Source: Lepidodermella squamata (lineage: Eukaryota; Animalia; Gastrotricha). From it: 64,000 nucleotides of DNA. Of the stretch, positions 1 to 64,000 are shown piece by piece. The translations under genes and the position numbers were made by a program. The stretch is taken from positions 930,001 to 994,000 of the forward strand of contig JBLDXI010000009.1 in assembly GCA_047495785.1 (NCBI GenBank). Reading direction: 5' to 3'. The notes beneath the pieces are model-generated. The model did no database searches. It was not told where the DNA came from and saw only the letters and a list, made by a program, of their open reading frames with translations. Numbering within the stretch: position 1 is the first letter of the stretch; every line of letters begins with the position of its first letter.

Positions 1-1598
<1,598 letters not shown>

Positions 1599-4500
1599 TC
1601 AGCAGCAAAATTATAAAGAAAAAACCATGTAAATTGCCAGATAAGAAGTCAAACTATGTCATTTTAACACCCTATTTCAAAATTTAAAAAAAATTACAAC
1701 AATTTTCAAGGTGAACATCGAATGTTGCTCTGAGGTGACCCATTTGAGAAGATTCTAGGACTGTCAATGGCATTAGTATCATGGCGAAGCGGAGTGCATT
1801 TGTGCAGATATACCGCGTGCGACATTACGATAGACCCTGTTACTAAATATGATGTTTCAGAAGAAACCACTGCTTTTTCTTAAGACCGTCTTTCGCTCGA
1901 ACGCATTCAAGTAATATGCTAAAAATAATGCCCGCAATATAAGTGCTGCAAACGATATTAATGTGTAGAGGATAAGCAACTGACCGCCGGGTGAACCTTG
2001 CGGTGACGCAACAAACGCGATGTTGCGCAATTGCGCGATGCATGCATTAGTAAGTACCTACATAGTCCATGATGAAATAGCATGCTCGCCTCAGAAACAA
2101 ATAGAACAATGTTTCATGCGAAAGAATTGTATTTGCCGCTTGTCGCCGCGTCATAGACATTTTTCCTATCACTAAATATTGCAGCTAGAATAACATGGTC
2201 GCTCAGCACAAACACCCGCTCACAAACAGAACCAAATTTCTTTGACATTGCCGACCACTACTAGATAAAATATAACCGATCACAAATTTCGGGCTGCAGA
2301 CACAACTTTTCTGCTACCTAAACCGAGTTGTTATACGGCGCCTGAATAATGGAGCGAGCCTATAAGCGCTATCTCTATAGGTGGCAAAACAACCAGCTGT
2401 GAGCCATATCAGTAAGCAGAAGTGATGGTTTTTTGATGAAAATTGATAGCGATACCTACGAACATTTTTTGCAGCGGAACAAAGCAAACATAATTATACC
2501 GCAAAGTGTATGTTTAATGCTAATTTCTCACAACTTTATCAGTTGCTAATCTGCTCGTTTCTGGCCTAGAGCGACACGACGATTAAAAACAAAACGCTGC
2601 TGAATTGAATAGCAATAGCTATTGCAAGCTATCCTGATGAATCACGAGACCATTTCAAATAAACAATTTTCCGAGCAGATATTCTTTAATCAAGCGGTAT
2701 CACGCACATCAAACAAGACACATTTCTTAAGTGCGATAATTTTTTGTTTATCAATATCCTCTTTAAAAGAGCGTTCTATGCGCCGATAATCATGAGGTAC
2801 GAATAAAAGATTTTAATGCAACCTATGAAAATTAGCAACAGTCATCACTCGGTGGGGTTGTGAGTAATATTCTTTTGCTTGATGGAGGCGCGTGAAGATC
2901 ATCTCTCCAGCTGGGTACTGCTTACGCGCCACAGTTATCTCTCAAACAAGAGCTGTATGTATAACGGAAAAGACTTACGTTAAACTCCTAACACACAAAA
3001 TTCAAGTTAGTGGGCCATTCATTTTGATAGCAATTAAACTACTTTCAAGCTGTTTGTGGGCAAACTGATGGGCTATGGTTAGGGGCCGAAATAAAAAATA
3101 GCCCGCTTCCCGCTTTCGCATGTCCCGCCAACTTCAGATACGTTGCAAAAACTTGAAAGGTTAAATTATTTATTCCACCAATGAAGATAATTTCCCCTAC
3201 ATTGATGAAACGAGCTAAATTACCAAGAAACATCGCAATTTCTCGTTAAGCAATGGAGAAGGAATGGCAAAATTCGAAGTAATTAAAGCGATATGACGGA
3301 TGATAAGACTATAATGGCCAATGAGGGAGAAGTCGCCGAAGTAACTCACAAAGGAGCTGTGAAACACAAGCCATTAATATTGCACGGGTGAACAATTGAA
3401 GTATATTGCTCAATATCCAAACTAAGGTGTCTTAAGCTAATACCTGAATCAGAATAGACGATGGGTATAAAAAAACAGACAAATCGGGCCGCCATGTCTA
3501 TAGTTTTAGTTTTAGTTTTAATTTCGGGGCATAGTTTTAGAATGCAGGAGCCTGAATACCAGGATACGAGATTTTAGTTCGTAGATATTATGAAAATTAC
3601 GTCATGTTTCTTCAGCTATTAGTCAGCTATTAGTGAAATCTCTAAGATTATTGAAGAGCGCTATCGAAACTCAAAAGCGCCAGCTAACAACAGCACGACG
3701 TATGAGAGCGTCAAGCGTCACATGCAGCAGCAGAGAAATAAGAGTTCTATCTCATCTAAATTCGCAGCACTAAAATAATCACACTGATTGCAAAACAGCC
3801 ACCAGAGTCCAGAACCTAGAAATTCGAAGTTGCATTCAAGAATGACAATAGTACCGGCAGCCAATGGCAAGGAGCAACGCAGTTCGCGAAGTTGCACCTC
3901 TTGTCATCCAACAATTTAGTTGAAGTAGAGTAGTCGTAGCAGTAGTAGATGATTCATTTTTCTTATCTCTGAAGAGTTTTACAGCCGCACTCCTCGAGAG
4001 AAAAGGAGGATGATCTTTGATGGTCGCCCAAGAGCAACCGACCGGTGGGGACCCTGTAGCGCCCTCTTCGGGTATAAGTACCCGGCAGCAGTTAGACAGT
4101 AGGTTTTGCCGAAATAGAATATCGAGTCTGTCCAGCGAGGAGCAAGGAGTACTTAACCCCTTAAGAGGCTAAAGAGGCGGTAGTTGCTCGGGCCACGCTT
4201 AATAAGCACCACGGCTTGGATGCCTCAAATCGTTTCCATGAACCATTAGAAACTTGGAACGTGTCTCAGAAGTCAGTAGCTGATAGCTGAACATATGCGC
4301 GGACATATCTGATAAATAGCGATATTCCATATTCCGCATTCCGTATCTAGCGAGACACTTATCGCATCTGAGAAGACCCGCTATCAAACAAATATAATGG
4401 GTTTTGTTAAAAGCTCCTCCTGATCCTGCTTTCAAGCTTGTTGAAGGCAAGATTTTGGGTATGCGTTTCAGCTAGTCGATGGTCATGGTTCAGTCCTGAG

Positions 4501-5545
4501 TCCTGAGTAACCGGAGCATTCAATATTTAACATGAATATGTATACTATGTATGAAGTATCCGAGTATGAAGTAAGCATATAAAGCAATATAAAGCAATCT
4601 CATTGTCAATCTATCTCATTCAATCTCTCATGCAATCTCATCATAATTTTTCGGCATCTACTTATAATATTTGACCTTTAAAATAAATTATGAACAATAA
4701 GAAATTATTTATCACAATTATATACGAGAGCAAAAATTCAATATTAATGTTTATGTTGGCGTACCGAGAGCGACCGACCCTCTTGCAAAAAAGCCGAGAG
4801 GCCGCAGTCGCCAAGAAAGCTCCAAGAGGCTCCAAGGACAGAAAGAACATGCGAACTACAGGAACTTCCTACTTCCCAGCTACGAAAGAGTTTGCAGACT
4901 CATATCAAGGTTTTTTCTTGCCTACAAACTCAATTTAAATTCTTCTTTTTTAATTGCTGCGAATGAAAAAGGTTAGGTTCACTGTTTGGTTCATCCACGG
5001 GTAGTAGCCGATAGCCGAGCCCGAGATTGATGTAACATTACTTGGGCATGTGGTCCATGACTATGAATCACAATTTTACCGAATTGATTGATGATTTAAA
5101 CCTCTGTAATCGAATGAGTTGACGGGCTCGTGTCGTTTTCATTTACAGTATATGGTAGTTCTATTATATCTTTCTCATATCATATCAGCTTCTTTCACTT
5201 CTATCATTTCTTGAGTATGATCAGAAGACCATCTGATCAAAACTAGCGGCTCAACAGTAATTTTTGTCGAATAACTGCGATCAGGGTAAAATACTCAATT
5301 TTATTTCTGGCTCTCGCTAGTTCATTTCCTTATTTGTGAACATTCTTATTGTATATTTGTTCTGCGAATCTGCATTTGCCAGCATATTCCTTGAATAAAC
5401 GCCTATTTCAGGAAGAACTTATGGAAATGAAATCTTGTGGTGATTTATTTACAATCTTGTGCTGTAAATTAATTGTGTGCAGTCAGTGAACTGTTAATAC
5501 TCTTTTTGTACATTTATAGAAAGCTTTTTTGAATGGATTGATGGC

Positions 5546-7367
5546 ATGAGCAATTACTCCCGAGATTATTATCCGAGGGCAAGGTATGATATAAACTTTT
5601 ACTGTTGATCGTGGTTACATGTTGCCTAAACGATTATACTTTTAGTGGGCTAAGCCATCCATCGAAGTTGCCATCTGTTGCCCAAACCTTGCGCCGATAT
5701 CCGACGGATTCAACCTCTAGAGTGACTTCTTACATCACCCCTAAACCATCAAGTATTGGAATAGGACCATCTGAGTATCGTGATTTGAAAATTCACGCCT
5801 CATCAACAGCCGCGTCGCAGCCATTCAGCACGACTTACACGACCAGTTATAGCAGCTCTAATTCGTTATCTTCTTCTGGTAAAACGATAGTTATCAATTT
5901 GACATTGAGAGTAATCTATGGTTAACTTGTACAGATGTGACTCTGACTAGAAAACCTTCGGTATCCAATCATTTGCAGATGCTACAGCCCTCATATAGCG
6001 TCAATGATCGCAGTCTGCAGCCTGAAAAATCTGTGCCTATTAAAGTTCAGTATGCAGATGAAATCGTGGAACCCCAGCAACCGGTATTTTCTTTCTGCCT
6101 TAGATGAAAAATATCATTGCCGATGTGATTACAGAGACCCGGTAAACGATATGCTTCCGCTGGATTTTGTGGCCTGAGAAATTTGGGCAACACTTGTTTT
6201 ATGAACTCGGTTATTCAATGTCTCAGCAATACCAAATGGCTGCTGGAATACATTTTGAATGGGGAATATCGGAAAGATTTAAACACAACCACCAGTACTT
6301 GCAAAGGCGCTCTTATTTCGGCGTTCGCTGATCTTTTGACCAGCATGTGGGATGGTGTATCTACCTGCGTGTCTCCTTCGGCCTTCAAATCTGCTGTTCA
6401 GCAATTTGCACCTCGCTTTTCGGGATACAATCAACAAGATAGTCAAGAATTTCTTCGCTATCTTCTTCAAGGTCTTCAGGAAGACGTTAACCATATTCGA
6501 CAGCGCGTGAAAGTGAAACCACTTGATGACAAAGCAATTGATCAGCTGCCTGTCGAAGAACGTGCTGATATCTACTGGCAACATTATCACAAATTTGAAG
6601 ACAGCAAAATTGTCGATATTTTTGTTGGTCAGCTCAAATCAACCCTTAAAGTAAGTGATGCGTTGAACACATCATGAATCATAGCGATGAATCGTGGTTT
6701 TTATTTATTTATTCACAGTGTCAAGTCTGCGGATATGAAAGTATTGCTTTCGACCCATTTTGGGATCTTTCGCTACCTATTTCCAAAGGCTATGTGAGTA
6801 CACAAATGATTTTTTAATAAAATATTTTAATGAATTATTACCAGAACACGAAAGTCGATCTCCTTCAGTGTATTTCCAACTTCATGAAGGAAGAAATCCT
6901 TGATGGCCAAGAGCGAGCTAGATGCGATCGCTGTCAAAAACAGCAGCGTTGCACCAAGCGGTTTTCCATCCATCGATTCCCAAGTATTCTGGTCCTTCAT
7001 CTCAAGAGATTCTCGCAAGGCTCTTATGGAACTAAGTTGACCACCCTGGTCGATTTCCCTGTGACCGGTTTGAATTTGGCCCAGTTTTGTGATTCTCGTA
7101 AGCCAATTTTTCTATGTTCTCACTGATAACTAATCAATGAACTTTTTTGTAGCCCATGGCGGCATCCCGAGCTACGATTTGTATGCAATTAGTAATCACT
7201 CTGGAAGTATGTATTCTGGACACTATACTGCGTATGCTCGTCATCCTTACGATATGAGGTGGTACGAATATAACGACAGCCGAGTTTCATCAATTTCATC
7301 GAGGTCATTGGTCACTCCGGAAGCTTATGTTTTATTCTACGAGCAGACTTCACAGTCCAACTATTAG
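5546..7367 (+). CDS. USP2: Ubiquitin-specific protease, USP2/USP21 family
   Basis: 7 exons with GT-AG introns; Cys box GLRNLGNTCFMNSVIQCL, NQQDSQEFLRYLL, FDPFWDLSLPI, LVLHLKRF, His box NHSGSMYSGHYTAY...WYEYNDSRV; Ser/Thr-rich N-terminus. Confidence 0.88.
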
Positions 7368-8420
7368 CACCTCAATACGCTGTGCAGAAACCCGATGCTC
7401 TTTGGTTTCGTTTTGATCATTGGAACTTTTAGTTCTTTCAAAATGGGACGGGGTCACAAACTAAATGTTATTATTCACCTGTCATTACAAAATCTTTGAG
7501 TGTGTGTTGTTTGTTGTTTATGTTTTCACTCAGATTTCAAGAGTCGAATTTATTCTGATAAGTTAACAGCTATATTTTATTACTTCGTTTTCATATGACT
7601 GATTTTCTAATACGAATCGATAATTTGTTTATGCATTACTATATTGTTGTTGCCTTTTATATAAGTACTTCAAGAAACGAACAAATCTTCTGTTATTTAA
7701 CATTATTAGCAAAATTTCAAATGAATATTTTATATTTAAATTTAAAGATTATTTTGTTTAAATTGAAATGGGTGAATGCACGTGTGCATTGGTCGCATTG
7801 GTAACGCATATCACTGTACATATTACCACCGGGTTTAAGAGGGCAGTTTTTGGTATCGAACTTCTGCCATTATAGATTTCACTACACAATCTCGGCCATG
7901 TAATATCTTGGCTAATTATTGAATACTACTATTATTAGTATTTCGACGGGGAACGAATCTTTAATTGAAAGAGGAGCTTCGTATTGAATAGCCTTAAATT
8001 TTTGCGTGTCACGAACCTTCTTCTTGTTAAACCACAGATAATTATCCAGAGCATTATTCTTACTTTCTCCATGTTAAAAAAACGAAACTATAGAATGAAA
8101 ACCACTCGCGAAATAAAAGCGTTGAGACAGACAATAATCGGTGTTTATTTTGTTACTTTTCAACTACATAGAATCATGATAATAACTTGAGGGTTTCATT
8201 TGATAAAAAGCCAGAAATTCAGGAAATAACAAGGTAGTAGCGGATTGCAGTCGAGATGAACTAGCAAGCGTGAAGTCAATCGCGTCGAATCCAACGTCAC
8301 CATTGGAGAGCAAGTAAAAGTAGAAATAAAGTAATAATTTCATTCTTACAACGCTGTGAAATTAAAATTAGTTGGAATCAGTACAGCAGCACCGAAACGA
8401 CAATTAACATGATTAAATAC

Positions 8421-11400
8421 TCACATAGAACGATAACTTATCACATCGAAACAAGTGTCACAAACTCGAACAGGCTTTCCAAGACCAAATTTCAATATTG
8501 GCACTTCCTTAGCTGTGCATTTTGCACACAACAATCGTCCACAATGGCGACAGTGATGTTTTCGGGTGGTTATACCAAATTTCCCGCCACATTCCTGGCA
8601 AACTTCGCCGTTACCCCACGCAGGTTCCTTTTCGACTATGTCGAGAAGTTTAATCAACAGTTGCTTTGATGCGACCGGGAAATTGAACATGGAGTAATTT
8701 TGCCGGTTTACAGTAGCCAGTCTTGCGCCAACTTTAACCAAACTGCGGCACAAGGGAGCATTGCCTCGCATGTAGGCCAGCAAAAGTACTGTATTTTCCT
8801 CTTCGTCTTCCTCATCGATGTTATATTCGGGAAGAGCCTCTCGAAAAGCTTCGAAAATCTGAGCAGCATTTTCTTTGCAGTAGTGCCCAATACACAAAAA
8901 CGGAGTCAGCCCCCTTTAACATTTCAAATTTAAACGGCTAGAACATAGAAATATGCAGAAAGAAAACTTGCTTTCCATTCAGCATTGAAACGTTAACTCG
9001 GCCATGTTCGCTCAACAGCTGTTTTACCACGCCCAAGTTTCCTTCGACGATAGCAACATGCAACACTGTGTTGCCTTGGTCATCCTGAGCATTCGGGTCG
9101 AGGCCTTTTTCCAGCAAAACGGAAACTATTTCGGGTTTGTCCGACTTCCCAGCCAAATGAAGCGCCGTTTGTCTGGACTTGGTGACAGCTCCGAGATTAA
9201 TGTTTGTCAGCAATAGATGCCGAATAAGCAACTCAGAGCCGTGAATAGCCGCCAAATGAATCGCTGTGTAACCGAAATCATTGGTTTTTGCGTTGCCGTT
9301 AACTTGCTTTGATAGTAGGAAAAGAACTGATTCCAAATCCCCTTTCACGATGGCTTGGTGTAATAAGGTGTAACCCTTGCTGTCCGGCTATTTAAAATGC
9401 ATGATTTAATCTGAAAATTCACAAAAAGGACCTTACCAGCTCGGTGACATCTTTATTGCGATCTATCATAGCTTGAGCGGCGTCATGGTTGCGTAGAGTC
9501 ATAGCTCGAACGAAAGCAGTATCCCCAGCTTTATTTTTCACGGTCAAATCCAAGCCAGGATGAGACAGCAGCAAACGAATAACTGTTTGGTTTTGATTGT
9601 CAACGGCAATATGAAGAGCCGTGTTGCCATCAACATCTTGATCATTTATACGAGCGTCGCGCTCAATCAGGGCCTGAACGACCTGTTCCAAGTTCCAACA
9701 TGACGCCAAATGCAAGGGCGTTGATTTTTCACGAGCGATATCAGCGCCTTCTCCATTTGGACCGACCCGTCGCGGACTGTTGACATCGCAGTGATTATGA
9801 ACTAGAAAAACGGCAACCGGTTCGTTGTTTTCATCGATCGCGCGATGAAGCAGGTTTTGGAGCGATCCTTCAGGACCAGAATGCCAAAAATCTCGATCGG
9901 CTCCGAAATTGATAAGCTGCTGAGCAATTGTCAGTTGGCCTTTTTGCAGAGCAGACCAAAGAGGGCAGAAATCGTCACTTCGCAGGTCGTTCGGATTGGC
10001 GTTGTGCCGACACAGCGATTCAACAACTGCCGGCAACTGGCAATCAATGGAAAGTTCAAGAGGTGTTTGATTTTGCACAGTTCGGGTGTTGACGTCAGCA
10101 CCGTTGTCAACAAGAAAAATAGCCGTCTTCGTGTCTTTGTATAAAATAGCTTGGTGTAGTAAGGTAAGCCCAGCAGAATTTCTCTCGTTGACTATTTGTT
10201 CGCTTGTGCTACGAGATGATGCTATTGTTCCAGTTCCAGAGCTCAAAGCTACCAGCATTTGTTTGGCATAGTCGTGGAGGCCACACCAAAGCGCGAGTCT
10301 GTTTATTTTAATTTAAAATGGGAATGAGAAGTTTCTAGAATGTTTACGCAAATGGTGTCTGGTCAGCGGAATTGCGAATAGGTAAAGCCGGCCTGGATTG
10401 TTCGATGTGCTCAAGAAACAACTGGACAATTGATCGATGCCTTGATTCAATCGCCAAATGCAGCGCAGTCTGACCAGTCGTAGTACTTCCAGATCTGAAA
10501 AATTTGCAATAGGCATTGCCTCCCAACCATGAAATATATTATATCAGCTTACGCAACTGCTTCAGTCGTTTGCAGCTTAACATTAGCTCCGCCGGCCAAT
10601 AGATGCCTCGCAACTTTAACCAGCCCTCTTAGAGCAGCGAAATGCAATACTGTCAAACCGCGGCGGTTGGTCGCATCGATCTGAAACAAATCAAATTGGT
10701 AAGGGCAATGCGATGAATTCTGAGCTAACTTGAGCTCCGCGGTCGAGCAAGAATAGACAGGACTCCTCATTGCCGGCATCGGCAGCAAGGTGAGCCAATG
10801 TATCACCTGTTTCAGGATTAATAGCATCAGGAGATGCGCCATGCTCGATCAATTTTTCGGCGAAAAAATAGTCATTGTCTGATAGAGAAATCAACGCCAA
10901 GGCAAGAGCTGTCTGGCCCGCATTATTAGTGACTTCCAACTGCACGTTTTTGGATTCAATCAGTAGAGTGAATACCGGCTTGTTTTTTGTTATAATACTC
11001 GTTTGTAGAGCCGTGTTTCCCGTGCTGGTTTCTCGGTGCGTAAATGCGTTTGTCTGCATGCCAATATTTTTTAGCACATGTCTGGTTATTTGTTCCAGTG
11101 CCTCGCGTTGGCTATCGCTCAATGCAGTTGCATCATGGGCTGCTAATAAGTGTAGAACACCCTGCCCAGTACTATGCACAGGCAATCCAGGATTCGCACG
11201 ATTATTAAGCAGGAAAGTTGCCGAAAATTCGTCAACTGAATGAAGGCAAACCCGTAATTCATAATGAAAAATGGAAATAACTTCATACTTTTCACGGCAG
11301 CCTTGTGAAGCAGAGTAACGCCATCACGGCCATAGTGATTAACGTCCACTCCGTGATTTATCAAGTTAGTTGCAACTGAAGACTGCTTTGTTGCAAGTGC

Positions 11401-12564
11401 AATAGCCAAAGGTGATTCGCCCAATTCATCAAGCTCGTGAAGTTTCTCGTGTAACTTTAATAATATAAATAATGTGAAAAACAAAGGATCACCCGTTGCT
11501 AGAACTCACCCTGCTGCTAAATTCTACCAGATAGAGAAAAACAATATCCTCGCGACGAAGACGGATACATGTGTGCAGCGGGTATTTAGACTTTTCTTTT
11601 AAGATGCCATACAAACTTGAGGCCGACATTGCCGAGAAATCGTCGCTGCTGAATTTGTCCTGAAGCAAAATAATATTTTCAAGTCAATGGAGAAAAGGGG
11701 ATTCATTAAAAAACAAAATGTAAACATATCAACTAGTTACATGGCAATAAAACAACAAAACTATGTCTTCAATTTCTTGATTTCGCCTACCTCAGGTGAT
11801 TCGGATAGCTATAATCATGTCTGAAAGTTGCTAATAATAGAACGCAGCTCATTCATACTTACCCAATGAGTCGAAATCAACTCAGAACAATAATCCTTAA
11901 GCAATGGAGCGGACAGCTGTTCAGCGACTTGAAACAGCCGAATGCAGTTTTGCAGACCAACCAAAGAAACTAGGCTCCGCTCGCTTTTCTCTGACAGTGT
12001 TCTTAAATCGAACTGACGAGACGCTTTAAGCAGCCCGACAAGTAAAGTTTCGTTGCCAGTTAAAGGCAATTTGTCGGTATATACCCACTGAAAAAGGTGA
12101 TAGGCCACGTCGTGGTCCATGTTCCTCAAATCAAGCTCATCAATTGATGTCAGGTCGCCCCAGTTTCGACTTCTCGCATCGAGAACAAATTTGTGCGCTT
12201 TTAGAGAGCTTTGCTTTAAATGTATGGTCAAGTCGCTGAATCTCGCATTGTCGAATAGCTCAGCGACTTTCGAGACCAGTTTCCCGATGAAAGATCCGCC
12301 CTGGTCGCCATTTGGCCCATTGCTGTTTTCGTCACCATCTTCGATTCCACTTGGCAAGCGCAATCCAGCTGCATGGAACTGGGTCTTTAGCAGGTCGTAT
12401 TTTCGTTCGTAATCAGCGCATCGATTCTGAAGTCGCACGTATTCCTCTTTCAACAAACGTAGGTGCTGTTCGAGTCGATGAACTTCATCATCGGCTGAAA
12501 AGATACGTCTTGAAAGGGCTATGCTTGGAATTAAAAACTACTCACCGTGCGAGGGAGATTGCAT
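8421..12564 (-). CDS. ANKFY1: Rabankyrin-5 (coiled coil, BTB, ankyrin repeats, FYVE)
   Basis: N-terminal EVHRLEQHLRLLKEEYVRLQ coiled coil, BTB (FSDLTIHL...AHKFVLDARS), many ankyrin repeats, C-terminal FYVE (CQECGGKFGITTRKHHCRHCGRLLC). Confidence 0.95.
8914..8971 (-). other. GC-AG intron in ANKFY1 (58 nt)
   Basis: Only the donor AA|GCAAGT joined to acceptor TAAAG|G keeps the frame (NGK-GLTPFLCIGHY); the nearby GT donor is out of frame. Confidence 0.75.
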
Positions 12565-12610
12565 TACCCTGCTGCCAACACCAGAATTTTAAATTCAACT
12601 ACAAAGTAAT

Positions 12611-13391
12611 TTATTTAAAAAATATATAGATTGGGCGAGAAAAACTAGTAAATGAGCAACTGGTTTCGTTCGCAAAAACATAGCGGGTATATCCAAGAGT
12701 CATCAAATAACCGATAAAATCATCCGGTTTGAATGTGATTTCCTTGTAATTTTTGCTCATCTGAGAGCTCAGTTTACGCCGATGAGTATAAGAAGAAAAG
12801 GGCTGCGGTTCTAGAATGAAAACACCATTCTCGCGCAGATTAATAAAGCATCGTCGAAAAAACAGCTTCAAGCCCTCGTCGCCCCAATGCAGGTGGACCC
12901 ATTTCGTTACGTTCAAGCACAGTATTACATCGAATTCAGGACGGACCAAAGCAAGAGATGACTCGGTTTTGGGAACATAATCCGTGACTGAAAACTGAAT
13001 GATTCTCGCCGAAGTTTGAAGGTCATGAAAATAGTGCTTCATATTTTTACGTGCCACACTGATAACATGCGGATCGATATCAATCCCCACCATCTAGGGA
13101 ATAAAAAAATAGATAACGTATGTCATCTGATTACATCAATGTTACCTTTTTCGGAAAAAAATCGCGAGCAATAGAAAGAGACACATGACCAATGTTACAT
13201 CCAATATCTAACACGTCTTTCGAGTGGAACCATTCTGGGCGAAAAAACACCAGCCTTGGATCGGATGAGCGAAGATCGTTATCCACCTCTTCGCAATTTC
13301 TCGTGTTGTCATTGGCAACAGCTTGCTGTCTTTTACCGTAATAGGAGTTGTAATTACCATACACGAATTTACGCTTCTTTTTATTGTCCAT
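12611..13391 (-). CDS. MEPCE: Bin3/MEPCE-type RNA methylphosphate capping enzyme (catalytic domain only, ~245 aa)
   Basis: KFVYGNYNSYYG, DVLDIGCNIGHV, MVGIDID, FDVILCLNVTKWVHLHWGDEGLK, LEPQPFSSY, FSRPIYIF; one short intron near 13094-13144. Confidence 0.9.
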
Positions 13392-13475
13392 CGTTCATAT
13401 TTTTAACTAAACTCCTATGAAACGGAATCATAGGTTAGCAAATTTTCCAATTTGCAACATTAAATATACGTGGTA

Positions 13476-14425
13476 TCACGAGTCATGCTCCTGGGGACGT
13501 AACAAGGAATTTAAAAGCAGATGACCAGCACCTAGGGTTACAAGAAGGTTTAGACCGGGAAAAAACGGTGCAAAATAACTGACTTGTCAAAGTCAATCTT
13601 CTACGCCCAAGTCGATCATTTGCTCGAGGCTTTTTCGGAGATCTCTTAGGAGAAGAACTCGAGGGCTGATTGAGCGCCGCTCTAGGACCCTGTTGATCGG
13701 CATCTATCTCAATAACCAGGGGTGCCATGTGTTCTATTTCTCGTTTTCTCTTTTTTTGTATGGGTTTTGCAGCGGAGACGAAAGTTGTCGATAAGCGACG
13801 TCTGAACCTCTGGAAATCATTAAAATTTGTTCGACTTTGCAGGAAATATAGGCGAGATATACCTCTGTGGGATTAGATGAAAGATTCGATATCAAATCTT
13901 TCACAGCGTCTCCTTTAGAATTCGCTACGGTCAAGGCACTACGGCCGTACTGAAACGTGAAAGATGGTCAAAGCAGGCGATAATAAAATCAAGCTATGTA
14001 ACCTTGTCCTCGATCGAAAAATTAGCTTTAGCGTCTATAAGTAATTCTATAATTGGAGTGCACTTGCGCTCAATGGCCCAGTGAAGTGGAGTCATGCCAA
14101 GCAAATCTGGTAAATCGACATCAGCACCCCAATCGAGGAGGACTTCGACAACATCAACAGCGCAGGCACGTGCAGCTATATTCAAGGATGTTTGATTCAA
14201 TTTGTTAATTGCATCCACTAAATAGCCATTCTTAGCGAGGATTAAAGCCATGCGAGCAGATCCAGAACAACATGCCAAATGCAAAGCACTATTGCCCAGA
14301 AGGTCGGTTGCGACATGATTGCCACCAGTCTGAATTAGACGCTCCACAGTTTCATACTGTAGATCGATTACGGCTTGAATTAGCTCATTTGAACGCGTCG
14401 AAACAGAAGACGATGTTCGAATCAT
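13476..14425 (-). CDS. Ankyrin-repeat protein, GA-binding protein beta-like
   Basis: TDLLGNSALHLA...DLLGMTPLHWAIE resembles the GABPB repeats (TDWLGTSPLHLA / DMLKMTALHWATE); basic tail; stop at 13476 or 13483 depending on the last intron. Confidence 0.6.
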
Positions 14426-14610
14426 TTATATCAAAAACCTCTATGTACAATCATAGGTTGTTGAGCGGCGATTTAGTAATACAAAAGTGAAACTCAAATT
14501 ATTTAAATTCAAACATTTTGCTGAGAAACAGAAAAGTAGAGATCTCGTTTGCATAAGACTGTAATAACCAAAATTTAGCGCTTAAACGACACAGCAACAT
14601 GTCACATACC

Positions 14611-16719
<2,109 letters not shown>

Positions 16720-17930
16720 GTCAAATATTACTTAAAATTAGCTATCGGTATAGAAAATCAAGAAATTTCCAAGCAATATAAAGACTTTGGGGACTTATAC
16801 GTCCGCGATTATCTACTGCCTCGAATATCACGGCGCAGTTTTCGCAAGTCATCACGACGAGATTTGTTCTGCTACCAGACGCCGTTAGGGCGATGGGAAC
16901 CAACGCGTGCAAGACGGGTCGAATAGCACACACAAAACTAGCGCGATTGCGGGACATATCTTTATACTAGGTCGTTAGGTCCGAGGCAATTATATCATTT
17001 TTGGTTTTTTTTTATTTTGTCGCGTCACGGATATGAAACTCGACAATACCTAAGCTTCGAAAAAGCTAGAATATAACATATTTAAGGAACCGGTACCTCG
17101 GAGGTCACCCATTACCAAGTGAGTCCAGTCGTTATGGAGATAGTATTATAGATCCAGTCGTTATTATTTTGATAAGACAGCAGATCGAAGCGAACAAGTT
17201 AAACTTTAGAGCCGAATTCGTCATCGCTCTTTGCTTTATTTGAGGTGGCTTGTGTTTAATTTGAAAGATACTGGGGCATACTGATGTGTTTCCGAATAGA
17301 GCCGAAATACACCTCCCTTCAGTATCGCCCACGCGAACAAATTGGCATGCGAAAGCGGAAAAATGATATGGCAGTCTTTAAATATAGTGCCTATGTTTTC
17401 TAAAAAGGAATAACCAGGCGCCAAGCAAGAAACTCCAGTTTTGACTTTTGACCCCCGGAAAAGGTTTGCGCTGGATCCCCCGATAGATTCAGAAATTTGG
17501 TTTACTAACCTGGCTCTTAAGGCGAACTTCGCCAAGCCTGCTGCCTGGAATTCTACTCGCATTAGCATGTATACATAGTTATATTCAAACACCTCACACC
17601 GTCGATTACTGCCTCAAACAGCCAAACAACTCAACAAAACAGAAACTTATCAAATTTAAAAAAATTCCCGCGCTCTCATTTTAGCATTACTATTAAAAAT
17701 AGGCAATCGTTTTTTTTCAAGTTTAAGTAAAGTGCATATGTTTTTACGTCATGTGTAAATGATGAATTCGACGAAAAAATGGAAACCAACTTATGCGATT
17801 TTGGCGGTCCAAAAGTGTTGCGGCTCATCCGGTGATTTGTCACCTGCCCTCTGCCTGCTCAAGCGACTAGCGACATATCCGAGACGTTTTGTTGCGTGCT
17901 TGCTACATCAATTCAAGAAAGTGTTCGCTC

Positions 17931-19718
17931 ATGGCTAACATGGACTCTGATACTCACATCCTCGGTGCCACGGAAGATTTGTTTGTTTCGTTGCCATCTG
18001 GTGGAGTTATGCTTTTCTCTATAAAATTGGAACCACTGGTTTTGATTGGAATCTGTGAAAGGAAATGGCTTTTAATCTTGAATTCAGCTGGCTTGCCCGC
18101 CTGGTTCCAGCTGGATAAAGAGTTAAGCCCTATCAGAGATGGGGATTTTACGATCGATACCACTGAGAACTCCCTTTCCGTTGTTGACATCAGCAATGCG
18201 ACGCGCATAATGAAACTCCAAAGTTTGAGCAGCATGTTTTCGTTCGATCAGGTGATACGTATTCTGTCTGGCGTTGTTGACGGTCTGCGATTTATTAATC
18301 CTGAGTGTTACGTTAGTGAGTCAGAATGCGCATCCAAGTCCGCGCAATGTGCCTGCTTACCACTGGATGAATTTAATTATTTTGTCCAGTACGCCGTCAA
18401 GAAAGTTACTGATGATATATTTAACAAGAGAATCGGGAGGAACACAAATATAACTCTTGCCGTAATACCTCCTGTGCCTAGTTTCGACTGCAAGCCGTCA
18501 GACCGCAACTCTTTGCATAAATGGCTGGCCGACAAGCTTCGTATGGGCACGGGCATGCGTTATAACGATGCTCGTATTGCAGTTGAAACTGTTCTCTCGT
18601 CTCTCCTATTACCCATGGTCAACGGAGGAATTTTATCCAATGAGCAAATCGACTTCCTAGTAAAATTTCTGTCCGATGCCGATGCACAAGCCCGCCGAAC
18701 AGCCAGTGAACTCACCAAGTCATCCCCTGACAAAATTGAGTTTGAGTCTCTTCTTCAGAGCGTTATTGGTTGGAAAGAGGATGCTCAGCTTAATAGCGTA
18801 TGGCGGAGTGCTGCTGATGATTCTAAACTGCTGGATATTTTGCATAAGATGAAAAGCCTTCTTGATGATGCCGACCCCTTGATATGCACTTCAATATTGC
18901 GTGAAAACATTCCGCAGTCAGTTGAAGCTATGGTTGCGCTGTATCAAATGGAAACAGATAAAAATGTTCGTTCAGCTGTTCGAAGTTTCGTTCTTGCCTG
19001 GCTCAATCTGTTGAGGGAGTTTCCCGCTAAAAATGACGCATTGGTAATTGAAAACTTCGCCAGTGAATCCGGCGGAATGCTTATATTTCAAGAAATGCTC
19101 AAAGAATTACTGTCAGATAGTGTGCTCGATGTAGAGGAAGCGAAAAGTATTACAGCATTATCCAAGCTTCTCATACAAAATCGCTTGGAGATAATCGACC
19201 GAATGGGTGACAAGCCAATCTGTGAAACTTCGATGTTTTTCGATGCCATGACCCGCGTTACTAATATTTTCAGGACACTGCCTTCATCCAGTTTCGAGAT
19301 GATCGAATTATACGTTTGTTGCTCTGCAGTAAGTAAGAACGCTGATGTAGGCGTGGAAGCTGGAAAATTGATGGCCGTGTCCTTGGCGAGTTCAAGCAAT
19401 GTTGAATTTACGGAAACAATCGCTGACGAAATGATTCAACATTTTCTTATGTTGACCCCTGACAAGTTTCTCTCCCAATCATCGAGAAGCTTTGAACAGC
19501 TTGCTCTAATTTTGACATTCTGGGCTCATGCCATTGCTGATCCTCAGCTGTTAGAATCGGGAATAGTTCACAACTCTGATTTAAATGTCCTGATAGACTT
19601 TTGCGATCGACAGATTGAAGCATTTGAAATCGATACTAGTGCTCCCAAGTTCCTACTTGTAGCTTACCAGAAAGCTAAGTCTTATTTTGTTACTGCTACA
19701 TGCATGGAGTTTTTTTGA
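17931..19718 (+). CDS. NCKIPSD: SPIN90/WISH/DIP (Arp2/3 activator), divergent and intronless
   Basis: KEDAQ...DADPLIC...SVEAMVALYQME and HNSDLNVLIDFCDRQI match recalled SPIN90 motifs (DADPEVC...SVLALVAYYQME; YHTDMMALIDITVRHI); degenerate SH3-like N-terminus. Confidence 0.72.
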   Translation: MANMDSDTHILGATEDLFVSLPSGGVMLFSIKLEPLVLIGICERKWLLILNSAGLPAWFQLDKELSPIRDGDFTIDTTENSLSVVDISNATRIMKLQSLSSMFSFDQVIRILSGVVDGLRFINPECYVSESECASKSAQCACLPLDEFNYFVQYAVKKVTDDIFNKRIGRNTNITLAVIPPVPSFDCKPSDRNSLHKWLADKLRMGTGMRYNDARIAVETVLSSLLLPMVNGGILSNEQIDFLVKFLSDADAQARRTASELTKSSPDKIEFESLLQSVIGWKEDAQLNSVWRSAADDSKLLDILHKMKSLLDDADPLICTSILRENIPQSVEAMVALYQMETDKNVRSAVRSFVLAWLNLLREFPAKNDALVIENFASESGGMLIFQEMLKELLSDSVLDVEEAKSITALSKLLIQNRLEIIDRMGDKPICETSMFFDAMTRVTNIFRTLPSSSFEMIELYVCCSAVSKNADVGVEAGKLMAVSLASSSNVEFTETIADEMIQHFLMLTPDKFLSQSSRSFEQLALILTFWAHAIADPQLLESGIVHNSDLNVLIDFCDRQIEAFEIDTSAPKFLLVAYQKAKSYFVTATCMEFF

Positions 19719-19823
19719 GAATATGTGCCACCTCGATTTTCTTGATATTAAATTAAGTTCCATGAGGCGTTTTTTTTACTTTTTGTGTTACCAGCTTAGG
19801 ATTTATAGGATTTATTCTAAAAC

Positions 19824-20799
19824 ATGGCCGGTGGCGAGTCTGCTGTTCAATGCGCGGCTTACCTCATCGTTCGTTTTTTGGACTCTCAGCAAGATCACGT
19901 AGACGAAGGCACACGCGAATCGATAGCTGTTGCTCGTGAATGCATCGCTTCGTCTTTTAACCTCAGTGAAGCAACTGAAAAAGCCGTCGGTGATGTTGTG
20001 GGAAATGTCTCATTATTGAGCCTAGTCGAATCTATCTCAGCTGTCAAAGACAAAGTAGCCGAATTGAAGGGGAAAGGCAATGATTTGATGAAATCCGAGA
20101 AGTTTTCCGAAGCCGCAGAATGTTACACCGAGGCGATCAAACTCGCTCCGAACAACGCAATTCTTTACTGCAACCGCGCCGCTGCCCGTAAGTCGTTTGA
20201 CCTGTCAGTAAAACCACTCGTATAATTATTTCATCGCAGGCTGTCGCCTTGGTCAGTATGAGCAAGCCGCCAGTGATTGCAGAACAGCAATCGGCTTTGA
20301 TCCTAACTATGCGAAAGCCTGGGGACGTTTAGCTACGTCATTGTCAGCTCTTGGTTCCCACATCGAAGCAGCTGAGGCTTTTAAACATGCTTCTGAAATT
20401 GAGCCCGATATTCCAGCTTGGAAAGAAGGCTACGAGAAAGAGAAGGCGGCGATCGGCGGTGCTGCCGGTGGCATGGGTGGGGCTAGCCCTTTCGGCGGAG
20501 CATCTCCTAATTTCCTGATGAATTTGATGCAGTCTCCACATATGATGCAAATGGCGCAGCAAATGATGACCGATCCCAACATGAGCCGAATGATGCAAGG
20601 CATTCTTTCGAATGGTGGCGTGGCTGGTGGCGCGGGCGGAGCGGGAGGCGCGCCTCCGAACATGGATGCTATTATGCAAATGGCTCAAAGCTTTGCTTCG
20701 CAGATGGAACAGCAAAACCCCGATTTGATTAATCGCCTTCGCAATCAGTACGGCCAGGGTGGCCAAGGAGGCCAGCCACCGCAAGGACCCCCAATGTGA
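19824..20799 (+). CDS. SGTA: Small glutamine-rich TPR co-chaperone
   Basis: N-terminal dimerisation motif (ESIAVARECIASSF), TPRs (LKGKGNDLMK...NAILYCNRAAA|...DPNYAKAWGRL), Met/Gln-rich STI1 tail (FASQMEQQNPDLINRLR); intron 20188-20240. Confidence 0.93.
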
Positions 20800-20958
20800 A
20801 CTGCTTTGATTGTTCGGTGACGGGCAAACTACTCCGAATCACTTCAGTTATGTTTTGCCATGGGCATTAAAATATTGTCATTCACTTGGAACGATACATC
20901 ATTATTCCTGGATGTCGTCATTAAATATGTGCAATTAATGTAGGGAAATTTTATTAAG

Positions 20959-22118
20959 ATGAAAACGGCAGACAGGCGGGCTCTTCATTTCGTTTTTAAA
21001 ATCGGAAACAGAAGAGCTAATTACAACTTTTTTGTTGGTTTGCTCGGGATGAAGGTTCTTCGCCATGAAGAATTTGAGGATGGTTGCAAGGCCTCTTGTA
21101 ATGGGTAAAGAAATATATATTTTGAATTGCATTCCTATTGTAATTAACTTTCATCCAGACCTTATGACGGTCGATGGAGTAAAACAATGATTGGTTATGG
21201 ACCAGAAGACAATCATTTTGTTGTTGAGTTAACTTATAATTATGGCATTCGGCAGTACAAGCACGGCAATGACTTTAAGGCACGCGTATTTATTGGCTCC
21301 ATCGAACAAAGTTTCAACTCGATTTTTTCGTATTCTGTAATTAGAACATTACTATTCACTCAAACTCCACGTTTGAAACTTTTGGTAAAGTCAACTATAT
21401 CCAACAACGGCCAAGCGATGAGTTAGTGAAAACTCAGTCTCCTGATGGATATCCATTCCATGTAATTAAGAATCAAAAGCATGGAGGTAGGTCCATTTGA
21501 CTGGTAATGACCTCGATCTCATCTGCGTTTTCCAGATCCCGTATTCCAACTCTCTTTGGCGTCTTCGAACTTGGAAAAGACTGTTGATTATTGGAGTGGG
21601 AAGCTTGGCATGGAAGTGATAGAACGCGACGATAATCACGTTGTCCTCTCCTATGGAAAAGAGCAATGCCGTCTCGAGTTCATTTCAACAGGTGGTAGCC
21701 CAGTGGATCACGCGTCGGCCTATGGTCGCGTTGCTTTTTCGTGTCCGCGCGAGCAGCTACCGGATATCGAATCAACCATGCGTGACGCTGGAACAAACAT
21801 TCTGAAACCATTGGTTGCTCTTGACACACCCGGCAAAGCTACTGTTGAGGTCGTGATTCTTGCAGATCCTGTAAGTTTTTGCTAGTGAATGAGTGATTTG
21901 ACTGACTTTTATTTGCTTCTCAAAGGATGGGCATGAAATCTGCTTCGTGGGCGATGAAGCGTTCGGGGAGCTTTCCCAGGTTGACCCTAATGCCGAACAA
22001 CTCCTGAAGGAAGTAAGAGTTACATCAGAATGATTAGTTATGAATGTCATGATGAATTATTTTCTAGGCAATGGATTCCGACAAGAGTGATGATTGGTGC
22101 GCGAAGCATGGGAAATAA
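20959..22118 (+). CDS. GLOD4: Glyoxalase domain-containing protein 4
   Basis: [30 protein letters not shown]|[45 protein letters not shown]|[11 protein letters not shown]. Confidence 0.95.
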
Positions 22119-22322
22119 GTCGATGCTAAAAATCACCTAATTTAAACTTGGACGAAGTTGAACAAATCTGCAAGCTTGAAGCTTATAATGTGATACAGCC
22201 GCTAATTTGTTGATTATGTGCTATCAGTTGACCTTCCAGTCAAATTTGCTTGAAATAACTATTTAAAAAGGTGAAAGTGACATAAATCTTTGTAATTTTT
22301 TAGATAAAAGAGTTTTACAAAC

Positions 22323-22766
22323 ATGTCTATTGGCGTACCCATTAAAATTTTACACGAGGCTGAGGGTCACATAATAACCTTGGAAACGAGTGTGGGAGAA
22401 GTTTACCGTGGAAAGTTGGTGGAGGCCGAAGACAACATGAATTGCCAAATGCAAGCAGTAACAGTCACTTTCCGTGACGGCCGGACTGCTCAGTTGGAGA
22501 ACATCTACATCCGAGGCAGCAAAATCAAATTCATCATTCTACCTGATATGCTCAAAAATGCCCCTATGTTCAAAAAAGTCCAGGGCAAGGCTTCAGCTGC
22601 TCGCGGTCGGGCAATGATGTCAACTGGTCTAAGGGGTAAATTTGGTTCAAATTCACGTCTCAGTTGCATTTTATTCATGATTTTTTCAGGCCGTGGGATG
22701 CGTGGACGTGGTATGCCGGGTCGTGGTCTGGGAACGCGCGGTCTCGGAACTAGGCGAGGCGCATAA
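22323..22766 (+). CDS. SNRPD3: Small nuclear ribonucleoprotein Sm D3
   Basis: [16 protein letters not shown]...[13 protein letters not shown]...[12 protein letters not shown]; RG tail; probable intron ~22637-22690. Confidence 0.97.
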
Positions 22767-23000
22767 ATGAATTTTGCGCCGGTGCCGCCTTCATACCGGT
22801 CACATTCCAATTTCAGTAGTCATTTATGGTCTCTACGGACGTTTCTGCCGCTGTTTTCCAACTGTTGCCCAAACTGTGTGATTACTGATTTTTGTCGGTT
22901 CTGTTACAATGTACCATAAAACGCTCAACTGATAAAAAACGAAATTCGTTTGAAATAAACCATTTGTTTCAAATATATACTGTGTGACTAGTGCTTAAAA

Positions 23001-26000
23001 ATGATCATGTATTTGCCCTCCGCGCAGCTGATCAACGCAATGAGCCATTTTGAGCCGGCTGTTTTGCTGCGGAATACAAATGATCAATTGCAGCCTGTCC
23101 TTACATGCCTGGCGCGAGTCTTCGTCGTTTCTGATCCTTCAGCGATGAGCGAAGATTTCGATTCAATTTGGATGAAGCTGCACGAATTTCCAGAAATAAA
23201 CAATCTGCTCGCATCTTTGAAAAAGATTGATATCGAAGAGATCGCGGAGTCCATCAGGTTCTTATTATTAGATGTACGAATTTTTCATCCTATCAACTTT
23301 ATCTAGGTCTAACGGTGACGATTGGATCGCTTCCACGTCCGGGAATCTTAGCAATAAGGGCACAATCAGCGAATTTGAAGCCAGTGCGAGTGACCATCTC
23401 CGGCGATTGATGATCGTGCTCTACAGTTTAGTCAAGCTTAGACGACTATTTGAAGCCTCGACTTCGTCATCGGGTGTTGCAGAACCCACGGAATGGATGG
23501 AGCTATTTGATTGCCAAGCTCATTGGATTAACGTTATTCACGGCATCGATTTCGCCTTAACAGAGCTTGGTGAATTTTTCAATGCTGTAGACGTGGCTGA
23601 AACGTTGCTCCTGCTAAGCTCCGAGCCAATCAGCAACTTGGGCTGTTCTCTTGGAGCATTATTGGCTTGGTGGGTTCTTGCGGCACATCCTTACGCTATC
23701 CAGCCACTAATTGAACGTGTACTCAAATGGAGCTTACCGGCAGCGAGTGATTCTATATTTACTGGGCGTCTCTCTTTGAATCGATTGCATTTCCTCTCGG
23801 CTTACGAAGCGATATTTCATGAAACATCCCCGCTGCTCCATCATTGTGTAAGTTGATTGGTGTTTCTTTGTTTCATCCATCATTTTGATTTGCTGAAATT
23901 TCAGTTGGGCTCACACACCGTATCTCAACTTGTGCTGTCGTTAGTGTCTAATCGATTGGCGACTTGCATTGAGGATACCACTCAAGGTCCCGAAAATTTG
24001 AATCAAGCTCTGACCGAAGCCGCTATCCTATTCAATGCTAATTCAACCTGCTTGGTTGGCAATAAGGCCTTCTCACTTCCTGCAAGAATGTTATGGGTCG
24101 CCAAGCATGAAAATTCGAACCCTAGCGAGTTTAAACTAATCGAAAGAATTCGTCAGCAAATTATTGAAGTTATAACACGCCGCGCCGAGGAATGGAATGT
24201 CTCCGGTGTCGCCCCCGACCCCGCTGTTCTGGCTAAATCTATTTACATTTTGAGTGCTCTACAGCTACAAATGGGTTTTCAGTAAGTCGAGAGTCGAGAG
24301 TATCCATATAAAAATGAAAGAAAATCATGTTAATCTAGAAAGCTGACGGAAGTTGAAGTAGCCGCCATCTCTGGGCTGTATCGCATCGACTACCCTCACG
24401 CTCCTGGGTATACTGAGGTTGTTTGTAAACTCATTTGTTTTAGCTGCGCCTCTCCGGAACTTGTCGCAAATGAAGCTTTGGGAACTTGCTTATCCGACAT
24501 GCTCGGTCTTTGGCGTACTAGTCGACGGTAATACCTCTTAATATGTCGAAAGGCTAGCGAATGACACCTGGGTATATTTGTTTAGAGCTAATTTGGAAAG
24601 CTTGTCGGGCATTGGCGAGTTGATCATTCAGATAGGACTGCAATGTTACGCGTCATCATCACCTGGGATGGCTTCCAGTCAAATCCACTGCCAGTCGGCA
24701 TTGTCAGCGTTACTTTCTGCAAATCTGAAGCTGCCTAACATCAATTTCTCATCTCATCAGCTGACGCAGCTGAGGAAAGTTTTCATGAGCAATATTTTGC
24801 CGGAGGCAACTTTGGCCTCTTCAATTTTGCTCATACCGTCTTCGAGTCCCGATGCGCTCTCCGTCCCTGTATCTTCTTTAGCGGATGATATTGATACTAG
24901 TGGATCAATGCTGGCGACTACTTGCGTGCTAACTTTACTTCGATCTCCTCTGTTTGTGAAACATCAGCATCATTTGCAATTGAACGATTGGCTGTCGACT
25001 CAGCTAAAAAACGGAAGCCTAGCTTCGGACCCTTCTTTTGCACTGCTCCTCCAAACGCAAGGTCAAAGCGGTGCTACTTCTTGGAGCAACCAATCTATGA
25101 GTAGTGTCTCCAACCCTCTTGCTGGAATTATTGATGTTGAGCAACTTATTCAAATAGTCGATGAAACGTGCGAAACACTGTTTAGCGAGACGAATGAGTC
25201 ATTACCGGGCAGCGCTATCAAGTTGTGCGTCGATAAGCTTCTGGGAATATTATTTTATGCTCTAAATTCAATCGATTTTATCATTACTTCATCTCGAGGC
25301 GGAGCTGCACCTGATAAATCTGACCAAGCACTGAACCAGCTGATATCTTTAGTCGAGAAAATTCCGGTCAAAGTAACCGTTTTCTACATTGAGAAATTTC
25401 CTGCCTCTAGTTATAGAGGATTATTTTCTTCGCTTATTCGGCTGTTGTATGCGTACTTTCCGAACACATGTGTCGTCGGCGATAGTCTGCATCTGTTCAT
25501 GACCGCTAAAGAGGAAAACAGCAGTAAAAAATCGAGTAAAAAGAGAGTGAAGAAAGGGGCGAAGGTGTTGATCGAGGACATGAACGAAATTAATCAAGAA
25601 ACCCTGGCAACACGATTGCGCCATTCTTCTTTTGTGATTTCCAATTTGGCTCAATTTCTTGATTTAGTAACCACTGACGATTCGCCAAATGATTTCAAAA
25701 CTCGTCATCTCAGTTACGCTTCAGCTCAAATTTTCGCATCTACCTTCAGGAAACTTGCTGTTGCTTTCACGACTCGTCAAGTGAGTCTGGCAGCTCGGCA
25801 GTTGGTTGAAAAAAATTTGCCGTTATCTGCTTCTTTGTTGGCCGGAGATCCGTCCCAGCAATTCATTGTCGAACCTCTAACTTTCCTTCGGCATTTGGAT
25901 AAGCGAGCTTTCCAAAATCCTCTGATTTTGCGAATTGCACTTTGGTTATATTCAAGACTTCTCGTTGCTAATCGACAGTTTTTCGCTCACCGAATCTTAA

Positions 26001-26828
26001 TCCAATCGGTTACGACTGGAGGTATAATGCCAAGCGGTCCGCTTCCTCCGAGTATTTTGGTACCTTTGGACAATGCGGAAAACGAGGCTGCTGTTGCGTT
26101 GGACCTGCTTCAACAGTGTGAAAGTATAATTTTCCTGCTCGAAATCTGCGCCGATCAAAACAGCAACGCAGCGGTTCTAGCCGAAATCAGAGCCACTATT
26201 TGCGCTTTCATTCATCAGCTGTTCTTGCACAATCATCAATTGGTCAAGCTGGTTCATTTTCAGGTAGGATTAGTCTTCAGGTTTAATAATTTTTTTGAAA
26301 TTATGTCTCGATTTGCAGACATATCCGCTCGCCGTAATCCCAGTTGCCGTGGCTTTCATTCCATCAATTCATGTTTGCCTAGATTTCCTCCCAGAACTGT
26401 TGACTACATCATCTTCGAAGCGTCAAATGTTTTCACTGGCGTTGCTGTCTCACATAGCCACCCTCTACCCGATGCCGCGAGCGTTCGCTCTTTCTAAATT
26501 GGCCATTGATGTCGTTGATACGATGGTGACAACCCTGACAGCTGATAAACGGGTCGAATACTTCGGCAAACAATCGCTGGTTTTAGACTCTTTGAAGCGC
26601 TTGGCTACTTGCTTTCCGCCTCTTGTCGAGGACATAGTTCACTTGATTCTGCGAGTTCAAAGCATGGTAAAAGTGCAAAAAGCCTGTGGCTTGGTTGTCG
26701 CCTCGCCTTGGTCCCGTGGAATGGTGAAAACAAAAGCTCGTGACATAGAAATCGTGCGGTCTGAACTCAAATCAACTCTGATTGACATCGTTCGCAAAAC
26801 GAAGCTCTGTAAAATTTTTGTAGTATAA
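23001..26828 (+). CDS. INTS2: Integrator complex subunit 2, divergent
   Basis: C-terminal ICAFIHQLFLHNHQLVKLVHFQ|TYPLAVIPVAVAFIPSIHVCLDFLPEL and QQCESIIFLLEIC; N-terminal PVLTCLAR and EFE..DHLRRL; multi-exon. Confidence 0.85.
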
Positions 26829-27321
26829 TAAATCGGAACGCCTTTGAGGCTATTCATATTCAACCTGTTATCTTAACCGTCGGATCTTAATTTTTTAATA
26901 AAATGCTGTCAGTAAAAGTTCAAGGCAAAGACAGATCAAAAGGTGGAATTTGCGCCACGTATTTTAGTCGAGACTTCCAACGCGGCGCTCGCATAGATGC
27001 AATACCACAGTCAAGTCAAGTCAAGTCAATCTATCCGCCGGATCATGGAAACTCTTGTTCAGTGACCGGTCAACGAAAATTCATAAGACAGTAAAGTGGG
27101 CATGGAGCAATTTAATATTTGAATCTTCCGAAAGTCCGTCTTACTTCGTCCGTTTAGTCTTACTATTCCTGCGACAGTTGGAAGTGGTGCAATAATCCAT
27201 CGATTTTATATTTCGCAAACTAGGTACCTATCTTACAAGTTACCAGCATTGATCCAGACCTCGTTTTGAAAACAAGCGATCACCGGAATTGCTCGTGACA
27301 TCACCAAACATCTCGCGCAAC

Positions 27322-27514
27322 TACCCTAAAATGGGGTGACATTGACAAGCGAAGCATGGGAATTGTGTAACATTTTAAGACTGTCTTTTCTCCAGGCTAT
27401 CCAACGGTACCCTACTCACTTTACTTTACCATCTTCGATTTTTGTTTGCCAAAGTCACCCCATTTAGGCAAGTCAAAGTGACCCCACTGCCTAAAGTCAC
27501 CCCAGTTGACGGTA
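27322..27514. mobile_element. MITE / non-autonomous DNA transposon (Tc1/mariner/pogo-like, TA flanks), ~190 bp
   Basis: Left end TA-CCCTAAAATGGGGTGACATT and right end (revcomp) TA-CCGTCAACTGGGGTGACTTT match at 16/20; three AAAGT(C/G)ACCCCA copies at 27449-27505. Confidence 0.65.
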
Positions 27515-27725
27515 CAACGCAAGCACAAGAAAACCTTGGAGTTAACTAGGTAAAAACAATAAAAACAGCAAGTGAGCAATTGGCGATTTATTTCAAAACA
27601 ACAATTTGACTATGCTTTACAAGCAAACTAGGGTAAATATTAAATCACTCTAATCCCGACAACGGCACTGATAGTCATCGTGATAAATCCCGTCTGGAAT
27701 CTTTCGATGGAGTTAAAGGGCATGT

Positions 27726-28621
27726 TTAATTTTCAGCAAAGCTCTTCAGCTGATCCAAGAATCCAATGTACTGCTTGTGTTCGTAGGCTGTAGAAAATTT
27801 GATTAGGTCCTTGGAGAACTTGTCATCGATACCTCGCTCTTCCAGAGCAGACATCAAGAGATCATAGAGGTTCTGAAACATGAAAGACATAAAGATAAAC
27901 ATTTCTTCCGTCGTATAAATACTAACCCCATCCATGACCTCTCCAGAGACAGCGTATGTAGCCTCTTTCCATTCACCGGTATGGAACGCGGCTTCTTCTA
28001 TTTCAAATACATCCCGCATAGCCAAAGAATCGCCTTGATTTTGGGACTGTTCGCCAGTTGACTCTTCAATGACGTCGTCGTTCATCGGGTATACACAATG
28101 AAGAGCGAAAGTAGGGCGACCTTCTCGCGACAATTCAACGGTAAATGACGGCCTTGAAATCATCTAAAATCTTCCCCAATTGAAAATTGCTCCCAACTAC
28201 ATGAAATTTACCTGAGGCATTTTTTCATCTTTATCAGAATCGACATCCATGTCCGCCTCTGCATCTACTGTGTGGTTTACGTTGAACTTGACAGTAACCT
28301 TTTCGTCTTTGAAATTCTTCGTTAGCGTGATATTTGCTCCCTCAGTAGCGACTTCGAAGCCTTGAATGTTGGGTAATTTCCCAGGAAACTTCTGTGCTCC
28401 GCGCTCGAGCTCGATTTCTTCTTTCAAGAAATCGAACAGCTGTTTGTTTGCTGAAACAATTATTATCAGTTTATAGTAAAAACTTAATCATGAATGAACT
28501 TACGCTGGTACAAAGTTGAGGTTATGCCAACGAACGAACGCGATTGAATGACAGGGGTCATTTTGATGGCCGTTCGGCGGACAGCCGTGGCACATAACCT
28601 CATAGCAACACGAGACAGCAT
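27726..28621 (-). CDS. C1QBP: Mitochondrial acidic matrix protein p32 (MAM33 family)
   Basis: Arg-rich presequence MLSRVAMRLCATAVRR, LKEEIELE, VTVKFNVNHTV, SRPSFTVEL, LYDLLMSALEERGID...STAYEHKQYIGFLDQLKSF. Confidence 0.93.
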
Positions 28622-28728
28622 AATTAATAAGTAACAACGCCCTAGCCACGGAATAATCAAATAATTTATTGAAATTTATTTGAAATAAAAATCGAAGAGC
28701 AAATAGCGAGATGAATATAATCGTAAAG

Positions 28729-29287
<559 letters not shown>

Positions 29288-30282
29288 GATTTAGGATTAA
29301 CAATTATCCTAATTACTACATTTATACATTAGCCAGAATTCATAATAATTCCGAGATAGCTTCCATATTATGAAATCTAAAACCTGTAACTCAGTCACTT
29401 AGTCACTCAGAACACAAAACTCTCACAATTATTGCTAATTCCTCTTTTACACATTCGACGCAGTTTTGCGGTGGAGGGAATTTTCATTAAGGACATTTTC
29501 GGTGTGATACCAAAGCGAGAGGCGAGAGCACATAACGCCACCAGCCCTCCAGCCAGCCGGCCGACTATATCCACGTACAACTACAACTTTCCGCATCTTG
29601 CGCTCTCTTTCAAAAAGCCTTTTCGCGCGACACGTGCAATATGAAATTCATAATATTCTGGTTTTGTTAATAGCGTTAAAAACTAATTTCAACTCCTTAT
29701 ACAATATTTTTAAATATTTTAACGTGAAAAACAAACTTATTTGATAAGGCGCGCAAAATTTTCAAATGATACGGCATAAACCATTTCAAGCCGTTTCATG
29801 TGTTTCTTGTGACATTGTACGCCCGGGTTGTGCGTGCCGTTTCAGATTCCAGACGCTATGAAATGCGCCCCAAGTAATTGCTCTCCAAGCAACTGCTTCC
29901 CAAGCTCAAGCAATAGGTTGAGTAGAGCGAAACTATGATACCGTGTTCCTTGTTCACTTCCAGGAGAGTTTCACACTTGAGAGGATTTTTCCGTTCAGTT
30001 TGACGCTACTCACGGTATAGCTTATACTCACTTCAATATTCATAGAAGTACTCATAACCTAAAGAGTATTCATATAGCAAATTCTCATATTAGTATGGTA
30101 AGCAGAAGATTAAGGGCTCTTCAATTACCTATGGTTTCGTTCGCTACATCCTACGGTTTGCATAAGAGCTGATCTCTTCCTTGCTCAATCAACCATATCA
30201 ACATACACAACATATCAACATGTCATCCAGTTACTTGCTGTGTTGCATTCTGAATTGTCCACATTTAAATTGTAATTTAGCC

Positions 30283-33200
30283 ATGTCGTATAACTTGAAA
30301 CTCAACCAAGAGAAATTGAAGAAACTACAGTGCGATCCAGGTTGCATTAGAAACGTATGTATATTGGCACATGTCGATCATGGCAAAACCACGCTTGCTG
30401 ACTCGCTCATTGCCACCAATGGAATCATTTCGGAGCGTTTGGCAGGCGAGTTACGCTACATGGACTCGAGGGAAGACGAGCAGCTTCGAGGTATCACTAT
30501 GAAATCGAGTGGTGTTTCCCTTCTTTATCAATACGCTGACCGGAATAACTCAACAAAGGAATTTTTAATAAATTTAATCGATTCGCCAGGGCATGTTGAC
30601 TTTTCAACGGTATTCTATTTCTTTGTTTCCAGTTATACATTGTTTGAACAGTTTGTATTTATAGGAGGTTTCCACCGCTATTCGATTATGTGACGGAGCA
30701 TTCATCGTTGTTGATGTTGTGGAGGGCGTCGGTCCTCAAACCTGCGCAGTATTGAGGCAAGCATGGGCTGAACGCATCCACCCCATTCTTGTACTCAATA
30801 AACTGGACCGCTTGTTTCTGGAGCTTAAGCTATCGCCCGCAGCAGCGTACGATCAACTAAGAAAAGTAAAAATTGCACATTGCCACCGCAGTATTAAATT
30901 GTCTTTGTAGGTTGTGGAGCAAGTTAATGCTGTTATTGGCCAGTTTTTTCACAGTGATCTGTATGAAACGGCCCAAGCTGCGACTGCTTCTTCCTTAGTC
31001 GGGAGCAAGCTCAGTCAAGGCTCTCAGCAGTTCAACTCATGGGCCGTGGATTTTGATAGCGTCGATGATTCAGAAGTGTATTTTCAGCCGCAAAAAGGAA
31101 ACGTTGTTTTCGCGAGTGCTGTCGATAAATGGGCATTTTCCTTGGACAAATTTTCGTCTATTTATGCCTCCCGTCTCGGAGTCTCAGAGAGCGAATTGTT
31201 GGAGGCAATGTGGGGTGACTATTATTTTGAAGCTTCTAGTAAATCTTTCAAAAGCGGAGCCTTCGAGAAGGGAAAAACACCTGTTTTCGTTAAAGTTGCG
31301 ATGGAGAATATCTGGACGATCTATGACTGTGTTCTTCAAGGAAACTTCGAAAAGCTGATGAAAATTTCTTCCCAATTAAAGCTCGATGTTAACGAGAAGC
31401 GGCTTTCTAAAGCTGACAATCGACTGCGAATTCAATCTATCTTGGGCAAGTGGCTTCCCTTGGCCGAAAGTTTATTGAGCGGTGCTATTTTGCATTTGCC
31501 CAGTCCAGATAAGTTAACAGATGCTCGGATCGAGAGACTGTTATCATCTCAGTTAGCTAGTTCATTTTCCAGCTTGCCTGAAAAAATTAAGCAGCTGAAA
31601 GCTGTATTTAGCGCTTGTAAGAGCTCACCAGACGCGCCTACGATTGTTTTCATTTCGAAATTGTTTCCTGTTCCTGTTTCCGTTCTTTCAGACTCTAAAA
31701 GACGCATGATTAGCGAAGGACACGAGGCTCAAGCTTTTCTAGCCTTTGCCCGTATATTTTCCGGAGTTATTAGACCTAACCAAAATATCTACCTGATTGA
31801 ACCAAAATATGTCCCCCATGACAACGACGTCTCGGTCGAAGGTACTCTACCAGAATATGTGCGCGAGATAACTGTCGGCGAATTGTTCTTTCTGATGGGT
31901 AGAGAAGTTGAAAAGATTAATGAAGTACACTCAGGAAATGTTTTCGGAATATCTGAACTGGATCAGCATATTTTCAAATCAGGCACCCTTTCATCGACCT
32001 TGGATTGTCCTCCTTTTTTGCCGATTTCGTCGTATTCTGTTCCTATTGTTCAAGTTGCACTAGAGCCTTTGCGGCCCAGCGATGACGCTGCGCTTCAAAC
32101 AGGTCTCCAACTCCTCAATCGCTCCGATCCTTGCGTCGAAGTCTCGGTCAGCAGCTCCTCTGGTGAATTTCTTCTTCGCACCGCTGGAGAGGTGCATTTA
32201 AACAGGTGTCTCGCCGATTTGAAAGAGCGGTTTGCTGGAATAGATATTCGGGTTTCGCAACCCACCGTGCCCTTCAGAGAAACTGTAGCAAATCCTTTGC
32301 CTGTTCAACATAAAGCAGTCGAGGATTCGGAGGAGCTCGGTGGCTTAATCGAGCCAGGTCTTTATAAAATGACAACAGTTGGTAATTTCCTGTCAGTGAC
32401 CATTCGAGCTTTTCCGTTGCCACAATCCATCGTGGATTTGCTATCCAACACCGAGTCTCTATTAAAAAGGATTCATCGTGCCTCAAAGTTGAGAGATATA
32501 GGCAAGCCCATGGATCTCGATTTTGAAAAAGTAAAACTACTTCGGGATAAACTAGCAGATCTTGCCAAAGATAGTCATCTCGAAGTCGAAAATATAATTT
32601 CATTTGGGCCTCGCCATTCGGGCACTAATATCTTGACTGTTGGCGACCGAAGTTGCGCCTTAGCTTTAAGGAACATTTGGCAAACTGAGCAAGTTGCATC
32701 TCGCCACAATACAATCGACTTACTCACTATTCACAATAGTGTTTTGAATGGATTTCAGCTTGCAGTATCTAGCGGTCCTATTTGCGAAGAGCCAGTCAGC
32801 GGAGTTGGTTTTAAAATTACTGATATTCGGCTTGCTGATAATGTAATGGAAACGGTCACTTCGGGCTCGTTAAACGGTCAAACGGTTTCGCTGATTAAAG
32901 AGTGCTGTCGTAGGGCATTTTCTTCATTACCTCAACGCCTTCTCGTTGCAATGTACGCATGTACCGTTCAAACGTCCCCCGAAACGCTTGGCAAGCTACA
33001 CGGTGTAATTTCTAGGCGATGCGGTCGCGTCATTAGTGAAGATACCAATGATACATGCAGCCAATTCGTTGTCACTGCCGTTTTGCCGGTGATTGAGAGC
33101 TTCGGTTTAGCCGATGAGCTGCGGAAGAAAACATCAGGTCTTGTCGTTGATCCGCAACTTAGATTCAGCCATTGGGAAACGATTGAGGCTGATCCCACCG

Positions 33201-33370
33201 TTGTGCTCAATAATGTGGATGAAGATGAAGAAGATGAGTCGCTAGAGGCTGCCCTCCACAACCAAGCTAGGCGATACATGTTGATTGTACGTCGCCGAAA
33301 AGGCTTGCCAACTGGAGAACAATTGGTTGTGTCAGCAGAAAAGCAAAGAACATTGTCTAAGAAAAAATAA
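30283..33370 (+). CDS. EFL1: Elongation factor-like GTPase 1 (Ria1)
   Basis: [59 protein letters not shown]-terminal [11 protein letters not shown]; two introns. Confidence 0.95.
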
Positions 33371-33486
33371 TATTCTTCTTGAAGTTCCTGTGATCTTTCA
33401 AAGTTGTTTCTGTTTGAATAAACTAGCTTCATGCGTCCAAAATATGCAATTTGTATAGATTTTCCTCTTTTTTTCTAGAATTTAAA

Positions 33487-34446
33487 ATGTTGGGTTTGAG
33501 GCGCATTTCATCGAATAGAAGTTGGCTTTCAATGATCCAGAAAGCCGGCCATGCTAGTTTTGGACCTAGATGGGTCGACGAACTGGGTCGCCTAAAATCT
33601 CCGAGGAATTTCGATCGTGAGTTATGCTTTTTCTTTCATTCTTTATCTTCATTGCGTTTAATTAGATATTGAGCTGCCGGAACAGCGGCGGTTACGCTTT
33701 ATGCCAAAAACACCCGTCGTGGCTGGTCAGACGAAAGTTCAAGCCTCAAAAAAGCGACTTTGTGATATGCGCGGACCTGAGCTCGTACAAAACGAGCTTC
33801 TTCACAAGCAGTATGGCGTGGGGGTGAGTTGCAATTGACTCCTATTATGTTTGCGCATGATGTAATGGTTAGGCTGTGTTGGGTGGGCGCATGGAACACC
33901 GACATTTCGAAGTCATCCGCATGTTCGTCAATCGCCACATGGACGAGAAACGAATGTACGCTGTGTGGAGGGTGGAAGCCCCATGGAAACCTGTCACGAA
34001 GCATCGTATGTATTGACGATTTCTATCCATTCAAAATCATAAACTTCCTTCACAAAAATTAAGCACAGGGAACGACGATGGGCGGCGGTAAAGGTGACAT
34101 CGACCATTACGTATCTCCTATTCGAGCGGGTCGGGTTATTTTTGAGCTTTGCGGTAAATGCGAATACGATGAAGTGTATTGGATCCTGTGGGCGGTCAGT
34201 ATTTTAGCTTTAATTTAAGTGTTCCCTTTTTAAATATCAGTGCTCTCCTAGATTTCTCGGAATATGCCTTTCAAAGCTCGCCCCATCAGCCAAGAATTGT
34301 TGGACCACGAAGCCAAGGTGGAAAAGCTAGTCGAGGAGAACAACATCAATCCAATCAACTGGAAATACGCCCTGAAAAATAACATGCTGGGCGCCAACAA
34401 ATATGCATCACCCTGGGACTTTGCTCACGGCCCTCATCATCGCTAG
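33487..34446 (+). CDS. MRPL16: Mitochondrial ribosomal protein uL16m
   Basis: Spliced: [91 protein letters not shown]. Confidence 0.92.
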
Positions 34447-34531
34447 ATTTTGTATTTGAAACAGTCATATCTTGAAAAAACTAATATGGTGCCTCCTTTC
34501 CGTATTTTTTCAATAGCTATTAATTTATCTG

Positions 34532-35722
34532 ATGTCTGGGCCAACGATTGATATTGTTTTTAAACGGACGAACAAAGTTTACCGAGAAGGAGTAAGTTGG
34601 CTTGAGGGTTCATTTCTTATAACTGCAATTTTACATAGGAATTTCTGTCTGGCGTTGTGATTATCGACACGAGAAATGAATTTCCGCATCAGGGATTGTC
34701 ACTAACCCTCGACGGCCTTGTTGATTTTCATATTAGCCCGCGAAGTGTCGGAGCTTTCGACGCTTTCTATAACTCAGTCAAGGTAGCTCTTTCTTTTAGC
34801 AAAGCATCATTCTAATACTTTTCTCATTCCTGTGCAGCCTATTCCACTCATTAATGTCACAGCTGAGCTTGTGAAACCGGGCGGAAAGTTCCCTCAGGGT
34901 AGAACTGAGGTTCCATTCGAAATCAGCCTCAAGTCCAGGACCAACAAGAAACTTTACGAAACTTACCATGGTGTTTACGTTTCCGTGCAATATAAATTGA
35001 AAGCGTTTTTGAAGCGAACAATGTTTAGCAAAGATATGGAAAAGCAAATAGAATTCTTCATCGAATACAAGGTAATCATTGTTATCTATGAGGTTTTTCT
35101 CGATTATCTGAGAATTCTTTCAGAATGAGGATCAGCCATCACAGCCAGCTATAGTCAAACCCATCGACTTCGCCATTACACCGGATTCGCTGCGAGCCGC
35201 TGAGGATGTAGGTTTCACGCGCCGTAATATCTAAAACATACAAATTCGCTTGAAATAACGTTTCAGAAACGTACTGACATGAATCAGATCCCGAGATTCC
35301 GCGTTGTTGGACATGTTGATACTGTTGACTGTCAGCTTCAAAACCCGTTGACTGGGAAAGTTGTTGTAGAATTTTGCGACGTTCCTATTCGGTCAATCGA
35401 ATTGCAGTTGCTCCGTGTAGAACTTTGCGGTTGTGCTGAAGGTTACGCCAAGGACGCTACTGAGATTCAAAATATTCAAATTGCTGACGGGGATATTTGC
35501 CGAGGAATTGCCATTCCAATCCACATGGTGTTTCCTCGTTTATTCACATGCCCATCTATTGAGACTCCGAATTTCAAACTTGGTAGAGTTTATGCCCCTC
35601 TAGCCTTGTTGAAACGTAATTTTGCTTTTATGATTACAGAGTTTGAGGTCAATGTTGTTTTGGTACTTGATAACAACCATATGGTCATGCATCCTATTCC
35701 TATTCGACTGAGCCGGTTTTGA
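34532..35722 (+). CDS. VPS26C: VPS26C / DSCR3 (retriever subunit)
   Basis: KRTNKVYREG, SVGAFDAFYNSVK|PIPL, LYETYHGVYVSVQY, IRSIELQLLRVELCGCAEGYAKDATEIQNIQIADGD, FPRLFTCP. Confidence 0.95.
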
Positions 35723-35884
35723 TTACAAGTATAGTGCATGACGATAAATTTGTGATTCAATCTTCCTCAATAAGCGAAGTGCTACGTTTATTCCACTATT
35801 TTTGAAAAATAATTAATGCTTGCTCATTGCCATTTTAATCATTGCAGTCCATAAAGCTCCAAATTACTAAATGTATTCGTCTAG

Positions 35885-36772
35885 ATGATAATTTATTTCG
35901 TTGTATTTATTGGACTTCCTGGCTGTGGCAAAACCACGATTTGCAAAAGACTCGTTTCTTCTCTGAATGCTGTCCGCAGTTTATGTATCCACGTTGAATT
36001 TGATGACTATATTACAGGCGTCGATGAATACAAAGCATCTCGTATGTCGTTGTTGGATAAAGTGAACCAAGCTATTAACGCCCTTCAGTCAAATTCTCAG
36101 CACGAGTTGATACCAGAATCTTACCAACACGGCAGCGAAATTTCGGAACTTTTCCTTCTGATCGATGACAACATGTATTACCGCTCAATGAGATACCATG
36201 CTTACAAATTATCGCAAGCTGTTTGCCAGCCACCTGATCGGATCTGCTGTTATACGCAAGTATATGTCAAAGCTCCAGTGGAAGTATGCATAGAAAGAAA
36301 CATTTTACGAGATCCGGCTAGACAAGTTCCTGAGAAGGTTATCCAAACTATGTCCCAAAAACTTGAGGAGCCAGACGAATCGTTTTGGGAACGTCACTCG
36401 CTTTTCGTTGATAGCAGCTGCGACTGTAATAACATCATTGAATTTGTTCGAAGTGCCACGCCTGTTTTATCATTGGCTCAAATCAAATCTAATCTTGACT
36501 CATTGGAAGCTAAAAGGAACATAGACAGGGAGGCAGTTTTATCGAGCGCTTTACACCAATGTGAGCTAGCCATACGAAACGCGATATCATTTCAAATGAA
36601 TCGCGCTGACTTGACGGTTGAGCGAAAACGCCTCCTCTCCCTTGCTTTGCAGAAAATTAAGAAAGAAACATTGGCAGAAGTGAAAATTGCCTCATTCAAT
36701 ACGGTGGATGAAGCGAAAGATTTCGCTATTTCGCTATTTTCTTCTCTCTTAGCTCAACTGCCTGATATTTGA
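35885..36772 (+). CDS. PSTK: O-phosphoseryl-tRNA(Sec) kinase
   Basis: GLPGCGKTT P-loop, IDDNMYYRSMRY, ERNILR, KLEEPD..WE, C-terminal LHQCELAIR; intronless. Confidence 0.88.
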   Translation: MIIYFVVFIGLPGCGKTTICKRLVSSLNAVRSLCIHVEFDDYITGVDEYKASRMSLLDKVNQAINALQSNSQHELIPESYQHGSEISELFLLIDDNMYYRSMRYHAYKLSQAVCQPPDRICCYTQVYVKAPVEVCIERNILRDPARQVPEKVIQTMSQKLEEPDESFWERHSLFVDSSCDCNNIIEFVRSATPVLSLAQIKSNLDSLEAKRNIDREAVLSSALHQCELAIRNAISFQMNRADLTVERKRLLSLALQKIKKETLAEVKIASFNTVDEAKDFAISLFSSLLAQLPDI

Positions 36773-36823
36773 TTAAAATCAATTTGTTTTCCAATAGTTT
36801 TTAATTGTTTTGTTGGCGCCGCG

Positions 36824-37519
36824 ATGAGCCACAGTCCGCTGTGCACTCGCTTGAACATGTGGAAGGCGACTCGTCGCGATTCGCCCACCGCTCTGAAATC
36901 TCGCATCCGGGAAGATTGTTTGCGCACCCTTAAAGAAAATCGCATGGCCGTGTTCGAAAATCGGCGGAAATACCTTGGTTTGACTTTTGACGCCGAGCGT
37001 CGCCAACTCGAGGCTGCCCTTAGCATGGATAATGAACCTATGCAATTGGAAGACCTTCTCAAGCTGTACGATGAAGTCACTGCTGAATTGGCCGCTGCTA
37101 GCAATGAGCAGCTTGACTACTATTTGAACGAACTGGAGGCGATTGCGAGCCTGGCGGATCAAGTAGTTTGTCCGTTTTGCTTCAAGTTGGTCGATATTTG
37201 AAGAGGTTTATCCAATGTATGACTTTTGTAATTATAGAGGGGAAATTAAGGTTGACACTCAACTTGTATCATGCTCAAGCTGCTCTTTTCGCTTTCCTGC
37301 GGAGAAAGTGCGATCTCTAAGCGACTTCAGTGCTTCATTCCTTCGAGCAGAGGAAATTCATGCATCTCAGAACTGCCCTTCGCCCGCTGAATTCACCTTC
37401 GATGAAGAAGATCACATCGTCCTTCTCTGCTGTTCGGTAATAATTTAAAGTCGAATAAATCTTTTGAGTAATTCGCTCTCTCATTGCAGGCATGTGACAT
37501 GATTATCCCTGTTCTATGA
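36824..37519 (+). CDS. RPAIN: RPA-interacting protein (RIP)
   Basis: N-terminal LKSRIREDCLRTLKENR basic motif, acidic middle, C-terminal Cys-rich VCPFCFK...CSSC...H...C...LLCCS|ACD. Confidence 0.82.
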
Positions 37520-37706
37520 TCGATATTTGCATGATATCATCACTCCTGAATGGCTTATCAATCTAACAAATCAGGCCTTGCATTTCTATTGACATTTGAA
37601 ACTAGTATTGAGGATCTAAATTTCGTTTTTTAAATTCATTTTCACTTGGCAATGCGGTCAAATCTTTGTACAAATAAAATGTTTTGAATTAGGTGTTTTA
37701 TTGAAA

Positions 37707-40700
37707 ATGAGAATCAAACAGTCTCGCCTGAAAAAGCGCCACAATCAAAAAGGCCGCATTCAGAAGAATGAATCTCGGCGTGACACCAATTCAACCGTGG
37801 ATCACGTCCGCATTGACCCAGCGTTATTCGGCGATTCGGAATATCAAAGCGCGCCATCGGCATCATCCAATCAGCTCATTCTACCTTCGGTGAAATCCTC
37901 CGTTAAACGTAAAATACCTGTTGCTCAAACAGAGAAACGACTTTCCAAACGTCAACGAAAAGCTTTGGAGAAAATCGTTGAACAGAAAAAGAAGAAAGAG
38001 CAGGTAAGGTGAAAAATTTCCTGCTAGCCATTTCAATTGCGCGTTTTTTCCAGAGATCCACTGTATTGGAAGATCTGGAGAAGTATCGATTGGACAGTGG
38101 CGAGCTTGACAAAATGGTTCGTGTCGTATCTCTTACGCGCGGAGCTGACCCGAGAAAAAGTAAATACGAAACCGACAACATTGACAAGCAAAATTCCAAC
38201 CATAATGTTCGGATTCGGCCGTTGGCGGGTTGTCGTAAGAAGGGCGCTTTTTTATCAGAGGAGAGCGTACCTGTGGATAAAATGAATCTTGTCGATTCTT
38301 CCTCGGATGAAGATGACGTGGAAATTACGGAAACTAGTGCTGCGGTTGAAAGTGTGATCCAGCCTAAATTGGAAGAGGTGAAAACAGAGCCTGTTGATCG
38401 ATCACATCCTATCCAGTCGCCTGTGTTGGTCCAAGAGACTGTCGTAGAAATGGCGAATAAAGACACTGGAAACAAGGATTCCCCTGTGGAGATCGAAACA
38501 TCATCTGCGGCACCACCCCCAGAGCCTGTGTTGATCCAGCGTAAGCTCAATTATAAGAAAGTAGCTCGGGATAAAGAAATGCAAGAAAGCCGACTGAAAC
38601 TGCCGATTCTATCGGAAGAACATGCGATCATGGAAGCGATTGCTGATAATCCCGTCGTTATAATTTGCGGTGAAACTGGTTCTGGGAAAACGACGCAGGT
38701 GCCTCAATTCCTTTATGAAGCCGGCTATACTGAATTCGGAATGATTGGTGTTACTGAACCTCGTCGTGTCGCTGCAGTCGCGATGAGCCGTCGCGTTGCC
38801 GAGGAAATGTCATTGACTGATTCAGAAGAGGTTTCCTACGTAATTCGATACGAGGGCACCGCCTCGCCTAATACTAAGATCAAGTTCATGACTGATGGTG
38901 TTTTGTTGAAAGAGGTTGAAAATGATTTCCTTCTCAGCTCTTACAGTGTCATCGTTATCGACGAAGCTCACGAGCGTAGTGTTTTCACTGATATTTTGAT
39001 TGGTTTGCTGTCTAGAATCGTGCGATTGAGGGCCAAAAGAGGGAATCCATTGAAACTAGTTGTCATGTCCGCCACTTTACGAGTCGATGACTTCACGGGA
39101 AATAATCACCTGTTCTTGGAGACACCGCCCGTTATCAAAATTGAATCTCGCCAGTACCCAGTCACTGTTCATTTTTCGCGCGACACTCCCAAGGACTATT
39201 TGACTGAAGCTTTTAATAAGGTCTGCAAAATCCATAAAGAACAACCGGCAGGTGGAATTTTGGTGTTCGTCACCGGACAAGACGAAGTTCACTGGCTGGT
39301 TGCTCAACTTCGAGCGAAATTCGGCAACAACTTGAAAAGCGGCGATGAAGGTGCCGCTGACGAGCCAAAAAGTCGCAAGCCTTTCAATAAATACGCCGCA
39401 ATGAAGGCTGCAAAGAAGAAGGCTGCAGAAGAAACAGAGCAGCAAAAATCGATGCTCGAGTCTCTGAACATCAACCTCGACGAGTATTCCTTGAAAAGTG
39501 AAGTCGACGGAGCAGATTCAGATGATGAATCACCTAAGCGCCTGTCGAAGGATGCGCCCCCGAGTGAAGATACCAAAGAAGGAGATGACTCAGTCACGGC
39601 TGAAGAGCAGCCAATGTGGGTTCTGCCGTTGTTCGCACTTCTTCCCACGGAAAAGCAGCAACTTGTTTTCGAGCCACCTCCGAATCCGAATGCTCGTCTT
39701 TGCGTTATTTCGACCAATGTTGGTGAAACATCTCTGACCATTCCAAATATTCGATATGTTGTTGATACGGGAAAAGTCAAGACGAAGCTTTACGACAAGG
39801 TAACCGGCGTTTCGACCTTTGTAATTACGTGGGCTTCGAAAGCTTCGGCAGTTCAGCGTGCCGGTCGCGCTGGCCGCGTCGGCCCTGGTCATTGTTACCG
39901 TCTATTTTCAACTTCGGTTTTCACCGATGAAATGCCCCAGTTTGCAGAGCCTGAAATAGTTCGACGTCCAGTAGATGACCTTGTCCTTCAAATGAAAGCT
40001 ATTGGAATAGATAGGGTGCTCAATTTCCCGTTCCCGACTCCGCCGCCCGCAGTCGCCGTTGAGGCAGCGGAGAATTTATTGTTGAAACTAGGCGCACTCG
40101 CTTATAACGAAACGAAAAATGACAAGTCACGGGTTGCAAGCATTACCGATCTGGGCCGGTTAATGGCCCGCCTTCCGGTGTCGCCCAGATTCGCGCGCAT
40201 TCTTTGCGCTGCACCCGACCAAAAACTTCTAACATACCTCATTGCAATGTTGTCAGGTCTTTCAGTTCAAGAGCTGCTATTAACGGAATGTGAGGGTGGA
40301 ACCGACAAGGATGAGGAAAAACACTCGAATTCAATGTCGAAAATTCGCAAAGCCCGTTCAGCTTGGTCTCCGCCTGGCGAAAGCCGTTTGTTAGGCGATG
40401 CTGGCCTATATCTGCGTGCGATTGGCGCCGCAGAATATTCCAACGCGTCGCTCGAATTTTGTCGAAGCTGTGGAATTCGGCTCAAAGCTCTGCTTGAAGC
40501 TCGAAAGGTTCGTCGTCAACTTACCAGCATTGTGAATACGCTTCATCCATCAATAAATCTTGTCATTGATCCGCAAATGACTCCGCCTAGTGATGCTGAC
40601 TGCGTTGCTCTTCGACGTATTCTTCTGACAGGTTTCGGAGACCGCGTCGCGAAACGAATTGAAGAGTCAATTACGGTAACTGACAATGAAAAGGGCAAAA

Positions 40701-41446
40701 CTTTGGTTTCTAAACCAGGCGGTGCCTACGAAGCTCACGGCCTGAGTGAGAAACTGACTATCCACCCTTCGTCTGTATTGTACCGCGAAAAGCCTGCTTA
40801 TATAATGTTCCAAGAGGTGACCGAAACCACTTCGGCTGCTCAAAACGGCATCGTTTACATGAAACTGGTGACCGTAATTGATCCGAATTGGTTGCCTACA
40901 ATTTGTGCCCCTTACTGCTCATTTGGCGAGATCGCCGACGAAAGCTCATTGCAGTCGGTTGGCCCTCGGTGGTGCGTAGCCACTGGGTCAGTAAAATGTC
41001 ATCGCAAAACTGCTTACAGTTCGCATAACTGGAACCTTGGTCTGGCGGAAGTGGAGTACCCGCCGGGCATCGATCGCGTTCGGTGGTTCGCTCGCTTGTT
41101 CTTGGAAGGAAAGGTCGTAACAGCTCTGGAGCAATATGTCCCCGTTCTTCTTGGAGCACCGCTCACCGTCGTAAAATCCTGGGGAAGGCTACAACCAAGA
41201 ACAGAGATTTTCGTAAGAACTCTGTATTCCAAAAACGTGGACAATTACGATGCATTGATATCGGCATGGCAAGAAGACTCGAAATGTAAGTGGCGCTAGC
41301 TACAATATTATATTATCAGTAGCTTACATTTTTATTTTCTATCTCTTTCAGTTTTGCTGTCCGCTTATTGCGAGTGGCTCCCAAATGCCTTGCACAACCA
41401 AGTCGCTGCTTCGTGGCCACCAATCGTTGTTCTGCCTAAGCAATAA
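37707..41446 (+). CDS. DHX37: DEAH-box helicase DHX37 (Dhr1/kurz)
   Basis: RLKLPILSEEHAIMEAI, GETGSGKTTQVPQFLYEAGY, DEAHERS, MSATLRV, QRAGRAGRVGPGHCYRL, VRWFARLFLEG; introns 38003-38053 and 41286-41350. Confidence 0.95.
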
Positions 41447-41930
41447 TCAAACTTAATCATGTGCTCAATCAATTGTTGTTGCCTTCAAAATTATATGTAC
41501 TTATTGCAAACAAAATAAAAGAGAGGAATGGTAAAAATCGCTTTACGTTCTTTTATTTCTTCGGCTTTTACGCAAGACGCTGTATAGATCATCAATGTTT
41601 GAGGAATTCAATTTAAATTAAACAGTTCACAAACTAGTCATTTTGCTATATTGCAGCTAGAAATGCAGAAAGTTCTAGTAGGTAGCGTAGGTATTCAAGC
41701 GGAAAAACTTCGTTTTACAGGGAGAGAAACAAATATATGGTGTTGCGTCAAAATCAAAAGTAAAGAGAATAAATGCATCTTTGATCTTTGTCAATACACA
41801 ATAATATGGAATTTTGATGCAGCTATCGTTTGTGCACATGCTCAGAATAAACGCTTTGAGTTCAATCGAAAGAGGGACTAAATAAATATATATGATCGCT
41901 TTATATAATTGCACGGAAGAACAGTTCTAA

Positions 41931-44068
41931 TTAATCACAAGGTTCGATAACGTCGCTGTGAACGGAATTGCTGTTGGTCAAAACGGGTTGCGCATTAGCG
42001 AAACTTGTTCGACTGTTGCCTTCGTCGGACGTCTGCACATTTACACTGGCGTCGCCATTATTTGAAGCACCTGCGGCACCGGAGACATCGGAAGGAAGCT
42101 GAGCGTGATAGTGATCCACTTCGGAGCGAAACACCGTGATTTGCCCGGGCGCGTCGGGCCTGAATAACGCGTACATTCGAAAAGGGCACGGTTGCCAACC
42201 GATTTTTCGAGCGTAAGGGCAGCGGAAGAAATCCTGAAAGAAATGAATTTTCAGTAAAACATTTCAGAAAAATCAGCAGCTCAAAATTACCTTAATGCCC
42301 GTCTCAGTATCAGTTCTTTTATCCCTAGTGACCTTTTGAAGTCGAATCCAATTAGAATAAACTTCATGGTCGTTGAATCGACGAAGTAGACAGTATTGAA
42401 CCGCTTTGCCCCGAAACCGTTTGTCGGCCAAGGCGGGGTTATATGCCTGAATTTCAGGTGTCGCCGGGCGATCGATTTCATCGAGTTTGTTATCATCGAA
42501 TGGCGAGTTGGAGTTGCAGCTGTTAAAACACGTTTCACGTTGTTCAGTTTTAACGAGACTCCTAGAAACAAGAGAAAATTATTTTATTATTATTATTATT
42601 CGCCTTTGCTATAAGCAAGAACGTACAAGGGCGAGTCTCCGTCACTTGGCACAGCTAAGGTGAGTAATTGATTGGGCTCAGCCTGTTCTTCGAGATTAGG
42701 GAAAGACATATCGGTGGGTGAAACATCAGCATTCCGCTGAGAAGCAAAATGGCGGCCATGACGCGTGGGCTTAAGGGTTTTTCGTCTATTGCCGCCAATG
42801 CTATTGTTTCCAGACGACGCGGAATCCATCGGTTGTGGCGTGGATGCAGCGGCGGCTAAACTGAGACACAGCAAACCGTTGTCGTCAGCGCCAGATACAT
42901 TCCCACTGTCTGGTTCCGTTCTATCGTGCATACTATCTTCATCCTCGGCTTGAGAGCACTTGTCGATAACCGAAGATATCAGCGACTGTAACGGTTTTCC
43001 ACCCGCTTGTTCAGTCGGCGTTAATGGGGATTGATTTTTTGCCACCGCCATGTTTATCAAAGCAGATAATGTAGCATTAATATTGAGCTACAAATAAATT
43101 TATGATTGATAAAATCAAAAGGCTGATATTTTGGAAGAAAAGCTCACCTGAGGTGTCAAAAGAGACGCCGTTAATTCTTGAAAAATATCAGCAGGATTGC
43201 GAAGTTGGCCAAAATTTTGAGCTATTGTAGGCAAAGCCAGCACTGCCTGAGCCAAAGCAGCGTTCATGATGGGCAAAGTTGGCGCAAGAGAAGGCTCTTG
43301 GCGCGTGGAGGTGTCTAACAACAAAGATGAGGGCGATGAGGTAGCGTGGGGTTGACCAGTAGACGATGCAACGCCAACAAGCGAGCGATTAATATCAGAC
43401 TTGTGACCGCTTAATTTCGCCTTTTTAGCGCGAAGCTGATCGATTTGTAATTGTAGCTGATCGATTCGCTCGTCGATATCACTGATTTCGGCATCGATTA
43501 TCGACGCCGCAGATTGCAGCGCCGATGTTAGCTGTCCCACGGTGCCAACACCACCGAGCGAGCCAGCTGCAGTGCCTTCGAGAATGTCTTTCAAATCAGG
43601 CGCGATTGCTGGAGATGAAAGCTTCGGCGAATCAGCAGCAGGCTGGTGAAGTAGTTGTTGCACTGGCGAGTGCATGTTGTGAAGCTGCTTTTGCACGATA
43701 TGCCGCTTGCTTTGGAGGTGCTCTCGAATACGGGAGCTTGGTGACAGACCGCCTACGTCAGGTGCTTCACCTCGACCGGCGCCGATAACAACTGAGCAAT
43801 ATTTGCAGAACAACCGACCGTCGCGAACTTCGAGATCGGTGTGCTCTTCGACGTAGTCTTCTGGCGCTTTCCGGCGCCTATTAATGGGAGGTTGCTGTTG
43901 CTGCTGTAGAGGATTGAGGCGTAAATCTTGAGCTTGGGACGACCTCGTCAGCGATGAGGCTGATGACGACGAGGATGAGGATGAATAGCGACGCGAGGGG
44001 CTGGTTAACAAATTCTCGTAGCCAGCTGTCGACGAAGTGGTTGGTTCAGCAATCATCGACAACGCCAT
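41931..44068 (-). CDS. Putative transcription factor with a CGGBP1/BED-type Zn finger and a C-terminal WRKY/GCM1(MULE)-type CCHH module
   Basis: LEVRDGRLFCKYCSVVI...IREHLQSKRH; coiled coil; last exons give FFRCPYARKIGWQPCPFRMYALF...ITVFRSEVDHYH; 4 exons with GT-AG introns. Confidence 0.7.
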
Positions 44069-44795
44069 CAGAGGTCAGAGAGGTATCCAACTAAACAGGT
44101 GGCGATTCTGAGGTTCCGATCATATAAAGATCATTTTTCGACAAATTTCTAAGCAAAACTTCAAGTGATAAAATAGACGTTCAAGTAAAAAAAGGAGACA
44201 AGCAATGACTGCTGTCGACGTCGCAAATCCGACAATTATCTGTCACAACAACGAATAAACCAGCTGATGCACACGAGCCATGTGATGATGATAGAAAATC
44301 TGCATGGCGTCGCAGAAAATAGAGATTGTAGAGAATAATAAATGTCGGATCTAACAAACTGAAACAGGCGCGCGTCCGTTTTGGAGAGCTGCGAACAAAG
44401 GAGGGAGATGTTTTGATCAACACAATAAGTCGATAGAAAAAAACAACGACAAACAAGCTCAGGCAGGGCGCGTGCCCCGCACCAGTTGAGTGAACTTTCG
44501 AATTTTGTGAATAACACATGTGCAGCGGCGGCGGCATCGATGTTTATAATTTGTTGCAACGATACATGGCCGAAAATTTGTTGGCTGGCCAACAAATTTG
44601 AAGTACGAAATGGCGCCGGAGCAACGGCGGCGGCAAGCGTGGAGCAGATGCTGTCGTTGCTGCCCGCAATAGCCCTCGTCCACAGCACGGCGCCGACCTT
44701 GGCTACCTGTGCCGGTGCCGCTGTCCGGCGTGTCGTCGCCGCTATTTAAGCCGTACGCTCGGTTTATACCTTAAACCACTCATCGTGAAGAATCA

Positions 44796-44840
44796 TCGTA
44801 GTAGCAGTAGTAGTCGTAGTAGTAGTAGTAGTAATCGTAG
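44796..44840. repeat. (TAG/CGTAG)n microsatellite
   Basis: cgtagtagcagtagtagtcgtagtagtagtagtagtaatcgtag. Confidence 0.85.
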
Positions 44841-45740
44841 GCATGTGGTCTGCTGTGCCAAGTACGCGCGCGGTAAAAAAGATAATGCAACAAATGGGCA
44901 CTAGCTGCTATGCTGCGGTAGGCCAGTATATCTGACCATACCTGCGTCAACGAAAACGTGCAACGCGCCGAGTCGGAGTTTTTCGGCTGCTTGACGGCAG
45001 CTGCGGCTGCTGTAGCGGCGGCGACAAACACCCGCCGACCCGGCTAGTCGACATAAAATAATAAAGATACGACGTGATGCAGTCCACTTGAATGCAAAAA
45101 ACGACGGCGATGCGCCGAGAGAGGAGATATGGAGGCATATAATGATGTAATATATTATAACAAAATATGAAAGAAACGGCCCAGTCGCCATCGGCCGTGC
45201 GATAAATATAAAAAGGTAGTGTATTACAATAGAACGATAATTATACCGTGTTTTTTTCTTCTTAAAACGACGATGATGGTGGACGAAGGCCATCACGTAT
45301 TATTAACACGGCGCATTGATGATGACTTAGCTCCTGCCTACCTGGGCAATAAAAAAGTAATAAATGCCGAAGTCACTACGTGACCGCAGTTGACAAGGCC
45401 GTCGACGGCGATAATGGCGGTCGAGCTATTTTTTCTTGACATTACGCCCACAGAGGCAGAAGGCGAAAGGTGAAAAAACATATCAGGCCTTTTCATTTGC
45501 TGCATGGACACTGCCAACCTGGATGGCAGCTGCGAAATCAGGTAGGAGAAATCTTAGAGCCGCCGCCACTTGCGCAAATCGGGAGGAAATGCAGGACAAG
45601 CCATGTAATATAATATTGGATCTTATGTTTGTTGAATTAGAACAGCTCTTACAGACCAAGGGAAGGCCAATTGCATATCAAAAGATAAGAGTTATGCTTG
45701 GTTAGCACTACGCAGTGATAAGCGCGAATTTTTGAATGTC

Positions 45741-45772
45741 GATGATGATGATGATGATGATAATGATGATGA
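45741..45772. repeat. (GAT)n microsatellite
   Basis: gatgatgatgatgatgatgataatgatgatga. Confidence 0.9.
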
Positions 45773-47450
45773 CCGAAGGAACTCAGGAATCGATAAATAG
45801 CCGAACGAACTGCTCGCGCTTAGAAAGCCTACTACTGCTCGGTGTCGCATTTTCTTTCGCGCAGCCAACGCGCCTATGTCAAGCTATTATTATTATTGCT
45901 ATTACTACTGCGATAAAATTTTGTGATAATGTGGCTTGATGTGGCATCGCGGCTTCATTTTCTCGTGCAGAAGAGCGCGGCGCTGTCACTCTGCGAGCGT
46001 CTTCTCTTGCCGCCTTGTTTTCCGTCCGCCTCGCCGTTGTCACAGCAATTCACTGTCGAGGAAAAACATCGTCGACCGTATACTGCTGCGACCACGACGG
46101 CATCGTGTATACGCCGAACAAGTCTCTGAGTGGTACCGTTCACCACCCATCATAAACAGCTGCTGCTGTGCCTCGACCAAGTAATAGCAGAGCACATATA
46201 CGAAGTACGTCGTACATTGCTCAACGATGATAACAATAAAGCGGGAAGAAAAACGGCAACCGTCAAAACATGAGATAGAATGATGGAAGCGTCTCGGCGT
46301 TTCATCTTAGTACTGTCATAATAATGTCTGCGGTTTTAGCTGCTGGGTCCGGCCGCTTCCCGGATGTCGCGTTACGGTAGGCCATCACACACTACGTATT
46401 TTCGCTCCTGTTCTTGTCGACGCGAGCGCGGGGCGAATGCTGCCGACGCTGGCAACAGCGCCGCGCCCGCCACTCCATCGCCGCCATCCATCTTCATCCA
46501 AGTGACAGTACCATTATTTGGGCGTACACCAATGAAAACACGCTCGCAGTAGTGGTAATGTCGCTCTGCCGCCGTGTGATGATGACAAGCGACAAGCAAG
46601 AAGAGAAGTTGACAGACATCAACTTGTTCTTGCCTCGTTCAACTCGGCGGGCGCGCTGCTGAGTATCTTTCACGTATACTGAACTGCGAATCAAGCATTA
46701 GACTGTGACTGCGCTCCCTATCATAACACACAGCGTTAATAGCAGTGATATGTATGTTCGGATTGGCGACGCAGCACAAACAGCTCCGTATCTATCCTCT
46801 CGTCAAAACTGTCGTCGTCGTCAGCCGTAATTATTATCATTTGGCGAGCCAACAAACGTGCTTTGACGTTAGAAATCACCATACACGCTCGTCAGCAGGT
46901 TGAGCAGCGCAGCCAGCCCCTCGTATTATAATTCGCGGGCTTGCGCATTGTCGGTTGGCGTGATGGATGAAAAACGTTCGCAGAAAATGCACGTTTTGTA
47001 TCCGCTGCTAATACACGCGAAAACGATAGTGTGGTGGCGACCGGCGACAGTTCGACATGATGTTTTGCGCGATACCAGACAGGTACCTATTCGCTATTAG
47101 CAGGCTATGCAGATGCCTTTTGTTATTATTGCTCCATTTGCTTGTCTAATAATGCGCCTACAGTAATAACGATTAGGTGTGCTGATGAGTTGGTCGTATG
47201 TAAATTTACGACAAACAACAATAACTCCTATATGTCGAGATGGCGAATTTAGTATAGGTATATTCCTTTTTACATTGATCTCCAGCCTTGACATGGAAAT
47301 AGCAAAAGGGTTCAAATGAGTTCGCATTTTTATTCTGATTAAATTTCGAGGAAAAGAATCATGCAATGTAGGAGGCGATATAACTGTCCAATATTCTGAA
47401 CTCCAGGAATTGAGATGTTCCAAGTCAAGAATCTACCAGCAAACTTTTCT

Positions 47451-48718
47451 TTATGCTGCTGAGGTCACGCCCAATTTCGCCAAGGCAACGCCACCGATTA
47501 CTTGACGGAGATCGACAAAAGCAGCGACCATATCAGAGAGTTGCAGCTTTTCTACCGCGCCGCGAGTGAGGCGATACTCCACATCGGCGAGGCGGCGAAC
47601 CAACGTCGCCAGGGCAGCTGGCGGAACGTCTACTCTCTCGACGAATGCATGAACTTCGCGGAGAAGATCGGGCAACGCGAAGCCTTTCATTCGTTGAAGT
47701 TCGCGAATGTCTGGAAATCGAATTAGAGATGCTAAAAATATCAGCTATAACGGAAGCTTCATACTTGTAGCATTGGTTGCAAAATCTTCGTTTAGTAACC
47801 AGCGCATTATGCACTCCACATCCCCTGGGCTGGGCTGACCTGCAACGCGGTAAACGACTTCCTCGTCAATTTTACTGTTGTCTTGCTTTTCTTCTTTGCT
47901 ACCCTGAACGTTACAAAAGCTTGAAAGAATGAACAAAATTCAAATTCAAAATACCATCACGACCATGTAAACACTCTGAAGCATGTTGATAGCGGCTCGC
48001 ATGTCACCTCGAGACAACTTGACAACAGCTGCGAGGCCGCTGTCGTCGATGTTCACGTTTTCACCGTCGGAAATGACACGAAGACGCATGCTCATGACTT
48101 CAGGATCAAGAGGGGCAAATCGAAATCGCATGCAACGCGATTGGAGCGCCGGAATGATTTTGTTGAGATAATTGCAAATAATACAGAATCGAGTTGATTC
48201 AGTGAACTTTTCGATAACTATGAACGTTAAAAAAATAACTCGCAATAAGAGATCGAGTCAGGTAACATTTGTTTACTTCGTCGCAAAGCCATTTGCGCAT
48301 CTTTCGTCATCGCATCTGCTTCATCTAGTATCACAAGTTTGCATTGCTGGGATCTAAATGTTAAAAAACCTCAAGACAATAAATATTCTCTGAATTTCAA
48401 GAAATACCTTCCAAAAACGCTCTTAAGTGAAGCGAATGTCAATATTTCCTCGCGAACAACTCCTATACCACGATCATCAGAAGCGTTCAACTCCAAAACT
48501 TGTGACCTCATTTCAGCAGCAGAATACAGCTGTTTAGCGATCGCCAAAATTGCCGATGTTTTACCTGTACCAGGTGGTCCGTAAAAAAGCAAATGAGGTA
48601 GCTTCTTTTCATCCAGAAACTTGGACAGTGTGGCAGTGATTTCCTTCTGGGACGCTAGTCCGTCGAGATTACTAGGTCGATATCGTTCGACCCATGGCAG
48701 CTTCATTTTGGTATCCAT
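47451..48718 (-). CDS. RFC5: Replication factor C subunit 5
   Basis: LPWVERYRP, LPHLLFYGPPGTGKTSAILA, LELNASDDRGIGVVR, LVILDEADAMTKDAQMALRR, IIPALQSRCMRFRF, LADVEYRL. Confidence 0.93.
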
Positions 48719-48859
48719 CTATATTAAAAAGGTTCTAATTTTTCAGAAGATCAATGCTTGTAAATTTTTTATTTTCAAACGGAAGTGATAATTTTAAAAT
48801 GACAGTGCGATATCAAACAGCATATTGTATAATAATAGGCAGAAAGGCCCTAGGTTAAG

Positions 48860-49798
48860 TCACTTAAAAGCGATGGAAGAATTTATCGACTGATTGCTTT
48901 TATCAAGAAATCGGCGTGAATCGTCAAGTGCCATAGTTGATGTAACATTCTGACTGGTGGAAAGATCAGATGCAGCCTGAAGAGTGCGCAAGGCCCATCG
49001 CTTGTTCGCTAACTTTTCATGCAGACGCCGATATTCAGCCACAATTGAGAGAAAGCTGGGATCTGCAGCCCGGTATGCTTCCAGCAGTTGTTCGCAGCGA
49101 TTATACGAAGCCACCGTCTGCTTCTCACAAATATCGAGCTCATCGCTGATTCTTCTGAGCGCGGGAACAGTATCACTGTTGTAGAGGTCGCTTTTCACGT
49201 GATGACAAACCAATTGCAGCTTAAGAAGTAATGTTCTTAGGCGCAAACAAAGCCCGCGGCAATACGAGTCGATCATGGGGGCTTTCAACGGTGAACTGCA
49301 CTTGGGCTCGGGCAGTAGAATTTCAGATAGCAAGCAAAGATTGTCACATGCATGCTTGATGAGAGAACACCGAAGATTCACCATAGAAAATGACAAACGC
49401 ATCTGACCCATCGCTAAGTGAAGATGGCTATCAATACGCGCCTTTTCAATAGCGCTGATGCTGCATTCTGAACCCATGTCAACGCAAAATGTTTCCAGTG
49501 ACTTTCTTAACGAAGCCGCTTTCTTTTCAATTTTGTCTTTTAGCCAAGTTAACTGCTCAGAAGTTAGGGGGCGTTCAGCTATCTGCGACTTGACCTGAGA
49601 TCGTGTGATTCCAAGCGGAGCATTCATTATATCTTCAGAGTCGCATATGCGTGAGGAAAGAATTGCGAAGTTCCAAGACCTTTTAAAAGAATCAATGAAG
49701 TCTTTTTCGAGGCCATCTTCCCTGCTGTTTGATAACTCTTCCGTAATAGTAAATAGGAAGCGAGATCGCAGAAAATTTATTGATACCGCGTGTTGCAT
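48860..49798 (-). CDS. HAUS4: Augmin subunit HAUS4 (N-terminus uncertain)
   Basis: LLLKLQLV...SDLYNSDTVPALRRI...LLEAYRAADPSFLSIVAEYRRLHEKLANKRWAL matches the recalled HAUS4 C-terminal motif (TYT...VHRLIR...FD.LV.EY..L.....NKRWAL). Confidence 0.8.
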   Translation of the reverse strand: MQHAVSINFLRSRFLFTITEELSNSREDGLEKDFIDSFKRSWNFAILSSRICDSEDIMNAPLGITRSQVKSQIAERPLTSEQLTWLKDKIEKKAASLRKSLETFCVDMGSECSISAIEKARIDSHLHLAMGQMRLSFSMVNLRCSLIKHACDNLCLLSEILLPEPKCSSPLKAPMIDSYCRGLCLRLRTLLLKLQLVCHHVKSDLYNSDTVPALRRISDELDICEKQTVASYNRCEQLLEAYRAADPSFLSIVAEYRRLHEKLANKRWALRTLQAASDLSTSQNVTSTMALDDSRRFLDKSNQSINSSIAFK

Positions 49799-51112
49799 AG
49801 TCGAATTTCTCTCAATATCTCGGATCTCGAGTGCGTCGACCGGCAGCGGGAAAATCTCGCTAGCAACCCTCCGAATCGTTAGGCTGGGTACGATATGTAG
49901 CGCGCGAAATTTCGAAAAATATCGTGACAGTTTTAATTCAAAAGATATTATTATCTACATTGTGCCCTGATATTTTTATTTATCGAAAATAATTCCCGGC
50001 TGTAGACAAAAGGGGCGCCCAATCTTTCCTTTTCGGCTTTCTTCCTGGAAGGCTTGCAGTTTAGCCAGCAAGGGTTCTGGTTCCCGGAAGGACTTGTAGT
50101 CGAAGGTAATAGGTAGTAAGTAGTAATTCCCAAATTCGAAAGCGAAAGGTATGCAGCACGCAGCACCTTAGCGCTATCGCTGCTTTAATGACCTGTAAAG
50201 CAAGGAGCCGTTGAACCGTTTTTTTTCTGCAAATGCTGGAATTTTTCAGCTCAGATTTATAGACTTGCGGTTTTACATGAAAACTCACGATTTGCGTTTG
50301 AATTGATCGACAAGCAGTAAGCGGTGGTAACAAAAGTTGCTCTTGCAGCTTGCGGTACTCAGATATTAGAGGCTATTGATTCCTCAGCTTTGAGTCCTTC
50401 AACCTTCAATCTTGCATCGGAGTTGATTTTTGACCTACGACCTAGACATTTTCTCCGACCTCTTTCTACTTCCAATTTACGAGAAAGCCATACATTGTCG
50501 GAAGTTTGCCAGGAAGAGTTTGTATTTCGCAGGTCTTGGCAGAATTACTGTGACGCCTTCGAGGGTCTGTAATCTGAAGATAATCTGAAGATGACCACTC
50601 TAATCGACACGTATCTGCTATCTGCAGGCCGCATCCCTTTGGCTGTCTGCTATCTGCTGAAAGTGTCATCCGACATCGGAACCACAATCATCGACCTAAG
50701 TATGTTTTACGATCGCAGAAATGCTTCTTCGATGCCGTTGGCCTGGGCGAGTATCATCAGGGATTCGTTTCGATCCTTGTTTACGTGGCTTGGGATAAGC
50801 TCGCCATTGCTTATTACACGCCAGTCATATATTGTATAATTTTGATGCGCTCGCGAAGATTGATAGTAGTCCACATAGATGATAGATGGTGACGTAATCA
50901 AAGTGAAATATGGTTGAAATATTTTATAATTTTGAGGGAGACAAATGTCAGCAACAGGAAATTGTCTTGAAAGGTACCCCAAACCCCAAACAGAAGCATT
51001 CTATCATACCCATAACCCATAACCCAGCTTTTTGATTCCGCCGAATTTCTAATTATTAATTGATGTTTTATTTGGATAGTTTTGTAATATTTTCTGTAAG
51101 TATTACTGAGAG

Positions 51113-52410
51113 ATGAAACTGAACGGCCGCGCTGTCTATTCGGTTCTGCGTGACTTGAATCGCGCTTTCTCAACTTCATCGCAGGTTAAATTACCTATTC
51201 AATGCATTTTAAAAATTTTAAATCATTTCGCTTTCAGAGGAGTACCCGAGTCGCTCTATTGGGAGCTGCTGGTGGCATCGGACAGCCTCTTGGTTTGCTT
51301 TTGAAGCAGTCACCTCTTATCACTCAGCTAGCACTCTATGATATTGGTGCGTAAAATTTTTGTATCTCTTTGTACGTCTCTACTGACCATTCTCTCATAG
51401 CTAACGCTCAAGGCGTCGCGGCTGATATCAGTCACGTGAACACAAAGGCGAAAGTAACAGGCTTTACCGGTGCTGAGAACTTGAAGGCCGCACTTGCTGG
51501 TGCTGAGCTTGTATTGATTCCAGCTGGTGTACCTCGCAAACCTGGCATGACTCGCGACGATTTGTTCAATACTAATGCCGGTATTGTGCGTGATCTTTGT
51601 GATGCTGCGGCCCAGGTTTGCCCTAAAGCTATCATCGCAATTATTACGAACCCTGTCAACTCGACGGTGCCCATTGCAAGTGAGGTATTCAAACGTCGTG
51701 GCGTTTACGATGAGCGCAAAATATTCGGCGTGACAAGCCTTGATATTGTGCGTGCAAATACGTTCATCGCTGAAGCTAAAGGTCTTGACGTCAGCAAAGT
51801 TAACGTCCCGGTTATTGGCGGTCACTCTGACACCACCATGATCCCAGTCATCTCTCAGGCTACCCCTAGCGTTTCATTCCCTCCGGTAAGTACAATCTTT
51901 TGTTTGCTGACTTTGAGCTAAAGGTTATGATCAACAGGAGGAGCGTAAGAAAATCACTTCTAAGATTCAGAATGCAGGAACTGAAGTCGTCAAGGCGAAG
52001 GCCGGCGCTGGTTCGGCTACACTGTCGATGGCATTTGCTGCCTACCGGTTTGCCGGCTCCATGTTGGAAGCATTGAATGGCGCCAGCGGAGTAGTTGAAT
52101 GTGCTTTCGTCAAATCTGATGTTACAGTTAGTTCGACAGTTTTTGAGTACTTTCGTTGTAATCTTCAACGCTTTGAATCACAGGAAGCCAAGTACTTCGC
52201 AACGCCCCTGCTCCTCGGTGTATGAATTTAACTTGAGTTTTTTTTACACCATGTCATGTCATTTTCTTCATTTAGCGTCAAGGTTTGGAAAAGAACTTGG
52301 GCATTGGAAAGTTGAACGACTACGAAAACTCCCTTTTGCCCAAGGCCATGGAGGAATTGCTGAAGAACATCAAGGCCGGTGAAGAATTCGTCCAGAAAAC
52401 TCTGAAGTAA
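51113..52410 (+). CDS. MDH2: Malate dehydrogenase, mitochondrial
   Basis: Presequence [82 protein letters not shown]; five introns. Confidence 0.97.
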
Positions 52411-52970
52411 AGGAGTTCAAAGCGTTGGGCGAGTCACTTTTTAAATCTTTTAAATCTACTATGGACCATTTGGCGTTGCGAAATGACAAACCTTATACAT
52501 ACTTCAAATTTATGCCTAACGTTATTAAATTTATCGATATATTGGAAGTTAATCCGAATTATTCATCAAACCTCATATTTTCGCAACGTCGTGTCTGCCC
52601 TCTTCCTGTGTTAGCGACACGTAAATAATAAAAGATGACGATTCGATGCCCGATAAATAGGCGAAAAATTGTTACTAAACATCGCAAATGATAGTTATGC
52701 GAGTATGTTATGTAAGCTCTGAGTATCAAAGAGCGTTTCGTGTTTTCCCGTGTTCATCGTGCGTGCTTAATTGATAAAACAGACCTGTTTTTGACAGGAT
52801 AAATCGTATCAAATACATAATTATTGTAACACAAAATCCCGAGTTTCAAAACATGGTCGTGTAACAGCTTATTATCATTTCAATTGCGTACCCTTCGTTC
52901 AACTAAGATGGAGATTTTTCAGTTGAATCCAATAAACCGGATGAGTGAATGTATTTTTTTCATATTAGAA

Positions 52971-53695
52971 ATGGTTCTTAAATGTGTTTTGAAGCTGTCG
53001 GAGGAGAAGTACGACAAACTAATAGCAACTATCGCTACGTTTGATAAAAAGCTAGCTGAAAGTGTGAAGGATGTTGCATTTGTTGGCGATAATAAGGTCA
53101 TGCATGTCCCCAGCGATTTGCTGCTTCGATTGAGGTCAAATACATGCGTCCACAATTTCATCGAACCTTCATCCCTAGATATAATCGACATCACAAAACC
53201 GGCTGAAAAGGTAGCAACACAAGAAATCAATTGAAAGTTTTAATAGCTGTATATAATCTTAGAACCCTGAGCTTGCAGCGAGGCTCGTAAAGCTGCGTCA
53301 TCAAGAGGAACAGCGATTGTACAACGAGATGGTTTCTAATATTACGAAACCGGCAGATGACCGGGTTGCGGAAGAATCCATGTCTAAAGACCGTAATTTT
53401 TCATGCTTTGTAAGATATAATTTACATATTGGTTTAATTCAGTTAAATTCATCGATCGTCAAATAATTGGAGTTGTCAACTTTGTTCTAACTGTGGCTGG
53501 CGCAGCGGCATTCGGATACAAGGCGCCCGAGTTGTTGTGGGGTTTCGAAGAGCAGTTACCGGTAGGAAAATTGTCAAGTTTTGAAATGCTTTATGAGCAA
53601 TAATTTTTATTTTGCAGCGGATATTTTTTGCGGTTTTCTGCGGTGCAATCGTATTTATTGCAGATATTTATTTCATGATTATTCGAGGGGTTTGA
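52971..53695 (+). CDS. TMEM199: V-ATPase assembly factor Vma12/TMEM199
   Basis: K|NPELAARLVKLRHQEEQRLYNEMVSNI, RQIIGVVNFVLTVAGAAAFGY, VFIADIYFMI; alternative in-frame ATG at 52908. Confidence 0.87.
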
Positions 53696-53802
53696 TTGAC
53701 GAATCCATGTCTTGCAGTAAATTTTAATAATTGCCTGTTTTTATCAGCAAATAAAATAATTAGTTGTCATTTCTGCTGATCAAATTTAGAGATTATTATG
53801 AG

Positions 53803-56800
53803 ATGAGTAATTATCGCGGCCGAGGGAGAAGAGAAAATGGTGCCAATGCGAGCACTGGCCGTTATTTTCATCATGAATTTTCCCAACCTCGAGTGAGCAA
53901 TCGAGGGGATTACCATTCTCAGCATTCGGCAGGTAGAACTAACTGGCGAAACGATCGAGATTTCGCGTCAACATCCAACAATAGCGCAACAGCTCGAACT
54001 TCATCGAGTCATTCAGTGAGAGCTGAACCCTTCTACCAGCAACCCCACTTCGTTCAACCGATCCAGCCGAATCCTCCGCCTCTTCTATCCGACTACGATC
54101 CACCTGTGCGGCCCGGACCGAATGCAACTCGGCGACCACCCGGTGCATCACCTGTGCGGAAGTTGCGAACAAACGGAGCGTCTGCTGTTGACAAATCACC
54201 GCCTGGAACATCCACGGGAGGATCGCACGATGCTGAAGTAGCGAAAAGGAAAGCTTTCGACGCCAAACGCCTTAAAACCCATTCCGAGTCCGACGCCGAT
54301 AACCAACACATATTTTTTAGCGAAGATGACGACGCTCCAGTCACTGGCACATCAGAGGTGAAGAGCGGAATGGAACTTGCGGCCGAAAAAACCAAGCTAC
54401 ACCTCGCCGATGTTGACAATGAGTTGTTGACAGTTGATGCCGAAATATCTCGCTTGCAGGCCAAACGTGAGCAATTGTTGAAGCAACGTTCCAGTCTGAA
54501 CGATATTTTGTCCTCAATGATCGGAGGTGCATCGAAGCCAGCCGAGACTGCCAGTCGGTCGCAAACACCTTCGACGAGAATGCCATCGGCCTCGCCAAAA
54601 ATAGTAGAACCCTCCGCGGTCAAGCGACCTCACAGTAACTCTTCGGCTGGAACCTCCTCACGCCCTGAACTTCAGTGTCCTGAGGTGTCCACCCATTCCC
54701 CTGCCCCAGTTTCACCGGAGCCAGAACCACCCCTTCCAGTAAAGACTACGAAGAGAAAACAAGGGGCATCAGTGTCGGAAACACCTGTTCAATCTTCCTC
54801 TCAGTCGTCGTCACTCACCCGACCGAATAGTTTGAACGCCCAAGCAGTTGCACCTGTTGCTCAGCTAGAGCCTAACCCGCGGACGATTACCGGCACACTC
54901 CACCTTGCTTTCCGTGATGTCGACAGCGGATATAGTTCCCGAAGCGTCGATGACGACTCTTTGATAGTCACCTGTTTCGTGGGTGTTGTAAATGACCCTA
55001 ATTTGCTACTCATCGGCAATAAATCCGGTCATGTGTGCAAATACAGCATCCAGACCCAACAGGTTCTGCGGAAGGAATTTATCTTTCGTAAACCTGTTAC
55101 TGCCATATGCGGGATTCAAGGAGGCTCTGCTGATTCAAGCGAAGAATTGCGAGTTTTTGTTGGTTCTTCAGATGGAGACTATCGTTGCTACAATGGGACA
55201 TTGTCGGAAGTAATATCATCGACAAGATTCGGCTGGGGCGTTTGCTGCATCAAATATCTTCATAATCACGTTTACATAGGCATTGGAGTAAGTTATTTAT
55301 ACAATTCTATAGCTTGTTTAATGTTTTCTTGTTCTCTCGTAGAACGGATTGATTAGCATAATTTGCCCCAAGCGTAAGAATTGCCCTTTCAGACAGCCAT
55401 TTGGTGTTAATTGTCATTCATTTCATAGGTGGAGTTGTTTTGGAGAGATTCTCCGCTGGATGCGCCTTTGTCTACGATCTTGAGGCACTTCAGGAATCGG
55501 CGCGTGATACCATAGTGTGTGCCCTCAAAGCTATTGATTCACTCGCGGTCAGAGATGCCAGGTTTGTTAACGCACAGTACTTCGTTATATTGTCTCGTTA
55601 AACGGTCAGTCTATGGTAATATTACTACGCTTGTTTTTTAATGCGCGATTATCACGTGAGCTTCACGCTCCCAAGCTAAAAGAACACAGTTTTTTGCCAC
55701 AGGCATGTTGTTTTCATCACATCGCGCTAAATATATTAGGCTTAGGCTTTTACGTAATGAGTAATGGAAAAGTATTACGCTACCTTTGCGGTATTTATTA
55801 GGTCTACGCTATCAAAAAATATACACGTCAGTGCTTTGAATGGTCTAGCTGTAGATATTCATCTTTTGATTTGGAAGTAGCCTAGATCAGGACAGAATTT
55901 ATAATGCTGAAGTGTGCACACTTTTATTCCTATATAATATTATGCAGCTCGGGTATTGCGTTGTATTATCGTCGGCTTTCAGTGTACAGAAAAGAATCGG
56001 CGAGATGCGTGTAGTTTTTTGCCACTCACATCGCGATTCTGTGCCTGTGTATTGCAAACTGTAGATTAGAACGAAAATTATTATTGATTTTTCGGCTTTT
56101 TCTCCCCAAAAAAGACACACTAGCTTGATCGTCATCATGATCAGAATTATATACCTCCATTGCATGACTTGTTGTTTTACCCTTTGCTCTGCACCTCCCC
56201 AGTGATGGCCTGCATTTGCGAAATATCGAACTGCCACGGCTTTCATCATTTTTTAATGAAGCCGGCTCGTCCTCGGTGCCGAGCGCGAAACAAGTGAACT
56301 CTCCATCATCCCCGCTGGCATGCACAAATTTGGCGAGTGCTGGCGGGTTTATATTCGGGTGTCAGGTAAATTTAATGGCTAATACGTACAAGCTGAGAAA
56401 TTTGCATACCTTCGAACCAGGCTAATGGACAGGTTTTCGCTGTCGCTCCTGGCAGCAAAAAAGCTACCACAGTAGCTAATCTCGATTGCCGTCCGATGGC
56501 CTTATCTGTTATAGGTTTCAACGCCTCTAACGGGATATACATAGCTGTAATAACAGCTGATTCAATTGTTCGAGTGTTCTTGGTTTCCTCTTCGATGCCA
56601 ATTGGGGCGAACTCTTCGAAGAAGAAGTCCGGCGGGAAGGCGAAACAATTCAGCTCTCGAATGTCTTCCAGCTCAGAAGACGAATCGGACCAAAGTAGAG
56701 CTCAGGTCAGCTTTCATCAAGTATTCCACTCTACGATGGCTCAAAAAGGCTGGTCACTGTATAATGCAGCAATGACATCTTCTGGCTTGGTTTGCTTTAT

Positions 56801-56942
56801 GTCACTTTACTTTTTTTAGACCAAGTTATTTTTTCAGATCTGCCTGATAAGTTACCAAACTAATGCGTCAAACTCCATAACACCACCATGGATTCTTGAA
56901 TGTTACATGTTTCCGAAAATGCTGATGGGAGAGGTTGCGTAG
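53803..56942 (+). CDS. ZNF106-like WD40 protein (RG-rich N-terminus, coiled coil, WD40; no zinc fingers seen)
   Basis: VFVGSSDGDYRCYN, VYIGIG|NGLISII, LQESARDTIV...SLAVRDAS|DGLHLRNIE resemble the ZNF106 WD40 region ([33 protein letters not shown]). Confidence 0.65.
55838..55991 (+). ncRNA. Candidate intronic box H/ACA snoRNA
   Basis: Inside a 640-nt intron: hairpin TGGTCTAG(55841)/CTAGATCA(55889), H box ACAGAA(55892-97), hairpin TGCTGAAG(55905)/TTTCAGTG(55984) with inner stem ATAATA/TATTAT, then ACA at 55986. Confidence 0.45.
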
Positions 56943-57161
56943 TTGAAAGGGCATTCATTCCACGGTATAAATACTTATATTACTACTTTTTATGGCTCGG
57001 GAAAGAATTTTGTTGCCTGTTTTTCTTCTCTAATCAAACAGCTCAAGCTATACAGCCTCACGTGCTCGAGTTTAACACATTAAAGCAGAGAAAGATTTTT
57101 AGTCAATCCTCCTGATGATTTTCCTTTCAGTTTAGCAATAGAATTTTATTAAATATTTAAA

Positions 57162-58238
57162 ATGTCGAGGTCTCATACTCTTGGAACCAAAGTTACTGTC
57201 CTTGGCGGTGCTGGAGGCATTGGCCAGTCTTTCTGTCTGTTACTGAAACAGTCGCCGTTGGTTACTAGCCTGGCAGTTTTCGATGTAGTTGGTGCTGTTG
57301 GCGTTGCCACCGATCTCAGCCATATCAACACGCGATGCAGCGTTCGTGGCTACGGCCCAGAGCAACTGAACGAGTCACTTGAAGGTGCTGACGTTGTTGT
57401 CATCACTGCCGGTCGGGCTCAGAAACCAGGCATGACCCGCGAAGACTTGTTTAACGTCAACGCCCCAATCATCCGCGACCTAATCACTGCTATCGCAAAA
57501 ACCTGCCCAAAAGCGATGATCTGCATTATTTCAAATCCGGTCAATATGTTTGTGCCCATCGCCTCTGAAGTAATGAGTCGCCATGGAGTTCTCGACTCCC
57601 GTCGCATTTTCGGTGTCACGTCACTTGATGTCATGCGTGCCAGTTTGTTCGCAGCCGAGATGAAACGGATTGAAACCGGTCACATGTTCGTGCCTGTCAT
57701 CGGTGGCCACTCGGTTAATTCAACCGTGCCAATTTTCTCGCAGAGCCGTCCTGCGGTCGAAATCACTCCCGAAGAACAAGCCTCCTTGACTGAACACACA
57801 AAGAATGCCGTCTACGAAGTCATCAACGCCAAGGCAGGGGCTGGTTCTGCGACGCTTTCCATGGTAAATTTCCGTGTGGAGCATTTGATTTTCATTAATT
57901 TTGTTTCAAATTTTTAAGGCCCATGCTGCCTACCACTTCACCATTGCCCTCCTCGAGGCCATGCATGGCGTGCCCGGCGTCGTTGAATGCGCGTATGTGC
58001 GATCGGATGTCACCGAGGCTAAATACTTCTCAACCCCGCTCCTTCTTGGGGTAAGTTCAGATTCTTCTCTCAGATTACGTGACATTTCTTATTTTTAATT
58101 GTAAAGCCGGCTGGTGTTGAGCGTAATCTCGGTATTGGACCTCTCAACGACTTCGAAAAGAAACTACTTGCAGAGTCGGTCGAAGAGCTGAAAGCCAACA
58201 TCAAGTACGGCGAAGACTGGTTTTTCAGCAAAGCCTGA
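57162..58238 (+). CDS. MDH2-derived dehydrogenase without presequence, with LDH-type substrate residue (candidate LDH / 2-hydroxyacid dehydrogenase)
   Basis: [57 protein letters not shown]; introns 57864-57918 and 58051-58106; ends WFFSKA*. Confidence 0.9.
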
Positions 58239-59535
58239 GCTAACTTGTGTTTGCAAACTGTAACATTGAAAATTCTTGATTGCTCGTCCTATGTTTTAGT
58301 TGATGTGTAAATAGAATATTGCCATTGAGATCACTACCGGTAGAGCTATTTTAATAATTTATTACCTTACATACCGTGAGGTGTCTTTGCACTTGTGATT
58401 ATAGCTATCTTGCATACTTTACCCCTGTGACTCCTAGCATTGCCGTTTCTAGTTTTCCTTGGAAATTTTGGTCAGCATTTGGTACAAAGTACGGCTTAAT
58501 TTCTCGGCGTTAAACTGTTTCCACTTTAAGAAGACAAAACTTTCTACGTTTTAATTACTCCTAGTTGTAATATCATATCGCTCACCATTCGTGAATAAAA
58601 CGCTAAGGGTGTTCGTATTGAAATGCTACTTTTGAACTAGCAGCTCACCTCGACGGCGAACAGTTCATCATACTGGAAGCAAACAGCCAGCCTGATATAC
58701 ACCAGCTACTCAGCAACCAGAGGTTAATGGGTACCGAAAAGAAATAAACGCCTATTTCATCTTTTGCGAAACATTTATTTTCCTCGCAAAATTTCGTCAA
58801 ATAGATTAATCGGCTGAGACACGACGCACGAAAAGACTTCCTGTTGCACCAAACATTTGCGGAGAATATAATTTCACAAACGCACTCGGAAAGGCATAGC
58901 TATTTGTGAACATTTTCAGCCTCAGATGTGGAACTTCTTCATGCGCCGGCTCTCATTTTAATAAACAACTCGTCGAGAGAAGAAAAGTTACCGAGAAGCT
59001 AAATACCTTTTGTCATCTGTGTGCAAGCCAGTAAAAAGAGTAGCAAAAAGCTAGAGGTGACGATCGTAGGACATTCAATAAATAAAAACAGTTGATTCCC
59101 GAGTTCATTCAAGAAGGTGATAAGAACGTCACGTTCCAATCCAGAAATCACAACAAAAATAGAAGCAAATAGGATATTAATGTAAGGAAATCTGAGTAAA
59201 ATAACATAAAATCAACACGCGAAAGATAAAATGATAATGCCGTAATCAGCCATGTATCGCTCGACGCCAAACATGCCCTAGCTCTTGGTCTCGAAGATAT
59301 CAGTCGCAGTCGCCGTAGAGATGAGAGGAATGAAAAAAGTCACACAGGGCTTGATTTCAACGCGAGCCAACAGCTTCTAAAAGCTCATTCAGAAAAAGAG
59401 ACAGAGACGACAAATCGCAGCAACATCCAAGGCTCGAGTTACTATCGCTAGTAGAAAGACGCGTGAATTTCAGCAGCAGTAACTCAATAATAAAATTAGC
59501 AAGCTGAGTTTATTTTGAGACGATCACTCCATTGA

Positions 59536-62486
59536 CTACGAGCGTTTGACATAAGCCGACGGGAAAATGCCAACCTGAAATTGCAAAGTGGTACTTGAGA
59601 TTAGAAAGCTACATAACAATAAAATCATTTACATTTCCATTCCGGTTGCGACCTCGCCACCATTCTCCAGCCGGCCTGCCAGGAACACTTGTTGAAATCA
59701 CTTCAATCGCCTCGTTACAAACCAGTTTAAGTTCGACTGAACTGGCCGGCTGGTAGTCGAATAAAGCTCTCGCTTGGAATAGTGAAGTTCGCCAATCAGG
59801 GCCTTGGTAAGCATAGAGCAAAGGAGTCGGTAGCTCATTGAAAACAGGCTGAAGCGATTTTTGCTGATAGTAAGTCACAAGATCGACGATAGTGGTGAAA
59901 AACGGCGGGTCTTGACTAAGCGAAAATCGACTGTCAATTCTGACGATTCGAATGTGGCGAATATGTTCTATTGAGTCATGCGGATGTTCAGGATTCGACT
60001 CTCGAGCGTCGAATTTCAGCGAGATGGCATATTCGCCTGGTCGCAACGAAGTCGCGGCACTTTTCCTTACAAGAAATGTACCTGATCTCAGAGCCTTCAG
60101 ATGTTGGCCAGCCACTTCTTTTGTCATTTCGCCTACATACCACGGGTAGTTACTCATATCTTGTGGACCCGTTTGCACCAAAGGTTGAGAGGTGAGCGGT
60201 CGCCTTTCTGCGACGAATGAAATCGGGAAGAATCCTTTGCCATCTCGGCTTTCACCATAACCCCAATCACCCCACCGAACCCAAAGACAAATTATATCCT
60301 TAGCCGAAAATCGAAGAGTTGGCAGTTTACGCGGATGTTCAGGGCTGAATCCGTCATAAGCCCGTATCGCCGTAACAGGTTCTGGTCGGCGGTCGGGTTG
60401 AGCTCCCACCCCAGACATGCAGTTGCCATGACAAGCAATACGGCAGTATTCGATGGCACACTCATAGCCCTGGAACAGCCCACCGGCCATGAATTTACCA
60501 CAAACGCAACATTCGTAGGGCTCGTCAAATGTTTTATAAACAAAATGATGGTCACCCTTCATAAAACCTCGCGGACGAACGTTTGATTTTGCAGTCATTA
60601 TCGCGTTGATCCAATTACGCTTTTCAACTTCGGAGCGCACTGCCATTGTATAAACGTTTTCAACGGGATCCTCTGGATTTTCCCCAGATCGCCTCCTGAT
60701 TTCAAACGCGTGTTTAAATTTATCTTTGCCTTTAAACGCGGAGGTTGGGTCCAATTCAGCAGCTTCAAGATTGGTTACGTGGCAACAATCGCGCAATTTG
60801 TATTGCTGAGGTTGCCGCGGTTGCATTTTGCAAATAATTAACATGAAGTCGAAGAGAAACACGAAGCGGACATTGGCCCTGGTATCAGCGTGCGATCTTA
60901 CAAGCATTTCACCGTCTATATGCATGCGACCGTAATCGGCCAATTTCGTATCCACTGGTAGGGTCATATCGGCTATTTCACTCTGAATAATTTGAATTCG
61001 ATCCAACATCTCACCGTCCCTCTGCGCTTCGTTTATACACCGCTGAATGTCGCTTATCTGCAAATGAACCGAGACGCAATTAAGACAAAGAAAGAAGGAA
61101 ATTTAATACTGTCACTCACCACAGCCAGGCAATCGTGCATGTTCTTTTTTTCTTCTTCATCCGGGGTATTTTTCGCAATCGCGTCGAGCAATAAGTGATA
61201 TTTGAGCACCCGTTGGATAGGAACGAAGAGGTATTCCCGCAGCGAAAACGATCGCATTTTCTGAACCTGGCTGCAAAGATCTAAAAACTGCTGCCGCACT
61301 TGCTCGTTGCCCTTCATAATTTTGTCATAGGCCATTTCTGCGATTGGCTTGTTAACGACATATTTGGTGTAAACAAGAAACTCTCGCTTCCGCCGCACCC
61401 ACATTCCAAGTAGGTTCAACTTATTTTTAGAGTTAGGTTGAAGGGCAGACTCGACTTGAACATAGAGCTCCTCAAGAAACGCTTTATGCAACAAATACAA
61501 CTGATCCAGATATTGAAACAGCTGTAACCACGGTTCGCCCGACATGAAGACTCGAGACTTCTGCATGATTTCCGTTACGACCATTTTCAAAGCTGAAATT
61601 GAAATAAATTGAAAGTTTGAATGTAAGCTAAGCGCGACAGTAAAAAATTACTTTCAACGTAAGTCTCTTCTGTGCTTATGAGCTCTTTCACGGCATATTC
61701 CCGCTTTGTCTTAGCTTGCGGTTTTAGCGTAGCTTGAGCGACAAGCCTGTCGTAAACATCTTCTTCGTCGCACTGGAAGCCCAGGTTCTGATAAACATCG
61801 TCATCCTCCGCTGCAGCGCCATCAGTAGCGTCTGCGGCGTTGTTGGAAGCATTGGACAAAAGTTGAGAGGTAGATCCGCCTTGAGCTACAGATAGCAGCC
61901 TTCTAGGCGGGGGAGCGAGCGACGCCGCTGCATCGGCTGCCATCAAAGGCATTTCATCCAACCTTCCGTATATTTGATCGTCATCATTCAGAAGACGATC
62001 AGCCGGAGGCCATGCTTTTGCACCCAGGAGAATGGACTGCTGCAGTCGGGAAAGAAGTGAAAGAGTCACCAAGACTTTATAGAAGTTTTCGAGGTTAGCC
62101 AGATCGCGTTCGGAAAACACGTCTTTGACGTTTAGTCCGAGCTTTTCAATCATGGCTTGCCGCACCAGCGTTATATTACTCAGGGCGAAATGCATCGACT
62201 TGGAAAGAGTAGTAACTTTTTGTCGAGGAATCACTCCGGGAACGATCCGATTCAAAACAGCGCATAAGATCACTCCATCTCTTAGCATGTTAGCGAATTC
62301 TACCAAACTTTGGGATCGGAACAATCTTGGAAAATTTAAATAAATTAGGTCAAATAAATATTTATGAGGGGTGGCTTACTGATGATCAGAAGGCAATATT
62401 TTCAGCTCTGAGATCCACTGAAGACACATTTTCCAGTCATCATTGGTGACATTCGACGAAATCCGTATCAACGCCGATCCCGCCAT
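59536..62486 (-). CDS. VAV: Vav guanine nucleotide exchange factor (CH-Ac-DH-PH-C1-SH3-SH2-SH3)
   Basis: FANMLRDGVILC (CH), acidic Tyr sites IYGRL/VYQNL/VYDRL, ELISTEETY...VPIQRVLKYHLLL (DH), PH, C1 HHF...CCVC...CHGNC, SH2 WYVG...GTFLVR, C-terminal SH3 ALFDY...WWRG...GIFPSAYV. Confidence 0.95.
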
Positions 62487-64000
62487 CCGTGTCACGTCTT
62501 GAATAATTCTCGTCTACAATTCAAAAGACAAAATTCACGAATTTAGCCTCGCTTTAGTACGGCACAATAACAGTGTGCTTGACGGCAAAAAAGTCTGTAA
62601 AATTATCAACTAACTGTCCGATAGTGAATAAATGAACATTAAAACCAAGCAAAACAAAATTTCAATTTGTTAAGAAACAAATCATTGTAAGAATCAAGAA
62701 GCAGGGTAGTCGGAAACTATTCGAATAACAAGTAAAAAACGGAAATATCATAGTAACGCAGCCGCTGTACATGTATAAATACGGTAATAGAACAATGTTT
62801 AAGCAGGATCTTGATTTACAAATGCTCAATTTATAGTAATCAGCTTCAAATGAGCCAAGATGTGTTGAAAATAATCAACGTAATATTACAAAAAAGACGA
62901 TCATATTGAAGAAGACAATTTCTCAACAATTCTCGGATAGCCCACAACTACAGCAAACGACTTGATTTTTGATAGGCTCTTATTTTTTCGTTTAGGAGTT
63001 CATGACCATGAATGGTTGGTTTTTTAGGGCGGTCGTGACATCACATAAATTCGCTGATAATGTTGACAGATTGCCCTCGTTGCCGAGTAGCAGCCCGTCA
63101 AATCATTGAAAAGCACCGAAAAGTGCACAGAATCTTAGCATTTTCACCTAAATTAGCCTTCGCTTTCTTGAATTTCTCGCAAATCAATATCATGAAATTT
63201 AACATTTTCGTGCTAATGATTTTCCACAGCTAAACAGAATGAGCCACTGGGGAAAATGTTGACGATTTTTAGTTTTTAGTTCTGGTGTTTCAAGAAATCC
63301 ATCCAATACTTGGGGCACGCCAAAAATAAATTCCCATCTAAGATCAAGTCGTTTACAGTAATATCAGTTCATCAAAAAATCACATTGTGACCATTGAACT
63401 CTATTGCACTTGAATGCTGCTCTGCTCTGCTTAGCCTATTCCGTGATTCAAGTCAAACAAGAAAGTATGGGATTTCTAAAATGCTGTGAATCACTACGAT
63501 AGATGAATTTTTGCATTCAAATATTCGATGGCAAAGAAATTCTTCCACTGATTGGTCCCAACTGGCAAAATCTGATTCCTTCCAGTTTCCAGTCGTTCGG
63601 AAAGATGAGAGAAATGACATGATTTCGTCAATAATTTAAATAAGCTCTCGGATTAAGTGACATCCTTAGCTTACGTCAGATCTGATTCAATACATTCAAT
63701 TCAAGTAAGCACCGAGTTCCGACACAAAAGACATCATCGAGTTATCATGCCATTAGCTTTCAATGCTTGACGCTGTTTTAGGTCATATGCGACCATAGAA
63801 TTTCAAGAGGCCTGGGACAGAAACTCTCACCCGTTATTCTACGATGTATACGGCATAACAAGTATGTCAGCAGGAAATCAAACGTTAGCATATTTGATTC
63901 TCAATTTATGATAAAAAAAACGCCCACGCGAAATACAACAAAATGATGCAAACTAAGAGATGGATGTGAAGGCAGGAGAGGAAACAAGAGAGAAAACAGT

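Follow-up and report, generated by a model that had tools for sequence, protein, structure and literature searches.

The 64-kb stretch of DNA analyzed here (the window) contains a canonical mitochondrial malate dehydrogenase gene (MDH2; gene A) and, 4.75 kb past its stop codon on the same strand, a second gene of the mitochondrial MDH (mMDH) type (gene B). No further member of the lactate dehydrogenase (LDH)/MDH family is found in the window. Gene B is a genuine, conserved and neofunctionalized MDH2 duplicate. Its product is probably a cytosolic NADH-dependent 2-oxo-monocarboxylate reductase that arose by local MDH duplication, with the conversion of pyruvate to L-lactate as the leading candidate reaction. 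Gene B makes a good candidate for a lactate-type enzyme with a new origin specific to animals.

Structure, ortholog and origin of gene B

The gene model obtained from the sequence (57162-58238, plus strand) consists of three exons, with GT-AG introns of 55 and 56 nt, and codes for a 321-amino acid protein of the mMDH-type clade (Table 1). Pfam searches identified Ldh_1_N (PF00056; 146 bits, 8e-43) and Ldh_1_C (PF02866; 54 bits, 2e-14) in exon 1 and PF02866 (24.8 bits) in exon 2, both domains of the LDH/MDH superfamily exceeding the curated cut-offs. The closest PDB matches of the protein are the pig and human mMDHs, and it shares 58% identity with the product of gene A. The last intron of gene A (297/0) and intron 2 of gene B (278/0) are located at one alignment column and in one phase. 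A retrogene origin was ruled out because gene B has introns and one of them has a site and phase in common with gene A.

Table 1. Coordinates of the features of genes A and B in the window.
Feature	Position	Strand	Description
Gene A, canonical mitochondrial MDH	51113..52410	+	Six exons (51113-51184, 51238-51346, 51401-51885, 51938-52126, 52184-52219, 52276-52410); 341 aa
Unpaired acceptor-like tttcctttcag	57120..57130	+	31 nt before the gene B ATG; from sequence
Gene B exon 1, codons 1-234	57162..57863	+	ORF, donor ATG/gtaaat; short N-terminus, Rossmann fold, substrate loop, catalytic His, helix NAVYEVI
Gene B codons Arg85-Ala86-Gln87 (LDH numbering 100-102)	57414..57422	+	Val-Pro-Arg in mMDH
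Gene B NPVNMF	57534..57551	+	NPVNST in mMDH; the two polar residues past the catalytic Asn140 motif are replaced by Met/His and Phe
Gene B GGHSVNST	57702..57725	+	Catalytic His kept; Gly two residues later replaced by Val, next T and I by S and T
Gene B helix TKNAVYEVI	57798..57824	+	IQNAGTEVV in mMDH; NAVYEVI part at 57804-57824
Gene B exon 2, codons 235-278	57919..58050	+	Acceptor ttaag/GCC, donor GGG/gtaagt; frame continuous with the mMDH alignment
Gene B exon 3, codons 279-321 and TGA	58107..58238	+	Intron 2 after LLLG, phase 0

Gene A has no named relative above 72% identity and is placed weakly with a Macrostomum flatworm in the tree (88/84). The source of the DNA is probably a spiralian, perhaps close to the flatworms. 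Its GGHSD motif (51800-51830) includes an Asp two residues past the catalytic His, a position at which 98.5% of the mMDH-type proteins have Gly. The LDHs likewise carry an Asp near this position.

The N-terminal regions of the two genes are different. Gene A begins with a presequence, an Arg/Ser-rich extension of 28 residues before the first strand (6 Arg/Lys, 1 acidic). The N-terminus of gene B (MSRSHTLGTKVTVLGG) has only 10 residues before that strand, and that of its ortholog, described below, has 15, each with 2 basic residues; the extensions of the A pair comprise 26-28 Arg-rich residues. Unlike MDH2, gene B lacks a cleavable N-terminal presequence. An in-frame TAA is found 12 nt before its ATG with no acceptor in between, and the sequence H-x-LGTK just past the ATG is conserved in the B proteins of both species. 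A translated comparison of the two upstream regions detected no conserved exon that could supply a presequence; the matches were the last exons of the preceding gene. A preliminary description of this DNA, which had located a second mMDH-type gene about 4.7 kb downstream of MDH2 and noted the absence of a presequence, agrees with these results, and the upstream exon that it had considered as a possible objection was not found in this comparison. Since the mitochondrial presequence was lost, gene B likely codes for a cytosolic protein. Neither a conserved PTS1 nor a conserved PTS2, the peroxisomal/glyoxysomal signals, was found in the two B proteins. Peroxisomal targeting was rejected: the C-terminal SKA (...FFSKA) is not conserved, the ortholog ends in ...FFSQ, which is not SKL-like, and there is no PTS2-like N-terminus.

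A search of a 5.8-billion-protein database using the full exon 1 as query identified one ortholog of gene B (P0001), from another species, in the ENA metagenome contig L001. In this contig, in which both MDH-type genes were modeled, the genes follow one another as in the window: the canonical MDH comes first, then a Vma12-like gene, a gene for a long low-complexity protein, another conserved gene and finally gene B. The proteins of the two species share 80% identity in the B pair and 83% in the A pair, with dN values of 0.155 and 0.144, respectively, and a pS of about 0.8, which is saturated. A dN of 0.155 while the synonymous sites are saturated indicates that gene B is under purifying selection, and it is as constrained as the essential gene A. 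The signature codons differ between the species (Gln CAG/CAA, Arg CGG/CGA, Tyr TAC/TAT, Lys AAG/AAA), and the Gln codon, which the preliminary description had listed as a possible assembly error, is not one. There is next to no chance that gene B is an artefact of assembly or annotation, or a decaying pseudogene copy of MDH2. The spliced open reading frame is intact, the ortholog occupies the same place in the gene order of an independent metagenome contig, protein identity is high at saturated synonymous sites, and the GC3 of gene B matches each host genome. Both readings were refuted by the conserved gene order, the intact ortholog and the dN/pS comparison. Further B-type genes were sought with a shorter, fragment-aimed query of the protein database, which returned none, and with two degenerate-DNA scans of the JGI metagenomes (AGRAQKPGMT; NA[x]YEVINAK), which gave 0 matches; a search of the ESM Atlas yielded ordinary MDH clusters only.

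Introns turned over between the two species. Intron 1 of gene B (57864-57918) is missing from the L001 ortholog (L001 10127-10978). Gene A has five introns in the window and three in L001 (4911-6088), one of which (NPV/NST) is at a site without an intron in the window.

A tree of 56 proteins, built by maximum likelihood with E. coli as the root, placed gene B inside the bilaterian mMDHs, with a stem of 1.44 substitutions per site compared to a median end branch of 0.2. This placement is the one expected by the preliminary description, which had proposed that the gene should nest in the MDH2 clade. The free tree search left the position of B unresolved, and the tree in which the A and B clades were placed together had a log-likelihood 12.9 units higher (p-AU 0.69). 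In addition, the five A and B sequences all have Tyr at B239, a residue found in 0/202 others, and control clades have 0-1 such residues in common with B. Gene B is best placed as the sister of the neighboring gene A. Taken with the tandem arrangement, the AU test and the Tyr at B239 point to a lineage-specific duplication followed by a burst of change and then by normal rates. Measured along the tree, the two species are 0.39 apart for their B proteins and 0.32 apart for their A proteins. A long stem followed by conservation is the pattern of neofunctionalization.

One of the proteins retrieved, P0195 (UniRef A0A161ZX22), labeled Daucus carota, is in the tree the sister of a sea-cucumber mMDH (99/90), and animal contamination of this plant entry is probable.

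The substrate-binding region

Residue 102 is the canonical specificity residue of the superfamily, Arg in MDHs and Gln in LDHs (PMC4109310; bioRxiv 10.1101/2023.06.21.545977; PMC11461317). The substrate loop of gene B is AGRAQKPGMTR, and Gln87, coded for by the CAG at 57420-57422 within TAGRAQKPGMTR, occupies the column of residue 102. We aligned 205 mMDH-type proteins from animals, environmental eukaryotes and E. coli; this column has Arg in 205/205, and the two preceding columns have Val (100) and Pro (101), each in 204/205. Arg102, the sequence criterion for an MDH (EC 1.1.1.37), is replaced by Gln in both the window gene and the L001 ortholog. The ortholog is alone in having Gln at this column among 328 retrieved relatives, and Arg is present in 323 of the 325 relatives that bear the motif. 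The sole other residue different from Arg among the 328 is a His in P0229, a 247-amino acid fragment (source 'merc') that reads PAGVPHKPGMTR; this His may reflect an error in sequencing or a further variant.

The helix onto which the loop closes was also modified. The G, the T and the last V of NAGTEVV are invariant (100%) among the 205 mMDH-type proteins and gene B differs at each of them. Together with the Gln at the invariant Arg column, these differences greatly exceed what chance would give. In the whole helix (57798-57824), five of the nine residues are altered at 100%-invariant mMDH columns, including the first-shell positions 236, 237 and 240. Over the full length of the protein, 26 residue columns with a conservation of 90% or more, plus one gapped column, differ from the consensus in both B orthologs. 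In the canonical genes of these species, 1 of 72 test columns differs from it. Seven of the columns changed in B are 100% invariant in mMDH-type proteins (E. coli numbering): Arg81 to Gln, Thr124 to Phe, Ile206 to Thr/Val, Gln207 to Lys, Gly210 to Val/Leu, Thr211 to Tyr and Val214 to Ile. Near-invariant columns altered in B are Val79 to Arg, Pro80 to Ala, Ser123 to Met/His and Gly179 to Val (E. coli numbering).

The catalytic residues, on the other hand, were kept. Both B orthologs have GGHS, LD, MTR, VMR, NPV, GGAGGIG and FDV, and gene B retains the GxGxxG Rossmann motif, the NAD-selecting Asp, Arg109, Asn140, Asp168, Arg171 and His195. The preliminary description had given the Gln codon, the CGC codon of the corresponding MDH2 Arg (51535-51537) and the NAVYEVI helix with the right residues and coordinates, and the GGHS, LDVMRA and FDV that it had called intact are present. 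The LDH-like changes go beyond the two that it had noted, as they also include Q to K, I to T/V and V to I in the helix, G to V by the catalytic His, and ST to (M/H)F after NPVN.

To compare gene B with LDHs, it was aligned with E. coli mdh and with three bacterial genes annotated as L-LDHs, all taken from plasmid records. The bacterial L-LDHs have Gln at the Arg102 column, and their helix is (S/V/T)-R-(D/N)-(A/K)-A-Y-x-I-I, which confirmed Gln102 and an A-Y-x-I-I helix for LDHs; the preliminary description had named Gln102 and an AYE(V/I)I motif. The helix of the B orthologs is (T/V)-K-N-A-(V/L)-Y-E-V-I, and that of mMDHs is I-Q-N-A-G-T-E-V-V. The residues located within 6 Å of the substrate are 102, 109, 112, 140, 167, 168, 171, 195, 199, 236, 237, 239, 240, 245, 246 and 250 (PMC4109310). 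When these 16 first-shell positions were placed on gene B by counting from the catalytic anchors, an indirect mapping, changes were found at 102, 236, 237 and 240, plus a conservative T to S at 199, and the rest were kept. The bacterial L-LDHs have Q, A, Y and I at 102, 236, 237 and 240, and gene B has the exact same residue at 102, 237 and 240. At position 236 gene B has Val/Leu, a bulkier aliphatic residue than the Ala of LDHs. Ala236 has been tied to the strict exclusion of oxaloacetate in the Plasmodium LDH (PMC4109310). A global test for convergence on the LDH majority residues was not significant (8/18 and 5/21 of the B departures versus a 25% background, p=0.06 and 0.64); therefore, convergence is claimed only locally, for the loop and the 233-240 helix.

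Besides having Gln102, Tyr237 and Ile240, gene B resembles the canonical L-LDHs in that residue 236 is aliphatic and not Gly, the AG of the loop is preceded by Thr, and the residue at 233/234 is basic, Lys in B and Arg in LDHs. Nonetheless, gene B shares 26-29% identity with the bacterial LDHs and 56-60% with mMDHs, falls outside the LDH clade, keeps MDH-type sequence features, and is phylogenetically an MDH. It also has an Arg at position 100 that is absent from the LDHs compared. By analogy with mMDHs, the protein is probably dimeric. Clade, fold, domains, the catalytic His and Asp, Arg109, Arg171, Asn140 and the NAD-selecting Asp are those of the animal MDH2 enzymes (pig 1MLD, human 2DFD/4WLE), from which gene B differs in the missing presequence, the Gln in place of the universal Arg102, the seven altered invariant columns and a stem branch about five times the typical length.

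Predicted activity and known MDH-to-LDH transitions

In the history that we propose, a local duplication of the mitochondrial-type MDH within the animal lineage generated gene B. The product lost its presequence and probably works in the cytosol. A burst of substitutions then hit mainly the mobile substrate loop and the helix onto which it closes, and the machinery for hydride transfer was kept. Gln has taken the place of the Arg that binds the second carboxylate of oxaloacetate, and Val/Leu236, Tyr237 and Ile240 fill the pocket. Given these two modifications, the enzyme should no longer be specific for oxaloacetate, and the loss of this specificity is very likely. It should reduce, with NADH, 2-oxo monocarboxylates with an uncharged tail, pyruvate being our best guess for the substrate. 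Gln102 by itself proves nothing, because the Arg102Gln substitution alone in the E. coli MDH results in low activity on both substrates (PMC4109310).

The loss of activity of the E. coli mutant on both substrates, which is 10,000-fold, would fit a feeble enzyme or a pseudoenzyme with a non-catalytic role such as binding, regulation or heterodimerization with another MDH. The protein database covers the transcriptome from which a third A-type ortholog was recovered, and searches of it gave no transcript of gene B, a result also compatible with such a role. We consider this explanation improbable, since all hydride-transfer and NAD-binding residues are conserved across the two species, the dN is as low as that of the essential canonical gene, and the changes are concentrated in the pocket and not spread over the protein.

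The main unexplained feature of gene B is Arg85 (position 100), a new Arg located two residues before Gln87 in both orthologs. The conserved Arg85 might still bind an anionic group and keep some dicarboxylate binding; its conservation therefore keeps alive the explanations in which the substrate has an anionic tail. One of them is that gene B still codes for an MDH, a cytosolic isoform of the mitochondrial type in which Arg85 takes over the pairing with the carboxylate. Yeast has a cytosolic isoform of the mitochondrial-type MDH. The conservation of Arg85 through different codons (CGG/CGA), at a column with Val in 204/205 mMDH-type proteins, and the intact state of all the remaining catalytic residues speak for this possibility. 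It is nevertheless unlikely because no MDH without Arg102 is known (PMC4109310), the bulky residues at 236 and 237 and the changed 240 shrink the space for the C4-carboxylate, and a plain relocalization gives no reason for remodeling seven 100%-invariant columns.

Arg85 could also be the distal binder of a different 2-oxo acid with a distal anionic or polar group, as in the reduction of 2-oxoglutarate to L-2-hydroxyglutarate, or of hydroxypyruvate or glyoxylate. We know of no family with the loop of gene B. The Arg in this loop was shifted, not simply lost, and mMDH has a weak 2-oxoglutarate reductase activity (PMC11461317). However, with larger residues at 236 and 237, and with Phe and Met/His following NPVN, the pocket should be smaller or more hydrophobic, not longer, and we give this explanation a low probability. 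A monocarboxylate such as pyruvate is the substrate preferred here.

LDH and MDH are a textbook case of how enzymes change specificity. The parent of the Trichomonas LDH is a cytosolic-type MDH. LDHs originated from MDHs once in the canonical family and again in Plasmodium, Cryptosporidium, Trichomonas and Selenomonas (PMC10583557). These previous convergent LDHs, from three protist lineages and one bacterium, each found their own solution at residue 102 (PMC4109310; PMC10583557). The three eukaryotic enzymes have, at or near this position, Lys with a Trp insertion, Gly or Leu, not Gln, and the parents of the convergent eukaryotic LDHs include alpha-proteobacterial 'LDH-like' MDHs, not the mitochondrial type (PMC4109310). 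The LDHs of Trichomonas vaginalis, Plasmodium/Toxoplasma, Cryptosporidium and Selenomonas ruminantium are, like gene B, MDH duplicates with residue 102 replaced and a long stem followed by conservation (PMC4109310; PMC10583557). In contrast to gene B, none of them comes from an animal, and gene B uses Gln as the canonical LDHs do. Their activity has been measured; that of gene B is a prediction. The E. coli MDH laboratory mutant R81Q (R102Q) has the clade and the substitution of gene B. However, the mutant has a single change, whereas about 25 additional departures are conserved in gene B, and several of these lie in the first shell.

A survey of the literature found no report of an LDH derived from an animal or mitochondrial-type MDH. 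Gene B may represent a further independent origin of L-LDH from MDH, the first in animals, the first from the mitochondrial-type dimeric clade and the first that re-invented Gln102, Tyr237 and Ile240, although we put this forward tentatively and with more doubt than confidence. If true, it would be a case of mechanistic convergence, which published work on the superfamily holds to be hindered by epistasis. Its confirmation would provide a natural experiment on the well-studied mitochondrial MDH scaffold, with the unaltered parent gene at a short distance, and would test if the canonical LDH solution is reachable despite epistasis. The R102Q substitution that fails in the laboratory would come with a short, defined list of companions, and the second-shell changes that rescue it would be directly testable. 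If confirmed, gene B could also point to an uncommon way of re-oxidizing cytosolic NADH in an invertebrate lineage that has been little sampled. A role in anaerobic metabolism, which the preliminary description had raised, is pure speculation.

Flanking genes

Rfam searches produced no match in the window. A small gene located between genes A and B (52884-53234, plus strand) resembles the Vma12-domain gene of L001 (6436-7020) through ...PSS..I.D...P.K, although Pfam missed the window exon; this likeness supports the conserved gene order. It is followed by a conserved multi-exon gene (53764-56940, plus strand) that ends about 220 nt before the ATG of gene B, on the same strand. This gene has a 530-amino acid low-complexity exon without a Pfam match, and its C-terminal exons are 45% identical to those of L001. 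The unpaired acceptor-like sequence before gene B (Table 1) is a possible spliced-leader acceptor, in which case the preceding gene and gene B could be co-transcribed and resolved by trans-splicing. Past gene B, on the minus strand, a long exon (59609-61063) has PH, C1, SH3, SH2 and SH3 domains, which correspond to the C-terminal half of a Vav-type exchange factor.
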